DNA of 64,000 nucleotides from an uncultured Acidimicrobiales bacterium. Its GTDB lineage: Bacteria > Actinomycetota > Acidimicrobiia > Acidimicrobiales > JANYDT01. Below, piece by piece: positions 1 through 64,000 of the stretch. The DNA lies in the NCBI GenBank assembly GCA_963763885.1, contig CAVXQD010000007.1, positions 559,919-623,918 of the forward strand, read 5' to 3'. Below the pieces are notes generated by a model. That model was not told the DNA's origin. It searched no databases and saw only the letters and a list, made by a program, of their open reading frames with translations. Every line of letters begins with the position of its first letter. Positions within the stretch are counted from its first letter, which is position 1. Both the position numbers and the translations under genes were made by a program.

Positions 1-281
1 GCCGAACGAGGCAGGTGGTCAAGCGGTGCAAGCTCGCCGAAATGTGATCCGGCGGCAAGTTGGGCGACTTCTACGCCGCCATGGCTGACGGTGACGGAGC
101 CAGTCAGCAAGACAAAGACGTCCTGGCCGAACGCACCCTGGCGAACGATGACGTCGCCGTTTTTGATGTCAACTTCGTCGGCGAGTTTTTTAATTTCGCC
201 GAGCTCTTTATCGGTGCAGCCTCCGAACAGCGGGATGGCCCGAAGCTCGTCGAGTGCTTCTTTTGGAATTGAACGGCTCAT
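1..281 (-). CDS. cyclic nucleotide-binding domain protein (N-terminal part; gene runs off the left edge)
   Basis: Not in the ORF track because no stop lies inside the window. Reverse complement from ATG 281..279 reads MSRSIPKEALDELRAIPLFGGCTDKELGEIKKLADEVDIKNGDVIVRQGAFGQDVFVLLTGSVTVSHGGVEVAQLAAGSHFGELA..., the cNMP-binding beta-barrel pattern ending in FGELA. AAGGAG lies 6 nt upstream of the ATG. Plus-strand ORFs 60..272 and 91..411 are antisense shadows. Confidence 0.7.
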   Translation of the reverse strand, partial: MSRSIPKEALDELRAIPLFGGCTDKELGEIKKLADEVDIKNGDVIVRQGAFGQDVFVLLTGSVTVSHGGVEVAQLAAGSHFGELAPLDHLPRS

Positions 282-412
282 GCGGCGCTCCTTGGTCGTA
301 AACCGTTGCGAACCATATCGGTTTCACGGTCGTGACGCTCACCGTATGCCCACAATCGGCCAGGACCAACTCGGTTTCACGTGTCGTTGGTCATGCGCGG
401 CCGAGCGGTGAA

Positions 413-522
413 CCCGCTGCGTGGGTGGCGGGTCCTGCCTCCTCCGTGGTTCCCTCCCACCGTGCTCGCTTCGCTGCGCGCGGCGGGCCCCTCCCGTCGG
501 GTCACCCCCCACCCACTCCGCT
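413..522 (+). repeat. solo copy of a ~110-bp GC-rich foldback repeat (family B)
   Basis: CCCGCTGCGTGGGTGGCGGGTCCTGCCTCCTCC...GGGTCACCCCCCACCCACTCCGCT. Near-identical copies occur at 53464..53690 (same orientation, 5' subunit amplified) and 55118..55228 (inverted). The 5' arm GTGGGTGG is complementary to the 3' arm CCACCCAC. It is preceded (395..413) by a 19-nt fragment of the family-A unit and followed directly by the family-A array. Confidence 0.85.
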
Positions 523-523
523 C

Positions 524-919
524 GACACGGGCGCGGCCGAGCGGTGAACGGAGGGACGGAGTGAACCCGAGGTGAGCAACCCATCAGACACGGGCGCGGC
601 CGAGCGGTGAACGGAGGGACGGAGTGAACCCGAGGTGAGCAACCCATCAGACACGGGCGCGGCCGAGCGGTGAACGGAGGGACGGAGTGAACCCGAGGTG
701 AGCAACCCATCAGACACGGGCGCGGCCGAGCGGTAAACGGAGGGAGGAGTGAACCCGAGGTGAGCAACCCATCAGACACGGGCGCGGCCGAGCGGTGAAC
801 GGAGGGAGGAGTGAACCCGAGGTGAGCAACCCATCAGACACGGGCGCGGCCGAGCGGTAAACGGAGGGACGGAGTGAACCCGAGGTGAGCAACCCATCAG
901 ACACGGGCGCGGCCGAGCG
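524..919 (+). repeat. tandem array, 6.3 copies of a 63-bp unit (family A)
   Basis: Unit is GACACGGGCGCGGCCGAGCGGTGAACGGAGGGACGGAGTGAACCCGAGGTGAGCAACCCATCA. Copies start at 524, 587, 650, 713, 775, 837 and 900 (partial). Copies 4 and 5 carry a 1-nt deletion (GGAGGGAGGAGTG); copies 4 and 6 have GGTAAAC. No spacers, so it is not CRISPR-like. It fills nearly all of the intergenic space between the SDR gene and the cNMP-binding gene. Confidence 0.95.
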
Positions 920-1802
920 ATCTGGAGCCCCCGTCGACTTCGACGCGCTGACCGGTGAGCGTGGAGTTGCTTCGGGTGAGGAACAGCACGACTTCTGCCA
1001 CGTCCTCGGGGCGGGTGACGCGGCCGAACGGATAGCTCTGGTCCAGGTCCGCGATATCTGCCCCGGTGCTCGCTTTGGCCAGTCTTCGGCCCATCTCTGA
1101 CACCGTGAGCCCTGGGGCGACGATGTTGACTCGGATCCCGTTGCGGACTTCTTCTTTTGCCAACGTGACGGCCAGTGCCTCCATCGCTGTCTTGCCCATT
1201 GAGTAGGGGGCGCCGTTCGCGCTCAGTCCAACGGTGGCGACAGAGCTGATGAACACCACGTCTGCTCTCCCAATCTCCGCGACACGAGCCCGCATCCCGG
1301 GAAGGAGTTCACGGGACAACATGTGTGGCCCGATGGCGTGAACCTTCAGCAGCCGTTCCACCTCGTCCGCTGGGGTATCGGCCACACCTCGTCCGCGAGA
1401 TGCCACGCCACCGTTGTGCACAACAAGGTCCGGGGCGCCCATGGCCTCGGTGACTGCAGCTGCGAGAGCAGCACAGGAAGACGCGTCGGACACGTCGCCC
1501 TGGAATGCCATCGCACGGCCACCTGCAGCGACGATCTCGGCAACGGTCTGGTGGGCCGAGTCGGCATCCTTTGCGTAGTTCACGGCGACGTCGGCTCCGG
1601 CTGCCGCCAGCATCATGCTGATGCCCTTGCCGATCCCCCGGCCTCCGCCCGTGACCAACGCGACACGACCATGCCCACCGTGCCATCTCGGATCACCGGC
1701 TCGACCAGAGTCAGCTGTCGCACGATCGTCAGCGGATTGAGGTGATTGGGCTGCGGAGTCGTTCATCGAGCCAGCATGACCAACATGGTCGACTTCGGCC
1801 AA
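897..1802 (-). CDS. SDR family oxidoreductase (FabG-like)
   Basis: TGGGRGIGKG dinucleotide motif, NGG, S...YSMGK (YxxxK) catalytic motif, and VDGG near the C-terminus. Start uncertain (1802, or the MNDSAAQ ATG at 1766). The last ~7 codons (SLGRARV) and the TGA stop come from the terminal partial copy of the 63-bp repeat. Confidence 0.85.
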   Translation of the reverse strand: MAEVDHVGHAGSMNDSAAQSPQSADDRATADSGRAGDPRWHGGHGRVALVTGGGRGIGKGISMMLAAAGADVAVNYAKDADSAHQTVAEIVAAGGRAMAFQGDVSDASSCAALAAAVTEAMGAPDLVVHNGGVASRGRGVADTPADEVERLLKVHAIGPHMLSRELLPGMRARVAEIGRADVVFISSVATVGLSANGAPYSMGKTAMEALAVTLAKEEVRNGIRVNIVAPGLTVSEMGRRLAKASTGADIADLDQSYPFGRVTRPEDVAEVVLFLTRSNSTLTGQRVEVDGGSRSLGRARV

Positions 1803-1833
1803 ACCACGCAGAGGTTGCTGGCAGACTCGGTGA

Positions 1834-4458
1834 ATGTCAGGAGCACCTTCCGGCGAGCGTGCGCCTTCACTCAGAGACCGACTCCCGCCCCCAGGGAGCG
1901 ATCCGCTGGACGTCCTCGACGGCTTTGCTGCGTGGGCACACGAGACGGGTCGTCCGCTCTACCCCCATCAGGAAGAAGCGGGTTTCGCGCTCGCTGACAA
2001 GCAGCACGTGGTTTTGGCCACGCCCACGGGGTCAGGCAAATCGATGGCAGCGCTGGCCGGGATTGTCCTTGCGATGAACGCTGGCAAGCGGGCCGTGTGG
2101 ACGGCGCCCATCAAGGCACTGGTTGCCGAGAAGTTCTTCGAACTGATCGATCTACTGGGACCGGAGAACGTTGGCCTTGCTATTGGCGATGCCTCTATCA
2201 ACCGCGATGCGCCGGTGTTGGTGTGCACGGCGGAGGTGCTGGCGAACCAAGCGCTCGGTGTGACCGGGCAGGGGTATCACAACGATGGCCACGATTCATA
2301 TGGCTTTGCGTGCCTCGATGAGTTCCACTACTACGGCGATGTCGACCGCGGCTGGGCTTGGCAGGTGCCGCTGCTGGTGATGCATGAGTGTCAGTTCTTG
2401 CTGGCCTCAGCAACGTTGGGCGATGTCAGCCCGTTGGTGGCGGATCTGGAAACCCGTACCGGTCGCCCGGTGACCCGCATCACTGGCGTGACGCGCCCCA
2501 TTCCGCTGTTCCACCAGTTCCGCACCACGCCGGTCTCAGACAGCGTGCAGGCCGCCATCGAGCAGGGCCTGTTCCCCGTGTACTTGGTGCATACCAGCCA
2601 GGCTGAAGCCGTCGAGCGGGCCAGCGCGTTGGTCAGCCTTCCCCTCACCTCGCGTCCGCAGCGGGAAGCCATTGCGGCAGCCATCAGCACGGAGCGTCTC
2701 AACACAGGTTTCGGTCAAAACTTGGGCCGCTACCTGCGCAACGGCGTCGGCGTGCACCACGCCGGCATGCTCCCCCGTTATCGGCGGTTGGTCGAACGTC
2801 TCGCGGGAGAAGGGCTACTCCCTGTCATCTGTGGCACAGACACGTTGGGCGTGGGCATCAACATTCCCATCCGAACCGTGTTGTTCAGCGCGCTTACCAA
2901 GTTCGACGGTTCAAAGGTACGCACGCTGCGGGCCAGAGAGTTTCATCAGCTGGCCGGGCGCGCGGGTCGGCCTGGGTTCGACCCAGACGGCCACGTGTGG
3001 GCGCAGGCACCCGAGCACGTCATCGACAACGAACGTGCGCTGTCACGCGCTGGCGACGATCCCAAGGCAAGACGCAAAGTCAAACGGGCCGAGGCACCAA
3101 AGGGCTTTGTCCACTGGGACGAAAAGACATTCGAACGTCTCATTGCATCTGAACCAGAGCCGCTGATCAGCCGGTTCAAGGTGACCGCCGACTTGGTGGC
3201 CTCGGTGCTTTCTCGCCCCGACGGCCCCGACGCGTTGAAGAACCTCCTCACCACCAACCACGACACCGAAACCCGTAAGCGCACACATAGACGCCGGGCA
3301 ATTCACATCTATCGCTCCCTCGAGGCGGCCGGGGTTGCGGAACGCCTTCGCGACAGCGCCGGCAAATGCGCCGGCGTTCGCATCGGGTCTCTTGTCAACG
3401 ACGGCACCGACGATGTTGAACGCGTCCGGTTCACGTCCCCACTTGGGCCGTTTGCCATTGAAGCCATCAGCACCTTCGAGCAAGACACCATCATCTACCC
3501 GCTCGATGTGATCAGCGTCATCGAGGCCATCGTCGACAACCCGATGGCCATCCTCATCGCGCAGGAGAAGCAGGCGCGGTCGCAAGAGATCGGGCGGATG
3601 AAGTCCGAGGGCATCGAGTACGAAGAACGCATGGCGCTCCTGCAGACCGTCACGTGGCCGAAACCGCTTGACGAAGAGTTGCGTGACATGTTCCTCATCT
3701 ACAAGCGCTCGCATCCATGGACAGAGACCTGGCCAGAGCCAAAGAGCATTGTGCGCGAACTGCTCGAAACGGGCGAAACGTTTGCCAACTACGTCAAGCG
3801 CTATGGCATCGAGCGCAGCGAGGGCTTGCTGCTTCGTCACCTCACCGATGTCTGGAAGGCGCTGGACAAGTCGTTGCCGTTGGACGCCTACACCGAAGAA
3901 GTGGAAGACGTCATCGATTGGTTGGCCGCGCTCATCCGATCTATCGACGCCAGCCTGCTTGAGGAATGGGAACGGCTGTCAGGCCTTGTCCCCGCGGATC
4001 GCCAGGCGCCCACGGCACCCCGCCAGGTCGATGCCGGTCCACCCAAAGCTTGGAAGACCGCGGTCCGCACAGCGGTGTTCGGCTGGGTGGAGCTGCTGGC
4101 CATCCGACGCCACGACCGCCTCGGCGACCGCACCGGCTGGAGCGTCGACACGCTCAACGAGACGATGGCGCCCTACTGGGCAGAGTACGACTCCATCGCG
4201 ACCGATGCTGATGCACGGTCGGCAAGCTTCTTCTCGCTTACGACTGGGCGCGGTCGAGCGGTGAACGGAGGGATCGGAGTTGAACCCGAGGTGGAGCAAC
4301 CCATTGAATTCGGCGAAACGGATTGGAGCATCACTCAGCGGCTGGCAGATCCCGCCGAAGACGGCGCGTGGCAGATGACCGTAGTGATGCCGGTGGCTGC
4401 TTCCATCGAGGCAGGGCAACCAATTCTGCGCCTAATCTCAATTGCACCGTTGCCCTAG
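1834..4458 (+). CDS. DExH-box (Ski2-like) helicase with DUF3516-type C-terminal region
   Basis: Motif I ATPTGSGKS, motif II LDEFHYY, motif III SAT, HHAGMLPRYRRLVE...GTDTLGVGINIP, and motif VI QLAGRAGRPG. The long C-terminal extension is typical of actinobacterial DUF3516 helicases. Start uncertain. Confidence 0.85.
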   Translation: MSGAPSGERAPSLRDRLPPPGSDPLDVLDGFAAWAHETGRPLYPHQEEAGFALADKQHVVLATPTGSGKSMAALAGIVLAMNAGKRAVWTAPIKALVAEKFFELIDLLGPENVGLAIGDASINRDAPVLVCTAEVLANQALGVTGQGYHNDGHDSYGFACLDEFHYYGDVDRGWAWQVPLLVMHECQFLLASATLGDVSPLVADLETRTGRPVTRITGVTRPIPLFHQFRTTPVSDSVQAAIEQGLFPVYLVHTSQAEAVERASALVSLPLTSRPQREAIAAAISTERLNTGFGQNLGRYLRNGVGVHHAGMLPRYRRLVERLAGEGLLPVICGTDTLGVGINIPIRTVLFSALTKFDGSKVRTLRAREFHQLAGRAGRPGFDPDGHVWAQAPEHVIDNERALSRAGDDPKARRKVKRAEAPKGFVHWDEKTFERLIASEPEPLISRFKVTADLVASVLSRPDGPDALKNLLTTNHDTETRKRTHRRRAIHIYRSLEAAGVAERLRDSAGKCAGVRIGSLVNDGTDDVERVRFTSPLGPFAIEAISTFEQDTIIYPLDVISVIEAIVDNPMAILIAQEKQARSQEIGRMKSEGIEYEERMALLQTVTWPKPLDEELRDMFLIYKRSHPWTETWPEPKSIVRELLETGETFANYVKRYGIERSEGLLLRHLTDVWKALDKSLPLDAYTEEVEDVIDWLAALIRSIDASLLEEWERLSGLVPADRQAPTAPRQVDAGPPKAWKTAVRTAVFGWVELLAIRRHDRLGDRTGWSVDTLNETMAPYWAEYDSIATDADARSASFFSLTTGRGRAVNGGIGVEPEVEQPIEFGETDWSITQRLADPAEDGAWQMTVVMPVAASIEAGQPILRLISIAPLP
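4242..4306 (+). repeat. family-A repeat copy embedded in-frame in the helicase CDS
   Basis: GACTGGGCGCGGTCGAGCGGTGAACGGAGGGATCGGAGTTGAACCCGAGGTGGAGCAACCCATT matches the 63-bp unit with a few indels. It is translated as GRGRAVNGGIGVEPEVEQPI without breaking the helicase frame. Confidence 0.85.
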
Positions 4459-4502
4459 GAGCCAACGATAGAAATTCCGGGAACATTTTGAATTGACGGT
4501 AA

Positions 4503-4522
4503 AACTTAGGTGCGCCTAAGTT
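4503..4522. promoter_or_regulatory. palindromic operator candidate (AACTTAGG-TGCG-CCTAAGTT) upstream of the hmuT-like gene
   Basis: Perfect 8-bp inverted arms with a 4-bp spacer in an AT-rich 70-bp intergenic region, ending 7 nt before the ATG at 4530. TTGAAT/TTGACG -35-like hexamers sit at 4488..4497. The TTAGG/CCTAA half-sites resemble DtxR/IdeR iron-box half-sites, but the spacing differs from the 19-bp consensus. Confidence 0.4.
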
Positions 4523-4529
4523 ACTTTAT

Positions 4530-5469
4530 ATGTTCAACCGTACTTTTCGTCTCTCCGTAGCTGCCGTGGTGTGTGCCGCCGCGGCGCTGCTCCCTCTGTC
4601 CAGGGTGGCTGCTGCCACCTCATCAACCGCACCGACTGAAGCTGCGAAGAAACCAAAGATTGGTTACGGACGCCAGCTTTCTGCTGAGGGATTGTTGGCG
4701 TTGAAGCCGACTCTGATCATCGGCAACGACGACTCGGGACCTGCCACGGTGTTAGCCCAATTGCGGTCCAGCACGGTTCCGGTTGTCATCGTCCCGGCGG
4801 GTGACGAGTGGCAGATGCAGGAAAGAAGATTCGTTGGGTTGCCCAAGCCGTTGGTCTGGCCGACTCTGGCGACGCGCTCGCAGACAAGGTCGAACGTGAC
4901 ATCGCAATTGTGCAGAAGCGGTGGGCGGCCTCCAGCAAAAGGATGGACCCGAAAGCGGTTTTCTTGTATTTGCCGGGCCCAAAAACGCAGCTACTCGGCG
5001 GAGCCGGCACCAGGGCACACGCCACGCTCAGCGCTGCCGGCGCTGTTGATGCTGGCGCCTACCTCGCCGGAGTGAGTGGATATGTTCCGATTACGTCCGA
5101 AGCGTTGGTGCGAGCAAAACCGGACACCATTGTGGTTTTGGAAAACGGCTTGGCTTCGGTCGGCGGTATCGATGGACTGCTGAAGATCCCCGGCATCGCA
5201 CTCACCCCAGCGGGCCAGAAGCGTCGCGTGTTGGCTTTCGATGATCTGAAGCTGCTTGCGTCACGGATGGAACACCCCACCACGCATTGTGCGCTGAGGC
5301 CTTGTCGGACGCCTACCGCTGCAGAGTCAGAGTCCTCGAGCACCCACTCGACGAGGGCTCCGTGCTCGTCGTTCCTGCCACCAATCACGCACAACATCAC
5401 CGACCTTCGCTACGCACCGAAGGTTGCAGCCCAACCTCACACCTCATCGCATTTGGAGAACAACAATGA
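4530..5469 (+). pseudogene. hmuT: heme/hemin ABC transporter substrate-binding protein (HmuT-like), disrupted
   Basis: A signal peptide is followed by KIGYGRQLSAEGLLALKPTLIIGNDDSGPATVLAQLRSSTVPVVIVP (ORF 4530..5075). Homology continues in another frame as KKIRWVAQAVGLADSGDALADKVERDI...ITSEALVRAKPDTIVVLENG...RRVLAFDDLKLL (ORF 4808..5596). It probably shifts again near 5255 into ORF 5287..5469. There are at least two frameshifts (~4806 and ~5255), and the first ~50 residues of the mature N-lobe appear to be missing. Confidence 0.65.
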
Positions 5470-5644
5470 ACACGTCCAGCACGTTGCAAAACCCAGCAAC
5501 ATCAGACAACACCAGCGGTTCCGCTGGATCGGGAAATTCAGGGGTTGCGGGAGAACGGCCCGGTCAACGCGACCCGCACCGCGACGGCGGTTTTGATCCG
5601 CAACCCAATGTGGCGTCCTTTCCCATGCCGAGCTCACCCGCACC

Positions 5645-6346
5645 TTGCTCTACGGCCAAACCAACGCGACGCTGAGCACCCTGGCCCGCCAACCCGAGGG
5701 CTACCCGTTCGGTTCAATCGTCCGCTACGTGACGGAGGAGTCCGGCGCGCCTTGGCTGCTCATTTCCGCGATGGCCGAACACACCTCGAACGCCAAAGCT
5801 GACCCGCGGGCCAGTCTGCTCGTCAGCGCCACCTCCCCCGCCGGCACAGACCCGCTGGCCAGCGCCCGCGCCACCCTGATCGGCACGATGCTGGAGTGCA
5901 CGCCAACCGCGCAGCTCCGAAAGGAGTTTCTTCGCAGAAACCCGGGCGCGCAGATGTACGTCGACTATCCAGATTTCTCTTGGTGGCGACTAGAACCGAT
6001 CTCCATCAGGTACGTCGGAGGATTCGGCCAGATGAGCTGGGTTGACGCGGAGGAGTTCAGCGTCGCCACCCCTGACCCAATCGCACCGCACACCGACGCA
6101 ATATGTTCGCATATGAATATGGACCACAGCGAAACGCACCGGTTGTTGCTCAACTACACCCTCGGCCGAACCGACGTGCTCTCTGCCACGATGTCCGGCG
6201 TCGACCGGCTCGGCTGTGATTTTGAAACGGTCTGCTCGGGAGGCCGTTACCCGCTTCGCCTTCCATTCGTCGAATCCGCGAATTCAACCGAAGAAGTCCG
6301 CGCAGCACTCGTCGCCATGATCAGCGTGGCACGATCTGCGGAGTAG
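5645..6346 (+). CDS. HugZ/ChuZ-like heme-utilisation protein (pyridoxamine-5'-phosphate-oxidase-like fold + DUF2470)
   Basis: The N-terminal half is TLSTLARQPEGYPFGSIVRYV...DPRASLLV...ARATLIG...YVDYPDFSWWRLEPISIRYVGGFGQMSWV, and DUF2470 follows (ICSHMNMDHSETHRLLL). The TTG start at 5645 truncates the conserved helix SHAELTRTLL, which is open upstream in the same frame. An ATG at 5466 (GGAGAA RBS, ATGA overlap with the preceding frame) reaches this frame only through a 1-nt shift at the C-run 5622..5624. Confidence 0.7.
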   Translation: MLYGQTNATLSTLARQPEGYPFGSIVRYVTEESGAPWLLISAMAEHTSNAKADPRASLLVSATSPAGTDPLASARATLIGTMLECTPTAQLRKEFLRRNPGAQMYVDYPDFSWWRLEPISIRYVGGFGQMSWVDAEEFSVATPDPIAPHTDAICSHMNMDHSETHRLLLNYTLGRTDVLSATMSGVDRLGCDFETVCSGGRYPLRLPFVESANSTEEVRAALVAMISVARSAE

Positions 6347-6455
6347 CCAAGTTTCATCCTTGTCGAGTGCTGGTTCGCAGGAACGGGGCACGAGTTTGGG
6401 AAGCCGGTGTGAAATATGTCTCAAGTTTCCCGCAGTACGTGCCGAGCGAAGCAAC

Positions 6456-7154
6456 ATGATTGGCGATCTGGCGGCACTTATTCTTCGATTCGATGGGCTT
6501 ATCCTTGACACGGAAGAAGCCGAATATGCCTCGGTTTCGGCGATCTTCGCTGAATTCGGGCTGTCGCTCGGTGTCGAGCGGTGGGGGGCGACTATTGGCG
6601 TGGCACAAGCCGACGGATTCTGGCTGGACTGGTTGGAATCAGATCTTGGCCATCCAATCAATCGGCACGTGTTTCTCATCGAACAGTCCCAGCGGCACTG
6701 GGAGCAGATCCTCCGACTTCAACCGTGCTGCGGGGTGATCGAACTGCTCCAAGAGGCACACAGTCGCGGTGTTCCGACTGTGCTTGTTTCAGACTCACCA
6801 TCTCGTTGGGTTCGCCGCCAACTCGAACGCCTCGATCTCACAGCAGAGTTCGATTCTGTTGTAACGCGCGAGGCAGCTCCCGCACCACCACCGTTTCCCC
6901 ATCTTTATTGGGAGGCGTTTCGACGGCTGGGAATTGATCGATTACATCGATGCCAAACCCTGGTCGTGGAGCACAGTCTTGCCGGGGTGAACGGCGCTCG
7001 AACAGCCGGCGCCCAGGTTGCTTTGTGCCCCGGCCGAATGAACCGCGAACTGCCGACCGGTGAACCGGACTGGCTGGTGCAGTCGCTGGGAACGCTTGCA
7101 GACAAGTGGCACGCCGAGCCGACGCGTCATCACGCCCTCTCCGCTATCGGTTAG
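6456..7154 (+). CDS. HAD-superfamily hydrolase (subfamily IA-like), atypical motif I
   Basis: MIGDLAALILRFDGLILDTEEAEY... (motif I region), VSDSPSRW (motif II-like), and VVEHSLAGVNGARTAG (motif III/IV region). Motif I reads FD-GLILDTE, which is 2 residues shorter than the canonical FDxDGxLxDTE. The ATG at 6456 was chosen inside track ORF 6360..7154. Confidence 0.65.
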   Translation: MIGDLAALILRFDGLILDTEEAEYASVSAIFAEFGLSLGVERWGATIGVAQADGFWLDWLESDLGHPINRHVFLIEQSQRHWEQILRLQPCCGVIELLQEAHSRGVPTVLVSDSPSRWVRRQLERLDLTAEFDSVVTREAAPAPPPFPHLYWEAFRRLGIDRLHRCQTLVVEHSLAGVNGARTAGAQVALCPGRMNRELPTGEPDWLVQSLGTLADKWHAEPTRHHALSAIG

Positions 7155-7230
7155 GGACTGTTTTCCGGCTTCTGATCTGGCGGCGGCCGTAAAATCACGG
7201 TTCGTCCGCGGAGAGACCCGATAACTTTCG

Positions 7231-7836
7231 ATGGTGCTCACCGGTCAATTCGTCCAACTGGAACCACTCACGTTGGAGCATGTCGACGAGATCGCTGCTG
7301 CGGCCGGCGAGGACCGATCAACATATGCGTGGGCTCCTGTCCCAAGGGACTACGACGACGCCGTAGCGACCGTGGCGTTGCGGCTGCGCCAGCGGGACTC
7401 GGGCCAATGGGTGCCATACGTTCAGCGCCGGGCGGCAGACGGTGCAGTGGTCGGCATGACCAACTTCTTGTCCATCGAACGATGGAACGGTCCTGAGTCC
7501 AACCCAAGCTCTGTGGAGATTGGTGGAACCTGGCTCAATCCCTCCGCGCAGCGAAGCTCGGTGAACACCGAGGCGAAACTCCTCCTTCTGACGCATGCGT
7601 TCGAGGAGTGGAATGTCCTACGTGTACAGATTAAGACCGACGCGCGTAATCAGCGCAGCCGCGATGCCATCACACGGCTGGGGGCGCAGTTCGAAGGCGT
7701 GCTTCGTAGCTTTCAGCCCGGTTACGGCGACTGCGGCGAAGGCGCTCCGCGAGACACCGCAATGTTTTCGGTCATCGCCGGCGAGTGGCCACAGGTCAAA
7801 CACTTACTGCGCTCACGGTTAGGCATTTCTCGCTAA
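7231..7836 (+). CDS. GNAT family N-acetyltransferase (RimJ/RimL-like)
   Basis: VQLEPLTLEHVDEI...VGMTNFLSIERWNG...VEIGGTWLNPSAQRSSVNTEAKLLLLTHAFEEWNVLRVQIKTDARNQRSRDAITRLGAQFEGVLR. Confidence 0.8.
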   Translation: MVLTGQFVQLEPLTLEHVDEIAAAAGEDRSTYAWAPVPRDYDDAVATVALRLRQRDSGQWVPYVQRRAADGAVVGMTNFLSIERWNGPESNPSSVEIGGTWLNPSAQRSSVNTEAKLLLLTHAFEEWNVLRVQIKTDARNQRSRDAITRLGAQFEGVLRSFQPGYGDCGEGAPRDTAMFSVIAGEWPQVKHLLRSRLGISR

Positions 7837-8036
7837 GCGTCCTCCACCGTTCAAGCATCCAAAACAACTGCATCCTCAATTTTGTTTGTGCAAGCGCTTA
7901 CAGCACAAACGTCGGAGCAGTCCGTTCTAAGCTCTCCTACGGCGCCTCCTTCTTGACCATCAACCCTAAGTCAGAGATGGCCGAAGGAAAGACACACCGG
8001 TTCGAAGGCGGCATCGAACAGCGGCGAAAGGGATTT

Positions 8037-8630
8037 ATGTTTAGGGGGCGTTTCGTCGAGCTTGAACCGCTCAGCGCGCACCACGTCGAGGCGGTCGTCT
8101 CGGCAGTCGGCGCGGACAGGTCAACCTACGAGTGGATCGACGTCCCGGCAACCGCCGACGACGTGCACAAACTCCTCGCGGCGTTCTATTCGCAGCCGCA
8201 ACCTCACGCGTGGATGCCCTTTGTGCAGAAGCGGGTGAAGGACAGTGCCGTGCTCGGGATGACCAACTACGTTGGAATCGAACGCTGGAACGGGCCGGAC
8301 GCCCACCCCACCACGGTCGAGATCGCAAACAGCTGGCTCAACCCACAGGCGCTTCACTCGCCTATCGACACCGAATCGAAGCTGCTGCTCTGCACCCACG
8401 CGTTTGAGGAGTGGCAGGTCGTACGTGTGCAGATCAGAACCGACGCACGGAACGAACGTAGCCGCCGCGCCCTCACCCGGATCGGCGCGCAGTTGGAAGG
8501 TGTGCTGCGCAACGCGCAGCAAGGCTCTGGAGACATCGGACGGGGCGGCCCGCGAGATTCGGCCATCTTCTCGATCATCCCTGAGCATTGGCCGAACGTG
8601 AAAGCCGGCCTCATCGCCCGATTGGGTTAG
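8037..8630 (+). CDS. GNAT family N-acetyltransferase, tandem paralog of 7231..7836
   Basis: MFRGRFVELEPLSAHHVEAV...LGMTNYVGIERWNG...VEIANSWLNPQALHSPIDTESKLLLCTHAFEEWQVVRVQIRTDARNERSRRALTRIGAQLEGVLR is colinear with the upstream gene. The ATG at 8037 was chosen inside track ORF 7785..8630. Confidence 0.8.
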   Translation: MFRGRFVELEPLSAHHVEAVVSAVGADRSTYEWIDVPATADDVHKLLAAFYSQPQPHAWMPFVQKRVKDSAVLGMTNYVGIERWNGPDAHPTTVEIANSWLNPQALHSPIDTESKLLLCTHAFEEWQVVRVQIRTDARNERSRRALTRIGAQLEGVLRNAQQGSGDIGRGGPRDSAIFSIIPEHWPNVKAGLIARLG

Positions 8631-8656
8631 TCGCCCTCAGCGCTGGACTGTACCCA

Positions 8657-8696
8657 CTAGAACCCGCTAGAACCCGCTAGAACCCGCTAGAACCCG
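8657..8696. repeat. 4 x 10-bp tandem repeat CTAGAACCCG
   Basis: Perfect copies at 8657, 8667, 8677 and 8687, between the convergent GNAT and PhyH genes. One of the CTAG units supplies the PhyH stop codon (8679..8677). Confidence 0.95.
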
Positions 8697-9549
8697 TACG
8701 CAAGGGCAGGCTGTCACCGCGCTGCAACCAGTTGTTGTGCGGGTACTGCGCAGTTCCATCAATCACATGGATGGAATAGGCGTCACGTTTCCTGTCAGAA
8801 CGGTTGGCGCCCGAGAAGTGCGGCAGTAGCCCGTGCAACACAACCAACGTGCCGGCTGGTGCTTCCAGCGGCACCGCGCCTGCGATTTCGATGTCGGGCT
8901 GGAACACGTCGAACGACGTGCCGGCCGTGTCGTCGGTCGGGTTGTTCCGAACAAACCGTTTTGACAACGGCGCAAGGTGCCCGCCCGGGACTGCCCACAT
9001 GCAGCCGTTGTCGATGGTTGCGTCTTCGATTGCGAACCAGAAGCCCGTGCAGCTAACCGGGTCCGTGTACAAAAACGTGGCGTCCTGATGACACGTGACC
9101 TCACCCCCGATGTGGGCGTTCTTAAAGATGTACATGCTCTGCAACAACTTTGGGTCCATCAGGCCGATGTCCGATGCGATGCTGGCGAGGTCGGGGTTGC
9201 GACTGAACGTATCGAAGGCGTCGTCTCGATCGTGAAGCGCATGGCCGATCTTGTTGATGGAGCCATGTTTCGGACGGACCAACGTTCCCTCGGCGTCCAC
9301 CGCTTCAGCCTCAAGGAAGCAGCGGATTTCTCCACCTGAACCAAGAAACCATGCGTCGGAAGTGCGGGTCTGGTCATCGGTCTGGAACACGCTGCGGTAG
9401 TCAGCCGGATCGAACGCGTCGACGTGAGCGCTGGCGCGCTCTTTGATCGTGTCGCACGCGTCACGCCCGACGAAGTCCGTGATGACCAGGAACCCATCGC
9501 GTTGGTATGCGTCGATCTGAGCCTGTTCCAACAGTGACCCGGTAGCCAT
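8677..9549 (-). CDS. phytanoyl-CoA dioxygenase (PhyH) family Fe(II)/2OG oxygenase
   Basis: MATGSLLEQAQIDAYQRDGFLVITDF..., then HxD in GEVTCHQDATF, TGFWFAIEDATIDNGCMW, and VVLHGLLPHFSGANRS. The start at ATG 9549 removes a 119-aa extension in the track ORF that is antisense to the next gene. Confidence 0.8.
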   Translation of the reverse strand: MATGSLLEQAQIDAYQRDGFLVITDFVGRDACDTIKERASAHVDAFDPADYRSVFQTDDQTRTSDAWFLGSGGEIRCFLEAEAVDAEGTLVRPKHGSINKIGHALHDRDDAFDTFSRNPDLASIASDIGLMDPKLLQSMYIFKNAHIGGEVTCHQDATFLYTDPVSCTGFWFAIEDATIDNGCMWAVPGGHLAPLSKRFVRNNPTDDTAGTSFDVFQPDIEIAGAVPLEAPAGTLVVLHGLLPHFSGANRSDRKRDAYSIHVIDGTAQYPHNNWLQRGDSLPLRTGSSGF

Positions 9550-9621
9550 GCAGTCAGTCTCGCAGCAATGCGGGAGTGGCAGGTCTTGCAGTTTCCCAGG
9601 GGAGGCAGGAAGTACCATCAA

Positions 9622-10326
9622 ATGGTGCAACTCGTCCTCGTTCGCCACGCCCAACCACACTGGTATGCCGGGCCAGGCGATACTCATCTGGGCAATCCCC
9701 CGCTCACCGAACTCGGTCGCCAGCAAGCAGAGCTCGTTGGTGAGCAACTCGCAGCAGAGAAATGGGATCGCATCTTGGTGTCGCCGTTGCAGCGCTGCCG
9801 CGAGACGGCCGCGCCGTTGTTGAAACGGCTTGGCCAACCCGAGGTCATCGCCGACTGGCTTGAGGAAATCCGGGACCCCAACTGGCAGGGTTACACACGA
9901 GAGCAAGTCATTGCGCTCTACGAAGCCGAGTCACTTGTCGCCATTGAAGACCGTTGGAACGGCTTGGCCGGCGGCGAAAACATCCACGCATTCATCGACC
10001 GGATCGAGCTTGGTCTCAGCGGATTCCTTGCCGAATACGGCATCGTGCGTCACGAGCACCACGTACCAAGCTGGAATTCGCTGGAAGGCTCCGCCGCCGA
10101 AAAGGTCAACGGCCCGCGTGTGCTGCTCATCGCCCACGGCGGCACCAATTCGGTGGTCACCGCAAACCTGTTGGGTGCCCCGCGAGTTCCGTGGCCATGG
10201 AGCCGAATCGGTTACCGCCACACCACCGTTGGGCGGTTCGATGCCAGAGCCGCAAGTCACGTGCTGCACTGGATGCTTGAGGGTCTCGAGACTCACCACC
10301 TGCCACAAGACATGCGCACCGCTTGA
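9622..10326 (+). CDS. histidine phosphatase family protein (phosphoglycerate-mutase-like)
   Basis: MVQLVLVRHAQPH (RHG-type motif), TELGRQQA, VSPLQRCRETA, and LLIAHGGTNSV. GGAGG lies ~15 nt upstream of the ATG at 9622. Confidence 0.8.
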   Translation: MVQLVLVRHAQPHWYAGPGDTHLGNPPLTELGRQQAELVGEQLAAEKWDRILVSPLQRCRETAAPLLKRLGQPEVIADWLEEIRDPNWQGYTREQVIALYEAESLVAIEDRWNGLAGGENIHAFIDRIELGLSGFLAEYGIVRHEHHVPSWNSLEGSAAEKVNGPRVLLIAHGGTNSVVTANLLGAPRVPWPWSRIGYRHTTVGRFDARAASHVLHWMLEGLETHHLPQDMRTA

Positions 10327-10366
10327 GAACTTGCCGTTGCTTGCAGCCGCTTCCTAGGGTGACCGG

Positions 10367-12172
10367 GTGACCACCAAGCAAGACCCATCGGCAGCGGACA
10401 AAGAGGCTCTCCGAGCCAAATACCTTGCTGAACGAGACAAGCGGCTGCGCGCTGACGGCAACCAGCAGTACCTGCAGCCGGTCGGCAAGTTTGCGCGATT
10501 CCTCGAAGATCCGCACGTACCGGTGAAGCCTCGGGACCCCGTCACGGATCACGTCACGCTGACATTCATCGGCGGCGGATTCGCTGGTCTAGTGACCGCC
10601 GGACGTCTCACGGAGGCCGGCGTCACGGCCGTGCGCATCGTGGAGAAAGGCGGTGACGTCGGCGGCACTTGGTACTGGAACCGCTACCCCGGAGCGCAGT
10701 GCGATACGGCGGCGATGGTTTACCTACCTCTGCTCGAAGAGACCGGCCACATGCCGTCAGAGAAGTACACGCATGGTCCTGAGATCCTTGAGCATTGCCA
10801 GCGGATTGCCCGCCATTACGGCCTCTATGACAACGCGTTGTTGTCCACCGAAGTAACCGGCGCGGAATGGGACCAAGAGGCTCGGTGCTGGACCGTCACC
10901 ACGAATCGAGGAGACCGCTTCACCACGAAATATCTGGCCATGGGAACAGGTCCGTTGCATCGGCCGAAGCTTCCAGGAATCCCCGGAATCGAAACATACG
11001 CGGGTCACAGTTTCCACACCAGCCGCTGGGACTATGAGTACACCGGAGGCAGTGCAGACGGAGAACTGATGGCCGGTTTGGCCGACAAGCGAGTCGGCAT
11101 CATCGGCACGGGGGCAACGGCCGTCCAGTGCGTTCCACACCTCGCTCGCAGTGCCGGGGAGTTGTTCGTGTTCCAACGCACCCCGTCGTCCATCGACATC
11201 CGCAACAACCACCCGATGGACCCGGAATGGTTTTCCACCCTGCAGCCGGGCTGGCAGGAACAATGGCTGCTGAACTTCACCACGTTGCAGACTGGCGGCT
11301 TTGTTGACGAAGACTTGGTGAAAGACGGCTGGACCGACATCAGCCAGCGCATCCGAGACAAACTGTTCTCCGTTCCAAATCCCCAGTTCACCCCGGAAGC
11401 AGCAGAGTGGGCCTACCACGAGAGCGACGACGAGAAGATGGTGGAGATCCGCAAGCGGGTCGATGAAATCATCGCAGACCCAGAAACAGCCGAGGCACTG
11501 AAGCCGTGGTACCGCCAGCTTTGTAAGCGTCCATGCTTCCACGACGAATACCTGTATGCATACAATCAACCAAACGCTCACCTCATCGATACCGATGGCA
11601 AAGGCGTGGAAAGAATCGACGAGACCGGCGTGTGGGTCAACGGTGTTCACTACGAACTAGACCTCCTCATCTACGCATCGGGATTCGAAGTGGGCACGGA
11701 GTACAAGCGCCGGTCCGGTTACGACGTCACCGGCGTTGACGGTCAACTTCTGTCACAGTATTGGGCCGACGGAATGCGCAGCCTGCATGGCATCCACGTC
11801 AACGGGTTCCCCAACTTGTTCGTAGTGAGCCCGTCTCAGGCCGCAAACCTCATCAGCAATGTGCCGCACAACCTCACCGAGGCAGGGCGCACCATTGCTG
11901 CGATTGTGTCGCATGCAGAGGAGATCGGCGCAAACCTGGTGGAGGTACAACCAGAGGCCGAAGCGGAATGGGTTGACCGACTGTTGAAGGGTGGCCGTCG
12001 GTTCGCCAACCGCCCCGACTGCACCCCTGGCTACTACAACAACGAAGGACAGGACGCTGGTCCAGCGGCACTGCTCAACAGCGTGGGATACCCCGAAGGG
12101 CCGGTGGCATATTTCAACTACATCGCCAAGTGGCGCTCGGACGGCCAGTTCGCCGGCCTCAACTTCACCTGA
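10367..12172 (+). CDS. type I Baeyer-Villiger monooxygenase (FAD/NADPH-dependent)
   Basis: GGGFAGL FAD motif, GGTWYWNRYPGAQCD, BVMO fingerprint YAGHSFHTSRWD (FxGxxxHxxxWD), and a second Rossmann motif GTGATAVQ. Confidence 0.85.
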   Translation: MTTKQDPSAADKEALRAKYLAERDKRLRADGNQQYLQPVGKFARFLEDPHVPVKPRDPVTDHVTLTFIGGGFAGLVTAGRLTEAGVTAVRIVEKGGDVGGTWYWNRYPGAQCDTAAMVYLPLLEETGHMPSEKYTHGPEILEHCQRIARHYGLYDNALLSTEVTGAEWDQEARCWTVTTNRGDRFTTKYLAMGTGPLHRPKLPGIPGIETYAGHSFHTSRWDYEYTGGSADGELMAGLADKRVGIIGTGATAVQCVPHLARSAGELFVFQRTPSSIDIRNNHPMDPEWFSTLQPGWQEQWLLNFTTLQTGGFVDEDLVKDGWTDISQRIRDKLFSVPNPQFTPEAAEWAYHESDDEKMVEIRKRVDEIIADPETAEALKPWYRQLCKRPCFHDEYLYAYNQPNAHLIDTDGKGVERIDETGVWVNGVHYELDLLIYASGFEVGTEYKRRSGYDVTGVDGQLLSQYWADGMRSLHGIHVNGFPNLFVVSPSQAANLISNVPHNLTEAGRTIAAIVSHAEEIGANLVEVQPEAEAEWVDRLLKGGRRFANRPDCTPGYYNNEGQDAGPAALLNSVGYPEGPVAYFNYIAKWRSDGQFAGLNFT

Positions 12173-12194
12173 CCCCGGTCACCCCGAGGGCAGG

Positions 12195-12959
12195 TCACCG
12201 TTGCGGATCTTTGACCGCAATCACGTGCAGCAAGGACCCGAACCAACGGTATGGGTCCTTGGCTGCGGCAAGGGCTTCTACTTCAAGCAGCGCCTGAAGG
12301 TCTTCACCCGCCGGAAGAGCCGACCCATGCGGAACGGAGTCGTTGAACACACGCACACCGAACCACTGCTCGATGACCAGGCCCGCATTGCGTAGATCGG
12401 TTTCGACGTCTGCCAATCGGTCAGCACGTGCGTCCACTCCCACGCCGTTGAGGTAACGATCGCCACGCATCGCTTCGATAGCCGCAGGCCAGTCTCGGCG
12501 CATCCCAGGTCGTGCGGCAAGAGCATCGCCATTGCGAAACGCAATCGACAAACGGCCGCCCGGGGCGACACGATCCGCCAGCTGGCCAATGGCCGCAGTG
12601 CGATCATCGAGGTACATCAACAAACCATGCGCGCATACAAGATCAAATTGCCGGCCCTCGCAGGCAGTCACTGCGTCGGCCAACGTGGCATCAATCTGTG
12701 TCAGCCGCACTTTGGCTTCGTTGGCTGATGCCGAACACAAAGCCCGCAGTTGCGGCGAAGGTTCAAGACACGTCACCACGCAGCCAAGGCGGGCGAGCTC
12801 GATTGCCTGCGTACCTTGGCCCGCACCAACGTCGAGCACCGAAGACCCTTTTTTGGCCAGCGGTGCGAGCTGGCGGCGAATCAGCTCCTGGCGAATGACG
12901 TTGCGAAGGTCACCCAACTGTTGGATCCACTGCACCTGACCGGAATCGAAGGCTGCCAT
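12195..12959 (-). CDS. class I SAM-dependent methyltransferase
   Basis: VLDVGAGQGTQAIELARLGCVVTCLEPS (motif I plus the post-I acidic residue), followed by FDLVCAHGLLMYL. Confidence 0.75.
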   Translation of the reverse strand: MAAFDSGQVQWIQQLGDLRNVIRQELIRRQLAPLAKKGSSVLDVGAGQGTQAIELARLGCVVTCLEPSPQLRALCSASANEAKVRLTQIDATLADAVTACEGRQFDLVCAHGLLMYLDDRTAAIGQLADRVAPGGRLSIAFRNGDALAARPGMRRDWPAAIEAMRGDRYLNGVGVDARADRLADVETDLRNAGLVIEQWFGVRVFNDSVPHGSALPAGEDLQALLEVEALAAAKDPYRWFGSLLHVIAVKDPQR

Positions 12960-13003
12960 TGCGACTACCTGGTGGTTGGCAGCTGACGAAAACGGTGCTG
13001 CTG

Positions 13004-13366
13004 CTAGTTGGCGTCAGAGTCGCTGAGGCCGAAAAGCAGCCATGCGCGGTCGTCGTCGGCGCCTTCTAGGCGCGCATACATCTTGTCGCCGATGGGGTTA
13101 CCGGTCATGTCGATGGCAAGCGCTTGGGTGGGGTCGTTGCCAAGGCTGAGAGCACCCAGCTGGACGGCATCTTGAACCGGCTGGGGGCAATCGTCGGCAA
13201 CGACACCATCAATTGCGAGGCGTTGCACCCAGGTAGCCACCTTCGACGGGCTACACCCGTCTGGCACTTCAAGTTCGGTCACCGTGCGGACCGACGGCGG
13301 CAGCGGCTGCAAGGTTCGGCCCTCTCGAGGAGTAGGTCCGACGGCAAAAGTTGTCCAGGCTCGCAT
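13004..13366 (-). CDS. hypothetical acidic protein
   Basis: 120-aa ORF lying 15 nt downstream of the fumarase stop on the same strand. No recognisable motif and no obvious RBS; the start may be internal. Confidence 0.35.
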   Translation of the reverse strand: MRAWTTFAVGPTPREGRTLQPLPPSVRTVTELEVPDGCSPSKVATWVQRLAIDGVVADDCPQPVQDAVQLGALSLGNDPTQALAIDMTGNPIGDKMYARLEGADDDRAWLLFGLSDSDAN

Positions 13367-13381
13367 AGCGCAGAAGAGATT

Positions 13382-15037
13382 CTACGCCTTCTTTCCGATG
13401 CTCACCGGACGATTGACCGATTCGAAGAAGTCGTTGCCCTTGTCATCGACCACGATGAAGGCAGGAAAGTCAACGACATCGATGCGCCAGACCGCTTCCA
13501 TACCCAGTTCGGGATACTCCAGAACCTCTACCTTGGTGATGCAATCCTGGGCCAACCGAGCCGCTGGACCACCGATGGAACCGAGGTAGAAGCCACCGTG
13601 CTTCTTGCACGCGTCGGTAACTGCCTTGGACCGATTGCCCTTAGCAAGCATCACAAAACTGCCACCGGCGGCCTGAAACGCGTCAACGTAAGAGTCCATA
13701 CGACCAGCCGTGGTTGGACCGAACGATCCGCTTGCCATGCCGGTTGGCGTCTTGGCCGGGCCTGCATAATAAACGCACTGATCTTTCAAATACTCAGGTA
13801 ACCCAAGACCCGCATCGAGGCGTTCTTTGATCTTTGCGTGGGCGATGTCGCGGGCAACCACCATCGAGCCGGTCAACGAAAGGCGCGTCTTCACCGGGTA
13901 ACGCGAAAGGTCGGCACGGATTTCCGCCATCGGCCGGTTGAGGTCGATCTGAACAACGGCGCCGCCCAACTCTTCGCTGCTGACCTCAGGCAAGAACTGT
14001 GCGGGGTCAGTCTCCAGCTGCTCGAGGAAGATGCCTTCGGCTGTGATTTTGCCAAGCGCATTGCGATCGGCGCTGCAGCTCACGGCTAAGGCAACGGGGC
14101 ACGATGCGCCGTGGCGCGGGAGACGGATGACACGCACATCGTGGCAGAAGTACTTGCCGCCGAACTGCGCGCCGATTCCGGTTGCCTGCGAGATCCGCAG
14201 CACCTCAGCCTCCATCTCCAAGTCGCGAAAGCCACGTCCGTCTGCGTTGCCAGAAGTTGGAAGCGAGTCCAGGTAGCGGGCACTTGCGAGCTTGGCAACC
14301 TTGAGTGCGTACTCGGCGCTTGTTCCGCCGATGACCACGCCCAAGTGATACGGCGGGCACGCCGCAGTACCAAGCGTACGTATTTTCTCGTCCATCCATG
14401 CGCTGAACGACGCTGGGTTGAGCAGGGCCTTGGTCTCTTGGAACAACAAGCTCTTGTTGGCCGAGCCGCCGCCCTTGGTCATGAACAAGAACTTGTAGGA
14501 CGCGTCGCCGGTGGCTTCGATCTCGATTTCGGCCGGCAGGTTGGTGCCCGTGTTCTGCTCGTCCCACATGTTGAGAGGGGCCATCTGGGAGTAACGCAGG
14601 TTTGTGTTGACGAACGTGTCGTAGACGCCGTGGGCAATTGCGGCTTTGTCGTCGCCGCCGGTGAAGACGAACTGACCCTTCTTTGCCTTGATGATCGCCG
14701 TGCCAGTGTCTTGGCAGCCCGGCAGGATGCCAGCCGACGCGATGACCGCATTCTTCAGCAGGTCGAGCGCAACAAACTTGTCGTTCCCCGTCGCTTCGGG
14801 ATCGTCGATGATGTTGCGCAGTTGCTGCAAGTGGCCGGGACGCAGCAGGTGGCTGATGTCGTGGATGGCTTCCGCTGTCAGGCGACGAATGGCCTCAGGG
14901 TGGACTCGCAGGAACTGTTTGCCGTCAACCTCAAACGTGGACACCCCGTCAGTTGAGATGAGCCGATACGGCGTGGTGTCAGGTGCACCCTCGCCCAGCG
15001 GCAGGATGTCTTGGTAGCGGAACTCTGGGGTGGCCAT
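13382..15037 (-). CDS. class I (Fe-S) fumarate hydratase, fused alpha/beta type
   Basis: [15 protein letters not shown]..., [26 protein letters not shown], and the C-terminal beta domain GPAKTP...GPTTAGRMD...MLAKGNRS. 551 aa from ATG 15037. The 755-aa track ORF is an upstream run-on. Confidence 0.9.
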
Positions 15038-15059
15038 ATGTATGCAAGTCTGCCCCGTG

Positions 15060-16355
15060 ATGAGTGCGCCGGTGAACCCAGACCTTTCCTCGCTGCCGTT
15101 GTGGGAATACGCCACCGCCGGCCCACTGCGAGAGCGCCTCAACGGCCTCACCTTGGCCGGGGTGAAGACCACAACATTCGACGTCGTTGATCCGACGGAA
15201 GCACCTTCCGTGGCGGGGAGCCGCTGGGTGATGGTTGGATCTGATTCGGCCCGCCTGGCCGTGCTGGAAGTTCTCGAGGTCACGGAGATGCGCCTGGCCG
15301 ATGTGCCGTGGGAGTTGGCCAACGCCGAGGGCGAATCCTTCACGGACGTGGCCGATTGGCGTGCTGCGCACAACCGGTTTTGGGCGTCGGTCGGCGAAGT
15401 GGTCACCGACGAGACGTTGGTTCGTTGCGAGCGGTTCGTGTTGGTCGAGGCGTTGGAAGGCGCATCCGGGCCGCGTTTTCCGGTCGTCGAAGTTCTCGTG
15501 TCGCCCGACGATGTGGAGTTGGTGTCGGCCGACCTGGCGGAGTTGGACACCATCGGCATCGAAGAAGTTGCGGGTGGTTCCACCACCAACGGCACCCCGG
15601 TTCCTGAAGGCATGGTGATGCTGCGGGCTGGGTTCGCTTCCGATGCCATGGCCGCAGCAGCGGAACAGGAGTTGCCGGGATCGCACTGGCGTCGGTTCGA
15701 GGTGCTGATCGGCGACGACTGGCTGGACGCATGGCGCGATGCGTTTCAACCGGTCGTGTCCGGACGGTTCCTGATCTGGCCCGATTGGAGCGATGCCGAG
15801 GTACCCGAAGACACCGCTGAGTTGCAGGTTGTCCGGTTTGATCCCGGCCGCGCTTGGGGGACCGGTGGACATCAATCCACCCGTCTCGCATTGCGGTTGC
15901 TGCAATCCTTGCCAGCAGAAGCTGTTGAGGGGGCCACCGTGTTTGATGCTGGCTGTGGCAGCGGGTTGCTGGGCATCGTGGCTGCGCTTCTGGGCGCTAC
16001 TCACGTCGATGCGGTTGACGTCGATATGGCCGCTCCCCCGATTGTGGCCGCAAATGCCGCGTTGAGCGGGGTTGAATCCGTTGTGTCTGCAAGCACCGAA
16101 ACGGTGGAATCCGTTGCGCAGCGCGCCGCGGGAACCTACGACATCGTGCTGGCCAACATCCTCGCCCCAGTTCTGATCGGGCTGGCCCCGCATCTCACGC
16201 AGTCCCTCGCACCGCACGGTCAGTTGATTCTGGCCGGCGTGATCGACTCCCAAGTTGCCGACATCTGCCGCGCCTACCAAATGCTGCGCCTCGAACACAT
16301 CGCCGCCGACGGCATCTGGCGCGGCTTGCTCCTTCGCCGCAAACCCCGTCTCTGA
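15060..16355 (+). CDS. prmA: ASCH domain fused to ribosomal protein L11 methyltransferase (PrmA)
   Basis: The N-terminal ~150 aa is [26 protein letters not shown]...[23 protein letters not shown]...VRCERFVLV, an ASCH/PUA-like pattern. A complete PrmA follows: [79 protein letters not shown]. Start is 15042 or 15060. Confidence 0.75.
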
Positions 16356-16373
16356 TCGCCGGTTAACGCAAAA

Positions 16374-16401
16374 GGTGCCCGGTCTGAGAAGACCGAGCAC
16401 C
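16374..16401. terminator. hairpin 1 between convergent prmA and FAS1-OmpA genes
   Basis: GGTGCCCGGTC-TGAGAA-GACCGAGCACC, an 11-bp stem with 1 mismatch, 19 nt after the prmA stop. No clear U-tract. Confidence 0.4.
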
Positions 16402-16426
16402 TGAGGCAATTCGTCTTGCGGGAGAA

Positions 16427-16451
16427 CACCTCGGAACTGCGTTCCGAGGTG
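16427..16451. terminator. hairpin 2 (perfect 11-bp stem)
   Basis: CACCTCGGAAC-TGC-GTTCCGAGGTG. Confidence 0.45.
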
Positions 16452-16454
16452 AAC

Positions 16455-16474
16455 TGCCCCCAACGCAGGGGGCA
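16455..16474. terminator. hairpin 3 (7-bp GC stem)
   Basis: TGCCCCC-AACGCA-GGGGGCA, 11 nt beyond the stop of the minus-strand gene. Confidence 0.4.
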
Positions 16475-16484
16475 ACCTCTCTCG

Positions 16485-17642
16485 CTAGGGCTGGATTTCG
16501 ATGGTGACCTTGCGGCTCTTGGCCTCGTCGACGTCGGGCTCGGTATCGCCCTTGGCATCGACCGAGAACTCGATCTTGGAGGCGTCAGCACCGAGACCCT
16601 GTTCGAGGTCGGCCTTCACGTTGTTGGCGCGAGCGATGGAGAGCTCACGGTTGCGCTGAGCGTTGCCTCGGGTAGAAGCGTGGCCCACGATGATGACCTT
16701 GGTACCTGCGGGCAGCTTCTTCAACTGCTCGACGGCACCGTCGATCTTGGCCTGTGCCTCTGCATCGATTTGAGCCGACGCATTTGCAAAATAGACCGTG
16801 AGCGATTCTGGCGTTGCTGGAGCAGCAGGAGCAGCCACCAACGAAGCAAGGTCAAGGCCCGGCGGCAACAACACCGTGTCAATGGCGTGGATGACGCCGT
16901 TCGACGCAGGGATGTCAGGCGTGATGACGTTGGCATCGTTGGCCTTCACTGGATCGATAGACAGCGTGACCGTGTCACCCTGCACCGTTGCGACATCACC
17001 AGCGGTGATGTCTTTCGCAAAAGTCTCGCCGCTGACCACGTGATACGTGAGGACTTTGGCAAGGATGTCTTTGTTTTCGGGTTTCAGCAACGCATCGAGT
17101 ACACCCTCAGGCAGCTTGGCGAAGGCCTCGTCGGTCGGTGCGAACACCGTGAACTTGCCCTCCCCCATCAGCGTGTCCTTCAAGCCAGCTGCTTCGATGG
17201 CAGCTGTGAGCTTGGTGAAGTTGCCAGCAGCGGCTGCTACAACCGGAATTGGCTGAGCGGCGACCGCAACCGTGGTGTCCACCGCAGCAACAGCAGCAAC
17301 GGTGGTCTCGGGAGCCAACGTGGTTTCCACAGCGATGGTGGTTTCAACGGGCACGGCAGCAACCGTTGTCTCTGGAGCAACCGTTTCAACCGGGGCAAGC
17401 GTCGTTTCAACGGCTACCTCGGTGTCAAGTGGTGCGGCCTCAACATTGGCATCACCGCGTGGCCAGAAGGCCATTGGGATGGTTCCAAGCGCAACGAGAG
17501 GTATCCACCAAGGTCGCTTGCGGCGAACCACGTACTCCTCGATGGTTGTCTTTTTCGTCACCGTTGTGGTGGTGACTTTGGTCGTACTTGACGCGCCGGC
17601 CGAAGCCGACCCGCCGCGCGACGTCTGTGAGTTGTCAGTCAT
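16485..17642 (-). CDS. membrane-anchored fasciclin (FAS1) domain / OmpA-like domain fusion protein
   Basis: One TM segment (WWIPLVALGTIPMAFW) and a T/V/A/E-rich repeat linker. The FAS1 domain is FTVFAPTDEAFAKLPEG...LTYHVVSG...NGVIHAIDTVLLP. The C-terminal OmpA/MotB-like domain is VYFANASAQID...IIVGHASTRGNAQRNRELSIARANNV...SRKVTIEI. Confidence 0.8.
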   Translation of the reverse strand: MTDNSQTSRGGSASAGASSTTKVTTTTVTKKTTIEEYVVRRKRPWWIPLVALGTIPMAFWPRGDANVEAAPLDTEVAVETTLAPVETVAPETTVAAVPVETTIAVETTLAPETTVAAVAAVDTTVAVAAQPIPVVAAAAGNFTKLTAAIEAAGLKDTLMGEGKFTVFAPTDEAFAKLPEGVLDALLKPENKDILAKVLTYHVVSGETFAKDITAGDVATVQGDTVTLSIDPVKANDANVITPDIPASNGVIHAIDTVLLPPGLDLASLVAAPAAPATPESLTVYFANASAQIDAEAQAKIDGAVEQLKKLPAGTKVIIVGHASTRGNAQRNRELSIARANNVKADLEQGLGADASKIEFSVDAKGDTEPDVDEAKSRKVTIEIQP

Positions 17643-17675
17643 GGGTGCTCGTTTGCCTTCGTCTCTCCGTCAGGC

Positions 17676-19403
17676 TCAGCCGTCGTTGCGACCGGCAACA
17701 AGCCGATCGGTGAGGACTTTGAACGCAGCCATGTCACCCCGGGCAAGCAGCCCAGACTGTTCGGCCCAGGTGGACAAGCTTGGAGCGAAGCTCAACCCGG
17801 CTGCCTGGATGGCGCCCTTGAGCTGATCTTCCGACGAAGCGGCCAGCTTGGCAAAGGTGTTGATGCCAGCCTTGAGCAGTGCCTCGTTGAACTTCGGGCC
17901 GATGCCCTCGACAATGAGCAAGTTGTCGCTGCCGTCCTTGTTTTTGGCTTCCTCGGCAACTTCGACATTGCCCGAGCCGTACACAGCACCGCTGGCCAAC
18001 GCTTCGACACGTTCTGTCCCGGTGACAACTTCGCCACCGTAGCTGGATGGGTCCTGGCCGGAAATGAGGTACTCGGTGTACTGCTTGAAGCCTGCCTGAT
18101 CGCCTGCCACGAGATAGGCAGCCTGCTTCGGCCAGGTGACCATCGATGGCGCGAACGTGATGCCGCCCTTCTCGATTGCGCTCTTCAAACGGTCTTGCGA
18201 CGCGTCACGAATGTGGACCCACCGCGTGAGGCCATCAGCTCGCAAAGCTTGGTCGATCTTCGGACCGATTCCTTCGATCACTTTGAGATCGTCGGGGCCA
18301 GCTGTTGCTTCAGCGAGTTGACCGCGCAAGCCTTGGATCTCCGTGTCGCGGGTTGACACGAACCCGGTCAGCTCGGTGTGCTGGCCCTGCAGAGAAGCAT
18401 GCTGGCCTTCCAGTGCCTTGTAACGCGACTCCCAATCGGCCGCAACCTTGGCGCGGTCACCCTCAAGCGCCGAGTACTTGGCCTGCCACTCAGCGGCAAC
18501 CTTGGCACGCTCAGCCTCAGCCGCGTTGAACTTGGCCTCCCAATCGGCACCACGCTTGGCGCTGTCGGCAACGCTGGCTTCCGCAGTCTCCGCGCGCTTG
18601 CGCCAGTCTGCAGCGACCCGCTGGTGTTCTGCGTCTGCGTTCTTCTGCGAGGTTTCCAACTCGGCATAACGACGCGACCAGTTACCCAAATCACCCTCAG
18701 CCTTCTCCGCACGCAAACGCCACTCAGCCAAAGCCTTGTCAGCCTTGTCATTGTCAGCCTTGGTAGAACCCAACAAGCCCTGAACCTCAACAGCCTTCGC
18801 CTCAGCAGCAGACACCTTCGCAGCGGCAGCACTCTCCGCTGCAGACACCTTCGAAGACCACTCACCAACAACACGCGCATGCTCCGCATCCGCGTCCGCG
18901 ATGCGCTTCTCTGCAGCGGCCTTGGCGGCCTCGCCGGTCTCGGCCCGCTTACGCCAATCGCCAAGTGTGAGCTCGTAGTCGTTCTTCTGCTTTGCGAGCT
19001 CTGCCTTCAGGCCATCGATCTCGGCCTTTGAGGTGTCGACGGTGGCGACAAGGCCCTGCAAACGGGTGGCTTCGGCCTTGTGCGTGGACAGGTCGGCCTC
19101 GTGAGTCCGAACCAACGCAGCGGACTTGTCGAGGTCGGCACGGAGCGAACCAAGTTGACCGTCGTAGTCACCCTTGAGCGACACGATGGAGTCATCTTTG
19201 AGCTTCAACGCGTGCGAATGCTCATCGGAAAGAGTCTTGAGCCGGGTCGACTCGTCGGTTGAGGTCTCTACAACACGACGCAACACTTCTTCGTGGGACT
19301 TGCCACGCTTACCAAACCACCAATTGACCAAAAAACCGAGAGCGAACGCAGCGAGCGCCGCAAGCAGCGTTCCGCCGTGAAAATCCCAAGCAGCGAGAGT
19401 CAT
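17676..19403 (-). CDS. membrane-anchored coiled-coil protein with two C-terminal helix-hairpin-helix modules
   Basis: An N-terminal TM segment precedes ~330 aa of A/E/K-rich heptad-like sequence with repeated W-containing units (DWRKRAETxEA, AEWQAKYSALEG, ADWESRYKALEG). Two modules follow: DDLKVIEGIGPKIDQALRADGL... and NLLIVEGIGPKFNEALLKAGI... It lies 33 nt upstream of the FAS1-OmpA gene on the same strand. Confidence 0.7.
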   Translation of the reverse strand: MTLAAWDFHGGTLLAALAAFALGFLVNWWFGKRGKSHEEVLRRVVETSTDESTRLKTLSDEHSHALKLKDDSIVSLKGDYDGQLGSLRADLDKSAALVRTHEADLSTHKAEATRLQGLVATVDTSKAEIDGLKAELAKQKNDYELTLGDWRKRAETGEAAKAAAEKRIADADAEHARVVGEWSSKVSAAESAAAAKVSAAEAKAVEVQGLLGSTKADNDKADKALAEWRLRAEKAEGDLGNWSRRYAELETSQKNADAEHQRVAADWRKRAETAEASVADSAKRGADWEAKFNAAEAERAKVAAEWQAKYSALEGDRAKVAADWESRYKALEGQHASLQGQHTELTGFVSTRDTEIQGLRGQLAEATAGPDDLKVIEGIGPKIDQALRADGLTRWVHIRDASQDRLKSAIEKGGITFAPSMVTWPKQAAYLVAGDQAGFKQYTEYLISGQDPSSYGGEVVTGTERVEALASGAVYGSGNVEVAEEAKNKDGSDNLLIVEGIGPKFNEALLKAGINTFAKLAASSEDQLKGAIQAAGLSFAPSLSTWAEQSGLLARGDMAAFKVLTDRLVAGRNDG

Positions 19404-19762
19404 GAGTAAAAGGGTCCCTTCCCGGACAACACCGGAACAGCACGTTTGACCAACTCGCGCAACGGTTGGCAGACGTGCAAAATCAGCTGGAAATGTTGCT
19501 TACGCAACGGCCGCTGATCCGGCGGAACGGGGAAGTTCCGGAGCCTCGGTGCGCGCTTCGGACAATAGCGAGCATCATCAACATTGGCGAATGGCAGCCG
19601 GGAAATTTCCACGGAGTTGACGGGAATTAACGCCCGTTAACGCAGAATTGCCCGCCCCATACCACGAGGCGTGGCGGAGGCGAGCAATTTGACTTTGATT
19701 TCGGACCTGAATCCGGGACCTGAAATCCAGGAGCTGAATCCCGGACCGGAAGCCGGAGTCGG

Positions 19763-20980
19763 TTAGGCCATCTTGGCCCGCAGGCGTACGTTGAGCGCCT
19801 CCAGAAAATCTTCTGTGTGGAGATATGGCTGATCCTTGGAGATGAGCAACGACAAGTCTTTTGTCATTTCGCCCGCCTCGACTGCCTCGATGCAGACACG
19901 CTCAAGCGTCTCCGCGAACTCGGTGACCTTCGGCGTGCCGTCCATCTTGCCGCGATACGACAGACCTTGGGTCCAGGCGTAGATAGACGCAATTGGGTTG
20001 GTGGAGGTCTTGTTGCCCTTTTGGTGTTCGCGGTAGTGGCGGGTCACGGTACCGTGAGCGGCCTCAGCTTCGACGGTCTTGCCGTCTGGAGTCATCAGCA
20101 CGCTGGTCATGAGGCCAAGCGAGCCGTAGCCCTGCGCAACCGTGTCTGATTGCACGTCCCCGTCGTAGTTCTTGCAGGCCCACACGTAACCGCCTTCCCA
20201 CTTCATCGCACACGCAACCATGTCATCGATGAGGCGGTGCTCGTAGCTGAGACCGGCTTTGTCCATATCGGCTTTGAATTCGGTCTCGTAAATCTCCTGA
20301 AAGAGATCTTTGAACTGGCCGTCGTAAGCCTTCATGATTGTGTTCTTGGTTGACAGATAAACCGGCAAGTTGCGGTCCAAGCCGTAGCGCAAAGAAGCAC
20401 GAGCGAAGTCACGGATTGAGTTGTTGTAGTTGTACATGCCCATCACCACGCCACCGTCTGGGCCGTAGTCAGCGATCTTCATTTCAACCGGTGCGCTGCC
20501 GTCTTTCGGCACGTACGTCATGGTGACGGTGCCTTCGCCCGGCACCTTGAAGTCTGTGGCCTTGTACTGATCACCGTGGGCGTGACGACCAATGATGATT
20601 GGCTTGGTCCAGCCCGGCACAAGGCGAGGGATGTTGGAAATGACAATTGGCTCCCGGAAGATGACGCCGCCCAGAATGTTGCGGATGGTGCCGTTTGGCG
20701 ACTTCCACATCTTCTTGAGGCCGAACTCTTCAACACGAGCCTCGTCTGGTGTGATGGTTGCGCACTTCACTGCAACGCCGTACTTCTTTGTTGCGTTAGC
20801 CGAGTCGATGGTGATCTGGTCGTCGGTTGCATCGCGCTTCTCGATGCCCAAGTCGTAGTAATCCAGCTCGATATCCAGGTACGGAAGGATGAGCTTGTCT
20901 TTGATGAACTGCCAGATGATGCGGGTCATCTCGTCACCGTCCATCTCGACGACGGGGGTGGCGACTTTGATCTTGGCCAT
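19763..20980 (-). CDS. icd: NADP-dependent isocitrate dehydrogenase (eukaryote-like homodimeric type)
   Basis: [36 protein letters not shown]...KCATITPDE...[12 protein letters not shown]...GDVQSD...; 405 aa. Confidence 0.92.
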
Positions 20981-21109
20981 GTGAATCGAGCTCCTACTGC
21001 AGAAGGGTCCTGGGGGTCCTGGGTCCGCCCAGGTTAGACGAGGCCAACCTCAAATGGAAGACAAGTAACAGACAAGTGCCGAGAACACGCCAAAGTCCGC
21101 TGGGATGGA

Positions 21110-22537
21110 TTAGTCAGCAGCGGCGCTGGCGGCCGCCGCTCGGACCATTTCCCACAGCCGCTCCACGTGATGGCGTTCCGTCGCTTCAACACCGATTGAC
21201 ACTCGCACCATCCACCGGCCATCTAACACCGACGCCGACATGAACGCCGCACCCGACTCATTGATTGCGTTCACCCATCGCAACGTGTGAGCATCGAGCG
21301 CGTCTCCGACGAGGCCGGGTGGTTCGTGGCGAATACACACGGTCTGCAACGCAACAGGAGCAAGAACAGCCCAATGGTCCGTGGCACGAACCTGCTCCAC
21401 GAACCACTGCGCATTCGCAAGATCACGTCGTAAGCGCGCTTGTATTGCTTCCACTCCGTCGATTGCGAGGTGGAACCACAGCTTCATGGCACGGAACCGA
21501 CGGCCAAGGGGAATGCCCCAATCCTTGTATTGGACCACCTGACCATCGGCGCCCGAAGCCAGGTAGCTGGGATTGGTGCTCATTACCTGAACTAGGTGCT
21601 GATGATCACGTACTAAGTACATAGAGCAATCAAGCGCGGTGCCCATCCACTTGTGTGGGTTCCATGAAATGGAATCAGCACCTTCGATTCCGTCGAACAA
21701 GGTCCGGCACTCCGGTAGGAGCATTGCGGAACCGGCCATTGCTGCATCGATGTGAACCCACGCGCCGAACTCCGCTGCGATCTCGACGACCTCCAGAATT
21801 GGGTCGAACGCCGTGGTACCGGTTGTGCCGAGACCAAGGATGATCGCTGCTGGCCGTCGACCTGCTGCAACGTCAGCGCGCATAGCTGCTTGCAACGCAT
21901 CTGGTCGCAGTGCGTAGGTAACGGGGTCAATCTCCACGTGGCGGAGATTGTCTGCTCCGAACCCGGCCAGGAGCACCGCCTTCGGCACAGATGAATGGCA
22001 CTGTGGCGATGCGTAGACCACCAACGGTTGCGGTTCACCCTGTAGGCCGCCGCGGTTTTGCGAGAAACCACTGGCTCGTTCACGGGCGCACAGCATTGCA
22101 ACCAGACACGCTGTTGACGCTGTGTCTTGGATGACACCGTGCCAAGCGTCTGACAAACCACACAGTTGCCGAAGCCAGTCGTTGACAACTTCTTCGACCT
22201 CGGTCAGCGCAGGGGACGACTGCCACGTGATGCCAAGCGAACCCAAACCGGATGACGCAATATCGCCCAGCACACTTGCCATCGACGCGTTGGACGGGAA
22301 CCAACCGAAGTGCATCGGGTGCTGCACCTGCGTCACGCCCGGCACCACCACGGTGTTCAGCGTGTCTATCAGTTGGCCGAACCCGATCGTTTGAGTGGGC
22401 GGTGAAGCCGAGAACCCGGCCTTCACCTCCCCCGGAAGAACCTGCGCGAGCACGGGCCTGCTCTCGATGGAGTCGCGGAAATCCGCAATCCAGTCGATCA
22501 GTTGGTGGCCTGCGGCTCGAAACTCTTCCGGGGTCAT
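21110..22537 (-). CDS. pyridoxal-dependent (group II) amino-acid decarboxylase, aromatic-L-amino-acid decarboxylase-like
   Basis: MTPEEFRAAGHQLIDWIADF..., HFGWFPSNAS, and the PLP lysine motif SISWNPHKWMG. The ATG at 22537 overlaps the upstream stop (ATGA). Confidence 0.85.
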   Translation of the reverse strand: MTPEEFRAAGHQLIDWIADFRDSIESRPVLAQVLPGEVKAGFSASPPTQTIGFGQLIDTLNTVVVPGVTQVQHPMHFGWFPSNASMASVLGDIASSGLGSLGITWQSSPALTEVEEVVNDWLRQLCGLSDAWHGVIQDTASTACLVAMLCARERASGFSQNRGGLQGEPQPLVVYASPQCHSSVPKAVLLAGFGADNLRHVEIDPVTYALRPDALQAAMRADVAAGRRPAAIILGLGTTGTTAFDPILEVVEIAAEFGAWVHIDAAMAGSAMLLPECRTLFDGIEGADSISWNPHKWMGTALDCSMYLVRDHQHLVQVMSTNPSYLASGADGQVVQYKDWGIPLGRRFRAMKLWFHLAIDGVEAIQARLRRDLANAQWFVEQVRATDHWAVLAPVALQTVCIRHEPPGLVGDALDAHTLRWVNAINESGAAFMSASVLDGRWMVRVSIGVEATERHHVERLWEMVRAAAASAAAD

Positions 22538-23256
22538 ACCTCTGGCTCTCGTGTTGCCCACAACGCGGGGTCGACGCCGCGCTCCTTGAGCCGCTTTTGT
22601 CCCCATAGCGGGATTGGGAGCGTCTGCCCCTGGGCCAACATGTCGAACATCGGCCCGTCTTCGGCCCAGACGTGGCACGTGTTGCGGTTGCGTTGAAACG
22701 ATTGTTCCCGCATCCTCGCTGCAGCCTCAGCTCGTGCCTGGGCCTGCTCAGGCGTTTCGGAGGGGTTCGGCGTGAAGGTGCTTGCGTCGTGATCACGATG
22801 GAAGAACGCCCACAGGCTTTGAATAGCTACGGGTGCCATGGCATTAGTAAGTGCACCTATGTGTGTACATCCACGCGGGCCGCCAAACAGCTCTTTGACC
22901 TTGGCAGTGAAACCACGCGCAATGGACAAGCCGACAAGCTCTTGATAGCTGGCCTTGATCAACTGACATTCCGTGTGCGGCGTGACGTGCATCTCCGTGA
23001 AGACTTCAGTGATCACGGTGGTGGGAGCGTGAAACACGATGTGCAGTTCCATGTGATGGATGGTCATCGGCTCGGTGTCGTTGATCCCCCACATTCCGTC
23101 TGGTTTCACGTCGCGAATGTGGCCGATGAGACGGCAGTGTTCGTCGTCCTCGAAGTACGAACCAATTTCGTACGCGCGCTGATGGATAAGAGCCCCGCCG
23201 GGCTTGGGGCCGGCAAGCTGGGCGGTTGCCTCACGGTCAATGGAACGGTTGCTCAC
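22534..23256 (-). CDS. DUF2889 domain protein
   Basis: HHMELHIVF... and GGPRGCTHIGALTNAMAPVAIQS are characteristic of DUF2889. GTG 23256 overlaps the LLM stop (GTGA), and its own stop overlaps the decarboxylase ATG. Confidence 0.6.
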   Translation of the reverse strand: MSNRSIDREATAQLAGPKPGGALIHQRAYEIGSYFEDDEHCRLIGHIRDVKPDGMWGINDTEPMTIHHMELHIVFHAPTTVITEVFTEMHVTPHTECQLIKASYQELVGLSIARGFTAKVKELFGGPRGCTHIGALTNAMAPVAIQSLWAFFHRDHDASTFTPNPSETPEQAQARAEAAARMREQSFQRNRNTCHVWAEDGPMFDMLAQGQTLPIPLWGQKRLKERGVDPALWATREPEV

Positions 23257-24143
23257 AACAGCACCTCTGCAAGATCGCGCCACTCTTGTGCTGGGACCGC
23301 GCTGTCTGCCCGGAGCACCTGCACACAGACGTGGTCTGCACCCGCAGCATGGTGCTGTGCAACGCGGTCAGCGACCTGCTGGGGAGTGCCCCACACCACA
23401 ATGGCGTCGACCAGGCGATCGCTGCCGCCGTTCTCCCTGTCAGCTTCGGTGAACCCAAGACGCAGCAGGTTGTTCCAATAGTTGGGTAACCCCAAATAGA
23501 TCTTCATACCCTTGCGGGCGATCCGGCGGGCCTGGTCTGCGTCTGTACTGAGCACGCACATCTGCTCGGGCGCCAGCAGCGCGTCAGTGCCCATTTCTGC
23601 TCTCGCAATTGCAGTGTGTTCCGGCGTGGTGAAGTACGGGTGAGCCCCGTTTCCTTTCGTTGCAGCCAGTTGCAACATCTTGGGGCCCAACGCTGCAAGC
23701 AGCCGGCCAGGGTTGGTTGTCGGCGCCTGGCCCATGAACAACGCAGAATCCATCCGGTCCAAGTACTCCACCATGTGCGAATAGGGCTTTGCGTAGTCGT
23801 GTTTGCGGACACCGGCCACCAAATGCCCGTGGCTCACACCGAGGCCAAGAAGGAAGCGGTTGGGGAACGCTTCGCCAAGCGTCTTTTGCACGTTGGCCAT
23901 AGTCATTGGGTCTCTGGCGTAAATGTTTGCGATACCGGTGGCAACAGGAAGGCGCTCTGTGGCCCCCAGCACCAGTGCAGCCGCTACGAACGGATCTCGC
24001 CCCACCGCCTCAGGGATCCACAACGCACTGAAACCCAAGTCTTCAATGAGTTTTGCCGAATCCTTCATTACCTGTGCGGGGTGGGCGTCGAAGACACCCG
24101 TCCAAATACCGACCGGTCCAATGTTCACTGCTGGGAATGCCAT
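23253..24143 (-). CDS. LLM-class (luciferase-like) F420-dependent oxidoreductase
   Basis: MAFPAVNIGPVGIWTG..., FSALWIPEAVGRDPF, LGLGVSH, and a C-terminus typical of LLM proteins. The ATG at 24143 was chosen inside the track ORF. Confidence 0.75.
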   Translation of the reverse strand: MAFPAVNIGPVGIWTGVFDAHPAQVMKDSAKLIEDLGFSALWIPEAVGRDPFVAAALVLGATERLPVATGIANIYARDPMTMANVQKTLGEAFPNRFLLGLGVSHGHLVAGVRKHDYAKPYSHMVEYLDRMDSALFMGQAPTTNPGRLLAALGPKMLQLAATKGNGAHPYFTTPEHTAIARAEMGTDALLAPEQMCVLSTDADQARRIARKGMKIYLGLPNYWNNLLRLGFTEADRENGGSDRLVDAIVVWGTPQQVADRVAQHHAAGADHVCVQVLRADSAVPAQEWRDLAEVLL

Positions 24144-24374
24144 CCCCAGACCGTAGCGATGATGACCCCGCGCACTCGTAATCGACGGCGGAGCAGCAAG
24201 GGACGCTCGACCTACTCGCACGCCCACCGAGGCGATGTAGATGGGCCGAATGATTCATTGGCGATGGTGTTCACCAGTTTGGAGGATCACGTTGGACGCT
24301 GAGCGCCCGAAGATCTGGTCACCCAAGCAGCACCCCCCAAGTCGAAACACCCCTCACCTCAAAAGGACCCCTGA

Positions 24375-24566
24375 ATGCTCGAAATGTTCGTCTCCCTCCA
24401 GACCCTCCTCGCCGGCCGCAAGGCAGAGATCGAAGAGCGCGGTGCAACCGCAGTTGAATACGCCCTCATGGTCGGCCTGATCGCCGTCGCCATCATCGGC
24501 GCTGTCTCCTTGCTCGGCGACAAGATCAAGAGCTCGTTCAACACCATCTCCAACACCCTTCCTTGA
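24375..24566 (+). CDS. flp: Flp family type IVb pilin
   Basis: 63 aa. It carries the Flp motif ERGATAVEYALMVGLIAVAIIGAV (processing site G/ATAVEY). Confidence 0.85.
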   Translation: MLEMFVSLQTLLAGRKAEIEERGATAVEYALMVGLIAVAIIGAVSLLGDKIKSSFNTISNTLP

Positions 24567-24609
24567 TCCCCCTCCTTTGACACGGGCGCCACACGGCGCA
24601 CCGACCAAC

Positions 24610-24641
24610 AAAAAAACCCCGGCCAACGGCCGGGGTTTTTT
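24610..24641. terminator. bidirectional rho-independent terminator
   Basis: AAAAAAA-CCCCGGCC-AAC-GGCCGGGG-TTTTTT: a perfect 8-bp GC stem with an A-tract on one side and a T-tract on the other, between the convergent flp gene and 24673..25215. Confidence 0.9.
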
Positions 24642-24672
24642 CGACTTTACGAAGGAGCCGGTTGGCTGCGAT

Positions 24673-25215
24673 TTAGCCGAGAGCAGCAGAACCGGCGAAC
24701 GGGGCCGGGTCGCCAGGGGCAGGGAGCACAGGCCCTGTCCAGTGCATCTCTTTGGCAAGGACGTCGGTGAGGTCCTGCCATGTGTCTGGGTTCCAACCTT
24801 CGGCCGCATTGACCACTGCACCGCTGTTATCCACATGCACCAGCGCAGGGAGCGTTGTGAAGGCGAACGCCTTGACAATCGCACGATCTGGGTCTGGGAA
24901 GGTGAGAATGCGAGTAGCGAACGGGCCGAGGAACTGCTTGGCCTCATCGGCGGTAGCCCCCGCGACGACGAACGCCACACGGCAGTCGGCCTGATCGAAC
25001 GTCTCCAAGATGCGCGCCGCGGTCTTCAATACCCAAGCGCTTTCGTTGGTGAATGGATCAACCACCACCGCGAGGAGCTGGTATTGCACGAGGTACGCGG
25101 AAAGCGGGTAGGACTTTCCGTTCAACGACGTGAGTTGGAGATCGGTGGAGGGGTTGGCAGCCACGGGTCCCCAAGCTAGCTGACGCACCACGACCCAACC
25201 TTCACCTTCAGACAC
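24673..25215 (-). CDS. hypothetical protein (possible thioredoxin-like fold, no CxxC)
   Basis: 180-aa ORF with coding-like composition. Layout is loosely TlpA/redoxin-like (LTSLNGKSYPLSAYL...LLAVVVDP...). The GTG start lies inside the 25199..25267 repeat. Confidence 0.4.
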   Translation of the reverse strand: MSEGEGWVVVRQLAWGPVAANPSTDLQLTSLNGKSYPLSAYLVQYQLLAVVVDPFTNESAWVLKTAARILETFDQADCRVAFVVAGATADEAKQFLGPFATRILTFPDPDRAIVKAFAFTTLPALVHVDNSGAVVNAAEGWNPDTWQDLTDVLAKEMHWTGPVLPAPGDPAPFAGSAALG

Positions 25216-25267
25216 CTTCAGACACCTTCAGGCAACCTTCGGGCAGGCTTCAGGCAACCTTCAGGCC
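25199..25267. repeat. 6-7 phased copies of CCTTCAGRCA(A)
   Basis: CTTCA/G cores at 25200, 25206, 25216, 25226, 25237, 25248 and 25259 (spacing 10-11 bp after the first). Located in the divergent intergenic region, overlapping the GTG at 25215. Confidence 0.85.
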
Positions 25268-25300
25268 GAAGTCCACCACAACAGCGGTAGTTTCGACGCA

Positions 25301-26101
25301 ATGCATCCCATCGAAAGACTCCGCTATGTGGCGCGCGCAACCGACGACGGCCCCACCATGCTGGTCAGGGAAGCTGCGGGTGCACTTGCGTCGTTCTCCT
25401 CAGATCCGGCTGCCTTAGTCACTGCTTGTCGGCGCCTCGTGGACCGCCAACCACAAGCCGCCGCCATTTGGTGGCTGGCTGCACGGGTGTTGGCCTCACC
25501 CGATCCCGACGCTGAAGCCTGGATCGCAGCAGGTGACCTGGACTCCGACGACACCCCGGCGCACGTTCGTGACGTGATCCCAGAAGACGCCCGAGTGCTC
25601 ATTGTGGGTTGGCCCGAACTTGCTGCCTCAGGGTTGGCGAGGCGCGGTGACGTCACCATCTTGGTGGGCGATGCGCTCGATGAGGGCAGTTCGCTTGTCC
25701 GTCGGCTGGAACGCAGCGGACATCAGCCGGTGCTGGTCGACGAGCGGGGCATCGCGTCTGCCGCCGCCGACGCAGACCTCGTCTTGCTCGAAGCCGTGGG
25801 CCTGGGATCAACGGGCATCGTCGCAACCATCGGGTCTCTTGCTGCAGCAGCAGCTGCACATCAAGCGGGCGTACCGGTGTGGGCAACTTGTGGCATCGGA
25901 CGCGTCCTGCCGGGCCGTTTATGGGATGCGTACCTCCGGCGTCTCGAGCAGGACGGCGACCCATGGGACCGTGACTCGGAACTCGTTCCTCTCGGGCTCA
26001 TCAGCCATGCGGTCACACCCCAGGGGTTGGTTCCCATCACGCAAGCTCCGGGTCGGGCGGACTGCCCGGTCGCCGCGGAACTGCTCAAGTCGTTCGACTG
26101 A
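25301..26101 (+). CDS. hypothetical protein, eIF-2B alpha/beta/delta-like fold suspected
   Basis: The C-terminal half, ADLVLLEAVGLGSTGIVATIGSLAAAAAAHQAGVPVWATCGIGRVLP, resembles the IF-2B family core (aD.vlvGAd.i..nG.v.nkiGT..lA..A...gvP). Weak, by-eye call only. Confidence 0.4.
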   Translation: MHPIERLRYVARATDDGPTMLVREAAGALASFSSDPAALVTACRRLVDRQPQAAAIWWLAARVLASPDPDAEAWIAAGDLDSDDTPAHVRDVIPEDARVLIVGWPELAASGLARRGDVTILVGDALDEGSSLVRRLERSGHQPVLVDERGIASAAADADLVLLEAVGLGSTGIVATIGSLAAAAAAHQAGVPVWATCGIGRVLPGRLWDAYLRRLEQDGDPWDRDSELVPLGLISHAVTPQGLVPITQAPGRADCPVAAELLKSFD

Positions 26102-26147
26102 GGGTCTATTTCAGGGGGTTCCCCCCAACCGCCGCTATCGTGCGGGC

Positions 26148-27101
26148 ATGCTCGCAGCGGTGATTTCAAACGGTTCGCTCGTTGTCCAAGAAGAGCCGGA
26201 CCCGGTGGCTGGGACAGGTGAGCTGTTGGTGCGTGTCCACACCGCTGGTCTCAACAACGCTGATCGCATGCAGATTGCTGGGTTCTACCCGGCGCCTCCG
26301 GGTTCGCCGCAGCACATCCCTGGCCTAGAGATGGCGGGCGAGGTTGTGGGTACGGGACCCGGCTGCCACCGTTTCGCCGTTGGTGACCGCGTGATGGCCG
26401 TTGTGGGCGGCGGCGCGTTGGCTGAGTTGATCACGGTGCATGAACGCACCGTCATGGCCGTCCCGAATTCGATGTCCTGGGAGGCAGCTGGCGCCTTTCC
26501 TGAAGCGTTCACCACCGCTCACGATGCGCTCATCACGCAATGCACGCTCGTCAGCGGCGAGCGGGTCTGCGTGCACGGGGCAGCCGGCGGGGTTGGAATG
26601 GCAGGTTTACAGATTGCCGCCATCGTCGGCGCAACCGCGGTCGGTACCGTCCGTAATCCGGATCTGCGTGCGGCCGTCGAGGCCCTCGCTCCGGGTTCAA
26701 TCCAAGCGGTTGACCCGGCCGATTTCGCCCAGCACGGACCGTTCGACGTTGTGCTTGAGCTGGTCGGCGCCTCCAACCTGGCGACCAATATTTCGTCGCT
26801 CAACACCGGAGGCCGGATTTCGATCATTGGGGTGTCAGGCAGCGGGGGCAAGGCCGAAATTGACCTGCTCGCGATGATGAACAAGCGCGCACGGTTGCAC
26901 GGCAGCACGCTTCGGTCCCGGCCGCTTGAACAGAAGGCAGACGCCGCCCGCCGCGTGGAAACACAACTACTCCCCCACGCCGCAACCGGCCGGATCACCG
27001 TGCCGATCGTCGACGTGTTTCCGTTGGCGCAGGTCAACGAGGCATATCAACGGTTTGCTGCCGGTGCAAAGTTCGGCAAGATCGTCGTTTCCTGTAGGTG
27101 A
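26148..27101 (+). CDS. qor: NADPH:quinone oxidoreductase / zinc-type ADH superfamily (MDR)
   Basis: MLAAVISNG...LLVRVHTAGLNNADRMQ..., GLEMAGEV, VHGAAGGVGMAGLQIA, GKIVV. The ATG at 26148 was chosen; track ORF 25602..27101 is a run-on from the previous gene. Confidence 0.85.
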   Translation: MLAAVISNGSLVVQEEPDPVAGTGELLVRVHTAGLNNADRMQIAGFYPAPPGSPQHIPGLEMAGEVVGTGPGCHRFAVGDRVMAVVGGGALAELITVHERTVMAVPNSMSWEAAGAFPEAFTTAHDALITQCTLVSGERVCVHGAAGGVGMAGLQIAAIVGATAVGTVRNPDLRAAVEALAPGSIQAVDPADFAQHGPFDVVLELVGASNLATNISSLNTGGRISIIGVSGSGGKAEIDLLAMMNKRARLHGSTLRSRPLEQKADAARRVETQLLPHAATGRITVPIVDVFPLAQVNEAYQRFAAGAKFGKIVVSCR

Positions 27102-27862
27102 CTCCGCTCATGTGGTGGTTTGTCATCGCGACCAGCGGGATAGCCATATGCGCGCTGGCTGTTTTCTCCGCAGCAACACCAACGGTGCCACTTCCTTCTT
27201 CGCCCGAAGAAAGGGCTGCGATGTGGCAGCGCCTGCACGGAGCAGACGATGTGGACCCCATGGCCAACCCCATGGTTCGTCTGTTCCTGCGACTGACGCA
27301 CGCCATGGCAACCCCACTGGCGCGTGCAGGCGTGCTACCAGACGTTCTGACCCTGGTTGGGGTATGGGTTGCAGCTGTGGCATTTGCCGTCGCACATGAA
27401 GGATCCGGTTGGGTGGCACTCGCTGGTGGCATTGTCATCATCAGCGCGCTTACCGATGGGGTCGACGGCGCGGTGGCCGGGTTCACCGGACGAGAATCCC
27501 CACGAGGTCAGGTTCTGGACTCCGTTGCGGACCGCATCTCTGAAGCCTTGTTTTTCGCTGCCATTGTGCGGGGCGGCGGCAGCGCCGCCTCAGGCGTCGC
27601 TGCGATGGCTGCAGTGATGTTGCTGGAGTACACGAGGGCGCGGGTCATCGTGACGAATCGTGGGATTTCACACGGCCCCGCCCTTGGACCCATCACGGTC
27701 GGCGAGCGTCCAACCCGGGTGATTGGGGTCGCGGTGACGCTCGTTGGAATGGGCGTGGCGCCGAGGTCGGCTGACTTCATCGGGACATGGGGACCGGTGA
27801 TCATTGCTGGCGTCACCACAATCGGATGGTTGCAGTTGGTTCGGTATATCGCCCGTTGGTGA
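27098..27862 (+). CDS. CDP-alcohol phosphatidyltransferase family protein
   Basis: Signature DGVDGAVAGFTGRESPRGQVLDSVADRISE (D-G-x2-A-x8-G-x3-D-x3-D) plus multiple TM segments. The GTG start overlaps the qor stop. Confidence 0.8.
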   Translation: MTPLMWWFVIATSGIAICALAVFSAATPTVPLPSSPEERAAMWQRLHGADDVDPMANPMVRLFLRLTHAMATPLARAGVLPDVLTLVGVWVAAVAFAVAHEGSGWVALAGGIVIISALTDGVDGAVAGFTGRESPRGQVLDSVADRISEALFFAAIVRGGGSAASGVAAMAAVMLLEYTRARVIVTNRGISHGPALGPITVGERPTRVIGVAVTLVGMGVAPRSADFIGTWGPVIIAGVTTIGWLQLVRYIARW

Positions 27863-27868
27863 TTCGCC

Positions 27869-29383
27869 TTAGGCAGATCCCACCATCTGCGCAACGATCC
27901 GAGCAGACAGCTGAACCAAGGGGATGCCGCCACCGGGGTGCGAAGATCCACCCACGAGATACAAACCCTGCACCGATGCCTTGTTGGCTGGTCTGAGAAA
28001 CGCACCGACAGGCCCGTTGGAGGAAGTGCCGTAGATGGAGCCACCCGCAGCGCGGGTACGAGACTCCAGGTCGGCCGGGGTGCGAAGTTCACGGAACCGG
28101 ATGAAGGGCCGCACGTCCACGCCTCGCCGTGCCATCACGCCAAGCACCCGGTCTGCTTCAGCTTCGCCAAACCCTGGACGAGCCCAGTCGACCCCGTCAA
28201 CGCCGGTTGGATCGTGGCGGGGTGCGTTGACCAGCACAAACCACGCCTCGCAGCCTGGCGGAGCCACGGCCGGATCTTGCGGGATCGACAGGTAGACGGC
28301 TGGATCTTCGACCACGCGCGGCGGGCTGGCAAACAATGCGTCGAATTCCGCGTCGTACAGCGCTGGGAAAAGCACCGTGTGATGCGCAAGTGGCGGCAAC
28401 TCAGAAGCCCCGGGGAGTGAGCGATCCACGGCCAGGCAGAGCACAAATCCGGACAGCGAGGGTTCCGCTCGTTCAACCGACTGAAGGCCCACACTGCCTG
28501 AGGTGTCCGGCAGAAGATCTCCGTACAGGTGCGCCGCGTCGGCGTTGGCTACCACAACGTCAGCGCGCAGATGATCGCCGGAGAGGAGCTCCACTCCCTT
28601 GACGGTGCCGTCGGCTGTGCAAACGCGAACAACATCGGCCGAAACCCGCACGTCGACCCCGAGTGTCACACAACGGGCAAGCAAGGTGTCCGCCAGGCAA
28701 CGTAATCCTCCGTCCACATACCAAGCACCCTCAGAGCGTTCAGCCCACAGGATGGACGCAAGAACGGCTGGGGCCTGGCGGGGATCAGAGCCGCTGTAGG
28801 TGGCATAGCGATCCAGAAACTGGCGCAGTCTTAGGTCAGTAAGGTGCGCCTGCCCCAACGATCGCAAGGTTCTGCCTGGTGCAATGGTCCGCAGATCGCG
28901 CAGCCGTGTTGCTTGACGCAACAGCGAACGCGCCCCGGACAACGGGCTCTCCAGAAACGGTTCGCGACTGGCGTTCCACATCGCTTCGGCTCGCCGGAGA
29001 ACAGACCGCATTCCCTCCCCCGACCCAGCGGACAACAGATCGCACGCCGCAACGAGCGCGTCCTCATCGGCAGGATGATCCCACCATGTTCCGTCTGCGA
29101 AGCGGTATCGGGCAATCGGGTCGAGCCGCCGCAAGGTCACTGCGGCTTCCGCATCGGCCGCCGACATGCCCGTTGCCATCAACGTGTCCAGCCAGACGGA
29201 CGGAAGCGTGACTAACGACGGACCGGTGTCGAACGTGAAACCATCGCGTCGGAACACGCCGAGCTTGCCGCCGACAGTGTCTGCCTGTTCGCATACGGTC
29301 ACCCGATGTCCAGCAGCGGCCAGTCGGGCTGCCGCAGCTAAGCCGCCGAGACCCGCCCCAACCACAACGACCTCAGACCCCAT
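27869..29383 (-). CDS. phytoene desaturase family (CrtI/CrtD-type) FAD-dependent carotenoid desaturase
   Basis: VVVVGAGLGGLAAAARLAAAGHRVTVCEQADTVGGKLG at the N-terminus, and the C-terminal LYLVGGSSHPGGGIPLV motif. Confidence 0.8.
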   Translation of the reverse strand: MGSEVVVVGAGLGGLAAAARLAAAGHRVTVCEQADTVGGKLGVFRRDGFTFDTGPSLVTLPSVWLDTLMATGMSAADAEAAVTLRRLDPIARYRFADGTWWDHPADEDALVAACDLLSAGSGEGMRSVLRRAEAMWNASREPFLESPLSGARSLLRQATRLRDLRTIAPGRTLRSLGQAHLTDLRLRQFLDRYATYSGSDPRQAPAVLASILWAERSEGAWYVDGGLRCLADTLLARCVTLGVDVRVSADVVRVCTADGTVKGVELLSGDHLRADVVVANADAAHLYGDLLPDTSGSVGLQSVERAEPSLSGFVLCLAVDRSLPGASELPPLAHHTVLFPALYDAEFDALFASPPRVVEDPAVYLSIPQDPAVAPPGCEAWFVLVNAPRHDPTGVDGVDWARPGFGEAEADRVLGVMARRGVDVRPFIRFRELRTPADLESRTRAAGGSIYGTSSNGPVGAFLRPANKASVQGLYLVGGSSHPGGGIPLVQLSARIVAQMVGSA

Positions 29384-30555
29384 CAGTTTGCCCCCCGTTC
29401 ACCGCTGATCTTGCGGCCCTTCCAGCTCAACTTTCCCTGCCGCGCCAACCGGTTACTGCGGATGCCAAGACCGATCAATGTCAACACCGAAGCTGGGTGG
29501 GCCAACGCATCGGCCTTGCGACCTCGGGTAGCATGCGCGCTTATTACCCTTCCCAGTACCCCCGCCAGGTATCCAAGCGCACCAGTACAAAACAGGCGTG
29601 GGCGGCGTAAGGCAATCCCTGCCAGCATTCCCGTTGCCGGAACAACGTAAGCAAGGAGAAGCAACGATCCGATTCCCCGCGACGCAGCCTTGCTTGGCAG
29701 AGCGGCCCACAGGCTCTTGGAGTAGCCGTCGCGTAGTTCATTCCAGCCGTCGTACATCCGACATGAAGCGATCGCGGAACCCTCTGCCACCACGGCACGG
29801 AATCCGTTCCGTTTGAACGAGGCTGCAAGCGCCACGTCTTCGATGACATCGCTACACACGCTTTCGTGCCCACCAACTTGGCGCCACGCCTTCGCATCGA
29901 CGGCAAGCAGTTGGCCATTGGCGGCCGCCATCGAAACAGGGTTCGGCCGTTCCGCCAACCGCAACGGCAAGAACGTCAGGAACAGCCACTGGAGCAGCGG
30001 CTGCACCAAACGTTCCGCTGCGCTCCCCATGATCTGCTTTGGATACGGCGAGACCAGGTGCAGGTTGTGGCGTTCCATCAGCGCAACCGTTGCGCGCAAC
30101 GCAGCCGGCGCAAGCACCACATCGGCGTCGATGAACACCAGCACATCACCGGCTGCGAGCCGGCCGAGTTGGTTGCACGCGAAGGGTTTCCCAAGCCAGC
30201 CGGGAGGCAGGTCTTTCCCAGTGATGACGCGCAACCGCGGGTCACCAGCCGCTGCGGCACGCACCACGTCGGAGGTTGCGTCGGTCGAATGATCGTCCAG
30301 CACAATCAGTTCAAAGCCGCCCTCGACACCATCGCATGCCAGTACTGAGGTGATGGTCGGGCCGATCCGATGCGCTTCGTTACGCGCGGGGATGAGCACA
30401 CTGATGCGTTTGTTGGCCGGGACCGCTGGGGAGTTGGGGTCGGCCCGCCGCAGCAAAACAGCGTTCAGCAGCGCGTGCGCGCTGAAGACCGAAGCGAGCA
30501 CCGAACCGGCAGCGGTGACTACAACGGCGACTGCAACCGTGTCTTCAGCGGCCAC
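29383..30555 (-). CDS. family 2 glycosyltransferase (carotenoid glycosyltransferase CruC/CrtX-like by context)
   Basis: ISVLIPARNEAHRI...LIVLDDHSTDAT...VFIDADV (GT2 DxD), with C-terminal TM segments. Start uncertain (GTG 30555 chosen; the track ORF extends to 30621). The stop shares 1 nt with the crtI-family ATG. Confidence 0.7.
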   Translation of the reverse strand: MAAEDTVAVAVVVTAAGSVLASVFSAHALLNAVLLRRADPNSPAVPANKRISVLIPARNEAHRIGPTITSVLACDGVEGGFELIVLDDHSTDATSDVVRAAAAGDPRLRVITGKDLPPGWLGKPFACNQLGRLAAGDVLVFIDADVVLAPAALRATVALMERHNLHLVSPYPKQIMGSAAERLVQPLLQWLFLTFLPLRLAERPNPVSMAAANGQLLAVDAKAWRQVGGHESVCSDVIEDVALAASFKRNGFRAVVAEGSAIASCRMYDGWNELRDGYSKSLWAALPSKAASRGIGSLLLLAYVVPATGMLAGIALRRPRLFCTGALGYLAGVLGRVISAHATRGRKADALAHPASVLTLIGLGIRSNRLARQGKLSWKGRKISGERGAN

Positions 30556-31351
30556 GGCCAGCAGACGGCATCTTTTCTCGGTCTTGTCGGCCTCTGGTAG
30601 ATCCGAGGAACGCCAACACAACCGGACTCAACGCTGCCGACATGGCGAGACCGCCGACCAACGCGCTCCCGCGAAGACCGAAGAACAACAGATGGCCGAT
30701 GAACGAAGAGGCCCAGGTCCATGCGAGGACCAACAACGGGATGCCTTCGAAATCGATGACGTGGTTCACGCCTCGATCGAACAGGAACATCATCAGCGCG
30801 CCTACAACCAGCCAGCCCAACAGGTTGGTGAGTGGCACACCGTTGATAGTTGGCCATGCGCTCTTGGCCCAGGTCCAGCGCCCGTCCTTCACCATTTGTG
30901 GATCAAGGAAAAGGTCCCACGCGGCAAGGATCGGTGCGCCAAGGAGCGGTTTTCCGATCATCCGGCCAGCCACGAACGCCGGCCATCCGAGCATCGCCCA
31001 TGCAAGCGGAACGATCACCGGCACACCAGCCAGCTTCAGCCATGTGCCCGGCGCATAGTCGTACGAACCGAATGGGAAGCCCAACCGGTCGCCCATGAAC
31101 TCAGCGACGTACCCAAGCAACACACCGGCAAGCAGCAGGGTCAAGAAAGCAAGAAACGACTCGGAGGCCGCGTGAAACGCTGCACAAGCAAAGAACGCCA
31201 GTACCGCCAGGACTGTCATCCAGACGCGTGGCCGATCATCGGTGAAGACGTAGATGATTTGGGCCAGGATGCCGAACGCAGCCGCGAAGAACGACAGTGC
31301 TCGCAAGTGGACGGGGTCGCCCATTGGTTCCATGAGATGTGGCATGAGCAA
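30545..31351 (-). CDS. cruF: carotenoid biosynthesis membrane protein, DUF422/CruF family (carotenoid 1',2'-hydratase-like)
   Basis: Polytopic membrane protein: ...GYVAEFMGDRLGFPFGSYDY...VPLAWAMLGWPAF...LAAWDLFLDPQMVKDGRWTW... matches my recollection of the Caroten_synth/CruF family. Confidence 0.6.
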   Translation of the reverse strand: MLMPHLMEPMGDPVHLRALSFFAAAFGILAQIIYVFTDDRPRVWMTVLAVLAFFACAAFHAASESFLAFLTLLLAGVLLGYVAEFMGDRLGFPFGSYDYAPGTWLKLAGVPVIVPLAWAMLGWPAFVAGRMIGKPLLGAPILAAWDLFLDPQMVKDGRWTWAKSAWPTINGVPLTNLLGWLVVGALMMFLFDRGVNHVIDFEGIPLLVLAWTWASSFIGHLLFFGLRGSALVGGLAMSAALSPVVLAFLGSTRGRQDREKMPSAGRGR

Positions 31352-31375
31352 CTCTTTCAGCGCGTACGACGCGAA

Positions 31376-32152
31376 TCAGCCGGTTCTGGGGTGAGGGAGA
31401 AGCCGCTGAATCCCTTCCATGCTGGCACCCCTGACCGTACCTGTGGCGGACTGGACCGTGAAACGGACAAACAGCTCTTCGGAATACCACCCTTGGGAGG
31501 CAGTTTTCCGCACAACTTCACGGTGAGCGTCGCGCCGATATGCGAAATTCTCAACCGCCGAAACGTCCGCCCACACCGAAAACGTTGCCTGCAGGCCGAT
31601 CGGAGCCTCCCCGATACCGATGCGGAGCAGCGAACCCGGGACCTCATGGGCGTCGGCGGCAACCGGCGGGATTGCCCGCAGGAATGTCGGCAATTTGCGA
31701 GGCCGGATCTTCGCCCTGGTGAGGACAGCTATGGGTCGACAGTCCGGATTCACCTCGCCGCCATCGTGTTTCGAGGAGTCTGCGCCGAACGGACGGGATC
31801 CCGCCCACTCTCCTTTCCAGCGAATCGGCGACAAGACGAACCGGGCTTCTTCCAGCGAACGTTTCCGCCAGCTGCGGACTACGGGATGCTCCGTGTCGAA
31901 CTGCTGGGCAGTTGCTTCGTCGCCCCAGACGGTGAACAGTCCCCATACGCCGAGATCTGCGTCTTGCGGGAGAAACGTGGTGCCGCTGCTGGTTCCAAGC
32001 ATCTTGGCGAACCGAAGCCCTGGCGCCTTCCTCAGCACCCGACGATCAGTGGCCATATGAAACAACGCGAGAGGGATGCCTGACTTGGGGACGGTGAAAA
32101 GGTGCAGCGTCGCGGTCCGGCCGTGGTCGGCCTGCTCGGTCGGTTTGGTCAC
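31376..32152 (-). CDS. spheroidene monooxygenase (CrtA)-like protein
   Basis: TLHLFTVPKSGIPLALFHMATDRRVLRKAPGLRFAKMLGTSSGTTFLPQDADLGVWGLFTVW resembles the CrtA N-terminal pattern (LsLFrF...W.f.qM...r..L....G..F.KLfGtG.G.GF.P). The GTG start overlaps the SDR stop (GTGA). Confidence 0.5.
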   Translation of the reverse strand: MTKPTEQADHGRTATLHLFTVPKSGIPLALFHMATDRRVLRKAPGLRFAKMLGTSSGTTFLPQDADLGVWGLFTVWGDEATAQQFDTEHPVVRSWRKRSLEEARFVLSPIRWKGEWAGSRPFGADSSKHDGGEVNPDCRPIAVLTRAKIRPRKLPTFLRAIPPVAADAHEVPGSLLRIGIGEAPIGLQATFSVWADVSAVENFAYRRDAHREVVRKTASQGWYSEELFVRFTVQSATGTVRGASMEGIQRLLPHPRTG

Positions 32153-32934
32153 TGTGCTGACCAGCCTCCATCGACGATGAGCGACTGTCCGGTAACAAAG
32201 GAGGAGGCATCGGAGCAGAGGAACAACAACGCCCCGTCCAGCTCGCGACCCTCGCCGTTGCGACCCATCGGCGTGCGCTGACGCAGGTACTTTTGGCCAC
32301 CGTCAGAGTCGAAGAGGTCGTCGGTCAGTTCGGTCTGGAAGAACCCCGGACACAGCGCGTTGACCCGCACGCCGCGCCGGGCCCACAGCACAGCCAGCTC
32401 ACGAGTGAGGTTCACCACCGCGCCCTTGGAAGCCGCGTAACTGGCCTGTTGCATGCGCCCCGAGCTGATGTGGCCCAGCATCGACGCCACGTTCACGACC
32501 ACTCCACTGTTCTGCAACATCCACTTGGTTGCGCAGTGCTGGGTGAGCTGAAAGAGCCCGTCGAGGTTGACCGCCATCACCTGGCGCCACGATTCGATGG
32601 GCTCGGACTCCGGTGGATGTTGATTTGCCAGGCCGGCGTTGTTGATCAGCACATCGATGCGCCCAAAACGGTCGAGCACGGTTTGTGCCAGCGACTCACA
32701 GTCCTCTGGCAGAGCGATGTCCGTGCGGATAGGGAGCGAACCTGGCAACCTGGCCGCAAGCTCATCCAGCCGGTCCATTCGCCGCGCTGCCAGAACAACC
32801 TGCGCACCCGCAGCGTGCAGGACCTCGGCGAACCGCAGCCCAAGGCCCGACGACGCTCCCGTGAGAATGACCACCTTGCCGTCCAACCGGAACATCGAAG
32901 TCGGATCTGTTTGAGTCAGGTTTTCCAAGGCCAC
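32149..32934 (-). CDS. SDR family oxidoreductase
   Basis: VVILTGASSGLG, NNAG, S...YAASKGAV (YxxxK), and VDGGW near the C-terminus. First gene of the carotenoid operon. Confidence 0.85.
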   Translation of the reverse strand: MALENLTQTDPTSMFRLDGKVVILTGASSGLGLRFAEVLHAAGAQVVLAARRMDRLDELAARLPGSLPIRTDIALPEDCESLAQTVLDRFGRIDVLINNAGLANQHPPESEPIESWRQVMAVNLDGLFQLTQHCATKWMLQNSGVVVNVASMLGHISSGRMQQASYAASKGAVVNLTRELAVLWARRGVRVNALCPGFFQTELTDDLFDSDGGQKYLRQRTPMGRNGEGRELDGALLFLCSDASSFVTGQSLIVDGGWSAQ

Positions 32935-32994
32935 GCCACCGACGCTACCGGGCGATCAGGAGCTGCACCGAACTGGAAGCTACCGTGAACGGTG

Positions 32995-33360
32995 ATGAAG
33001 CCGAACTTCGACACACCTGCCATTTTTCACAACCCAAATTGAAACTCTTCAACCAATGCCGTGAGCATTGCCGAAGAGCTTGGGGTCAGCGCCACCGTCA
33101 TCAACTACACCAAGACCCCGCCAGACGAAGCAACGCTTCGTTGGATCATCGATCATCTGGAGGACCCCATCACCAACTTGGTGCGCCGTGACGCGGTGTT
33201 CGCCAAGATGGGTCTCACCGATGCCGATGTCGCAACAGCTGATCAGATCGTCAGTGTACTTATGAAGATGCCTCGCTTGATGCAACGACCCGTTGTCGTC
33301 AAGGGATCCGTGGCGCTCATCGGCCGCCCCAAAGATCGCGTCCGAGAGTTGTTGGCATGA
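32995..33360 (+). CDS. ArsC/Spx/YffB-family thiol reductase with in-frame TGA (candidate selenocysteine) at the catalytic Cys position
   Basis: My translation from ATG 32995 reads MKPNFDTPAIFHNPN-TGA(33040..33042)-NSSTNAVSIAEELGVSATVINYTKTPPDEATLRWII...MQRPVVVKGSVALIGRPKDRVRELLA. The family signature HNPxCxxS has TGA in place of the Cys. The track only lists the truncated part 33061..33360. Confidence 0.6.
33045..33078 (+). other. SECIS-like stem-loop downstream of TGA 33040
   Basis: CTCTTC(33045-50) pairs with GAAGAG(33073-78), and CAATGC(33054-59) pairs with GCATTG(33065-70). The apical loop is CGUGA (33060-64), with an internal loop AAC/CC. The loop starts 20 nt after the U of UGA. Confidence 0.5.
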
Positions 33361-34259
33361 AGGTTCGCATCGGGTTTGGCCTGGGCACCGCTGGAATGCG
33401 TGGCGACTCGGTGCAATACGCAAGTTTTATCGACGACCTCGAACGCCTCAAGTTCGACTCTGTTTGGTTCTCCGAGCGGCTCACCGGCAACGCTCCGGAC
33501 CCCGTCGTTGCAATGGCGTTCGCCGCCGGCCGGACCCACAAACTGAAGTTCGGCATGAGCGTGATGGTCCTTCCGGGCCGTAACCCGGTTCTGGTGGCGA
33601 AGGAACTCGCATCGCTTGACGTTCTCTCGGGCGGCAGGCTGCTTCCGGCGTTCGGCCTTGGCGTTGCAGATCCAAAGGAACAGGCAGCCTTCGCGGTGAA
33701 GCGTGAAGATCGGGCGCCGATGTTCAACGAATCCCTTGCGCTCATCCGCCGCCTGTGGACCGAAGACAACGTCAGCCACGAGGGACGGTTCTTCTCCTTC
33801 GACAGCGTCACGGTTCGGCCCAAACCCAAGCAGTCCCCTCCAGAAGTGTGGCTGGGCGGTTTCGCACCGTCTGAACTTCGGCGGGTCGGCCGCCTTGCAG
33901 ATGGCTGGTTACCTAGTTTCATCACCCCGGCTGAATCCGGGGCGCTTGCAGACCAAGTCCGTTTCGCAGCTGAAGAGGCAGGCCGAGAGATCGACCCAGA
34001 GCATTTCGGTGTGCTCATCCCCTACGCGTCAAGCGGGGAGTTGATGGGTCCACTCATCGAACGGTTCAAGGCCCGCCGACCCGACATCACCGATGCCTCA
34101 GCATTGTTCCCGGTCGGCGTGGAAGCGATACGCGCGCAGATCAACGGCTTCATCGAGCACGGGTACTCAAAGTTTGTGCTCATTCCCGCCGTGGAACCGG
34201 CCAACTTCACCGAAGAACTTGAGATGTTGGCGCAGGAAGTTCTGACCCTCGAAAACTGA
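33357..34259 (+). CDS. LLM-class F420-dependent oxidoreductase
   Basis: MKVRIGFGLG..., FDSVWFSERL, VLPGRNPVLVAKELASLDVLSGGRLLPAFGLG. The ATG overlaps the upstream stop (ATGA). Confidence 0.75.
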   Translation: MKVRIGFGLGTAGMRGDSVQYASFIDDLERLKFDSVWFSERLTGNAPDPVVAMAFAAGRTHKLKFGMSVMVLPGRNPVLVAKELASLDVLSGGRLLPAFGLGVADPKEQAAFAVKREDRAPMFNESLALIRRLWTEDNVSHEGRFFSFDSVTVRPKPKQSPPEVWLGGFAPSELRRVGRLADGWLPSFITPAESGALADQVRFAAEEAGREIDPEHFGVLIPYASSGELMGPLIERFKARRPDITDASALFPVGVEAIRAQINGFIEHGYSKFVLIPAVEPANFTEELEMLAQEVLTLEN

Positions 34260-34305
34260 CGCTGGAAACCGAGCCGGCGACGGGCGGCCACTTGCCAGGA
34301 GCCGC

Positions 34306-36201
34306 CTACCAGGAGCCGCCGCCACCGCCGCCCGAGGACCCGCCACCGCCAAAGCTGCCGCCACCGAATCCACCAGAGCTGTTGGAAGACCGTGCGGCGG
34401 CCTGCCGTGCGGCCTCGGCTGCTGCACCGGCTGCGATGGATTGGTTCAGCGAACGGTCGAAACTGTCAAGCGCTCCTTGCAGGGAACTGCCGCCCCGCCC
34501 CCAGCCCATCGGGTAGAAGCCAGGTCCGTAACCGCCCATTGGCCCGAAATACGGAACGGTGGGTTGCACGCCCATCTTCTCGAACGTCTTCACCCATTTG
34601 TCCACGTTGCCGAACACCATGGCGTACGGCAGATATTCGGCAAACAGGTTCTGCTTCTCCGCAAGTTTCAGCCGATCCCCTTCGCCCGCATCGAACAGCA
34701 GCTCAAACCCGCGGAGACGAGCCTCGACGCGGCTGCCTGTTGCAGTGCGCACCGGCATCGTCTGAGCGGCCGCAAGCAGACCCAACCCAAACACCGCTAG
34801 CGCGATTCCAACAAGTCCGAACCGCGACGCACCTGCAAGAAAGAACGTCAGTGCACCGCCGGCGACCAGCGACACCAGGCCAGCGGCCCGCCAACGCGCC
34901 CGCACGTGCACCGGATTTGCAACCCACCAGCCCTTTTCCACTGCCTCGTTCAGCAGGAGGCCGCGCACGCTTGCCATCTGTGACGCGAGCTGGGTTCGGC
35001 CCGACAGGTTTTCCAGGGTGACCGTGTTGGATCCGTCAGAGAACAGCACGTTGAGCAAGTTCTGTTCATTGGCGGTGATCTGCTGGGACGTTTTCACCGG
35101 CTGCTTGCCCGTCAGTACCAGTTGGTAGTCCTTCCCGTTGTCGCCCAGCGGCTCGATCTGCAGCACGCCACGAGCCGCAAGGTCAACCACCGTTGCGCTG
35201 ATGCATTGCTGCGAAGATTCGCCAGAGCGAGCCGGTTCAACTAGTCCGGGACGAATACCTTCGGGTGGCTCAAACTCCACCGGCGAAGCAATACGTTCAC
35301 GTAGCTTTCGGGGCCGCTCCTGATCGCCCGGCGTTCCCAACGATCCGCCGCTGGCGAACACCCGGTCACGTCCCTTCCGGCCGGTGACAAACGCTCCAGC
35401 AACCGCACCGATGAGTGCAAGAGCACCGACTGCGCCGGGAGCGCCGGAAGTTGTGAAACCGTCAGCGATGGTGTGGGGAGTCTCCAATAGCGGTTCTCGA
35501 TACGCAATGCTGCTGTCGACCGGAACTTCCACCTCGATGCCGATGCCGCTGGTACGAACCGCAACACCGTTGGCCGTTGGGGTGACTTCACAGTTCGCAG
35601 ACGAGTCACCCCGGAGGCAAACCGGGATGCCCTTCGCTCGGACTGGAACCTTGATATCAATTGAGACTTCGTCCACCGGAACGGTCCAGCCTTCGCCGAC
35701 CGCCACGAATTGCAGCAGCCCATCGACAACAGCACGTTCGATGCGGTAGCTGATCTCATAGACATGGCGACCTGTGACGAAGATCTGAGGATTGCCAATC
35801 CGCAGGACGGAGACGTTTCCCTCGGTTGAGATGTTGGTGGAAGTAGGTGCCCCGGTGGGTGAGGTGACGCGAAGCCAGTCAACCTTGGTCACACGAGTCC
35901 ATGAGCGACCTGAATCCGGCACCTTCACCAGGTCGTTGTCCACGACGAATCGGTCGGGGACGTACCGAAAGATGCCCCGTTTGGAGTTGGCGCCGAAGTT
36001 CCAGACGATGCGCTCGCTGACAAGCAGGTCACCGTTGGGCTGCACTTCAGCAAGGACGGTGAGTTGCTCCAGCCGTTCTTCGAACGAGGTTTGCGCCAAG
36101 GGCTGGGCGGAGACTGTTCCAGAACCTGCCCCGAACGTGAGGAACAAGACCACACAGGCCAAGGCACCTCGAAGCAAAACGGACAGACTTAATGGGCGCA
36201 C
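34306..36201 (-). CDS. DUF2207 domain membrane protein with Gly-rich C-terminus
   Basis: Signal/TM, a large extracytoplasmic domain and 3 TM segments. YLPYAMVFGNVDKWVKTFEKMG is typical of DUF2207. The tail is GGFGGGSFGGGGSSGGGGGGSW. Confidence 0.65.
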   Translation of the reverse strand: MRPLSLSVLLRGALACVVLFLTFGAGSGTVSAQPLAQTSFEERLEQLTVLAEVQPNGDLLVSERIVWNFGANSKRGIFRYVPDRFVVDNDLVKVPDSGRSWTRVTKVDWLRVTSPTGAPTSTNISTEGNVSVLRIGNPQIFVTGRHVYEISYRIERAVVDGLLQFVAVGEGWTVPVDEVSIDIKVPVRAKGIPVCLRGDSSANCEVTPTANGVAVRTSGIGIEVEVPVDSSIAYREPLLETPHTIADGFTTSGAPGAVGALALIGAVAGAFVTGRKGRDRVFASGGSLGTPGDQERPRKLRERIASPVEFEPPEGIRPGLVEPARSGESSQQCISATVVDLAARGVLQIEPLGDNGKDYQLVLTGKQPVKTSQQITANEQNLLNVLFSDGSNTVTLENLSGRTQLASQMASVRGLLLNEAVEKGWWVANPVHVRARWRAAGLVSLVAGGALTFFLAGASRFGLVGIALAVFGLGLLAAAQTMPVRTATGSRVEARLRGFELLFDAGEGDRLKLAEKQNLFAEYLPYAMVFGNVDKWVKTFEKMGVQPTVPYFGPMGGYGPGFYPMGWGRGGSSLQGALDSFDRSLNQSIAAGAAAEAARQAAARSSNSSGGFGGGSFGGGGSSGGGGGGSW

Positions 36202-36233
36202 GGTCCTATTCGATCACGAGACGGCTTGTGTGT

Positions 36234-36306
36234 GACACACGGGCGCGGCCGAGCGGTGAACGGAGGGACGAAGTGAACCCGAGGTGGAGCAACCCATCAG
36301 ACACGG
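36234..36306 (+). repeat. family-A repeat, 1.1 copies, in a divergent intergenic region
   Basis: GACACACGGGCGCGGCCGAGCGGTGAACGGAGGGACGAAGTGAACCCGAGGTGGAGCAACCCATCA followed by GACACGG. It shares the GAGGTGGAGC variant with the helicase copy. Confidence 0.85.
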
Positions 36307-36328
36307 TCGCTACGCGAGACTGGGCACG

Positions 36329-38044
36329 ATGTCCGATTTCAATTCCGCCGCCGTTCATGAAGCAATCGCCGCAGCAAACCCCGATGCCCCCTGCATTATC
36401 TGGCGGGGTCGCACGTGGACGTGGGCCGAAACAACCGAACGGACCAGACGATTCGCCAACTACCTGTTGACTCGCGGCGTCACGGTTCCGGTGGAACGTG
36501 AGTACCTCGACGGGCATGAGTCCGGCCAAGACCACCTTGGCATCTACTTGTTGAACGGCAACGAGTACCTGGAGTGCATGATCGGCGCCTACAAGGCCCG
36601 TGTTGCGCCGTTCAACGTCAACTACCGCTACGTGGCAGAGGAACTGCGTTACCTACTGAACGACGCCAACTGCAAGGTGATCGTGTACCACGCTCGGTTC
36701 GCCCCAACTCTGGCTGAGATCCGCGACAGCCTGCCCAACTTGGAGTTCCTCATCCAGGTGGCAGACGACTCTGGCAACGATCTGCTTCCCGGCGCGGTGG
36801 ACTACGAAACGGCGCTCGCGTCGGCATCGCCCGAACGACCCGAGGTGCAGGTGATGGGAGGCGATTGGGCCCCCGATGACCTCTACATCTTGTACACCGG
36901 CGGCACTACTGGAATGCCGAAGGGCGTGCTGTGGCGTCAGACCGATATCGCCAACGTGGCCATGGGTCTGCACCCTGCAACGGGACCGCACACCAGCTTC
37001 GAAACTATCGAAGAGATTGTCACCAACGCCAGTGGGGCAGGACGCCTGGTCATCCTTCCTGCTGCCCCGTTCATGCATGGTGCTGGCCAGTGGATTGCGT
37101 TTCGGTCGTGGCATACCGGCGGACCGGTCGTGATTCAGAGCGTTGTCGACCGACTTGATCCCGTTGACTTACTTGAGCGGTGTGTTGAGCATGGCGTGCA
37201 GTTCCTACAGATCGTGGGCGACGCGTTTGGCCGGCCATTGGTAGACGAGATCGAACGGGCGGCTGCCGCGGGAACTCCATACGACTTGTCGAAGCTGACG
37301 TATGTGTTGTCCGGAGGTGCCGCACTCAGTGCCCCGTTGAAGAACCGGTTGATGGACGCCCTTCCTCATGCGCTCATCCTCGACGGCGTTGGTTCTTCCG
37401 AAGCCGGCGGCCAGATGGGGCAGGTTTCCACCAAGGCTTCTGGCCAACAGGCCACCACCGGAACATTCCCGAGCACACCAGGAAACTTCGTATTGGCTGA
37501 GGACTTGTCCGGCCCCTTGGACCCTGGCCATGACGGCATTGGTTGGCTGGCGAAAGCCGGTCGGCTTGCGCTTGGATATTTGGGAGACGCCGAGAAGACG
37601 GCCCGTACATTTCCCACGGTGGCCGGAGTGCGGTATTCCGTTCCGGGCGACCGGGCTCGGCTGTTGGAACCCACAGAGGCTTCGATGGGTGCGCCGATGA
37701 TCGAACTACACGGCCGGGACTCGGTCACCATCAATTCGGGCGGCGAGAAGATTTTTGCCGAAGAGGTCGAGGCAGCGATGTTGCATCACGGCGACGTCTA
37801 CGACGTCACGGTTGCGCCACGGCCGAGCGAACGATGGGGCAACGAAGTGGTTGCCATCGTGCAGGTTGCCGAAGGCACCAATCCCACTGACGCCGACCTC
37901 CTGGCCGTCGCCGCCGAGCACATCGCCCGGTACAAGCTGCCGAAGTCGATCGTCCGGGTGGCAAAGATCCAGCGGTCCCCGTCTGGCAAGGCCGACTACC
38001 GCTGGGCCAAAGAAATCGCCGCCACCACAACCCCCGAGGCGTAA
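36329..38044 (+). CDS. AMP-binding acyl-CoA synthetase (FadD-like)
   Basis: MSDFNSAAVHEAIAAANPDAP..., ILYTGGTTGMPKGV (AMP-binding motif I), YLGD, and SGGEKIFAEEVE...YKLPK. The ATG at 36329 was chosen; the track start at 36284 lies inside the repeat. Confidence 0.85.
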   Translation: MSDFNSAAVHEAIAAANPDAPCIIWRGRTWTWAETTERTRRFANYLLTRGVTVPVEREYLDGHESGQDHLGIYLLNGNEYLECMIGAYKARVAPFNVNYRYVAEELRYLLNDANCKVIVYHARFAPTLAEIRDSLPNLEFLIQVADDSGNDLLPGAVDYETALASASPERPEVQVMGGDWAPDDLYILYTGGTTGMPKGVLWRQTDIANVAMGLHPATGPHTSFETIEEIVTNASGAGRLVILPAAPFMHGAGQWIAFRSWHTGGPVVIQSVVDRLDPVDLLERCVEHGVQFLQIVGDAFGRPLVDEIERAAAAGTPYDLSKLTYVLSGGAALSAPLKNRLMDALPHALILDGVGSSEAGGQMGQVSTKASGQQATTGTFPSTPGNFVLAEDLSGPLDPGHDGIGWLAKAGRLALGYLGDAEKTARTFPTVAGVRYSVPGDRARLLEPTEASMGAPMIELHGRDSVTINSGGEKIFAEEVEAAMLHHGDVYDVTVAPRPSERWGNEVVAIVQVAEGTNPTDADLLAVAAEHIARYKLPKSIVRVAKIQRSPSGKADYRWAKEIAATTTPEA

Positions 38045-38092
38045 CCGTCGAGCCGCCACTCGAGGCGTGCTGGGGTGGGGTGCAGTGGGCCT

Positions 38093-38170
38093 GACTGCGG
38101 TTGTCTCCTGCATGGCTGGGCGTGCTGTGCAGCCTGCAGAGCACGCCCCCACCTGCAGAAGACGCCCACA
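38093..38170 (+). repeat. left terminal inverted repeat
   Basis: GACTGCGGTTGTCTCCTGCATGGCTGGGCGTGCTGTGCAGCCTGCAGAGCACGCCCCCACCTGCAGAAGACGCCCACA. It contains the internal palindrome CGTGCTGTGCAG/CTGCAGAGCACG. Confidence 0.9.
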
Positions 38171-38210
38171 CTTTAAGAACGTGTACTGAAAAGCATTGAT
38201 ATAACATAAC

Positions 38211-39248
38211 GTGATGGAACAGAGGTTCGGTGTGGTCAAACGCTCAGAGTTACTTGACCAAGGTTTGTCGCGTGGCCGGATCGACTGGATGGTGAGCTCC
38301 GGTCGCTTGGAACTTGTCCACCGGGGCCTCTACCTCGTGAGGGGACAACCAACTGATTCACGTGACGAATTCGGCTCATCTCCAAACTTCGGAAATTCGT
38401 TCGATCAGGAGAGGGCAAGGGCACATTTGGCTGGGTGCGGACCGGGTGCGGTGCTCAGTCACCACTCCGCCGCAGCGCTCCACGGGTTTGACACCACTCA
38501 CCCACGTCCTTCAGCGGTCTACGTTTCGGCTGGACGAACGTGCGGGGTGCGAGGGAACTCCGAGTTGCTGATTACCCGACCGCGATACCAATCGGAAGTC
38601 ACTCTGATCCAGGGTTTCGCAACTACGTCACGGGCGCAAACAGTTCTCGACCTCGCTGCGATCGTGCCGCCTGTTGAGCTGCGCCGAATCCTCGAATCAG
38701 CCCTGCGCGGAACAGACCCCCGGCGCCCGGATCAGTGGCGCACCGACGTGCTTCTCAATTTGGATCGTCTGACCATTGAACGGCCCCGCAGCAGAGGGGC
38801 TACTGCACTCATTCAGTTGCTTGCAACGAGACCGCCGAACGCCCGTCCAACCGGATCGCTTCCGGAAACCGTCCTGTGGCAGGCGCTTGAATCGTGCGGG
38901 ATCGAGGTCATCCCCCAACCAACGTTGCGAGTACACGTTGGAGAACATCAGGTTCACGTGTACTTTCCAGACCAACTGATCCTGGGTGGCCACGCGCTGG
39001 TTGAGGTGGACGGCGCCGAGCACCTCGAGCCGCAGCGTGCGTACACCGACGCCATCCGTCAAAACCGACTTGTCGGCTTCCATCTGTTTCGGTTTCCAGC
39101 GTCTCGTGTTCTGCACCGCACAGACGAAGTCGTTGCAGAACTGGTGCAACACGTAGCGATGACGCCCTCGCTTGGTAACCAGTGGACCGTCGCAGGACGC
39201 GTCGTCAGCGGAGCGGGCAACGAGTGGACTATTCGTCCTGCTGGCTAG
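38211..39248 (+). CDS. AbiEi-like N-terminal domain / DUF559 (Vsr-like endonuclease fold) C-terminal domain protein
   Basis: N-terminus VVKRSELLDQGLSRGRIDWMVSSGRLELVHRGLYLV (AbiEi_4-like wHTH). C-terminus PQPTLRVHVGEHQVHVYFPDQLILGGHALVEVDGAEHLEPQRAYTDAIRQNRLVGFHLFRF (DUF559, E-V-D-G-x2-H). Confidence 0.7.
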   Translation: MMEQRFGVVKRSELLDQGLSRGRIDWMVSSGRLELVHRGLYLVRGQPTDSRDEFGSSPNFGNSFDQERARAHLAGCGPGAVLSHHSAAALHGFDTTHPRPSAVYVSAGRTCGVRGNSELLITRPRYQSEVTLIQGFATTSRAQTVLDLAAIVPPVELRRILESALRGTDPRRPDQWRTDVLLNLDRLTIERPRSRGATALIQLLATRPPNARPTGSLPETVLWQALESCGIEVIPQPTLRVHVGEHQVHVYFPDQLILGGHALVEVDGAEHLEPQRAYTDAIRQNRLVGFHLFRFPASRVLHRTDEVVAELVQHVAMTPSLGNQWTVAGRVVSGAGNEWTIRPAG

Positions 39249-39274
39249 CTCCGGTTCATGCCGAGCCAAGAAAG

Positions 39275-39352
39275 TTTGGGCGTGCTCTGCAGGTTGGGGC
39301 GTGCTCTGCAGGCTGCACAGCACGACCGGCCATGCAGGAGACAACCACAGTC
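39275..39352 (-). repeat. right terminal inverted repeat
   Basis: Its reverse complement, GACTGTGGTTGTCTCCTGCATGGCCGGTCGTGCTGTGCAGCCTGCAGAGCACGCCCCAACCTGCAGAGCACGCCCAAA, aligns end to end with 38093..38170. Confidence 0.9.
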
Positions 39353-39383
39353 GGGCTAAACCCGCCCGGACGGTGTGCGAGGG

Positions 39384-40292
39384 TCAGCCTTGTTTGATGG
39401 CGTGGCCACCGAAGGAGTTGCGCATGGCGGAGAGCATGCGTAGGCCGTAGGCGTTGTCGTCGCGTGAGGCGAAGCGAGCGAACAACGACGCTGCGATGAC
39501 GTACGCGGGTGCGCCGTATTGCACTGCGGCATCGACGGTCCAACGGCCTTCGCCAGAGTCTTCGACGTATCCCTTCAGGCCGGTCAGCTCCGGATCCTTT
39601 GCCAGGTAACCAGCCAACAGCTCCAACAGCCACGACCGGACCACGGACCCGTGCATCCACGCCTCGGCAAGCGCAGCCTGATCAACGTTGAAGGGACTCT
39701 TTTCGATGATCTCGAAACCCTCGGCGTACGACTGCATCATGGCGTACTCAATGCCGTTGTGGACCATCTTCACGAAGTGGCCAGCCCCATGAGCCTCATC
39801 AACATGGATGAGCCCACCCGTTGACGGGGCCAACGTCTTGAAGATGGGTTCGCAACGCCGATATGCGTCACCCGGGCCGCCGATCATGAGGCAGTACCCA
39901 TTGGCCAAGCCCCAGACACCGCCCGATGTGCCGCTGTCCAACATCGTGATCCCATGCTGTGACAACTGTTCGGCGCGCGCCTGTGTGTCGAGGTACTTCG
40001 AGTTGCCGCCGTCGATGACGATGTCTCCCGCACCGAGTAGACCGCAGAGTGCGTCGACGGTGGACTGAGTTGGCGCCCCTGCAGGCACCATGATCCACAC
40101 AACCCTCTGGCCAACTGGTCCAAGTGCAGCGACCATTTCTTCCAGCGACCCGGCACCAAGCGCACCCTTGGCGACCGAGGCAGCAACGGCGTCGGGGGAA
40201 CGATCAAACGCCACAACCTCGTGACCACCACTGAGCAGCCGCTCAGTCATGTTGGCGCCCATCTTTCCCAAACCAATCATCGAAATACGCAT
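39384..40292 (-). CDS. gnd: 6-phosphogluconate dehydrogenase, decarboxylating (short ~300-aa type)
   Basis: MRISMIGLGKMGANMTERLL..., DGGNS, SGGVWG, GAGHFVKMVHNGIEYAMMQSYAEG, and SRDDNAYGLRMLSAMRNSFGGH. Confidence 0.88.
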   Translation of the reverse strand: MRISMIGLGKMGANMTERLLSGGHEVVAFDRSPDAVAASVAKGALGAGSLEEMVAALGPVGQRVVWIMVPAGAPTQSTVDALCGLLGAGDIVIDGGNSKYLDTQARAEQLSQHGITMLDSGTSGGVWGLANGYCLMIGGPGDAYRRCEPIFKTLAPSTGGLIHVDEAHGAGHFVKMVHNGIEYAMMQSYAEGFEIIEKSPFNVDQAALAEAWMHGSVVRSWLLELLAGYLAKDPELTGLKGYVEDSGEGRWTVDAAVQYGAPAYVIAASLFARFASRDDNAYGLRMLSAMRNSFGGHAIKQG

Positions 40293-40488
40293 CTCGGGAT
40301 CGTACGATGCCCCAGAGGCTCATGAGCGCTTCCGAGTCTCAGGCAACCAAGTAAGGCACCAGACATGAGAGAAACTCCCCCTTCAGGTTCATGTCAGTTT
40401 GGCCGAAGAACCATCCGTGCCAGCCGTGATCGACCCCAGCCCACGGCGTGTACCAGGGACCCCTTCCGGCGGCTCGGGTGAACACGCC

Positions 40489-42429
40489 ATGAACTCCAGT
40501 ACTTCTGCTGCAACCTCCGCTGCCGCTGTGCACGTTGCCGAGTTGCTCGGTGCAACCGCCGAGATGACCGTTCTGGTGGGCGAGGATCGGCGTATTGTCT
40601 ATGCAAGCCCCACTGCGTCGTCACTGCTCGGCCACGACCCGGTTCAGATCGTCGGCGAGCCCGTTTCAAGCCTTGTCCACCCGGCACACGCAACGCCGCT
40701 CGAGGGAGCGCTGACTCAGGTTCTCGCGGGCACTGTTCTTGGCGAGGCCGAGCTTCGATTCCCCCATCGCAGTGGTGCAGGCTCGTTGCCGTTAATGGTT
40801 GGCTTCAACTTGCTCACCACCGAAGGCCAGACCGAGGGCGTCATGATTACCGCCCGTCATATGCCAACGCGGCAGGCCTTTGAAGCTGCGCTCGCTTTCG
40901 ATGACGAAAAGACCAAAGAACTGGGTGCCAAATCACCGCTCGTTCTTTTCACGCTTGACGAGCGCGGCCGCTGTACGTGGATGAACCCCTCCTGGGTGGC
41001 CCTCACCGGCCAATCCGCCGACGAAGCCAAGGGGCTTGGCTGGCTGAAGATGGCCGACGAGCGCGATCGAGACAGCATCAAGACCGTCGCAGCGCAGGCA
41101 CACAAACGCCAGACGGGTTGGCGCCAGCAGTTCCGTGTTGCCGGTTTGAACGACTCGGCCCGTTGGATCGACGGCGCATCAGCCCCTCGCTTCAACCCCG
41201 CAGGCGCAGTGGCCGGCTACATCGTTGTGCTTGCAGACATCACCGACGAAGTCCGTTCGCGTGGCGAAGTCAACAAGCGCACAACCATCGTGGAGTCCAC
41301 CGCCCAGTACGTGGTGATGGATGACCGCAATCAGCGAATTGTGTACGGCTCGCAGGAATCAGCTCCGCTCGCCGACACCCCACCGCTCCCCGCGTCGACG
41401 GACCAGACCCATCGCCCGTCGCTGGGTGCATTGCCGTCGCCATCGCAGACTCAGTACCTCAACGAGATCCGGCCCGCGGTTATCGCCGACGGTGTCTGGA
41501 CGCCCGGCGGGGCCGCACCAGATCAGACCGACTCACAAACGGCAACCACCGTCGAGGCACCCCAGGCACATCAGTCGTTCCAACCCGAAGTTGCCGCCGC
41601 CCCCGAGCACTCCGGCCAACCACTTGCATGGACGTTCGAGACCCCGCTCGAATCCCCCGACGTTGCCGCCCCTGCGTCTTCGTACTTCAACGATCAGTTC
41701 GCAGGCCAAAGCACTCCCGAGTCTGAGCAGCCCTCGGGTTTGGCTTGGTCCGGAGAGGCAGCACCAGAACAAAGCGGTGAGCCACTGCCCGATCAATCCG
41801 GCGAGGCCCTTTACGTGGGCCTGGTTGGCCCATCGGGTCAGGTCGAAAGCATCGCCGCCGTCAGCGACAGCGTGCTGGAACCTACCGAGTTCGAGAACAT
41901 CGTTGATCAGCTTCCCGCCATGGATGCTGTCACGGGTCTCGCCAACCGCGCCCTGTTCCAAGAACGAATTCGCCTAGCGATGACTCGTATGCAGACAGAC
42001 GGTGTGTCTGTTGCGGTGATGTTGGCCAACCTGCACGGGTATGGCGATCTCCGCCGTCAGATTGGCCCCAAGACCGGCGATGATCAGCTGTTCGTGATCT
42101 CGAAACGCCTTGAAGGCACCATTCGTCAGGCAGACACCGCCGCGCGTATCGGCGACGAAGACTTTGCGGTTCTTGGCGTCGGCTGGTTTTTCCCGGGCGA
42201 CGTTGAAAACGCAGCCAAGCGGTTCATCGTCAAGATTCAGGAACCACTGCCGTCAATCGGCGGACAGGTTCAGCTGGCAGCAAGCATGGGCATCGCAATC
42301 GCCCAACGAGACGAGCCGGTTGCAATGATCCTGCGTCGTGCCCAGCGCGCTCGAAAGCTTGCTTATGAGTTGGGTGCAGGCCGCGTCTATGTAGACCACG
42401 GCCCAGATCAGCCACCGACCAAAGCCTGA
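40489..42429 (+). CDS. PAS-domain protein with C-terminal GGDEF-type domain (degenerate active site)
   Basis: Two PAS-like segments (VLVGEDRRIVYASP..., LFTLDERGRCTWMNPSWVALTG...W), a P/S/Q-rich linker, and a GGDEF fold (DAVTGLANRALF...AARIGDEDFAVLG). RIGDEDF replaces RxGGDEF/GGEEF. Start uncertain (40399 or 40489). Confidence 0.75.
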   Translation: MNSSTSAATSAAAVHVAELLGATAEMTVLVGEDRRIVYASPTASSLLGHDPVQIVGEPVSSLVHPAHATPLEGALTQVLAGTVLGEAELRFPHRSGAGSLPLMVGFNLLTTEGQTEGVMITARHMPTRQAFEAALAFDDEKTKELGAKSPLVLFTLDERGRCTWMNPSWVALTGQSADEAKGLGWLKMADERDRDSIKTVAAQAHKRQTGWRQQFRVAGLNDSARWIDGASAPRFNPAGAVAGYIVVLADITDEVRSRGEVNKRTTIVESTAQYVVMDDRNQRIVYGSQESAPLADTPPLPASTDQTHRPSLGALPSPSQTQYLNEIRPAVIADGVWTPGGAAPDQTDSQTATTVEAPQAHQSFQPEVAAAPEHSGQPLAWTFETPLESPDVAAPASSYFNDQFAGQSTPESEQPSGLAWSGEAAPEQSGEPLPDQSGEALYVGLVGPSGQVESIAAVSDSVLEPTEFENIVDQLPAMDAVTGLANRALFQERIRLAMTRMQTDGVSVAVMLANLHGYGDLRRQIGPKTGDDQLFVISKRLEGTIRQADTAARIGDEDFAVLGVGWFFPGDVENAAKRFIVKIQEPLPSIGGQVQLAASMGIAIAQRDEPVAMILRRAQRARKLAYELGAGRVYVDHGPDQPPTKA

Positions 42430-42430
42430 C

Positions 42431-42472
42431 CAGTTCGCTGAGATCAGTTCGCTGAGATCAGTTCGCTGAGAT
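42431..42472. repeat. 3 x 14-bp perfect tandem repeat CAGTTCGCTGAGAT
   Basis: Copies at 42431, 42445 and 42459, starting 2 nt after the GGDEF gene stop and ending 14 nt before the stop of the convergent GlsB gene. Confidence 0.95.
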
Positions 42473-42485
42473 CGGCTTGACCAGC

Positions 42486-42746
42486 TCAGCGTCGCCGTTT
42501 GCCGAAGATGCCACCTGCCACCAGGCAGATGAGCACAGCTCCGATAAACGAAAGCACGATTCCGCGTACCCCGAACTCGTTGATCTTCTCGCTTTCGAAG
42601 ACCTTGGTCGACAGCAATCCGCCGACCACGCCGCCCAGCACCCCAAGCGCGATGGTCCGCAGGCAGCCCTCTTTTTCGTAGCCGGTCACCCGCTGTGCCA
42701 ACGAGCCGGCGATGAGGCCCATAACGATCCAGGAAAGTAGTCCCAT
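42486..42746 (-). CDS. GlsB/YeaQ/YmgE family (transglycosylase-associated) small membrane protein
   Basis: MGLLSWIVMGLIAGSLAQ...LGVLGGVVGG...IGAVLICLVAGGIFGKRRR. Confidence 0.8.
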   Translation of the reverse strand: MGLLSWIVMGLIAGSLAQRVTGYEKEGCLRTIALGVLGGVVGGLLSTKVFESEKINEFGVRGIVLSFIGAVLICLVAGGIFGKRRR

Positions 42747-42813
42747 GCGGCTCACCGTAGCCCGCGGTCAGCTCGTTTTGGCGGCGGCGCCGTCACGTGT
42801 CAGCATTCGACCC

Positions 42814-43629
42814 ATGACCGATCTTGTTCTGCTTGATATCGACCGCGGCGTCGCCACCCTTACCTTCAACCGGCCCGAGGCCAACAACGGATGGACAGGC
42901 CCGTTGGAGCAGCAGTACTACAGCCGCTTGGAGCAATGCGAAGCCGACGACGCCGTCAAGGTAATCGTGATCACGGGCGCAGGACGGTCGTTCTGCCCTG
43001 GCGCTGACATGAAGATGCTGGCAGCTGGTGCCAGCGGCGCCGCTGGCGGCATCGGATCCGGCGATGCTGGCGTTCAACGCCCGCCTCAGCCATTGGTGTA
43101 CCCATCCCGCCACACCAAACCGCTGATCGGTGCCATCAACGGCGCGTGCGCCGGCGTGGGACTTGTGCAGGCGTTGATGATGGACATGCGCTTCGCGGCC
43201 GCTGGAGCAAAGTTCACCGTGGCGTTTGCCCGCCGAGGACTGATTGCCGAATACGGATGCGCGTGGACGCTGCCGCGCATTGTTGGGCAGGCCAACGCGT
43301 TGGATCTGTTGATGTCGTCTCGTGTGGTGCTGGCCGAAGAGGCCCTGCAGATGGGTCTGGTCAACCGCGTGTTCCCAGCAGACGAACTGCTCGCTGCCAC
43401 ACAGGCCTACGCCCGAGACCTTGCAGCTAACTGCTCTCCAACCTCGATGGCCGTCATGAAGCGCCAGGTGGTCCGAGCATGGGAGATGGATCTCCCGCAG
43501 GCGATTGACGAGGCGTTTGACCTCATGAACCGCTCGTTGAAGAAGCCAGACTTTGTCGAGGGCGTCACCAGCTTCCTGGAGAAGCGCGAACCTTCATTCG
43601 GCCCGGTTCAAACCGACCTGATTCCCTAA
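42814..43629 (+). CDS. enoyl-CoA hydratase/isomerase family protein
   Basis: VATLTFNRPEANNGW, VIVITGAGRSFCPGADM, and PLIGAINGACAGVG. Confidence 0.85.
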   Translation: MTDLVLLDIDRGVATLTFNRPEANNGWTGPLEQQYYSRLEQCEADDAVKVIVITGAGRSFCPGADMKMLAAGASGAAGGIGSGDAGVQRPPQPLVYPSRHTKPLIGAINGACAGVGLVQALMMDMRFAAAGAKFTVAFARRGLIAEYGCAWTLPRIVGQANALDLLMSSRVVLAEEALQMGLVNRVFPADELLAATQAYARDLAANCSPTSMAVMKRQVVRAWEMDLPQAIDEAFDLMNRSLKKPDFVEGVTSFLEKREPSFGPVQTDLIP

Positions 43630-43638
43630 ACAGCAGCC

Positions 43639-45846
43639 TCAGCGCAAGCGAGCCACAACGTTGCTCACCAGTCGCTGACCTGACCCGCGCCCCAGGGTCA
43701 TGATGGACTCTGGGTGGAACTGCACAGCTGCAATGGGAAGCGTGCGGTGCTCGATGCCCATCACGATGCCGTCGATGCTATGCGCGCTGACCATCATTTC
43801 TGCCGGCAGTTTGTCCTCGATCGCATAGAGCGAGTGATAGCGGCCGGCCTCGAACGACGGCCCAACTCGATCAAACAAGCCGAACCGTCCGGCAGCCTCG
43901 ATTGCCACTGCGGACGGCTTGCCGTGCATCGGAACCTCTAACTGGCCAAGCGTGCCACCGAAGTGTTCCACCAAGGCCTGCAGGCCAAGGCACACTCCGA
44001 ACACGGCGATCTTGCGATCCAGCGCCATGGCGATGGTTTGCGAGATGCGGAAGTCGGCCGGGCGACCAGGACCAGGCGAAAGCACCACAAGATCTGGCGC
44101 GATTGCGTCAAGCTCGCCCGGATCGAATCCCCACCGCAGCGTGGTCACGTCGGCTCCGGCAGCTCGGAAGTAGCCGGCCAGCGTGTGCACAAACGAATCT
44201 TCGTGGTCCACAAACAACACTCGCCTGGTTGCGACTTCCGCCGCTGAACTGACGCGTGGCGGAGTCTGACCATCGGGCTGGTCGCCCTTCAGCGGAACCT
44301 TGCCTGCCGGATGCGGTGACCTGATGGCGTCGAGGAACGCGCTCGCCTTGAGCTCGGTCTCCTCCTCCTCAGCGACAGGGTCCGAGTCGAACAACAACGT
44401 GGCCCCAACACGCACCTGCGCTGCGCCATCTTTCAGCCGGATGGTACGCAGCGTGAGACCGGTGTTGAGTTTGCCGTCGAAACCGACCATGCCGATGGCG
44501 CCGCCGTACCAGGCACGCTCAGTACGTTCGTGCTTTTCGATCCAACGCATCGCCCAGAGTTTGGGTGCGCCCGTGACGGTCACCGCCCACGTGTGACTGA
44601 GGAAAGCGTCTAGCGCGTCGAACTCTGGACGAAGGATTCCTTCGACGTGATCCACGGTGTGGATGAGGCGGGAGTACAGCTCGATTTGGCGTCGGCCAAG
44701 CACACGGACAGAGCCTGGGATACAGATCCGGGATTTGTCGTTGCGGTCCACGTCGGTGCACATGGTGAGCTCTGACTCGTCCTTCTCACTGTTGAGCAGA
44801 GCAAGAATTTGATGCGCGTCCGAGATGGGGTCAGTACCGCGCGCAATGGTGCCCGAGATTGGGCACGTCTCCACCCTCCAGCGGTTGTCCGCTGTTGGTT
44901 CTACGCGCACATACATTTCCGGTGAAGCACCCACCAGCCATTCGCGTTGGCCAAGGTTGATGAGGAACCCATACGGAGCCGGATTGCGTTCACGGAGTCG
45001 GCGGAACAGCTCCGACGGCTGATGCGCATTTGGCTCTGTGAATCGCTGGCCAGGGACGACCTCAAACAGGTCGCCGCGAGCAAAGCTGATCTTTGCTTTC
45101 TCGACCAACGCTGCGTACTCGCCTGGTTGGTGATCGCAATGGGCGATGACCGTGGGGTCTGGTTCGTAAGGGACCTCTGGACCTTGGCGAGCAAAGGCCG
45201 CTGTGCTGCGCCCATCTACTTCGAACTCGTAGAACCTGGCCTCAGCGCGCTCGTTGCGGTGATCTACAACCAACAGTTCGTCCGGGAGATACAGCACCAA
45301 ATCGCGTTGATCATCTGGACGCGGTGCCCGCAACGGCACCGGGTCGAACTGATACGCCAAGTCGTAGCCAAACGCGCCGTACAGACCAAGGGCTCCGTCG
45401 TCTGGGCTAGCAAACAGATCGGACAGGCACCGAACAACCGAGAACACCGACGGCTGCCGACTGCGCTGCTCCTCTGGAACACGTCCCTGCGCAACCTTCA
45501 CGGCGACGTCGATGTGGTCGTGGTCCGCGTCGAGGTGTTCAACGTGCGGGTGTTCGCTGAGCGCCATGCGGATGACTGGCAGGAGCAACTCGCCACGCTT
45601 CGACGGCGCCTCAATCCGAACCAGTCGGTCTGTTGCGGTGACCACCAACATGGGGTCAGCGAAGCCAAGATCCCATCGGGTGTAACGCCCGGGATATTCG
45701 TAGCTGGATGAAAGCAACACACCGCGCGAACGATCGAGGCGATCGATCAGGCCCTCGATTGCGTCGTGGGCCGCGACCGACGTTGTGCGGCAACGCACAG
45801 TGACGCCGCCGCGGGTGATGTATTCGGTAGTGCTTGTGGGGTTCAT
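43639..45846 (-). CDS. trpE: anthranilate synthase, fused TrpE-TrpG type
   Basis: 735 aa. The N-terminal chorismate-binding domain has SSYEYPGRYTRWDLGF..., SPEMYVRV and AWYGGAIG. The C-terminal class I glutamine amidotransferase has FGVCLGLQAL...HPES. The architecture matches the rhizobial/actinobacterial TrpE(G). Confidence 0.85.
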   Translation of the reverse strand: MNPTSTTEYITRGGVTVRCRTTSVAAHDAIEGLIDRLDRSRGVLLSSSYEYPGRYTRWDLGFADPMLVVTATDRLVRIEAPSKRGELLLPVIRMALSEHPHVEHLDADHDHIDVAVKVAQGRVPEEQRSRQPSVFSVVRCLSDLFASPDDGALGLYGAFGYDLAYQFDPVPLRAPRPDDQRDLVLYLPDELLVVDHRNERAEARFYEFEVDGRSTAAFARQGPEVPYEPDPTVIAHCDHQPGEYAALVEKAKISFARGDLFEVVPGQRFTEPNAHQPSELFRRLRERNPAPYGFLINLGQREWLVGASPEMYVRVEPTADNRWRVETCPISGTIARGTDPISDAHQILALLNSEKDESELTMCTDVDRNDKSRICIPGSVRVLGRRQIELYSRLIHTVDHVEGILRPEFDALDAFLSHTWAVTVTGAPKLWAMRWIEKHERTERAWYGGAIGMVGFDGKLNTGLTLRTIRLKDGAAQVRVGATLLFDSDPVAEEEETELKASAFLDAIRSPHPAGKVPLKGDQPDGQTPPRVSSAAEVATRRVLFVDHEDSFVHTLAGYFRAAGADVTTLRWGFDPGELDAIAPDLVVLSPGPGRPADFRISQTIAMALDRKIAVFGVCLGLQALVEHFGGTLGQLEVPMHGKPSAVAIEAAGRFGLFDRVGPSFEAGRYHSLYAIEDKLPAEMMVSAHSIDGIVMGIEHRTLPIAAVQFHPESIMTLGRGSGQRLVSNVVARLR

Positions 45847-45958
45847 CGCAGTTCCTGGGTTCGGGACCCGGAAGGGCTCGCCGTCAACACGAGCAGGCCC
45901 TCGAATCGGGTCGGCTGCTCGTGAGAAGTCGTTCGAACGACGTTCGGGTCACGGCGGC
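45847..45958 (-). promoter_or_regulatory. trp leader/attenuator region with alternative hairpins
   Basis: On the minus strand, GGCGGCC-GUA-GGCCGCC (45969..45953) spans the leader stop codon. Overlapping palindromes GTCGTTC/GAACGAC and CGAACG-A-CGTTCG lie at 45946..45928. A 9-bp stem CACGAGCAG...CTGCTCGTG lies at 45923..45888. AGGAA then sits 6 nt before the trpE ATG. Confidence 0.55.
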
Positions 45959-45991
45959 CTACGGCCGCCACCACCACGTCAGAACGTTCAT
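45959..45991 (-). CDS. trpL: trp operon leader peptide MNVLTWWWRP
   Basis: ATG AAC GTT CTG ACG TGG TGG TGG CGG CCG TAG, with AAGGTG 9 nt upstream. It has three consecutive Trp codons and lies 112 nt upstream of trpE(G). Confidence 0.7.
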   Translation of the reverse strand: MNVLTWWWRP

Positions 45992-46030
45992 GCGCACGAC
46001 GTCACCTTATCTCAGACAGAGCAGAGCATC

Positions 46031-46801
46031 TCAGACAGAGCGAAGGACGTCGAAGATGGCGTCGGTGTGTTGGGGCCGTGAGACGATGAACCCATCGACC
46101 CATGGATGTGCGTTGTTGTACGTGAGGCGGTTGCCGTTCACATCACGAACATCGCACCCGGCTGCCTCTGCCACTGCCGCAGGTGCGGCAGCATCCCACT
46201 CCCACAACCCGCCGGGGTTGAGATACACATGCGCCTGCCCGGTAACCACCGCAAGTGTCTTGGCTCCGGCGGAACCCAGTTGGTCCACCACGCCGCCAAT
46301 ACGTGCGGCCACCAGATCAGCTACCCACGGACGTCGGCTGCGGCTGACAAGGACAACAGGGGCCTTGTCCGACGGCGCGGGCGATGGCGCCCCAAGTGGA
46401 CGGTCGAAGCCAGGTTCTGCGGTGTTGCGAACCTCGTCGAACTCGGGCATGGAAACCGCCGCAGCCGTGAGGCCCACGCCGCGTTCCCACAGGGCGATGT
46501 GAACGGCCCAGTCATGGCGATGGGTGCGGTACTCCCGCGTTCCGTCGAGCGGATCAATGATCCAGACGCGGTCGGACAGGAGCCGATCACGATCATCCGG
46601 GGCCTCTTCGCTGAGAACGATGTCCGTTGGGCGGGCGAGGCGAAGTTCGTGCAAAAGGAAACGGTTGGCTACCGAGTCGCCTTCGTCGCCGAGATCCCAC
46701 TCGTCATAGCGCTTGCCCAACTTGGTGCGGGTTTCCAACAGCAGGGCACCGGCTTCCACTGCGAGCCGGGTGGCCAGCTCGACATCGGTCTCGGTGCTCA
46801 C
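46031..46801 (-). CDS. cysQ: inositol monophosphatase family / 3'(2'),5'-bisphosphate nucleotidase (CysQ-like)
   Basis: LSEE, WIIDPLDGTREY, and WEWDAAAPAAVAEAAG motifs. Confidence 0.75.
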   Translation of the reverse strand: MSTETDVELATRLAVEAGALLLETRTKLGKRYDEWDLGDEGDSVANRFLLHELRLARPTDIVLSEEAPDDRDRLLSDRVWIIDPLDGTREYRTHRHDWAVHIALWERGVGLTAAAVSMPEFDEVRNTAEPGFDRPLGAPSPAPSDKAPVVLVSRSRRPWVADLVAARIGGVVDQLGSAGAKTLAVVTGQAHVYLNPGGLWEWDAAAPAAVAEAAGCDVRDVNGNRLTYNNAHPWVDGFIVSRPQHTDAIFDVLRSV

Positions 46802-46856
46802 CCCACCAACCTAACCAGTAGGACGAGACCCCCTCGACCAGTAACGTAAACGGAAT

Positions 46857-47687
46857 ATGACATCTGCTGCCGACGAACTTCACGCGTTCGGCAACGCGGT
46901 GATGTTCTTTACTCGCATCCGCCTGCCGAAACGCCTCCGCTGGTCCGAGGAACTCATGCAGAAAGCCGCTGGATGGTATCCAGCGGTCGGCCTGATCGTC
47001 GGCCTCATCGCTGCAGGCGTCGCATGGATGACCCTGCGCGTGTTCGACCCAGCCGTCGCTGCGGCAACGTCCACCATCGTCACCCTTTTGGTGACTGGCG
47101 CCTTTCACGAAGACGGGTTGGCAGATAGCTGCGACGCATTGTTCGGTGCGTCGGAACCCACCAGGGTCCTCGAAATCATGAAGGACTCCCGCATCGGCTC
47201 GTTTGGCGCTGCGGGCCTGATCATGGTGCTGCTCACCAAGGTGCTCCTGCTGACCAGCATTCTCAGCACCGGCGTCAACGGCAGCGCCGCCGGCACCGGT
47301 GGGTGGCAACGTCAGGGAAACACGGTGATGGCCCTGGTGGTGGCTCACACTGTTTCTCGCGCGGCGTCGGTCAGCGTGCTTCGTATGTTGACGTACGTTC
47401 GCGCAAACGATCTCATCGGCGCAAAGTCCAAGCCGATGGCAACGCGGATATCTCTACCAAGACTCTCGTTCGCTCTCGTAACAGCTGCGCTTGTGGTTGC
47501 CGTGCTGGTTTCCCCTCGACGGATCCCCATGCTTGTCGGGCTCACCGCGCTCTCCACCGTCGCGTTGGCCGTTTGGTTCAAACGCCGTATCGGCGGCTAC
47601 ACCGGTGATTGCCTGGGCGCCGTCCAACAAATCACCGAGATCGTTGTTCTCGGAGTCCTTGCAGCGAAAGTGATCTCATGGAACTAA
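46857..47687 (+). CDS. cobS: adenosylcobinamide-GDP ribazoletransferase (cobalamin synthase)
   Basis: Polytopic membrane protein with the TGAFHEDGLADSCDALFG signature. Confidence 0.8.
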   Translation: MTSAADELHAFGNAVMFFTRIRLPKRLRWSEELMQKAAGWYPAVGLIVGLIAAGVAWMTLRVFDPAVAAATSTIVTLLVTGAFHEDGLADSCDALFGASEPTRVLEIMKDSRIGSFGAAGLIMVLLTKVLLLTSILSTGVNGSAAGTGGWQRQGNTVMALVVAHTVSRAASVSVLRMLTYVRANDLIGAKSKPMATRISLPRLSFALVTAALVVAVLVSPRRIPMLVGLTALSTVALAVWFKRRIGGYTGDCLGAVQQITEIVVLGVLAAKVISWN

Positions 47688-48292
47688 TGCTTGTCCGGCA
47701 CACTGAAGTCGGCGTCGACCCCGGGGTTGTCTACGGCCGTACCGATGTGCCATTGGCGCACACGTTTGAAACGGAACGTGTTGAGGTCGCCACGCGTGTT
47801 GCACGGTTCTGGCCAGAGGGCCCCACGTCCATCGTGGCCTCTCCGGCCACACGGGCTCGGTTGCTGGCCGAGCACCTGCACCAAACGCTTCCCTCGGATC
47901 CTCCCTTCACGTTCGACGAACGACTTCTCGAGATCGGGTTCGGTGCCTGGGAGATGCAACGCTGGAACGATCTGGATCGCACTGCGGTCGATGCATGGAT
48001 GGCCGATTACGCAACGGTCCGCCCTCCTCAAGGTGAGCTTGTCGGCGAGAACCTCACAGACCTTGCCGACCGAGTGGGGGATGCCATCAACGACGCAACC
48101 GAAGCCGGCAGCCACCGCACCTTGATCGTTTGCCACGGCGCGGTGATCAGGGTTGCGCTGGCAGTGTTGTTGCACATGCCGCTATCTAAGGCGTTCTCGT
48201 TGGAAATCGACAAAGGCTCAGTCAGCCGCGTTGGTTTCCGCGGCACAGGGGAAAATCGTCGCCCACTCATTCTTGGCGTCAACTACCGGTGA
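47678..48292 (+). CDS. cobC: histidine phosphatase family, alpha-ribazole phosphatase-like
   Basis: MELMLVRHTEV (RHG-type motif), SPATRARLLAEHL, LIVCHGAVIRV. Overlaps the cobS end by 10 nt. Confidence 0.65.
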   Translation: MELMLVRHTEVGVDPGVVYGRTDVPLAHTFETERVEVATRVARFWPEGPTSIVASPATRARLLAEHLHQTLPSDPPFTFDERLLEIGFGAWEMQRWNDLDRTAVDAWMADYATVRPPQGELVGENLTDLADRVGDAINDATEAGSHRTLIVCHGAVIRVALAVLLHMPLSKAFSLEIDKGSVSRVGFRGTGENRRPLILGVNYR

Positions 48293-48590
48293 CGCGAATT
48301 CACCTACTCCGTTAACTATCAGTGGATAGTAGAAGCACGTATTATACGCGGACTTACCAATTGTGCAAGATACCGACACAACGTGATCTGTGGCACATAT
48401 GGGTTCACAAACGGCCGACATGGTTGTAGTTTGAATGACGACCAAATCGGGCCCCTCTTGAGCCCGCATCCCTGACGACTTGTTCGTCTGTCGCCGCACC
48501 GCCGCTCTATGCCGGTCGGCACCTCTTCGAGTGACTGCCCGTTCGGGCAACTCCTCAGCCGTTGGCGACGTCTACCGACTTGGAGTTTCC

Positions 48591-49067
48591 ATGTTCCGCG
48601 TTCCACCCACCACCGTTTCATCAGCGACATCAGCACCAGCACCTTCCGCAACATCAGCAGCACCAGCACGTTTCCGTCGGATCGGCCGCATCGGTCGACT
48701 CAGCCTGTTGCTTGTAGGCCTCGTTGCAGGCGCATCGGCGCTTCCGTCCACCACCCCGTCCGCACAGGCCATGCGCCGCGTGCGTGCCCCCTATCCCCGT
48801 GTGGGGATGGCTCCGGGCATGGAAGCTGCCATCCGCAGCGCTTTTCCAGCAAAGCTGCACCGTGCTGCGCTCAACGTGGCGTGGTGCGAATCACGCGGCA
48901 AGGCCAACGCCCGTAACGGCCAGTACAAGGGCCACTTCCAGATTGGCCGCCAAGAATGGGCCCAGTTCGGCAAGGGCGGCAACCCGTATAACCCGTACCA
49001 CAACGCCGCAGCTGCCTACCGCTACTACAAGGTGGCAGGCTGGGGCCCGTGGGAATGCCGCCCCTAA
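48591..49067 (+). CDS. secreted lysozyme-like/transglycosylase-like (Rpf/SLT-type) domain protein
   Basis: A signal/TM segment (LSLLLVGLVAGASALP) is followed by VAWCESRGKANARNGQYKGHFQIGRQEWAQFG...AAAAYRYYKVAGWGPWEC. GGAG lies 7 nt upstream of ATG 48591. The preceding ~300-nt non-coding region is relatively AT-rich. Confidence 0.65.
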   Translation: MFRVPPTTVSSATSAPAPSATSAAPARFRRIGRIGRLSLLLVGLVAGASALPSTTPSAQAMRRVRAPYPRVGMAPGMEAAIRSAFPAKLHRAALNVAWCESRGKANARNGQYKGHFQIGRQEWAQFGKGGNPYNPYHNAAAAYRYYKVAGWGPWECRP

Positions 49068-50165
49068 TTACCAGGGAGCCGGAGGGTAGTACTTGGATAG
49101 CCCGCCGACGGCGACCACGTCGTCCAACCAGTTCCCATCGTATGGGCCCGTATCTTCTTGCATCAGGTCCCGCGGCGAGCCGTCTGCTGTGGTGACCAAC
49201 GACCAAGCCTGTCGCTTTGCGGCCCAGTTGTCTGGGTCCAGTTGGTGCGTAGCTCGCCAGCATTCAACCATCGCGTCGGTGTTGCCCATTTGTCGAAAAT
49301 GGTCGCCCAGCTCAAACGCGGCGGCGGCCTGAGACTGTGATTCCGTGAGGCCGGGCTGCTCCCCTGCTGGCACTTCGCCAGTCTGCACCCAACGCCGAAG
49401 CGCCGTTAGGTAAGCCTGGTGGCGATCTTCGCCTGCCTTCATCAGCTCGAATCGGGCAAGCACCCGCGGCGGTAGTCCGTCAGGGATTGGCCGGTCGCCC
49501 CAACCTGGCGTCACCGCCGATTGATGCGCTGCCAGCGCCACGGTTCCGTCGGCATTCACCCAAAGGGCCATTGGAACGTTGCGAAAGTTCAACGCGCCCA
49601 CGGTGCTATGCGCGCTGTCGATCAACGACAAACCAGCAGCTGCAAGCTCCGGTGCCTTGTCCATGTACGGGTGGCAGAAGGCGGCATCAACTTCGATCCC
49701 GATTGCAACCACGTCAACGTCGTGAGCCTGAAATTCCTGATGCATTTCCTGCCACACGGGCAGGTATTCACGGCAGCCTCACCACGGTGCCCATGCGTGA
49801 AGCACCATTCGCCGCTTGCGCGCCACAAGCGAGGCGAGTGTCACCGGGTTGCCGCTGCGGTCAGTCAGGGTGACCTCAGGAAGCGGAGCCCCGGTCAGCC
49901 CCAATGCCGACTCACCGTGCTCTGGACCAACGCTCACAACATCACCAGAGCGATAAGTGGCACGACTGGTAGCCGACGCCAATTGCTCGGTATCGAAACG
50001 GCCCTGGGCATCACGAGTCAGACCGGAAACCGGAATGCAACGGTCTCCGCTGCACCACCCCGAATCCTCCAGATGCCAGCCGGTCCCGCTTGTCCATTCG
50101 TCTGCAGAGACAGTCGTTGCAGTGATCATCCAGGGAGCTTGGCGCACGTGGGCCACGTGGACCAA
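49068..50165 (-). CDS. ResA/TlpA-like thiol-disulfide oxidoreductase with W-A-x-x-U-G-C motif (in-frame TGA, candidate selenoprotein) plus C-terminal helical domain
   Basis: Track ORFs 49779..50165 and 49068..49757 are in the same frame, separated only by TGA (49781..49779) and 7 codons: ...PLPEVTLTDRSGNPVTLASLVARKRRMVLHAWAPW-TGA-GCREYLPVWQEMHQEFQAHDVDVVAIG... This is the redoxin layout FWAxWCxxCRxExP with TGA at the first Cys. Start is TTG 50165 or ATG 50129. Confidence 0.6.
49748..49764 (-). other. SECIS-like hairpin downstream of TGA 49781..49779
   Basis: On the minus strand, CCUGCC-CGUGU-GGCAGG: a perfect 6-bp stem with a 5-nt loop starting 23 nt after the U of UGA and G at loop position 2. 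Same loop type (CGUGN) as the hairpin at 33045..33078. Confidence 0.5.
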
Positions 50166-50289
50166 CTCTGCACCTCAGATACCGGTCACTTCTCCCGAAA
50201 TCGTCACGAGACTTGCGCGAAACCGGGAGAAGTGACGGTTCGTTCCCCTGTGGACTACAGAGGTACCGCCGGATGGCCGATATGGCGGT

Positions 50290-51042
50290 GTGGACACCTT
50301 TGTTGATGACATTGCGCCCAAGGCTGAACCAGCGCCTGGCCAGGAGTTGGGTTCGTTGGCCGACGCCGTGCGTGCGTTGGCCGCAGCATCCCAAGCACAG
50401 TCAGAGGCGATGCTCTCACTGGCCCGGTCAACCGCCGAGTCTGTTCGGCTTGCCGCTGGTAGCTACGTGTTCCAGCTCCGAGACCGGTTCGATGAAATGC
50501 TCCCTCCCACCCAGGTTGGCGCTTCGGAGTCTTCGTGGGAAGTTGCTGAGTTCCCAGACGCGTTTGCGCAACTGGTATTCCATCCAGGCGACCAAGCCAC
50601 AGCCAACCTTCGTGTGGCGGTCAGCCAGAGCAATGTCCGGCGGATTGTGGCCGCCCGTTGGACCGAATTACCCGACGGGTGTGAGGCGGCCGAGATCGAC
50701 GTCGCGGCAGCATCGTTGCACCGCGATACCGATGGGAAGGTTCACCTGGACAACGACGTGTCGCTGTTCATCGATGCACCCTTGATTGTTTCCGTGGGTG
50801 ACTTGGACCCCGGCGTTTTTGTACGAACCGCTGTGCTCACCATCGAGGTGACGGACCACCGGCCCGAAGGCGCTGTGGCGCGGGTCGACGTGGAGATCAC
50901 GTTGGCAGCGGTTGTTGTGCCAGACGACGATGGCATTGGCCTGGACGGTGCACGCATCGAATGCATGGTCCGGCCAGAGCGCCGCACGTACTTCTTAGAC
51001 AAAGTGGAACGGCTGACTTTGCAGCTGCCCGACCTCCGCTGA
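50290..51042 (+). CDS. hypothetical protein
   Basis: 250-aa ORF (GTG start) with coding-like composition and no motif I recognise. Confidence 0.45.
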   Translation: MDTFVDDIAPKAEPAPGQELGSLADAVRALAAASQAQSEAMLSLARSTAESVRLAAGSYVFQLRDRFDEMLPPTQVGASESSWEVAEFPDAFAQLVFHPGDQATANLRVAVSQSNVRRIVAARWTELPDGCEAAEIDVAAASLHRDTDGKVHLDNDVSLFIDAPLIVSVGDLDPGVFVRTAVLTIEVTDHRPEGAVARVDVEITLAAVVVPDDDGIGLDGARIECMVRPERRTYFLDKVERLTLQLPDLR

Positions 51043-51076
51043 GACGGCCGCGCTCAGCCGAGCGCCTGCCTCACCG

Positions 51077-51934
51077 CTACTTCTTGAGGTCGAGCGACCG
51101 CAGTTCCTGAATACGCTCTGACAGATACTGGAACGCAGTCTTTTCAGGCGACAACTGCACGTTGTCTGCAGGGTGCAGAAAAATTGGCGTACTCATCCGT
51201 GAGCGGAATCGGCCGTCGCCTGCGGGGTTGACCACGCGGTGCGTGGTTGACGGGTAGTACCCCTCGGTTGCAAGTTGCAGCATGTCGCCGGCGTTGATGG
51301 CCATTGTGCCTGGGTCTGCGGAAACGTCGTGCCAGTTGCCGTCGAGGTCTTTGACCTGCAAGCCAGGTTCCGGCGAACCGGGAAGCACGGTGATCAAGTT
51401 GATGTCTTCGTGGGCCGCAGCGCGCACGGCACCGGGGTCTTCATTGCCGGTGAGCGGTGGGTAATGCAGGATGCGCAGCAGTGTGCGGGTGGAGTTGTCC
51501 ATCATCTTCGACAACGGCATCGACAAACGCCCTTGCACGTCTGCCGGGGTTCCTTCTTCAACCCAGTGCAACAGCTGCGTTGCAAGGGCCTGACCAGCAG
51601 CGCGCAGCTGGTAGGCCGCTTGGGAAACTTCCTTGGGGTACTTACCTTCGGAGTAAACGTGGAAGAACTCTTTGAGGTCTCGTTTGGTGTAACCCTTGGC
51701 GGTTTCTGAGACGTTGGGCGGGTAGTACCCGTCCTGGCCACCGTCCTCGCCGAATACATAAGCCTGCTTAGCATCTGACTGAAAGAATTCGTACCACTCC
51801 TTGTACACCCCGTTGACCAAGTCAACCGGGATTGGGTGGTTCACAAGGACCGCAAAGCCCGTTTCTCGGAGCGAACGTACGAACCGTTGGGCGGCGTCCG
51901 CAGCCTGATAGTCAACTGTCAGAACCTGCATCAC
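51077..51934 (-). CDS. 2-oxoglutarate/Fe(II)-dependent oxygenase (isopenicillin-N-synthase-like)
   Basis: AAHEDINLITVL (HxD), THRVVNP (distal His), RMSTPIFLHP (RxS). The ATG overlaps the copZ-like stop (ATGA). Confidence 0.8.
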   Translation of the reverse strand: MMQVLTVDYQAADAAQRFVRSLRETGFAVLVNHPIPVDLVNGVYKEWYEFFQSDAKQAYVFGEDGGQDGYYPPNVSETAKGYTKRDLKEFFHVYSEGKYPKEVSQAAYQLRAAGQALATQLLHWVEEGTPADVQGRLSMPLSKMMDNSTRTLLRILHYPPLTGNEDPGAVRAAAHEDINLITVLPGSPEPGLQVKDLDGNWHDVSADPGTMAINAGDMLQLATEGYYPSTTHRVVNPAGDGRFRSRMSTPIFLHPADNVQLSPEKTAFQYLSERIQELRSLDLKK

Positions 51935-52134
51935 GCAACCTCGAATCCTGCTTCGTCCACCGCTGCGGCAATTGCAGCGCGGTCTGTTGAGCCAACCACG
52001 GTGACCAGTTTTGTTTCAAGGTCAACATCGACGCTGACGACGCCGGGGATTTGGCCAACTTCCTGCTTCACGGCAGCCTCGCAATGCCCGCAGGTCATCC
52101 CAGGAACCGAGACCGTCAACGTAGGTGTACTCAT
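51931..52134 (-). CDS. copZ: heavy-metal-associated (HMA) domain metallochaperone, CopZ-like
   Basis: MSTPTLTVSVPGMTCGHCEAAVKQEV...VTVVG; 67 aa from ATG 52134. Confidence 0.85.
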   Translation of the reverse strand: MSTPTLTVSVPGMTCGHCEAAVKQEVGQIPGVVSVDVDLETKLVTVVGSTDRAAIAAAVDEAGFEVA

Positions 52135-52211
52135 ACCCTTGACGCTACCCCTCTGCCGGGAGTTCGGGGCCATGAACACGGCACTGTCGCTGCGACGTAC
52201 GCTTCTGAACA

Positions 52212-52724
52212 ATGAACCGCCGGGTCACCCTTGTCGATGCAGCGGGCAACCCGTCAGGTGAAATGGACGTTGTCCTGGCGCACACGTCGCCCGGCCATAT
52301 CCACATCGCGTGTTCAGCGGTTGTTTTCGGCCCCGGCGATACCGTCCTCATGCAGCGGCGCGCCGATCACAAACCCACGTTCGGCGGGCGCTGGTCCAAC
52401 ACCTGTTGCACCCATCCGCTTGCCGATGAACTTCCCCATCTCGCGGCACAACGGCGGATATACGAGGAGTTGGGGATCGGGGTGGAGCTTCGCCCCGTTG
52501 GCACGTTTCGGTATCGGGCCGAAGATCCGCTCACAGCCATGGTGGAACACGAGCTTGACCACGTCAGCATTGCAACCGTGGACACCACTGACGTTGCCTT
52601 CCGGTTGGAGCCAAATGAAGTAGCCGAGGTCCGGTTCGTTCCACTCACGGATGTGTCACTGCTTGACCTCACGCCGTGGTTCGACATGGTGATCCGGTTG
52701 GCACTGAGCGGACGTGACGCCTGA
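52212..52724 (+). CDS. idi: isopentenyl-diphosphate delta-isomerase, type 1 (Nudix)
   Basis: HIACSAVVFG...LMQRRADHKPTFGGRWSNTCCTHP...RRIYEELGI...EHELDHV. Confidence 0.85.
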   Translation: MNRRVTLVDAAGNPSGEMDVVLAHTSPGHIHIACSAVVFGPGDTVLMQRRADHKPTFGGRWSNTCCTHPLADELPHLAAQRRIYEELGIGVELRPVGTFRYRAEDPLTAMVEHELDHVSIATVDTTDVAFRLEPNEVAEVRFVPLTDVSLLDLTPWFDMVIRLALSGRDA

Positions 52725-53442
52725 AGTGACCCCGGGCCAGATTCCGCGTGCAGTGCCCGGCGAGGGCTCGCCGGTGCCGGAACAAGTCCTGGGTCTCATT
52801 CACCGTCGGTTGGAGTCTCGACGCCCAGTACTAGTCGGCGTGGCCGGACCGGTTGCCGTTGGCAAGTCCACATTCGCCAGAACGCTCGCCGGGGTGACAG
52901 GCGGAGTCACCCGTTCAACCGACGGCTTCCTGCTTCCCAACACGGTTCTTGAGGCCGCGGGGATTCTTTACCGCAAAGGGTTTCCAGAGTCCTACGACAC
53001 GGGACGGATGGTGCAATTCTTGCGTGATCTCCGAGACCAGTCGGTCATCGAGGGGCTGCACCGGTACTCCCATGAGACCTTCGATGTAGAGCCGGACCCC
53101 ACCGCGTTTGTCACGTCGCACGTTGTGATCGTTGAAGGTGTTAACACGCTGCAACCCGACTTTGCTCCACTGCTCGATGTGCGGATTTACCTCGACGCTC
53201 CCGAGCACGACGTCATCAGTTGGTACACGGACCGCTTCCGCTCGCTCACGCAGCTGGCACGGGAAACCGGCGAAGGTTTCTACACACGTTTCGTACCGCT
53301 GTCATCTGCCGAACTCACGGAGATGGCGCACAGCGTGTGGCACTCAATCAACGCACCAAACCTCCACCAGTTCATCCAACCAACGCGTGCTGCCGCCGAC
53401 ATCGTGGTTCATAAGTCCACAGACCACACCCTGTTTGTCTAA
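52714..53442 (+). CDS. coaA: type I pantothenate kinase-like P-loop kinase
   Basis: VGVAGPVAVGKSTFARTL (P-loop), DGFLLPNTVLEAAGILYRKGFPESYD, YSHETFDV, and VIVEGVNTLQ. Shorter at the N-terminus than the E. coli type. The GTG start overlaps the idi end. Confidence 0.7.
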   Translation: MTPEVTPGQIPRAVPGEGSPVPEQVLGLIHRRLESRRPVLVGVAGPVAVGKSTFARTLAGVTGGVTRSTDGFLLPNTVLEAAGILYRKGFPESYDTGRMVQFLRDLRDQSVIEGLHRYSHETFDVEPDPTAFVTSHVVIVEGVNTLQPDFAPLLDVRIYLDAPEHDVISWYTDRFRSLTQLARETGEGFYTRFVPLSSAELTEMAHSVWHSINAPNLHQFIQPTRAAADIVVHKSTDHTLFV

Positions 53443-53463
53443 CCATCGAGCACCCCACGCGGT

Positions 53464-53690
53464 CCGCTGCGTGGGTTGGCGGGTCCTGCCCCTTCCGTGG
53501 TCCCGCTGTGTGGGAGGCGGGTCCTGCCTCCTCCGGCCCCTTCCCACTGCGTGGGAGGCGGGTCCTGCCTCCTCCGGCCCTCCCACTGCGTGGGAGGCGG
53601 GTCCTGCCTCCTCCGGTTCCCTCCCACCGTCCTCGCTTCGCTGCGGGCGGCGGGGCCCTCCCTTCGGGTCACCCCCCTCCCACTCCGCTG
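53464..53690 (+). repeat. family-B repeat with 4 tandem 40-43-bp 5' subunits
   Basis: The subunit CC(R)CTG(Y)GTGGG(W)GGCGGGTCCTGCC(Y)C(Y)TCCGG... occurs 4 times. It is followed by the common 3' part CCACCGTCCTCGCTTCGCTGCGGGCGGCGGGGCCCTCCCTTCGGGTCACCCCCCTCCCACTCCGCTGG. Confidence 0.9.
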
Positions 53691-53793
53691 GTTTCCGTCC
53701 CCGCTTCACTGGTTGGTGGGTCTTTGTCGGGTGGTGGTGTGTTGTGGCTGGTTGTGGGGGTGTTTGGGAGCAAAAGAATCTTTGCAAAGTACT

Positions 53794-53819
53794 TCAATAC
53801 GAACACATGTTCGTATTGA
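53794..53819. promoter_or_regulatory. LexA (Cheo/SOS) box inside a 26-bp palindrome
   Basis: TCAATACGAACA-CA-TGTTCGTATTGA has perfect 12-bp arms. The core CGAACACATGTTCG (53800..53813) fits the Gram-positive/mycobacterial SOS box GAAC-N4-GTTC. It ends 17 nt upstream of the HNH gene ATG. Confidence 0.65.
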
Positions 53820-53836
53820 TGGTGTAGCATGTCTGT

Positions 53837-55034
53837 ATGGGGGCGGCGGTCGTAGACATCACAGACGAATTGCTTGCCGGGTTGGGCCGGTTGTTGGAAT
53901 TTGTCGATTCTGGGCGGGTTGGGCTGGAGGATGTTGCTGGTGTTCGGCGGGTGTTTGAACGTGCAGATCTGGCGTTGACTAAGACTGTTGCTTGCACGGC
54001 TGGTGGGACGTCGTTTAACGCGTTGGGGTTCCGGGATGTTGGTGATTGGTTCGCTGCCGCGACTGGGGCGCGTCGTGGTGAGGGCCGGGCACGGTGCCAA
54101 CGGGCGAAGCTTCTTGTGTTGCTTCCGCTGGTTGATGCTGCGGTTACTGGCGGGAAGTTCGGTTCGTCACATCTGGCATGTCTTACGGTTGCGGTGACGA
54201 GGGAACGTGAACTGTTAGCTGTTCGGGATCAGCAGGTGTTTGTTGATTTCGCTGCGATGTTGGACGCGTCACAATTCGCCCGTGTCGTGAACCGGTGGGT
54301 TGCGTTGGCTGATGATGAACTCGGGAGACCCCACCGCGGCAGATGATGCTCACACGGCCCGTCGGCTGCAGCTTTCCCAATTGTTGGACGGGACATGGCG
54401 AATCAACGGTGTCCTTGACCCTGTCGCTGGTGAGGCCGTGCAAGCCGCGTTGGCCGCAGCGATGAAACCTGACGTTGACGATCTCCGGAGCCCGGGGCAA
54501 CGACGCGCTGACGCGCTCGTTGATGTGTGCTTGGAATCTCTGGCGAACAGTGACCGGCCGTCGGTCGGCAACGAACGCCCGAACGTCAACGTCGTGTTCC
54601 ACGCAGCCGACGGTTCAGCACACACAACCAACGGCTGGTTCCTGCGGAACTGGGAACTTTCCCAAGTGTTATGCGATTCGACAATCACGGCGGTGGCTGC
54701 GACGTTGAATGGTGACGTGTTCGACGTTGGAACCCCGGTATCGGTCATCCCGACCAGGAACCGCAAAGCAGTCACCATCCGTGACCGCGGTTGCCGGATG
54801 GGTGGCTGTAACCAGCCAGCACGGTTCTGTGAGATCCACCACATCCTGGAACGCGAAAACGGTGGAACCCACGAACTTCCCAACCTGGTCATGCTCTGCC
54901 GCTACCACCACCGAGAACTCCACCGGAGAGGCGTCAAACTCCACTGGCAAGACACAACGCTGATAGCGGTATACCCGAACGGCGCAGCCATCCACGGCCC
55001 ACCCCCACCATCAACCCACCCCACCCTCCTCTAA
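53837..55034 (+). pseudogene. DUF222 / HNH endonuclease (13E12-repeat-family-like), single frameshift
   Basis: ORF 53837..54346 holds the DUF222 N-terminal part (...FARVVNRWVALADDELG). ORF 54300..55034 continues in the +1 frame: DPTAADDAHTARRLQLSQLLDGTWRINGVLDP...RDRGCRMGGCNQPARFCEIHHILERENGGTHELPNLVMLCRYHHRELH (HNH). The frames rejoin if one nt is removed around GGGAGACC (54323..54330). Confidence 0.75.
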
Positions 55035-55117
55035 GCCCGACAAGTACTAAGCGAACACACCAAACCCAAGCAAACGACCGCGCCCCTAAAGCGGAGGTGG
55101 CCGGGCAGCGGAGAAGA

Positions 55118-55257
55118 CCAGCGGAGTGGGAGGCGGGTGACCCGAAGGAAGGGGCCCGTTCGCGCGCAGCGAAGCGAGCACAACGGGAAGGGGCCGGAGG
55201 AGGCAGGACCCGCCACCCACGCAGCGGGCACAACGGCGGAGCAGCGGGACCACGGCG
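55118..55257 (-). repeat. family-B repeat, inverted copy
   Basis: The reverse complement of 55118..55228 reads CCCGCTGCGTGGGTGGCGGGTCCTGCCTCCTCCGGCCCCTTCCCGTTGTGCTCGCTTCGCTGCGCGCGAACGGGCCCCTTCCTTCGGGTCACCCGCCTCCCACTCCGCTGG. It aligns along its whole length with 413..522. Confidence 0.9.
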
Positions 55258-55330
55258 CCCGCTGCTCTCGCTTAGTGTCCTCGGGGTGAGTGTGAGAGAC
55301 GGAAAGCCGGGGCAGATCCTGGATGATCAT

Positions 55331-56497
55331 GTGTTTGAGGAGAACCAGTGGTTTCTGAGGCGGGGTGTGCCGTTGCTGGTGTCGGAGCGGGTGGCGAAGG
55401 AACCTGCTCAGGTTTGGCGGCGTGCGCTGCCGGCGCTGCTTGCGCTGTATGCGGTGATTTTGTTGCGTGGTCTTGTGATGACCGACCAGAGCGTGGTGGC
55501 TGATGCCGGAGTTGGTGGTGCGGTGCTCTTACTGACGTGGATCGTTTCCAATCTTCTTCAGCGCCAACGGCTGTTCTCGCTTCCCAACGGGCTTGGTCCG
55601 TTCGAACTGACTGCGTTTGTTGTTGGGCCAGCCATTCCATCTCTGCTGACCACGGAAGCAGCAGCCCTGCTGCTTGAAGGCGACAGCCTCGGTGTCCGCA
55701 TCATCGGTGCACTTATGGTCATGGCATTTCAACTGTGCGTGCTGGCAACCGTTTGGGTGGCAGTCAGTTTTGGCGTCGTGTCGTTGATTGTGTGGCTTCT
55801 GCGCGAACTTGGCCAAACGCTTGGCACCACTGGGGCTGCGCTGTCTCGAACCGTGCCGCTGCTGCTTGGCGTGGTAACGTTCTTCTTCCTCACGGCCGAG
55901 GTCTGGCAGTCCATCGGCCTGCTGCGCTGGTTTCCGTATTCGCTACTGATCCTGCTGTTCACCGTGCTTGGCGGTGTGTTCATTGCTCGAGGTCGCAACC
56001 TGGACATCGGCGCACTTGCCACTTTTGAAACCCGGTCCGATCTCGAGGCGGTTGTTCTGCAGTCCGGGTTGCCGGTGTGGACCGGAGAGCAACACCGGTT
56101 CGACAACATGGAGTTTCCAGCCGTCTGTCCACTGGGTCGTCGGCAGCGAGCCAATCTCGTGGTGGTCGCCGTTCTCTCGCGGCTCATCCTTGCCACCGTG
56201 GTAGCAGTGGTAGTTGGCATGTTCTTCGTGGTGTTCGGATTTCTCGTCGTCAACGGCGACGTTGTCCAAGCGTGGACGCTGCGACCGGCACGAGAAATAT
56301 TCTCTCTACGCGTACCAACCCGCACCCTCACACTGACGTGGGAGCACATCAACGTCGCAGGCTTTTTGGCCACCTTCAGCGGCTTCTACTTCACCATCGT
56401 TTCCGCAACCGACCCAACCCTGCGTGCCGGCCTACGCGACACAGCCGAAGACGGAGTCCGCTCCGCCTGCGCCGCCCGCATCATGCTGCACACCTAG
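55331..56497 (+). CDS. hypothetical polytopic membrane protein
   Basis: At least 7 hydrophobic segments. The track ORF starts at 55097, inside the repeat; GTG 55331 was chosen as the first start clear of it. Start uncertain. Confidence 0.5.
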   Translation: MFEENQWFLRRGVPLLVSERVAKEPAQVWRRALPALLALYAVILLRGLVMTDQSVVADAGVGGAVLLLTWIVSNLLQRQRLFSLPNGLGPFELTAFVVGPAIPSLLTTEAAALLLEGDSLGVRIIGALMVMAFQLCVLATVWVAVSFGVVSLIVWLLRELGQTLGTTGAALSRTVPLLLGVVTFFFLTAEVWQSIGLLRWFPYSLLILLFTVLGGVFIARGRNLDIGALATFETRSDLEAVVLQSGLPVWTGEQHRFDNMEFPAVCPLGRRQRANLVVVAVLSRLILATVVAVVVGMFFVVFGFLVVNGDVVQAWTLRPAREIFSLRVPTRTLTLTWEHINVAGFLATFSGFYFTIVSATDPTLRAGLRDTAEDGVRSACAARIMLHT

Positions 56498-56538
56498 TCG
56501 ACTTGTCAGTGCACACGCTGAGGACCTAGGCAGGCTGG

Positions 56539-57801
56539 ATGCAGGAACACGCCGGAACCAACATTGGAACCAACATTGGAACGCATCTCGGAGGGCAGCG
56601 GCCGCTTGGATATGGGTATTGGCCGCTTGCTGCTGATGACCCGGGGGTGGCGGTGCAGCGTGAGGACATTCGCATCGTGACGCCTGACCGAGCCCTGGTC
56701 CGCGGTGTGCTGTGGACTCCCCCAGTCGGCACGCCGATGAAACGAACAGCAGTGATCCTCAGTCACCCACGCGGCGACTTCAGCGTGCACTACGCGTGCC
56801 CCCTCCTTGCGGCGCAGGGCTACGCCACGCTGGGGTTCGGCACCCGGTATGTGAACAACGACATCGATTGTCTGCACGAGGTGTGCACCATCGACGTGGA
56901 AGCGGTTGTGAACTACCTGAAGACCGAGCGCGGTTTCGACGCGGTGGTGCTGTTGGGTAACTCCGGTGGCGGTTCGTTGATGGCGTTGACCCACGCACTG
57001 AAAGGTGTTGGCGATGGTTGGATCGGCATGGCAGCGCACCCGGGCGAGGGGATGTTCATGGGCAAGGTCATCGACCCGTCCGTTGCCGATGAGTCAGACC
57101 CAGGTTCAACCATTGCAGAGTTGGACATGTACAACCCGGACAACGGGTGGCGCCCGTGGCCTCATCCGTGCACTTACGACCGTGAATGGTTGAAGTCCTA
57201 CCGCGCCGCGCAGATTGCCCGGATCGCACGAATCGACGCCATCGCGAAAGCCGCAATTTCCGACGCGGCAGGCGCTGTCCAGCAACTGAAGGCCCAGGCG
57301 ATGGCAACTAGCGCCTCCGTCTCCACGGACGACATCGATGCCATGCACACATACCGTTCGCTTCGTGCCCGCGCGGTCGGCATGAAGTACCTCACCATCT
57401 ACCGCACCTTGGCAGATCCCGCCTACCTCGACCTGTCGATTGATCCTGATGAACGCGCAATGGGTTCGCTGTTTGCGTCCCCGGATCCGTTCGATGCCAA
57501 CTTTGGGCGCAGTGGCCTAGCCAGAACCATGACGGCGCGCGGCTGGTTGTCCACATGGTCAGCGTTGTCCAGCCATGCACGCCTTGCCGACACCATGCCC
57601 TCGGTCAAGGTCCCAACGCTGATCATTCATCCCACTGCCGACACGGAGATTCGCATCCACGAGGCGTTGGAGATCAGAGACGCCAGTGGCGCCAAGGACC
57701 TCACCTACATCGAGATGAAGGGCGCCCTGCATTACCTCGAAGGCAGTCGCCCGGAGGCCATGGCCCACGTGGTTACCTGGCTGGACGCACGATTCCCGTA
57801 G
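56539..57801 (+). CDS. alpha/beta hydrolase fold protein
   Basis: SHPRGDF, nucleophile elbow LLGNSGGGSL, and a C-terminal HPTADTEI...ALHYLEG (His region). The N-terminus contains a 2 x 12-bp repeat (GTNIGTNIG). Confidence 0.65.
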   Translation: MQEHAGTNIGTNIGTHLGGQRPLGYGYWPLAADDPGVAVQREDIRIVTPDRALVRGVLWTPPVGTPMKRTAVILSHPRGDFSVHYACPLLAAQGYATLGFGTRYVNNDIDCLHEVCTIDVEAVVNYLKTERGFDAVVLLGNSGGGSLMALTHALKGVGDGWIGMAAHPGEGMFMGKVIDPSVADESDPGSTIAELDMYNPDNGWRPWPHPCTYDREWLKSYRAAQIARIARIDAIAKAAISDAAGAVQQLKAQAMATSASVSTDDIDAMHTYRSLRARAVGMKYLTIYRTLADPAYLDLSIDPDERAMGSLFASPDPFDANFGRSGLARTMTARGWLSTWSALSSHARLADTMPSVKVPTLIIHPTADTEIRIHEALEIRDASGAKDLTYIEMKGALHYLEGSRPEAMAHVVTWLDARFP

Positions 57802-57803
57802 GC

Positions 57804-58874
57804 CTATTGGTAGTTGATGAACACCGGAGCAGGACGCACCCGGCCGTCCAGGGTTTGCTTCGGGGTCAGCATCGGGGTGTCCAACTTGGGGTTGGTGAAC
57901 AGCTTGAACCCGGAAAGCTTGGTAGGCATCCCACGGAGGGCAACACCGTATGACTGCAGTTTGCGCTCTGGGGTCCCAAACCCGTCCATGTTTGCAACAA
58001 GGCGGATGGACGGCGGCACGTTGATCTTGGAGGGGTTCGTCACCATGAACTCTCTGAACCGGTGCACTACAAGCAGTTTGGGTCCAAGCTTGCGCTCTCG
58101 CACCAACCGGTCCAAGAGGGCGACAGCAGCATTGATATCGCTAGCGTCCATCGTGCCAATTTGCTTTCCGGGTTTCACACCGGGCGGCATGTCCCACTCC
58201 GGGTCAAGTGCTAAGTGCACATCAGGTTCTGCAAGGAACGGTTCCAGGTAGGAAAGTTCGGCCGCCACGCTTGACCAGCCCACCTGGATGTCCAGCAACA
58301 ACAGACACCCCGCCTCGCGTGCCCAACCAAGAACGCGCCGCACAACCTCGGGCGCAGCTCGACCCCGGTATAGGCCCGAAGGACCGGGAGCTGCTTGGGC
58401 GACGATGGTGATCAGTTCCATGGTGCAACGTGTTGGGGTTGTAGGGTCAGCCGCTTGCCACATTTCGACGTCGCGTTTCAACGAAGCAATCATCTTGTCT
58501 TTTTCGAGCCTGCCGAGGATCCCCATGGCCCTGGACAGCGGCGTACCGTAGTAGGCGATGAGCCGGCACCCGGCGCCACCTCCGTCTGGCACACCGCACA
58601 CCGGCGCAAGGGTGGGGCCGGTCCCTGCCGGCAACGAGGTGGTTGTGCTTGTGGTGGTTGTGGCCTCGTTGGGCGTCTGCGTGACAGGCGTCGTGGAAGG
58701 CGGATCCGGACGAAACGTTGGCGGAGCCGTTGGTTCTGCGTCTTGCGTTGTTGGCGGCGACGTGAACGTTACGGAAGCGCCCTCGCTCTGCGCTGCAGCA
58801 TTACCACCAGCAAGGATTGCTGGGACAACGAGAAGCGTGGCGACGAACGCAACGGCAACGGTACGAATGGTCAT
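57804..58874 (-). CDS. secreted hypothetical protein with Pro/Thr-rich linker
   Basis: A signal peptide (MTIRTVAVAFVATLLVVPAILAGGNAAAQS), a P/T linker, then a conserved-looking globular domain (...LLLDIQVGWSSV...HLALDPEWDM...VVHRF...MDGFG). Possibly a glycoside-hydrolase-like TIM barrel, but I cannot support that. Confidence 0.5.
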   Translation of the reverse strand: MTIRTVAVAFVATLLVVPAILAGGNAAAQSEGASVTFTSPPTTQDAEPTAPPTFRPDPPSTTPVTQTPNEATTTTSTTTSLPAGTGPTLAPVCGVPDGGGAGCRLIAYYGTPLSRAMGILGRLEKDKMIASLKRDVEMWQAADPTTPTRCTMELITIVAQAAPGPSGLYRGRAAPEVVRRVLGWAREAGCLLLLDIQVGWSSVAAELSYLEPFLAEPDVHLALDPEWDMPPGVKPGKQIGTMDASDINAAVALLDRLVRERKLGPKLLVVHRFREFMVTNPSKINVPPSIRLVANMDGFGTPERKLQSYGVALRGMPTKLSGFKLFTNPKLDTPMLTPKQTLDGRVRPAPVFINYQ

Positions 58875-58898
58875 GGGACAACGATCATCAGAGAACGA

Positions 58899-60305
58899 TC
58901 ATGGTGCAACATACCCAGCTGCAGCGACACCTGCGCTGTATCCGGTTGACCAACATCCCTGAAGCAAGTAGCCGCCGGTGGGTGCTTCCCAGTCCAGCAT
59001 CTCGCCGGCAAGGAACACCCCTGGGTTCCGGAGCAACATGCCAGTGTCGTCAATGGCCTGGCCAGCGACTCCACCGCTTGACGAGATCGCACGTTCGAGT
59101 CCTGCCACGCCGATAACAGGAACCGGCAATCGATGCACCAGCGCAGCAAGGGCCGCAAATTGTTCCGCCGCTGGGCGTTGGGCCACGTCACGCGCCCCGC
59201 ACTCCAGCATCAACCCAATGGCAGCAGGAGACAACCCTGCCTTGCGGAGGCGATTGGAGAGCGAGTCACCTGCGCGCGCTTTGCTCAGCGCCCGTTCGGT
59301 GTCGGCCACCGAAACGTCTGGCCGCAGGTTGCACACCAGCGGGCTTCCGTCGCGTAACGCCGGGCTGAGCGTATACACCGGGCCGCCCTCCAAGCCGGAG
59401 CGTGTCACAACAACATCGCCAACGGTGGTGCGGTCACCGCACATCAGCGCGACGTTCTTGATGGGCTCGCCCTCATAGCGACCAAGGAACACGGCGCTCC
59501 AGGCGATGCGTGCTCCGACGTTGGACGCCCCCAAGGCGTGGGTGGCAACACTTGCGTCTTTGAACGTCTTTACCCATTCACCGTCTGACCCCGTGCGAGG
59601 CCAGCTCCCTCCGCCCAAGGCAAGTAGCACGGCCCTGGCTTCGATCACTTCTCGTTGTGACGACCTCCGCCCAACGCCGTTGAGGACGACCCGATGTGAG
59701 GCTGCGGCGGTGGGTTCGGTGGAATTTGGTGTGCCGATCATCAGCGCGCTGGCAATATCGGCTCGCCACTCGGTGGTCACGTCAACGCCCATCGCTGCAA
59801 GCCTGCTCAGCCAGGCGCGCAGCAGTGGCGTGGCTCGCATCGAGGCCGGAAAGACACGGCCGCTGGTTCCCACAAACGTTTGTTCACCTAGGTCGTCGGC
59901 CCACAAGCGCAATTCGGCTGGCGGGAATTGCTCAACGCAACTTCGAACATATGCAGCCGCAGTCCCAGAGAATTTCGTGAGCAAATGGGTGACCGGCTCG
60001 TCATTGCTGAGATTGAGACCACTACGACCGGCCAACAGGAACTTGCGTCCTGGCGAGCGTTGCGCGTCGACCACACGGATCTTGGCCCAGGGGGCTGCAG
60101 CGGCAGCCCGTTCGGCGGCGATCAACCCCGCCGGCCCTCCACCGATGACAAGCACATCGACAAACAGATGGACGCGACCGTCCAATTCTTCAGTGAAGGG
60201 ATGGTTCCCAGTTGTCGCTGCGCTGTTTGTCATGTTCGGATTCATCAGGTTCGGATTCATCATGTTCGGATTCATCATGTTCGGATTCATCATGTTCGGA
60301 TTCAT
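58899..60305 (-). CDS. BaiN/HI0933-family NAD(P)/FAD-dependent oxidoreductase with a repeated N-terminal (MNPNM)n extension
   Basis: VLVIGGGPAGLIAAERAA, GRKFLLAGRSGLNLSN, FVGTSGRVFP, and GEMLDWEAPTGGYLLQGCWSTGYSAG. The N-terminus MNPNMMNPNMMNPNMMNPNLMNPNM is encoded by the 15-bp tandem repeat. The true start is uncertain. Confidence 0.75.
   Translation of the reverse strand: MNPNMMNPNMMNPNMMNPNLMNPNMTNSAATTGNHPFTEELDGRVHLFVDVLVIGGGPAGLIAAERAAAAAPWAKIRVVDAQRSPGRKFLLAGRSGLNLSNDEPVTHLLTKFSGTAAAYVRSCVEQFPPAELRLWADDLGEQTFVGTSGRVFPASMRATPLLRAWLSRLAAMGVDVTTEWRADIASALMIGTPNSTEPTAAASHRVVLNGVGRRSSQREVIEARAVLLALGGGSWPRTGSDGEWVKTFKDASVATHALGASNVGARIAWSAVFLGRYEGEPIKNVALMCGDRTTVGDVVVTRSGLEGGPVYTLSPALRDGSPLVCNLRPDVSVADTERALSKARAGDSLSNRLRKAGLSPAAIGLMLECGARDVAQRPAAEQFAALAALVHRLPVPVIGVAGLERAISSSGGVAGQAIDDTGMLLRNPGVFLAGEMLDWEAPTGGYLLQGCWSTGYSAGVAAAGYVAP
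60231..60305 (-). repeat. 5 x 15-bp tandem repeat ATGAATCCGAACMTG (plus a degenerate sixth unit upstream)
   Basis: Plus-strand units CATGTTCGGATTCAT at 60231, 60261, 60276 and 60291, and CAGGTTCGGATTCAT at 60246. A unit carries up to two in-frame ATG codons (nine in the array; the 60246 unit has CTG in place of one). Confidence 0.95.
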
Positions 60306-60353
60306 ATGTTCGCAGTACTTCCGTTGGGTGGTTGACCTCTAGGCTTCTGAGCT

Positions 60354-61214
60354 GTGACGTCCCCAAAGCACCCTTGCGCCATCTGCGGAGGGCCGACAGA
60401 ACAAGTCTTCATCGTCAACTCCGTAGCAATTTGCGATTGTTCCGTTTGCGGCCACCGTCAGGCAGACCTCGCCGTCGATGCGGCACATGTGCAGGAAACC
60501 TACGGCGACGACTACTTCCTCGGGGGCGGAGCTGGATACGAGGATTACACCAGTGAAGGTCCAATGCTGGTTGCCCGAGGGGCAAAGTACGGCGCCATCA
60601 TGGCCAAACACGCCCCTCCTTCGTCTCTGATCGATATCGGAGCGGCTGCTGGGTACCTCGCGGAAGGGATGCAGTCTGCAGGTTGGTCTCCCGTCGGCAT
60701 CGAGCCCAACGACATGATGGCTGCCGCCGGCCGGGCGCGGGGATTGGATGTACGCACTGGTTCGGCCGAGTCGCTGCTCCGGGACATGGCACCAGCAAGC
60801 GTCGATGCCGTCAGCATGATTCAGGTCATCGCCCACCTTGGCGACCCGTTAGGCATGTTGCGCGCTTCAGCCGAGGTGGTTCGCCCCGGTGGGTTACTGC
60901 TCATCGAAACATGGGACCGCGCCAGCGTCACCGCAAAACTCTTCCGTCAGAAGTGGCACGAATACAGCCCGCCAAGCGTTGTCCATTGGTTCACCCGGAC
61001 GGAACTGGACTCGGTTGCACGACGGGCGAATTTTTCCCGCCTGGACTCTGGTCGCTATCCGAAAGTCATCACGGCTGCGCACGGACGCCAGCTAGTGGAA
61101 CATCGTATGGGCACAGATCACTTCGTCAGCAAACTTGCAGGGCGCATCCCCGCAGGCTTAAAAGTTCCGTATCCCGGAGACGATCTCTTCTGGACCCTCT
61201 ACCGCCGCAACTAG
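60354..61214 (+). CDS. class I SAM-dependent methyltransferase with N-terminal zinc-ribbon
   Basis: CAICGG...CSVCGH (4-Cys ribbon), LIDIGAAAGYLAEGM (motif I), and LLLIETW. Confidence 0.75.
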   Translation: MTSPKHPCAICGGPTEQVFIVNSVAICDCSVCGHRQADLAVDAAHVQETYGDDYFLGGGAGYEDYTSEGPMLVARGAKYGAIMAKHAPPSSLIDIGAAAGYLAEGMQSAGWSPVGIEPNDMMAAAGRARGLDVRTGSAESLLRDMAPASVDAVSMIQVIAHLGDPLGMLRASAEVVRPGGLLLIETWDRASVTAKLFRQKWHEYSPPSVVHWFTRTELDSVARRANFSRLDSGRYPKVITAAHGRQLVEHRMGTDHFVSKLAGRIPAGLKVPYPGDDLFWTLYRRN

Positions 61215-61230
61215 AACTCGTCGGGTCAGT

Positions 61231-62388
61231 TCAGCGAGGGCCGCTCCCGGCTAGTCCGGCCGACATCCACGCTTTGCACGAACTGAACACACCGTTGGTC
61301 CGCACCCATTGCGACGTTTCAAAATCGAACAGCTTGCAAGCCTGGGTCGCTGACAAGTAGTCCTTGAAGCGGAACGACCGTTCCAGCACGATCCCTGGGA
61401 ACGCCTCGTCGATGGCCTTTGCTGCATCCGCCAATTGGTAGCAAGGGATGCGGGCATCAACGTGGTGCGGGACGTGAATGAAGATGTGGTGCAACGCAGC
61501 GTCGATGAACCACGGCGCACGCATCACCGTTGTCCCAATCAACTGGGCCTTTGAGCGCGTCCAATCCTTGCTGTCATACCAACGAATGTCTGGCTGAACA
61601 TGGTGGACGTGGACCGTTGCACCAATGATCCACGAGAACACCAGGAACGGGATCAGCACAACGCGTCCCCACATCCACAGCGCGCTTAGCACCGTGGCTT
61701 GCTGGTTCCAGCCCAGCAGCAGTGCAACGGTAGAGGCCACCACGAAGTAGGCACCGATGATTCGCCGATCCCGTGGGACCCCAGGAGCAGATTTAGTGGG
61801 TGGAGTGAAACGAATCATCTTGTTCCACCACACGTTGCGCAGGTAGTAGACGCCGGCGCCAAGGCAGGACCACTCAAGACGGTGGAGCAGACGACGCAGG
61901 CCAGAAAACTGGCTGTACTCAGCGGGCGTGACTGGATGCCAGACAAAATCCAGTCCTCGCTTCACGGTGAACCCGTGATGCACCCGGTTATGGCCGAAGA
62001 CCCACCCGTCACGAACGTGCAACGACGGCAGCATGAACACCAGCGCGACCAGACGATTCGCTCGATGGCTTGGCAGCAGCGCCTCGTGCGCAGCGTCGTG
62101 GCCGATGACGAACATCGCGCTCACCGCGATGCCAGCAAGGACCGACAGCAGCAATCCCACGGCCCAGCTGCGAGTCCAGACGGCCAGTCCAATGAGACCG
62201 AGATACAGCAGTGCGTCAATCACCACCAACTGCAACCCACGCCGCATGCTGCGTTGGTAGCAAACCTCGGGAATGCGCTTGCGTACCTCTTCCAGCGAAG
62301 GAAGACCTTCGGGCGCGTCCAAGGTGGGCAAGTTCAGTGTTGACGCGTTCAGGGTGGATGGAGCCATCCAGACAAGCGTGCTGGGCAA
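61231..62388 (-). CDS. membrane fatty acid desaturase family protein
   Basis: His boxes HDAAHE, HNRVHH and HVPHH, plus TM segments. Start uncertain (62388 or 62367). Confidence 0.8.
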   Translation of the reverse strand: MPSTLVWMAPSTLNASTLNLPTLDAPEGLPSLEEVRKRIPEVCYQRSMRRGLQLVVIDALLYLGLIGLAVWTRSWAVGLLLSVLAGIAVSAMFVIGHDAAHEALLPSHRANRLVALVFMLPSLHVRDGWVFGHNRVHHGFTVKRGLDFVWHPVTPAEYSQFSGLRRLLHRLEWSCLGAGVYYLRNVWWNKMIRFTPPTKSAPGVPRDRRIIGAYFVVASTVALLLGWNQQATVLSALWMWGRVVLIPFLVFSWIIGATVHVHHVQPDIRWYDSKDWTRSKAQLIGTTVMRAPWFIDAALHHIFIHVPHHVDARIPCYQLADAAKAIDEAFPGIVLERSFRFKDYLSATQACKLFDFETSQWVRTNGVFSSCKAWMSAGLAGSGPR

Positions 62389-62437
62389 CGCTCGCAGCCA
62401 TTAGGGCCGTTAGTCCCGAGGTAACGGGCGAAAAGGC

Positions 62438-63067
62438 CTAAATGGTTGGGCGACCCCGGCGGCGCAGATCGTCGAGGTGGACGTCCATCGCTTCGAGCTG
62501 ACGTTCGTCGGTCCAATAGTCACGGTCGAACAACGCCTGCAACGAGATGCCGTCGTTCAGCGCTAACAACCGATTGGCCTCCAGCTCGGCATCGACCGAC
62601 GGGTCTAGCTCGCCGTCCTCGATTGCCTGTTCAAGTGCACCTCGCAACAACGCACGGAGACGACCGTCGTGCAGCTGATATTCCTTCCGCAGTCGACGGG
62701 CAATGAGCGCCTCTGCGCCGTACAGCAGCCAAATGCGGTTCTCCCGCGAACGGGTCTTGTCCATCGGCAACAGTTCCGACGCCATCACGTGAGCTGCTTT
62801 CAACCCACGATGCGTTTCGCTGAGCGCAGCCATCCGGCCAGTGGCATTGGTCATGCACCAACCGAGAGCGGCCACAAGAACATCGGCCCGGGTGCCGAAG
62901 TAGTGGCCAATGATGCCGGTGGAATACCCAGCTTCTTTCGCAATTTCTCGAAGGGTTGCGCCCTCGATGCCTTCGCGGTCAATGACCTTGACAGCAGCGC
63001 GCGCAAGGTCGGATCGTCGTTCGTCGTGGTCAACGATCTTGGGCACTTCTGAAAACGCTACCAGCAA
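62438..63067 (-). CDS. TetR/AcrR family transcriptional regulator
   Basis: N-terminal HTH: GIEGATLREIAKEAGYSTGIIGHYFGTRADVL. Confidence 0.85.
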   Translation of the reverse strand: MLVAFSEVPKIVDHDERRSDLARAAVKVIDREGIEGATLREIAKEAGYSTGIIGHYFGTRADVLVAALGWCMTNATGRMAALSETHRGLKAAHVMASELLPMDKTRSRENRIWLLYGAEALIARRLRKEYQLHDGRLRALLRGALEQAIEDGELDPSVDAELEANRLLALNDGISLQALFDRDYWTDERQLEAMDVHLDDLRRRGRPTI

Positions 63068-63289
63068 CCGGTTACGCGCACCTCACCTCCCGTCGCAACG
63101 CAGTGTGCTCGAAATGGGCGAAAACGCGCACGTTCGTTACAAAACGGTAACGCCAGAGAACTTCCATTGGAAACGGTGGCCTGGTAAGGTTATTGCATCA
63201 CCGTCCAAGAAACACGCAGGACAACCTGAGCAACTCTGCTCGGGCCCCGTGGGAACGAAGAAACGGCCATAGGCCGGGGGTGCTTTATC

Positions 63290-64000
63290 ATGACGACCGT
63301 AACCCGTGCTCGATTGAGCGTGAGGGCCAAGGAGATCACCGCAGCCGAGCTAGAGCGCTACACAGCGCTTACGCCAGGCTCCCAACGGGCCAATGCTCAT
63401 GCCCGCCAGGTCATCCCACTCGGGGTGCCCTCCAGTTTTCAGGCTTACGATCCGTGGCCTGTAGTCGCCGCCAGAGGCGCTGGCGCAACCTTGTGGGATG
63501 TCGACGGCAATGACTACGTTGACTTCAACATGGGCTTCGGCGCTCTGTATGTCGGCCATCACCACCCGCTGCTCACCGCAGCACTGCACCGCCAGATTGA
63601 GAACGGCATCCTGTTCGTCACACCATGTGAGAGCAATGCGTCCGTCGGAGAGCTGTTGCGCGGCCGTTTCGGACATGACCAGTGGCGATTCACCAACTCC
63701 GGCACCGAGGCCACGATGGATGCAATCCGTCTTGCCCGCGGGTTCACCGGCCGTACCAAAATCGTGAAGGTTGAGGGCGGCTATCACGGCCACCACGACT
63801 CCATCATGGTGTCGCAGAAGCCCTCCCTCGATAAGGCTGGCCCAGCCGAAGCGCCGTACTCCGTTGCATCCAGCGCCGGGCTTGCCGCAGGCACCGTTGA
63901 ACAGGTCCTGGTTGTTCAATACAACGATCCCGACGCGTTGCGTACGGCTTTGTCGAACTACGACATCGCAGCGTTCATTGTGGAACCGGTGATGGAGAAC
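63290..64000 (+). CDS. class III aminotransferase (glutamate-1-semialdehyde aminomutase-like), 5' part; runs off the right edge
   Basis: Not in the ORF track because no stop lies inside the window. From ATG 63290: MTTVTRARLSVRAKEITAAELERY...GATLWDVDGNDYVDFNMGFGALYVGHHHP...FTNSGTEATMDAIRLARGFTGR...EGGYHGHHD...FIVEPVMEN. Confidence 0.75.
   Translation, partial: MTTVTRARLSVRAKEITAAELERYTALTPGSQRANAHARQVIPLGVPSSFQAYDPWPVVAARGAGATLWDVDGNDYVDFNMGFGALYVGHHHPLLTAALHRQIENGILFVTPCESNASVGELLRGRFGHDQWRFTNSGTEATMDAIRLARGFTGRTKIVKVEGGYHGHHDSIMVSQKPSLDKAGPAEAPYSVASSAGLAAGTVEQVLVVQYNDPDALRTALSNYDIAAFIVEPVMEN

Follow-up and report, generated by a model that had tools for sequence, protein, structure and literature searches.

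A 63-bp tandem array beside an SDR gene as one locus of a hairpin-free dispersed repeat family in a small group of Acidimicrobiia

Most models for the mobility of small repeats rest on palindromic structure. REP/BIME sequences are imperfect palindromes of 21-65 nt which form a GC-rich stem-loop. The MIRUs are units of 40-100 bp which occupy about 40-50 places in mycobacterial genomes, lie at gene boundaries and contain ORFs overlapping the flanking genes (Supply et al. 1997, summarised in PMC3184786 and PMC12548453). Imperfect inverted repeats together with 4-nt direct repeats have also been described for them. The RPEs are palindromic elements of about 100-150 bp that are found in frame in many Rickettsia genes (Ogata et al. 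2000, summarised in PMC10969869).

The 63-bp tandem array analysed here, located at positions 524-919 (plus strand) of a 64-kb stretch of DNA which is called the window throughout, is a locally amplified copy of an approximately 65-bp, hairpin-free dispersed repeat of a small Acidimicrobiia group. The repeat was designated family A, and we class it as a previously undescribed, small selfish repeat that colonises gene boundaries and coding loops. The reading of the array as one locus of a lineage-restricted, non-autonomous, non-palindromic selfish dispersed repeat family is given a probability of about 0.7. By analogy, the MIRUs are its closest match for array behaviour and the RPEs for coding behaviour. 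As in the MIRUs, the units fall in the 40-100-bp range, occur both singly and head to tail at tens of loci in a high-GC genome of actinobacterial type, in part overlap or replace stops and starts at gene boundaries (TGATG junctions, the SDR stop and starts of the MGCST... type) and show filled and empty sites between relatives; the mobilising enzyme is known for neither. In contrast to the MIRUs, family A resides in Acidimicrobiia, lies also in frame deep inside coding regions, lacks inverted repeats, has no clear duplication of fixed length and shows no coupling to a downstream start at the window array, and the scan of 185,579 species genomes with an exact 18-mer word of the family gave no Mycobacterium match.

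The likeness to the RPEs consists in the presence of a small repeat in frame in unrelated housekeeping genes, with a conserved peptide, mostly in one frame and at positions that fit the fold (an inter-strand loop in a helicase, a variable loop in SufC). However, family A is 63-69 bp long, non-palindromic and less structured than shuffled sequence, and its relatives are MAGs, whereas the RPE hosts are obligate intracellular bacteria. The RPEs are not known to form tandem arrays. With the MITE and REP elements family A shares its short length, non-coding origin, multi-copy and non-autonomous nature, insertion polymorphism and occasional in-frame gene fusion, but it has neither terminal inverted repeats nor a stem-loop; its flanking direct repeats measure 2-21 nt, are often imperfect and overlap the conserved core. 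The neighbouring family-B element with its 18-nt arms does fit the MITE class, which provides the contrast within one locus.

The array was recovered by TRF with a period of 63, 6.3 copies (a copy number based on one assembly), 98% matches and a score of 764, in agreement with the first-pass annotation of this DNA except that two of the units are 62 bp long. The consensus proposed there occurs unchanged at 524, 587 and 650, and at 837 with a single mismatch, while shuffled sequences are expected to give 0 matches; the GC content of the window is about 61%. When cut at GACACGGG, the units are 63, 63, 63, 62, 62 and 63 bp long and are followed by a 20-nt restart at 900-919. Units 1-3 are identical, unit 4 has lost a C in GGGACGGAG and carries a G>A change in GGTGAAC, the same C loss is seen in unit 5, and unit 6 shows G>A at full length. 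Since the two variable sites form four combinations across the units in a fixed order, the array appears to be real and shaped by unequal exchange rather than by assembly stutter. An assembly artefact might be suspected from the breaking of short-read MAGs at these repeats, where many matches fall at contig ends; against it stand the fixed order of the four combinations and the location inside a 2.23-Mb contig, and we regard it, together with a tRNA-derived or CRISPR-like origin of the unit, as very improbable.

The array is the right-hand part of a larger block, 395-919, which consists of an orphan 19-mer, a family-B element and the array itself. The left edge is formed by the orphan 5' fragment of family A, GCGCGGCCGAGCGGTGAAC, at 395-413 (plus strand), recognised by its exact 19-mer match and by alignment to an empty site in a relative. 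It abuts the family-B element directly after GGTGAAC. This nested, hairpin-forming element (414-523, plus strand) has 18-nt terminal inverted repeats at 416-433 and 504-521, and its folding z-scores were -1.5 and -2.1.

The empty site was found in GCA_043756315.1 (L055), in which the cNMP-binding gene, the SDR gene and the helicase gene follow in the same order and the helicase is 87% identical. In the window the gap between the start of the cNMP-binding gene (279-281) and the stop of the SDR gene (897-899) is 615 bp, the size given before for the distance between these two minus-strand genes; however, repeats do not fill the whole of it as had been claimed, since 282-394 is native intergenic DNA conserved with L055. 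In L055 the gap measures 111 bp, corresponding in the alignment to window 282-394, and all of 395-919 is missing there. The window SDR ends ...VEVDGGSRSLGRARV (...GGSRSLGRARV), and the L055 SDR ends ...VEVDGGSRSL*. The empty site and the comparison of the SDR ends indicate that the block landed at the SDR stop codon, and the alignment shows an insertion that took place after the split from the nearest available relative. As a result the SDR has gained five residues (GRARV) and a new TGA, the repeat-derived terminus lying at 897-919 on the minus strand, while the native 113 bp upstream of the cNMP-binding gene is intact. The last partial unit had been credited with both the final SDR codons and the stop; the tail is indeed encoded by it (900-919), but the TGA corresponds to the TCA at 897-899 which ends the preceding full unit, unit 6. 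In all likelihood the array is a neutral insertion that was amplified recently. The native spacer also carries a near-palindromic sequence, GCGAACCATATCGGTTTC (300-330; about 3005-3030 in L055), conserved between the two genomes, which may be a candidate regulator binding site.

Within the window, family A occupies three loci. The first 28 nt of the unit recur at 4246 and 36241, a 19-nt piece being present at 395-413, and nhmmer bounded the two single copies at 4245-4312 and 36240-36306, which confirms the single copies reported previously. The copy at 4246-4311 lies within the helicase gene. The other one (36234-36306, plus strand), whose core is flanked by GACACACGG ... GACACGG, is intergenic and is situated between two divergent genes, 34306-36201 on the minus strand and an acyl-CoA-ligase-like gene with its ATG at 36330 on the plus strand. 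Alignment of 44 copies gave a conserved core of 57-60 nt, (C)GGGCGCGGCCGAGCGGTGAACGGAGGGA(T)CG(G/C)AGT(T)GAACCCGAGGTG(G)AGCAACCCAT, which is followed by a semi-conserved linker of about 7 nt, after which the unit's own 5' end starts again. This restart measures 2-9 nt in single copies and 11-21 nt in arrays, where it repeatedly ends at GGTGAAC or no more than 2 bases from it (L002, L006/L011, L050). The linkers of the arrays are private: CAGACAC in the window and in L006/L011, CAGACGC in L002, GAGATAC in L005, CAGGTAC in L042, CAAGCAC in L050 and CAGACTC in L058. Small indels distinguish three subtypes, of 66 nt, of 65 nt and the 63-nt type of the window array.

In order to find further members, one genome per species (185,579 species genomes) was scanned with the exact 18-mer GAGCGGTRAACGGAGGGA. 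This gave 53 stretches, 27 of them in three Acidimicrobiia MAGs (18 in GFS_12196, 8 in OTE_78_metabat_325 and 1 in VAR_78_metabat_618); a profile search showed the other 26 to be single chance matches in unrelated taxa, with only about 20 nt matched. The sample codes GFS, OTE and VAR presumably denote glacier-fed stream metagenomes. Many of the MAG matches are no more than 250 nt away from a contig end and contain two or more tandem units, as expected if arrays break short-read assemblies, and the census is biased by this breakage as well as by the exact 18-mer that it required. A peptide search brought up divergent members with GAGTGGTGAAC, namely a single copy in GCA_965191555.1 and a tandem of 2 x 66 nt on a JGI contig; as these stand outside the 18-mer matches, the exact-word census undercounts the family. 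The search with the doubled 22-mer peptide returned 5 candidates only and missed even the window's own helicase, and is therefore uninformative on spread. Two scans of JGI metagenome contigs, with a 20-mer and a 21-mer, gave 0 matches, and in two scans of viral contigs one chance 18-mer match was seen in which the second half of the unit was absent. The three window loci, with copies in at least 5 other assemblies, thus bear out the view of a dispersed family as opposed to a local duplication. The best-named relatives of the helicase belong to Ilumatobacter, Desertimonas and Acidimicrobiia MAGs. The family had not been recognised in the first reading, and our searches of Rfam and of the literature on Acidimicrobiia or Ilumatobacter repeats found no description of such a family either. 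The similarity of copies is 0.83 between genomes and 0.84 within them, and at the DNA level the orthologous host genes are about 20-25% divergent; selection acting on a function of the sequence itself is another possible reason for the near-identity of the core in different species.

In the 63-bp unit of the window, TGA interrupts every plus-strand frame and one of the minus-strand frames, so that four of the six frames are closed. The closed minus-strand frame is the one used by the SDR, with the SDR's own TGA; only two minus frames are open, and not all three as had been stated. The idea that the plus-frame stops are a design feature was dropped, because about 0.5 stops per frame are expected by chance at this length and GC. 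TGA occurs in sense frames 2 and 3 of every subtype, sense frame 1 being closed in the 63-nt array unit of the window only and open in the other two. In the 66-nt subtype, GGGATCGGAGTTGAAC...GGTGGAGC, the open sense frame reads GRGRAVNGGIGVEPEVEQPIG and all three antisense frames are open. The linker CAGACAC yields an antisense TGA in the window array unit and in the 65-nt type, which the 66-nt type does not have. As a consequence of these stops, a reading frame that runs into a unit is in most cases closed within 5-12 codons. The antisense ATG of units with a CAGACAC-type linker lies within a TGATG overlap of stop and start, and on the minus strand of the window array such a TGATG is present at every unit junction. 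Judged from the reading frames, ribosomes reaching the SDR stop could travel along this series of short ORFs as far as position 339, but since the series ends about 55 nt short of the start of the cNMP-binding gene, no coupling to it is apparent at the window array.

The two open minus frames, which run through the 63-bp units and produce ORFs of 41-146 aa across the array, might be taken for a real repetitive protein gene on the minus strand, e.g. the ORF at 339-779. However, the 62-bp units shift the frame so that no ORF spans the array, GC is flat over the codon positions (about 0.7 / 0.7 / 0.7), the longest ORF continues through the unrelated B element, the peptide search gave only short ORFs derived from the repeat, and the block is absent in L055. 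Such a gene is hardly credible.

Searches for a structured or regulatory role of the unit gave negative results. Single units and dimers, the folding of which the first-pass annotation had suggested, and also the single copy with its flanks and the 66-nt subtype were no more stable than shuffled sequences on either strand (z from -0.2 to +1.8), and no terminal or internal inverted repeats were found in the unit. Rfam returned nothing for the whole window at gathering thresholds and, for 280-1000 at E<=10, only a meaningless miRNA match. The resemblance to a tRNA T-arm and acceptor end, which had been based on a TTCA motif and would support a tRNA-derived unit, could not be substantiated, as ARAGORN found no tRNA and Rfam detected none even at the relaxed threshold. 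A CRISPR array was rejected because the units stand head to tail without spacers. A further possibility is that the array acts in cis, as a battery of protein-binding sites or as a UTR module for the cNMP-binding gene or the SDR gene, the single copies forming a regulon. Its position about 240 bp upstream of the cNMP-binding gene start and downstream of the SDR, the strong conservation of the core across genomes and the three TGAAC-like sub-motifs in each unit would agree with this. However, in the closest relative that shares the gene order the array is missing and the spacer retains its native 111 bp, the unit occurs inside unrelated housekeeping genes and fused to gene ends in both orientations, a scan of 1-2000 detected no promoter- or terminator-like sites in the array, and the unit has no RNA structure; a cis-acting role is thus considered improbable. 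Our reading is that family A is selfish DNA and serves neither as a functional RNA nor as a site of regulation.

Many copies are located inside genes. It had not been remarked in the first annotation that the copy it placed at 4242-4306 is an in-frame insertion in a gene: this 66-nt copy (4246-4311, plus strand) lies in the sense direction in the DEAD/DUF3516 helicase gene (1834-4458), as established by protein and DNA alignments. It adds 22 residues, G805-F826 (GRGRAVNGGIGVEPEVEQPIEF), which are absent from 12 relatives, and compared with L055 and L054 the DNA contains a clean 66-nt insertion between conserved flanks. The AF2 model of the helicase is poor overall (mean pLDDT 56.8), with a confident C-terminal domain, in which 806-827 is the sole low-pLDDT stretch, between the strands 800-805 and 830-838; in this model the insert is a loop between two strands. 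A second example is SufC, in which OTE_78 carries the insert in a variable loop, and the SufC of GFS_12196, the 260-aa protein P0124, which appears to come from the window's own genome, and the structures 2D2E and 2D3W are without it. Removal of the element together with an 8-nt duplicate restores the length of the orthologs.

Three pairs of filled and empty sites are thus available (n=3): the SDR/cNMP spacer against L055, the helicase against L055 and L054, and SufC. All-against-all BLAST of the flanks gave mostly repeat-to-repeat matches and no new orthologous pair. The insertions are lineage-specific in each genome, which argues for recent movement. In the MAGs, in-frame sense copies of 66-69 nt were found inside Aminotran_5, TP_methylase/MazG and WD40 genes as well as in the ABC_tran gene of SufC just described, and others in genes for a Sacchrp_dh_C protein (saccharopine dehydrogenase) and an Ala_racemase_N/D-Ser-dehydratase protein. 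In L052 an antisense copy lies in frame between the zinc ribbons of a PP2C phosphatase, which rules out that all coding copies have one orientation. Seven of the 8 internal coding copies are read in the same frame, with a predicted peptide such as AVNGGIGVEPEVEQPIEFGETDWSITQR. Coding context was assigned from Pfam and homolog alignments, a crude classifier based on GC3 and open frames being unreliable in high-GC DNA.

Other copies form the ends of genes. The DUF4230, DAO oxidoreductase, RraA-like and DUF4126 genes continue in frame 2 into a sense copy, where they terminate with ...GAAER*. With antisense copies the terminus is ...GRARV* or ...GRARA*, as in the window SDR and an XdhC gene. Three other genes, for a GT2 glycosyltransferase, an alpha/beta-hydrolase and a purine nucleoside phosphorylase (PNP), appear, from their predicted N-termini, to start at the antisense ATG with MGCST.... 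In all, the repeat supplies the stops of the SDR and 5 other genes and, as it appears, the starts of 3 genes.

This distribution may be explained by tolerance. Purifying selection would leave those copies that lie at gene ends and the in-frame 66-nt copies in surface loops. At the 3' ends of genes the damage would be limited by the TGAs of the unit, at the 5' ends the antisense ATG would serve as a start codon, and inside genes the 66-nt subtype, with its sense frame 1 open, would add a Gly-rich acidic loop of about 22 residues. The arrays probably grow in place, through unequal exchange or through slippage during replication, with the direct repeats on either side of a founding copy as the substrate. 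This would explain why linkers are private, why arrays terminate in partial units and why the longest restarts are found in arrays.

The movement of the family is the weakest step of the proposed explanation. New copies would be laid immediately upstream of host sequence that resembles the 5' end of the unit, the likely route being template switching or microhomology-mediated joining from a tandem donor rather than a transposase acting on inverted repeats; alternatively, a dedicated enzyme may act in trans. No mobilising gene for family A was identified in the 64 kb of host genome read. Host sequence after the linker agrees with the unit start at 6.2 of 15 positions against a background of 4.6 +/- 1.7 (n=23; about 5.9 without L042), and in SufC the downstream GGGCGCG represents the host's own Gly-Arg codons; these two observations favour copying of one period guided by short homology. 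The GGGCGCGG at the 5' end of the core belongs to the element, since copies have it even when it is missing from the downstream flank. Arrival of a 66-nt unit at in-phase Gly-Arg codons would explain why 7 of the 8 internal coding copies share one frame. We tentatively propose that family A is currently active without a hairpin or an inverted-repeat transposase and copies one period from tandem arrays into GGNCGN (Gly-Arg-type) sites that resemble its own 5' end, a proposal that we hold to be doubtful rather than probable.

The counter-evidence consists of 8-10-bp flanking repeats with locus-specific bases, which lead to a serious though unlikely rival, a miniature element mobilised by a transposase with a GC-rich target (approximately ...CCGGGCGCG) and a target-site duplication of 8-10 bp. 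Each copy would recreate the preferred target, so that new copies would land head to tail and form arrays. Such direct repeats are seen in L007 (TGGGyCCGGG), L001 (CAAACACGGG / CCAACAGGGG), L028 ((A/T)(G/A)CGGGAGCG, including a private A variant), L021, L051 and at window 36234. The 7 nt upstream of copies resemble the linker above chance (2.8/7 vs 1.8), and the ortholog length regained by SufC on removal of element and 8-nt duplicate fits a target-site duplication as well. However, terminal inverted repeats are absent, the flanking repeats vary from about 2 to 21 nt with no fixed boundary between repeat and core, and they are often imperfect although the cores are 95-100% conserved. Moreover, most in-gene copies show no duplication of the linker (1/7 matches), the three empty sites have no GGGCGCGG target, and the 13-21-nt restarts of arrays cannot be target duplications.

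If copying guided by short homology is the true mode, the 66-nt period would automatically place a ready-made loop of 22 residues in frame into essential proteins, and the tandem arrays would be both product and source of copies. Small repeats would then have a distinct way of moving, and apparently free-living bacteria with compact genomes a natural source of new protein loops. Whatever the route, family A rewrites gene termini, in the SDR here and in at least 8 genes of relatives, and adds about 22 residues to proteins such as SufC, so gene callers and homology pipelines will mis-handle its sites. The repeats break short-read MAG assemblies, and the arrays offer variable-number markers for strain typing of an uncultivated lineage. 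MIRU-like arrays and RPE-like invasion of coding regions are united in one small non-palindromic element, and a complete census in a closed genome could show how such elements move and how protein loops originate.

Several other repeats and genes were observed in the course of the analysis. Family B is GC-rich, about 108 nt long and bounded by 18-nt terminal inverted repeats; it forms a long imperfect hairpin (z about -2), and its copies in the window are at 415-522 (plus), 53584-53689 (plus) and 55120-55226 (minus). The copies at 53.6 and 55.1 kb are inverted and bracket about 1.4 kb containing a gene for DUF222 and an HNH endonuclease (54300-55034), the N-terminal part of which seems to lie in another frame at 53837-54346. 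The pairing of DUF222 with HNH is known from the mycobacterial REP13E12 family. From this arrangement family B looks like the ends of a DUF222-HNH mobile element, and the solo copy beside the array like a miniature derivative. At 53467-53627 about four tandem sub-repeats of 39-41 bp (CTGCGTGGGAGGCGGGTCCTGCCTCCTCCGG...) correspond to the first arm of B, amplified just upstream of the full element. Short tandem repeats unrelated to family A were noted at 60230-60312 (15 bp), 8652-8696 (10 bp), 25204-25266 (11 bp), 42431-42473 (14 bp) and 19703-19756 (13 bp), with 3-6 copies across all five. A periplasmic/ABC substrate-binding-like gene at 4530-5596 is split over two frames, 4530-5075 and 4808-5596, and is either a frameshifted pseudogene or the product of an assembly indel error.

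Outside the window, four tandem copies of the 12-nt GCGTAATCACCG lie at 1100-1150 of L058, immediately upstream of the divergent 2 x 66-nt array. In GFS_12196 a third repeat (L004, about 560-650; L059, 13200-13286) matches in both orientations with 89% identity over 86 nt, which points to a palindromic element of MITE type that neighbours a copy of family A. The same genome carries at 3320-5878 of L059 a SufB gene with an intein that contains a LAGLIDADG homing endonuclease domain.

Follow-up and report, generated by a model that had tools for sequence, protein, structure and literature searches.

A very probable ArsC-family selenoprotein behind a shortened gene model in an uncultured Acidimicrobiales bacterium

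The genome of an uncultured Acidimicrobiales bacterium very probably encodes an ArsC-family selenoprotein of 121 residues. Its gene occupies positions 32995..33360 (plus strand) of the window, i.e. the complete stretch of 64,000 nucleotides that was analysed, and contains an internal UGA codon that appears to be recoded by means of a SECIS element located downstream of it, while the short open reading frame with a GTG start that is found at this place would be an artefact. A preliminary description had proposed that an ArsC-family selenoprotein gene had been missed here. This proposal is supported by more than 100 loci with TGA at the same position, by the presence of Cys at this position in other homologues, and by a constraint on the downstream hairpin that is specific for the Sec forms.

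Gene model and distribution of Sec and Cys forms

The Sec-containing coding sequence starts with ATG 32995 and comprises 121 codons plus the stop. An in-frame stop codon (32986-32988) lies before it, and GTG 32992 is available as an alternative start codon. By translation, the frame reads MKPNFDTPAIFHNPN-TGA(33040-33042)-NSSTNAVSIAEELGV... and ends at TGA 33358-33360. The internal TGA (33040..33042, plus strand), the only one inside this frame, corresponds to codon 16 and, when read as selenocysteine, generates the motif HNPN-U-NSS (UxxS) with U at the position of Cys12 in R773 ArsC; the peptide spanning it is AIFHNPN-U-NSSTNAVSIAEELGVSATVINYTK. Both the translation and the alignment of homologues confirm the initial observation that the frame from ATG 32995 carries TGA at the catalytic Cys position. 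The translated protein contains no Cys at all.

The mechanical ORF list contains 33061..33360 alone, as had been noticed before, i.e. a 99-residue ORF with a GTG start. This GTG (33061..33063, plus strand), chosen by ORF and gene callers, is a false start codon and resides inside the apical loop of the SECIS element (C-GUG-A). The annotated 99-residue ORF is a gene-calling artefact, in which the gene has been shortened because the selenocysteine UGA was taken as a stop. The best 120 homologues fall into two length classes: proteins of 117-122 aa, which read I(F/Y)HNPNCNSS.NAV.IAEELGV, and proteins of 99-103 aa, which start with V/M-(S/R)-IAEELG after the TGA. About 40 of these 120 are such short calls beginning at the same V/M, and the short calls of this family are a systematic mis-annotation across NCBI, JGI and ENA records. 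Database entries that start at a GTG or ATG within the SECIS loop include P0001-P0011 and others, which are named 'arsenate reductase (glutaredoxin)'.

For a comparison across relatives, DNA was fetched for 80 GTDB species representatives and 80 metagenome contigs, and the codon at the Cys position was read. TGA was present in 102 fetched loci (103 sequences with the window) and TGC or TGT in 45; a pattern scan added four more TGA loci. Homologues thus span this codon with either TGA or a Cys codon. The TGA loci belong to Acidimicrobiia and to Gammaproteobacteria of the Pseudomonadales ('Azotimanducaceae'). Within Acidimicrobiia, orthologues are common in organisms from varied habitats, with Sec forms predominating.

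The sequence upstream of the TGA is preserved as well. The segment (I/V/L)(F/Y)HNPx is kept in frame 5' of the TGA in all TGA loci. In the Sec forms of the window's clade, the amino acids of codons -7 to -2 are retained, with two to four synonymous codons in use for each. Because the amino acids are conserved while the synonymous codons vary, the stretch 5' of the TGA is translated.

Family assignment, gene neighbourhood and substrate

With U replaced by C, the window protein matches PF03960 (ArsC; COG1393) over residues 11-118 (E = 1.1e-12; 48.6 bits, cut-off 24), which bears out the family assignment made at first sight. A phmmer search against the PDB identified the ArsC arsenate reductases 3rdw, 2mu0, 3f0i and 1i9d/1j9b as the closest solved structures; these chains align with residues 9-120 and place their catalytic Cys opposite the TGA. 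The alignment with full-length Cys homologues covers the entire window protein. The family alignment shows no variation at R64/R65, R98 and R111. In the window protein, these conserved Arg residues are found in LVRRD, QRP and GRP, opposite the Arg residues of the LMR, ERP and GRP motifs in 3rdw and 3f0i; in 2mu0, the counterparts are LLR-AKE for the first conserved Arg, and NRP and CRP for the second and third. We take these residues to be the equivalents of Arg60, Arg94 and Arg107 of R773 ArsC. The protein does not fit the RNA-polymerase-binding regulators of the Spx/MgsR type: it has UxxS instead of their N-terminal CxxC redox switch, contains no Cys and stays below the cut-offs of both TIGR01617 (44.9 vs 75.05 bits) and NF002459 (26.8 vs 123).

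Because the translated protein has no Cys, Sec is predicted to be its sole redox residue, like the nucleophile of the single-Cys, glutaredoxin-coupled ArsC proteins. Sec would then stand in for the single catalytic Cys, giving UxxS for CxxS, and the selenolate would attack arsenate or a similar oxyanion. Regeneration could be achieved by an external low-molecular-weight thiol together with a glutaredoxin- or mycoredoxin-type partner. As judged from the sequence, arsenate reduction by a selenolate that is recycled via an external thiol system is the best guess for the function of this protein.

The gene is followed on the same strand by a gene for an LLM-class F420-dependent oxidoreductase (33357..34259; PF00296, 6.3e-49), which scores 277 bits against TIGR03854, below the cut-off of 295.6. 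Its ATG overlaps the arsC stop codon as ATGA, and the preliminary description had taken this translational coupling as a sign of a redox pair. The neighbourhoods of related loci were compared via called-gene tables; clustering of stop-to-stop ORFs had been swamped by spurious overlapping ORFs. An LLM orthologue adjoins arsC in the closest relatives (L001, L002, L162 and L166), with a gap of 14 nt in L162 (78% ArsC identity) and of 60 nt in L166 (83%). In L003 and L004 the orthologue is 1-1.3 kb away; the L003 copy is about 1 kb further downstream, and the L004 copy comes directly next, on the opposite strand. L163 (68% ArsC identity) and the Cys forms have other, unrelated neighbours in place of the LLM gene, and relatives do not keep the ATGA overlap. 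Thus, the overlap exists as described; the proposed redox pair is weak, since the two genes adjoin in close relatives only and the overlap is not retained. The adjacency of ArsC and LLM fits inherited synteny, and the case for a functional pair is at best weak.

An LLM-like gene is also found in Gammaproteobacterial loci (L028, L037, L040, L054, L059 and L068), about 0.6-1.3 kb downstream of arsC and in convergent orientation. It is only about 27-29% identical to the window LLM, and the loci are mostly of the Sec form, L028 being a Cys form. This distant LLM-like gene may be there by coincidence or may faintly reflect an association of ArsC with LLM.

The immediate neighbours of arsC in the window are genes for an SDR, a DUF3291 protein, a carotenoid-synthesis protein, the LLM protein and a DUF2207 protein. 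Upstream of arsC, a divergent block on the minus strand contains the SDR gene (32149-32934), a DUF3291-like ORF (31376-32152) and a gene for a carotenoid biosynthesis protein (30545-31351; PF04240). This block (30545-32934) is conserved in L162 (1-4406) and L166 (1-4890), and in relatives it is continued by a glycosyltransferase gene and an amino-oxidase/phytoene-desaturase-like gene, so that it looks like a carotenoid (glycoside) gene cluster. L162 contains in addition a rhodanese-domain gene (4408-4806, minus strand) between the SDR gene and arsC, which is absent from the window; among proteins with the rhodanese fold there are arsenate reductases as well as known selenoprotein families. Downstream, a gene for a DUF2207 membrane protein of 631 aa with a Gly/Ser-rich C-terminus (34306-36201, minus strand) is convergent with the LLM gene, and its position is conserved in L162.

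It is quite possible, if doubtful, that the gene encodes a genuine selenoprotein whose physiological substrate is not arsenate but another oxyanion, a thiol or a selenenylsulfide, maybe with a link to the LLM protein in the window's genus. The score against the arsC equivalog TIGR00014 (88.0 bits with U replaced by C) is below the cut-off of 106.05, and neither arsR nor arsB/ACR3-type nor arsA genes accompany arsC, be it in the window or at the nine related loci for which gene calls were available. The very wide distribution of orthologues in Acidimicrobiia, mostly as Sec forms, resembles that of a housekeeping gene more than that of an accessory resistance gene, and in the nearest relatives the LLM gene lies next to arsC. 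Furthermore, a 2026 review describes the functions of such selenoproteins as largely uncharacterised. On the other hand, the active-site residues of Grx-coupled arsenate reductases are present (the nucleophile position, R64/65, R98 and R111) and the best PDB matches are arsenate reductases, while a link to LLM is weakened by the loss of adjacency in L163 and in Cys forms and by the unconserved ATGA overlap. The more far-reaching idea that the Sec-ArsC of Acidimicrobiia is a housekeeping selenoenzyme with another substrate, perhaps recycled by or working with the F420-dependent LLM protein, is improbable; room for it is left by the lack of ars genes nearby, by a TIGR00014 score under the cut-off and by the fact that Sec forms predominate in diverse habitats. 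If it were true, Sec-ArsC and LLM would represent a selenium/F420 redox couple without described precedent.

The downstream hairpin and decoding of the UGA codon

The proposed SECIS-type stem-loop extends from 33045 to 33078 (plus strand), as deduced from the RNAfold MFE structure and from comparative data. Its lower stem, CUCUUC/GAAGAG, is formed by 33045-33050 and 33073-33078, and its upper stem, CAAUGC/GCAUUG, by 33054-33059 and 33065-33070. The apical loop CGUGA (33060-33064) starts 20 nt after the U of UGA, within the range of 16-37 nt published for bacterial SECIS elements. The two stems, the loop and the 20-nt distance thus agree with the geometry given in the preliminary description; the start of the hairpin had been set 5 nt after the TGA and needs correction, because it lies 2 nt after the codon, i.e. 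5 nt after its U.

When the single sequence is considered, the hairpin is no better than chance: with an MFE of -13.3 kcal/mol it reaches z = -0.62, and an equally good or better fold is obtained for 52 of 200 shuffled sequences. Because this fold is not exceptional, the significance of the hairpin has to come from comparative data. Among 53 distinct Sec sequences of the window's clade, pairing is seen in 99.4% of the cells of the upper stem, which never varies. For the lower stem this value is 69.5%, and two of its pairs show changes on both sides. The support from covariation is weak, and the upper stem cannot show any because it does not vary.

A clearer signal is present at synonymous sites, which were evaluated for 21 of the 53 distinct Sec sequences, namely the complete ones of equal length. 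In these, zero synonymous entropy is seen at codons +5 to +9 (AAT GCC GTG NGC ATT), as compared with an average of 1.07 bits for 53 other conserved codons. Elsewhere in the same genes, Asn is encoded by AAC and Ile by ATC in 85-95% of cases, as opposed to AAT and ATT in the hairpin. The third-position U's of AAU and AUU pair with A's of the opposite codon in the upper stem. In the Cys-form orthologues, the same amino acids are encoded by AAC and ATC, which breaks the stem, and there is no hairpin. For example, the Cys form L167 encodes the peptide CNSSTNAVRIAEELG by TGC AAC TCC TCG ACC AAC GCC GTG CGC ATC GCC. The Ile codon is ATT in 52 of 53 Sec forms and ATC in all eight Cys forms (Fisher p = 3e-9, uncorrected for phylogeny). 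These data support the view that the upper stem and loop are constrained at synonymous sites in the Sec forms only.

In other Sec subclades this site is occupied by hairpins of different sequence, whose loops begin at +20 to +22; GCGGCAC-UGGAC-GUGCUGC and GCGCG...CGCGC are two such hairpins from distant subclades. The Cys forms show scattered structures and no recurrent hairpin. Relative to synonymous recoding, the MFE z-score is -0.79 for Sec and 0.00 for Cys forms (Mann-Whitney p = 0.006), and a perfect stem of at least 6 bp occurs in 28 of 35 Sec and 16 of 32 Cys forms after dereplication. Rfam detected no SECIS family in the whole window at gathering thresholds, and in 32980-33140, at E up to 10, it gave chance matches to snoRNAs only and no SECIS. 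Bacterial SECIS elements are poorly modelled in Rfam.

A different perfect hairpin, GACGUCGAGUUCGACGUC, is located approximately +42 to +60 after the Sec/Cys codon in L009, L015-L018, L022-L031, L034, L053 and other loci. It is encoded by the peptide DVEFDV, occurs in Sec and Cys forms alike and is absent from the window gene. Because GAC GUC is self-complementary, this hairpin probably arises by chance from the coding sequence; MFE values of 60-nt segments are inflated by it.

By analogy with bacterial Sec decoding, the UGA at 33040-33042 would not act as a stop, but would be recoded as selenocysteine by SelB with Sec-tRNA(Sec). SelB would be recruited by the mRNA hairpin at 33045-33078, the conserved upper stem and the CGUGA loop being the likely SelB-binding part. 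A search of the window for TGA followed by a stem with a CGUGN loop yielded three matches, with about 1.2 expected, and over all loci this pattern retrieved only further ArsC copies and a peroxiredoxin-like (Prx-like) gene. A GC3-based scan of the window for genes with in-frame TGA missed both candidates and is uninformative at 61% GC.

The Prx-like gene, an AhpC/TSA candidate at 49068..50129 (minus strand; start codon uncertain), probably encodes a second selenoprotein, as suggested by its translated motif WAPW-U-G-C. Matches to PF00578 and PF08534 extend across its in-frame TGA (49781-49779), and the ORF track splits the gene, listing 49068..49757 as a separate 229-aa ORF. The hairpin CCUGCC-CGUGU-GGCAGG (49764-49748, minus strand) has a 6-bp stem and a loop that starts 23 nt after the U. 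A second gene with the same arrangement of TGA and CGUGU loop had already been pointed out; this part stands, with the correction that the gene is on the minus strand with its TGA at 49781-49779. An in-frame TGA combined with the same type of loop in this second gene provides indirect support for Sec decoding in the organism. The gene matches the family 'Prx-like (UGC-containing), pfam00578' of the GOS analysis.

Sec machinery has been reported from the same class: according to a 2026 preprint, selA/B/C/D are present in all 84 complete genomes of the Actinomarinales, a sister order. In the 64-kb window and about 1.8 Mb of related flanks, selA, selB, selD and tRNA-Sec were not found. ARAGORN predicted no tRNA gene in the 64-kb window and no tRNA-Sec in the first 60 genome-collection loci (L002-L061), and SelD and SelA probes based on the E. 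coli sequences gave no tblastn match in the window or the related flanks.

It is very improbable that the TGA is a true stop, making the locus a pseudogene or the real product a 99-residue protein that starts at GTG 33061. Standard gene callers do give the short model in many genomes, and TGA is the only stop codon that is one substitution away from a Cys codon. However, more than 100 loci from two phyla keep the TGA together with an intact, conserved upstream peptide that shows synonymous variation, and the shortened product would start too late to include the first strand of the fold and its catalytic residue. In addition, the GTG sits in the loop of a synonymously constrained hairpin that is absent from Cys forms. 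Both the pseudogene and the GTG-start reading were rejected on the basis of the conserved and translated peptide 5' of the TGA.

Read-through of the UGA without Sec machinery, by near-cognate insertion of Trp or Cys or by a lineage-wide reassignment, is hardly credible and was rejected on comparative evidence: low-level UGA read-through does occur in bacteria, but UGA is the ordinary stop of the window arsC (33358-33360), an in-frame UGA occupies the redox Cys position in two unrelated genes of the window, the constrained hairpin follows the codon in TGA forms only, and Sec machinery is reported for the Actinomarinales of the same class.

Relation to known selenoproteins and arsenate reductases

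Selenoproteins of this kind have been known for some time. The Sargasso Sea study of Zhang, Fomenko & Gladyshev (2005) introduced 'Arsenate reductase' as a new selenoprotein family with a UxxS motif, based on 14 sequences, for one of which a SECIS element was predicted. The GOS selenoproteome of 2008 lists 77 sequences as 'ArsC 1, pfam03960, UxxS', and the 2026 review includes arsenate reductase (TIGR00014, UxxS) among the prokaryotic selenoproteins, whose functions it regards as largely uncharacterised. Because 'Arsenate reductase, UxxS' has been published since 2005, the window gene is a further member of a known selenoprotein family and not a new kind of selenoprotein. It shares with this family the Pfam domain, U at the position of the catalytic Cys and the existence of widespread Cys homologues, and its stem-loop, with a small G-containing apical loop right after the UGA, agrees with the published criterion. 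There is no categorical difference between the two; the window copy is from an Acidimicrobiia MAG and its database entry is 99 aa long.

The main value of the finding lies in annotation, as dozens of orthologues are stored as 99-aa fragments without the active site. With corrected gene models, these Acidimicrobiia are recognisable as users of selenium, and so are some marine Gammaproteobacteria. The synonymous-site evidence for the SECIS element is an extra support and not a new feature. Paired Sec and Cys orthologues differ at only two synonymous stem positions, and they constitute a natural experiment on SelB-SECIS recognition in this lineage.

With R773 and E. coli ArsC (1i9d, 1j9b) as well as 3rdw, 3f0i and 2mu0, the window protein shares the fold family and the HNPxCxxS-type loop. 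Like the R773-type enzymes, it has a single nucleophile without a resolving Cys, and the conserved Arg residues. It differs from them by the replacement of Cys with Sec, by its length of about 120 residues, by the sub-cut-off score against TIGR00014 and by the lack of an ars operon. The E. coli fdhF element, the paradigm of bacterial SECIS, is likewise a hairpin within the coding sequence just after the UGA, with a small loop in which G is followed by U, and the bacterial SECIS consensus applied in the Sargasso and GOS studies has these features too. The sequence of the window hairpin is unrelated to fdhF and consists of a clade-specific core, AAUGC-CGUGN-GCAUU, for which there is no Rfam model. 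Finally, the 'Arsenate reductase 2' or arsenate reductase-like proteins (cd03032; NF041106) and Spx/MgsR have the same ArsC/Spx superfamily fold as the window protein, but they contain UxxC or CxxC, whereas the window protein contains UxxS and no Cys.

Follow-up and report, generated by a model that had tools for sequence, protein, structure and literature searches.

The window (the whole 64-kb stretch of DNA that was analysed) contains a single gene bracketed by two repeat elements and located between a fadD-like gene, for an acyl-CoA synthetase, and a gnd-like gene, for a decarboxylating 6-phosphogluconate dehydrogenase. The two elements, delimited with a repeat finder, are reverse complements of 86 nt with 78 of 86 matches (91%), at positions 38089-38174 and 39271-39356. 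The spacing between the arms is 1096 nt, and the sole ORF in it is the cassette gene, 38214-39248. This gene and gnd are convergent, and the downstream array lies between them, beginning 22 nt past the cassette stop codon and ending 27 nt short of the gnd stop codon. The flanking-repeat score of the cassette locus, 132, is the highest in the window; the background, obtained by sliding a pseudo-gene of equal length over the whole 64 kb, has a median of 20 and a 99th percentile of 30. The outer flanks (...gcagtgg / array ... array / taaaccc...) have no direct repeat in common, so that no target-site duplication can be seen. Elsewhere in the window, at 53464-55244, there is a REP13E12-type DUF222-HNH gene, likewise a single nuclease gene between long repeats; these consist of GC-rich tandem units of ~40 nt and are present at least three times in the window. 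The features of the cassette locus are the following:

38089-38174, no strand: upstream array, an 86-nt near-palindrome with four 19-nt sites, centre base 38133 (inverted-repeat arm, 19-nt period, site slicing)
38095-38113, + strand: upstream array, outer site (degenerate), CTGCGGTTGTCTCCTGCAT (site slicing)
38114-38132, + strand: upstream array, inner site, GGCTGGGCGTGCTGTGCAG (site slicing, motif scan)
38134-38152, - strand: upstream array, inner site, GTGGGGGCGTGCTCTGCAG (site slicing, motif scan)
38153-38171, - strand: upstream array, gene-proximal site, GTGTGGGCGTCTTCTGCAG (site slicing, motif scan)
38197-38205, + strand: extended -10-like motif, TGATATAAC, with the hexamer TATAAC at 38200-38205 (aligned with relatives)
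38214-39248, + strand: cassette gene, 344 aa from ATG 38214, with GTG 38211 also in frame (ORF list, domain searches, model)
aa 4-43 of the cassette protein: wHTH
aa 46-61: variable disordered linker
to about aa 215: AbiEi-like second domain
about aa 216-316: predicted DUF559/Vsr-like nuclease domain
aa 323-342: small conserved C-terminal beta module
39271-39356, no strand: downstream array, inverted copy of the upstream array (91%), four 19-nt sites, centre base 39312
39274-39292, + strand: downstream array, gene-proximal site, GTTTGGGCGTGCTCTGCAG (site slicing, motif scan)
39293-39311, + strand: downstream array, inner site, GTTGGGGCGTGCTCTGCAG (site slicing, motif scan)
39313-39331, - strand: downstream array, inner site, core with one change, GGCCGGTCGTGCTGTGCAG (site slicing)
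39332-39350, - strand: downstream array, outer site (degenerate), CTGTGGTTGTCTCCTGCAT (site slicing)

Each element is a near-palindromic array in which two forward sites of 19 nt are followed by two reverse ones, the outermost site being degenerate. A preliminary description of this DNA had reported inverted repeats of ~78 bp around a single gene between fadD and gnd; the repeats are real, if slightly longer (86 nt), and the neighbours are indeed fadD-like and gnd-like. In each repeat it had seen two direct motifs plus one inverted copy. The motifs have been confirmed, because the type-A site GGGCGT-N5-GCAG occurs five times in the 64-kb window, always within the two elements, against a chance expectation of 0.42 (a count of five was reached in 0 of 100 shuffles). 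The layout, on the other hand, has been refined to four 19-nt sites per repeat, which agrees with the earlier suggestion of arrays of putative protein-binding sites. The AT-rich stretch described before the gene also exists, and within it lies a -10-like motif that relatives conserve; the assignment of the gene to an AbiEi-like wHTH fused to a DUF559 domain is shared by Pfam, PADLOC and Foldseek. The 19-nt spacing is not peculiar to this locus: it is the strongest internal period, together with a central dyad, in 18 of 18 elements tested, which represent six motif types. Every cassette type has its own conserved core of 6-8 nt at a fixed position of the site, a variable spacer and a common GCAG-like tail. 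The cores follow the protein clade (GGGCGT, AATGATG, GGTGATG, GTGGACG, and GGTTGCG), and seven distinct 19-bp site consensuses are available, each with its own protein. Since the elements are near-palindromic, the orientation of an array is probably irrelevant, unlike that of transposon ends.

The gene-proximal edge of the upstream array is located ~29 nt 5' of the -10-like motif, which in turn lies 8 nt before ATG 38214, with no Shine-Dalgarno sequence. The motif can be aligned, as T[A/G][T/A]AA[C/T], across six cassettes belonging to four types, at a distance of 8-11 nt from the start. In all loci the upstream array is found next to this motif, 39-66 nt before the start codon. A consensus scan of the locus detected no canonical two-hexamer sigma-70 promoter. 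From this sequence arrangement, the mRNA of the cassette gene would be leaderless or near-leaderless.

Regarding the protein, Pfam recognises AbiEi_4 at aa 4-43 (29.6 bits, cut-off 25) and DUF559 (PF04480) at aa 246-314 (25.1 bits, cut-off 20.6), and 11 AbiEi models of PADLOC match (best E 2.1e-13), spanning aa 7-166. In the structure model (pLDDT 86.9), Foldseek matches residues ~1-215 to the entire AbiEi antitoxin 6Y8Q_A (E 3.8e-5 over 217 columns) and to Rv2827c, 1ZEL (E 6.5e-4 to 9.7e-4 over 237-253 columns), the TM-scores versus these two proteins being modest (0.39-0.48). The predicted C-terminal fold resembles those of PvuRts1I/AbaSI, 3HRL, and I-Bth0305I, and the model would also give it a weak similarity to TnsA and, again weakly, to the last of these, a homing endonuclease. 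A profile matches 3HRL at E 2.5e-8, and residues P252, D253, E264, D266, G267, and H270, invariant in 15 sequences, align with VDF...VEADGGQH of that protein. Judging from the model, the cassette protein joins in one chain an AbiEi-type module, complete with both domains, and a predicted DUF559/Vsr-like PD-(D/E)XK nuclease fold. AbiEi-like and DUF559 are the only domains found in it, with no DDE, HUH, serine or tyrosine transposase or recombinase. No AbiEii/DUF1814 nucleotidyltransferase partner is adjacent in the window, in L004 or in the other loci, where metabolic genes are found instead; therefore, the protein is AbiEi-like and not a member of an AbiE toxin-antitoxin pair. No exact match to the 345-aa product is on record. 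A phage or plasmid origin was rejected, since no homologue appears in PLSDB plasmids (tblastn) or in IMG/VR (with the subfamily alignment as query).

The array-gene-array anatomy is common to eleven loci, all from Acidimicrobiia, whose homologues are 32-100% identical. Ten of them have both flanks and the eleventh is partial, with the downstream array seen. In all ten two-flank loci the flanking repeats score 64-145 (99th percentile of the window background, 30), and in most loci the downstream array begins 0-28 nt past the stop codon. The relative orientation of the two arrays varies: they are inverted only in the window and in L002, and direct in the other eight, including L004 and L011 at the same fadD-gnd slot, one array being flipped between window/L002 and L004. 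Related cassettes occupy at least four unrelated genomic contexts, and the fadD-gnd locus is stably syntenic in three lineages. L014 and L015 carry clusters of 3-7 arrays, those of L015 being tandem and BIME-like. The superfamily of AbiEi_4-DUF559 proteins comprises 17,671 clusters at E<=1e-3, and the subfamily, 82 clusters at E<=1e-30. A distant member of the family, P0040 (locus L039, 30% identity), has no flanking arrays; the feature is therefore limited to a small subfamily, and its extension to the whole Pfam architecture is ruled out.

The comparison of the fadD-gnd interval in syntenic relatives reveals empty junctions with neither the cassette gene nor an array. The stop codons of fadD and gnd are 18 nt apart in L038 and the ends of both genes overlap in L035, whereas L036 and L037 have a luciferase-like gene in place of the cassette. 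The empty junctions are 0-18 nt long and hold no array or half-site. Because both arrays are missing from the empty sites, the arrays travel with the gene. L012 has a different cassette type, in the opposite orientation, at the same fadD/luciferase-gnd slot, which is empty in its closest relative, L036 (fadD 86% identical). The cassette protein is 63% identical versus 87-92% for its neighbours. Within one cassette, the left and right arrays are 91, 88, and 81% identical, which exceeds their identity to the positional orthologue (76-80% and 52-61%); that is, the pair shows concerted evolution, which extends to non-core positions. This likeness requires gene conversion or recent duplication and is not explained by regulation alone.

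These comparisons also bear on the earlier view of a TIR-bounded mobile unit. The unit is discrete, as it is absent together with its repeats from L035-L038, but the TIR label is wrong, the arrays being direct in eight of ten loci. Its selfish or mobile nature is not borne out, given that there is no second copy in the window or the collection scans, no target-site duplication and no recombinase or transposase, and that synteny is stable in three lineages. The other cassettes or solo repeats of type A that had been envisaged are missing from the 64-kb window and from the metagenome and viral scans. As for the idea that the repeats belong to the flanking genes, they are absent from gene-less relatives and are not simple terminators. 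In the collections, the two-site type-A pattern yielded 18 matches in metagenome_contigs and one in viral_contigs, none of which showed a four-site palindrome or had DUF559, fadD or gnd in its vicinity; all were due to chance or to tandem repeats of another kind. The window does not contain the loci at which the type B and C cassettes could have reciprocal empty sites. Two further candidates were discarded. Homing into a pre-existing solo array, or a long target-site duplication, is ruled out by empty sites without an array; and an integron-type cassette, with an attC-like palindrome after the gene, does not fit arrays on both sides, an own promoter and the lack of an integrase and of a cassette series.

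The explanation that we favor, with somewhat better than even confidence, is that the arrays serve as cognate operators of AbiEi type for the protein of a cassette that is self-contained, evolves fast and is dispensable; the upstream array would autoregulate the promoter, and the downstream one would be a second operator or an insulator. Autoregulation is documented for AbiEi, with two bound repeats of 23 bp, and for Rv2827c, which occupies four repeats at -1 to -131 of its own promoter (PMC7319586). Regulation is the more economical reading because four sites upstream of the own gene are a documented operator layout of the AbiEi family (PMC7319586). The order array, promoter, gene, array would make a self-contained single-gene cassette. 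By analogy with AbiEi (two repeats) and Rv2827c (four), each 19-bp site would be bound by the wHTH of the cassette's own protein, one protomer per site. As the upstream array would abut the -35 region of a leaderless-type promoter, its occupation could allow the protein, potentially a toxic nuclease, to repress its own gene. The downstream array might be a second operator able to loop the ~1.1-kb gene together with the upstream one or, alternatively, a bound roadblock or hairpin insulating the cassette gene from its convergent neighbour; any role given to it is a guess, and a downstream operator copy has no precedent in the AbiEi literature searched. Several observations count against the operator reading: the upstream arrays lie 5' of the -10 motif and the start and not over them, a non-classic position for a repressor, the arrays fold strongly enough for a structural role, P0040 has none, the left/right likeness reaches non-core positions, and the clusters of L014 and L015 hold more arrays than an operator requires. 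On the other side, a change of cassette type alters the protein and the site core jointly, and the unit is dispensable as a whole: at one fixed slot of the chromosome it is acquired, lost or turned round in one piece, and its evolution is much faster than that of the neighbouring genes. Modules for conflict, defence or addiction typically behave in this way, and we infer that the cassette follows the AbiE toxin-antitoxin logic in a single chain, a predicted nuclease replacing the toxin. Self-mobilisation by this nuclease is possible but unsupported.

An unlikely alternative, which generalises the mobile unit of the preliminary description, is a nuclease-driven mobile cassette. Here the arrays would be cis-acting ends to which the wHTH tethers the Vsr-like nuclease, whose nicks or cuts would lead to excision, inversion, gene conversion between the ends and insertion at a preferred slot, with host repair completing the process. 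The ends of Tn7/Mu-type elements typically have multiple binding sites of ~20 bp, as each end has here, and the modelled nuclease domain may bear a weak fold similarity to TnsA and I-Bth0305I. In favor of mobility are also the clean indel that the unit forms against syntenic relatives, the flipped cassette of a different type in L012 next to the empty slot of L036, the homologous cassettes in at least four unrelated contexts, the concerted evolution of left and right arrays, non-core positions included, the array flipped between window/L002 and L004, and the local amplification of arrays in L014 and L015. However, a strand-transfer enzyme is absent, the orientation of the ends is not conserved, no target-site duplication is visible, and neither a second copy nor a solo type-A array appears in the window or the collection scans. 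The locus has moreover remained syntenic while gnd diverged to 92%, and empty sites without an array imply that the arrays were not a pre-existing homing target; the patchy distribution could also be due to homologous exchange through the flanks plus deletion, with no self-mobility. A version of this idea that we hold to be doubtful is a minimal selfish element, a nuclease-only cassette in which wHTH-tethered nicking at the array ends would produce gene conversion, inversion, excision and slot-specific re-insertion via host repair, the private protein/site specificity of each lineage recalling toxin-antitoxin or restriction-modification systems.

It is rather improbable that the arrays are purely structural RNA or DNA hairpins without protein binding, i.e., bidirectional factor-independent terminators, mRNA stabilisers or insulators against read-through. 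Every array does fold into a long stem, with dG between -34 and -49 kcal/mol and z between -1.9 and -8.3 (for the upstream array of the window, -45 kcal/mol and z -4.65). The downstream one follows the stop codon by 0-28 nt in most loci, and in the window the genes on either side of it are convergent. Actinomycetota often have terminators that lack a U-tract, and given this strong folding a structural role for the arrays is possible. Nevertheless, sites that pair within the hairpins resemble each other no more than sites that do not pair (0.69, 0.69, and 0.67 overall; 0.43 versus 0.53 at spacer positions, which do not covary), from which it follows that stem pairing is not the constraint on the arrays. 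Hairpins would have no need of the same-orientation motif pair of each arm or of a fixed 19-nt period in six unrelated sequences, and terminators up- and downstream of a gene need neither be identical in sequence nor change with the protein clade. A search of 37950-39450 for a GC-rich hairpin plus T-tract detected no terminator-like site, the hairpins being without a T-run, and Rfam gave just two chance matches to microRNA models at E<=1, so that a known RNA identity of the elements was also discarded.

Very improbable is the reading of the arrays as genome-wide dispersed repeats (REP/BIME- or MITE-like), the gene being either a domesticated partner, as in REP/RAYT, or a chance neighbour of two copies. 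A single gene between cognate palindromes that track the protein clade is indeed the REP/RAYT layout (PMC2817692), L015 has its BIME-like tandem clusters, and a different family, with at least three copies around the HNH gene, is found in the same window. In contrast, the present repeat has exactly two copies in 64 kb, with all five type-A sites inside them, only chance matches in the metagenome and viral collections and none in the empty sites or 10-kb flanks of relatives, and the cassette protein is not an HUH/Y1 transposase. Finally, the arrays are hardly the recombination sites of a switch inverted (inverted arrays) or excised (direct arrays) by a host recombinase or RecA: the orientation of the pair does differ between the window and L002 (inverted) and the other loci (direct), L012 has a flipped cassette and the presence of the cassette is polymorphic, but no recombinase gene is found nearby in the window or the loci of relatives, inverting a complete gene with its own promoter would leave expression unswitched, and excision between direct arrays should leave a solo array, which the empty sites do not have.

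With regard to the operator reading, no publication joining DUF559 and AbiEi was found, and the literature searched on DUF559, MTES_1575, and AbiEi with endonuclease fusions holds no description of this layout; a gene plus putative operator arrays of this kind does not seem to have been reported so far. The subfamily supplies explicit predicted DNA targets, so far missing for the AbiEi_4-DUF559 superfamily. Seven site consensuses, each matched to one protein, and a defined promoter make it possible to test binding, autoregulation, the swapping of specificity and the targeting of the nuclease directly with synthetic DNA. Our explanation would extend the AbiE toxin-antitoxin logic to a single chain that unites effector and regulator. 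The gene, together with the concertedly evolving copies of its putative operator on both sides, has the behaviour of a dispensable module that evolves fast and occupies a chromosomal hotspot; should the nuclease act on the arrays, this would represent a new way of achieving mobility or gene conversion.

Several known systems share part of this organization. IS and MITE elements differ from the cassette in that its inverted ends are not conserved and it has neither target-site duplication nor transposase, empty and filled sites nevertheless existing. Long repeats likewise enclose single nuclease genes in the REP13E12-type DUF222-HNH group of Actinomycetota; however, the HNH nuclease, the GC-rich ~40-nt tandem repeat and the SOS-box-like palindrome (a putative control element) all differ from the cassette. 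More similar in arrangement is REP/RAYT, in which a single-copy gene lies between two palindromic repeats that covary with the protein clade and hug the stop codon, with largely vertical inheritance (PMC2817692). The cassette departs from it in its predicted protein (wHTH plus PD-(D/E)XK nuclease fold instead of HUH/Y1 transposase), its repeats, which are not dispersed (a single pair in 64 kb, with no others in the collection scans), its element (a four-site 19-nt array instead of a single hairpin of 20-40 nt) and its taxon (Acidimicrobiia instead of Gammaproteobacteria).

Another link is that with the DUF559/Vsr-like nucleases (3HRL, the PvuRts1I family, and I-Bth0305I), whose fold is predicted for the C-terminal domain together with the conserved D...ExDG..H signature. 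Both Vsr repair nickases and a homing endonuclease encoded in an intron fall into the Vsr-like clade (PMC3424549). Unlike its relatives, the cassette domain is fused to an AbiEi module, predicted to be sequence-specific, and is flanked by repeat arrays, with no methyltransferase partner and no intron or intein context. It also differs from a free-standing homing endonuclease, because the empty alleles lack a recognition array and the cassette keeps intact arrays on both sides. In phage lambda, OL and OR around cI-rexAB are a long-range operator pair that brackets the regulated region and forms a loop. The likeness to the cassette is that two multi-site clusters 1-2 kb apart flank the gene of the binding protein (in the cassette, a predicted one); the proteins are nonetheless unrelated, the cassette arrays are near-identical and kept alike by concerted evolution, and looping is hypothetical in them. 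Finally, AbiEi and Rv2827c (COG5340; type IV AbiE antitoxin-autoregulators) have an N-terminal wHTH plus a second domain with, according to the model, the same fold as the cassette protein, 6Y8Q and 1ZEL being the top structural matches. Their two or four repeats of ~20 bp, in inverted pairs just upstream of the own gene, resemble the cassette arrays, and for both proteins one protomer per repeat and autoregulation are known (PMC7319586). On the other hand, the site is 19 bp long in the cassette and 23 bp in AbiEi, the array lies upstream of the -10 motif and not over the transcription start, and a second, homogenised array follows the gene. In comparison with AbiE, the cassette dispenses with the AbiEii/DUF1814 partner and has instead a predicted Vsr-like nuclease fused in cis.

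In the window, a single ORF lies between two 86-nt arms that are 91% complementary (78/86), which bears out the inverted repeats reported around one gene in the preliminary description. The locus, which also has a PAS/GGDEF protein gene among its neighbours, comprises:

36284-38044, forward strand: fadD-like acyl-CoA synthetase
38089-38174: left arm (upstream array)
38200-38205: -10-like motif TATAAC
38214-39248: cassette ORF, with an in-frame GTG also at 38211
39271-39356: right arm (downstream array)
39384-40292, reverse strand: gnd-like 6-phosphogluconate dehydrogenase

When a same-length pseudo-gene was slid along the whole window (median 20, 99th percentile 30), the flanking-repeat score of this locus, 132, was the maximum. 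Each arm was found by the repeat finder to be a near-palindrome on its own and, sliced at its dyad, yields four 19-nt sites (-> -> <- <-; consensus gt.tGGGCGTgcnnTGCAG), the outermost being degenerate.

The decisive evidence on the nature of the repeats is provided by sequences of relatives' loci (L handles). The homologues of the cassette protein (77%, 63%, 50%, 47%, 43% and 32-34% identity) were all obtained from Acidimicrobiia MAGs or metagenomes, mostly as metagenomic contigs, several with mis-called gene starts. In all 10 loci whose two flanks are available, a ~76-nt array precedes the start by a short distance and a second follows the stop; at L012, a partial locus, the downstream one is seen. 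The strongest internal period is 19 nt, with a central dyad, in 18/18 elements tested; each site combines a fixed-position conserved core of 6-8 nt, a variable 4-5-nt spacer and a GCAG-like tail common to several types. About seven independent cassette types are distinguished:

Type A (window, L002): core GGGCGT
Type A' (L004/L011): core GGGCGT, spacers differing from type A
Type B (L006): core GAATGATG
Type C (L007-L009): core GGTGATG
Type D (L013): core GTGGACG
Types E/F (L014, L015): other motifs
Type G (L012): core AGGTTGCG

Types A-D carry one array on each side, and the type G array is known from one side only because its locus is partial. The array pair forms direct repeats in 8/10 loci with both flanks, the window and L002 being the two exceptions with an inverted pair, so that the earlier label of terminal inverted repeats fails to generalise.

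Several details of individual loci were also recorded. Array clusters with a spacing of about 141-200 nt are found in types E/F: L015 has four arrays upstream (3290-3807) and three downstream (4985-5426), and L014 has two or more on its downstream side (2238-2461); local expansion of array copy number is therefore possible. In L012, the TAA stop codon of the cassette gene falls within site 1 of the downstream array. The database gene calls of two homologues, P0002 (L002 343-417) and P0010 (L009 ~1840-1918), begin too late; reading frame and conserved promoter motif indicate starts matching the ATG of the window, and with these the N-terminus of the wHTH is recovered.

As previously described, an AT-rich stretch separates the upstream array from the cassette start, and it carries a conserved -10-like motif, T[A/G][T/A]AA[C/T]. 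No consensus match to a canonical promoter was found at the cassette. Because this motif lies 8-11 nt ahead of the start codon in four cassette types, with no Shine-Dalgarno sequence in between, the sequence suggests a leaderless or near-leaderless mRNA. The upstream array would then occupy roughly -37 to -115, adjoining the -35 region.

The proposed fusion of an AbiEi-like wHTH to a DUF559 domain has been upheld by Pfam (AbiEi_4, aa 4-43; DUF559, aa 246-314; both above curated cut-offs), by PADLOC AbiEi models covering aa 7-166 and by Foldseek; no NCBIfam model matches the protein. Modelled by AlphaFold2 on the basis of 11 homologues, the structure is predicted with confidence (pLDDT 86.9, pTM 0.83); aa 46-61 form a disordered linker. 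Residues ~1-215 match the AbiEi antitoxin over its whole length (6Y8Q) as well as Rv2827c (1ZEL), and the C-terminal domain matches Vsr-like nucleases, namely PvuRts1I/AbaSI, the DUF559 structure 3HRL (also matched by profile search, E 2.5e-8) and the homing endonuclease I-Bth0305I. The predicted nuclease site appears intact, since P252-D253, E264-x-D266-G267 and H270 are invariant in 15 homologues. After this domain, aa 323-342 form a small conserved three-strand beta module (W324, G328, G333 and W338 invariant) with no Pfam assignment.

Syntenic relatives (DUF2207, fadD, ..., gnd, PAS-GGDEF) have neither the cassette gene nor either array: 18 nt separate the fadD and gnd stops in L038, the two gene ends overlap in L035, and a luciferase-like gene takes the place of the cassette in L036 and L037. 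In L012 the slot is the same one, but fadD and a luciferase-like gene are followed there by a cassette of another type in reversed orientation, with a protein 50% identical; its closest relative here, L036 (fadD 86% identical), is cassette-free. Types B, C, D and E/F sit in unrelated genomic contexts. Sequence comparison further indicates that the cassette is evolving fast relative to its flanking genes. Between the window and L004, identity is 87% for fadD, 92% for gnd and 88% for GGDEF, but the cassette protein reaches 63% (52% in the wHTH, 71% in the nuclease domain); between L014 and L015, it is 82-84% in the flanks versus 70% in the cassette at the nucleotide level. By the same kind of comparison, the two arrays of one cassette evolve in concert, left and right being 91, 88 and 81% identical versus 76-80% and 52-61% for positional orthologues, a likeness that extends to non-core positions. 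At 5949-6080 of L036, between gnd and the luciferase-like gene, lies an unrelated 132-nt element. It contains an inner palindrome, its 22-nt terminal inverted repeats (CGCGCGTGAAACCATGAGTAAC) look perfect, and it may be a MITE or other structured element at the same hotspot.

AbiEi binds two, and Rv2827c four, ~23-bp repeats upstream of its own gene, one protomer per repeat, and the outcome is autoregulation (PMC7319586). Because AbiEi-family proteins behave in this way, the arrays are by analogy predicted to be cognate operators of the encoded protein. The best-supported model, drawn like all functional statements here from sequence and predicted structure, is that of a self-contained, dispensable, fast-evolving unit whose AbiEi-like module would bind both arrays. 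Through the upstream array, the potentially toxic nuclease would be autoregulated at its promoter; the downstream array would be a further operator that works as a roadblock, an insulator or a partner in looping.

A live minority hypothesis is self-mobilisation or nuclease-stimulated gene conversion, close to the selfish unit first proposed, with a nuclease acting on its own ends. It would explain the homogenisation, flipping and local amplification of arrays better than regulation alone, and mobility finds partial support in the indel, the patchy distribution and the capacity to be flipped. On the other hand, neither a transposase nor a target-site duplication was found at the cassette, nor a second copy in the window or in metagenome and viral scans, and the arrays are no pre-existing homing target, the empty junctions of L035-L038 having no type-A half-site. 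Purely structural hairpins are disfavoured. Single-stranded arrays do fold strongly (dG -34 to -49 kcal/mol), as any palindrome must, but a hairpin requires neither that each arm carry a same-orientation motif pair nor that a 19-nt register be kept constant. Moreover, sites that would pair (1-4, 2-3) are not more alike than non-pairing sites (overall identities 0.69, 0.69 and 0.67), and spacer identity is lower in hairpin partners (0.43) than in same-orientation neighbours (0.53). No T-tract terminator was detected at the arrays, and no Rfam family matches them. A dispersed REP-like family is likewise disfavoured, as the five GGGCGT-N5-GCAG motifs in 64 kb (chance expectation 0.42) all lie inside the two elements, and no solo or dispersed type-A array was found elsewhere in the window or in metagenome and viral scans. 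A recombinase-driven switch is disfavoured by empty junctions that hold no array or half-site.

Other repeats occur in the window. Besides the cassette gene, just one gene stands out strongly for its flanking repeats (score 92), an HNH gene at ~53.8 kb, which is therefore a second repeat-bracketed nuclease gene. This REP13E12-type DUF222-HNH gene (53837-55034, forward strand) is split by a frameshift into ORFs 53837-54346 and 54300-55034, and is flanked by inverted GC-rich repeats (53464-53692 and 55117-55244; whole unit 53464-55244) built of tandem ~40-nt units (CCCACTGCGTGGGAGGCGGGTCCTGCCTCCTCCGG). Just upstream, at ~53797-53818, lies a perfect palindrome, AATACGAACA-CA-TGTTCGTATT (CGAAC-N4-GTTCG), which we take to resemble an actinobacterial LexA SOS box. 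A third copy of the GC-rich repeat family lies at 406-522 and leads into six to seven units of 62-63 nt in tandem (495-919), to which 36207-36318, overlapping the fadD start, is a weak match (61%). Tandem repeats are also found at 60230-60320 (15 nt, TCATGTTCGGATTCA, about six copies) and 18406-18567 (three 54-nt units).

Bracketing arrays are confined to a small subfamily, which counts 82 clusters at E<=1e-30 out of 17,671 at E<=1e-3, and one distant family member has none. No description of a gene bracketed by such arrays was found in the searchable literature. Among known systems, the REP/RAYT unit (PMC2817692) comes closest in architecture and the AbiEi/Rv2827c operator (PMC7319586) in mechanism. 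On the best-supported model, the cassette would be a relative, in single-chain form, of AbiE-type toxin-antitoxin or abortive-infection logic.
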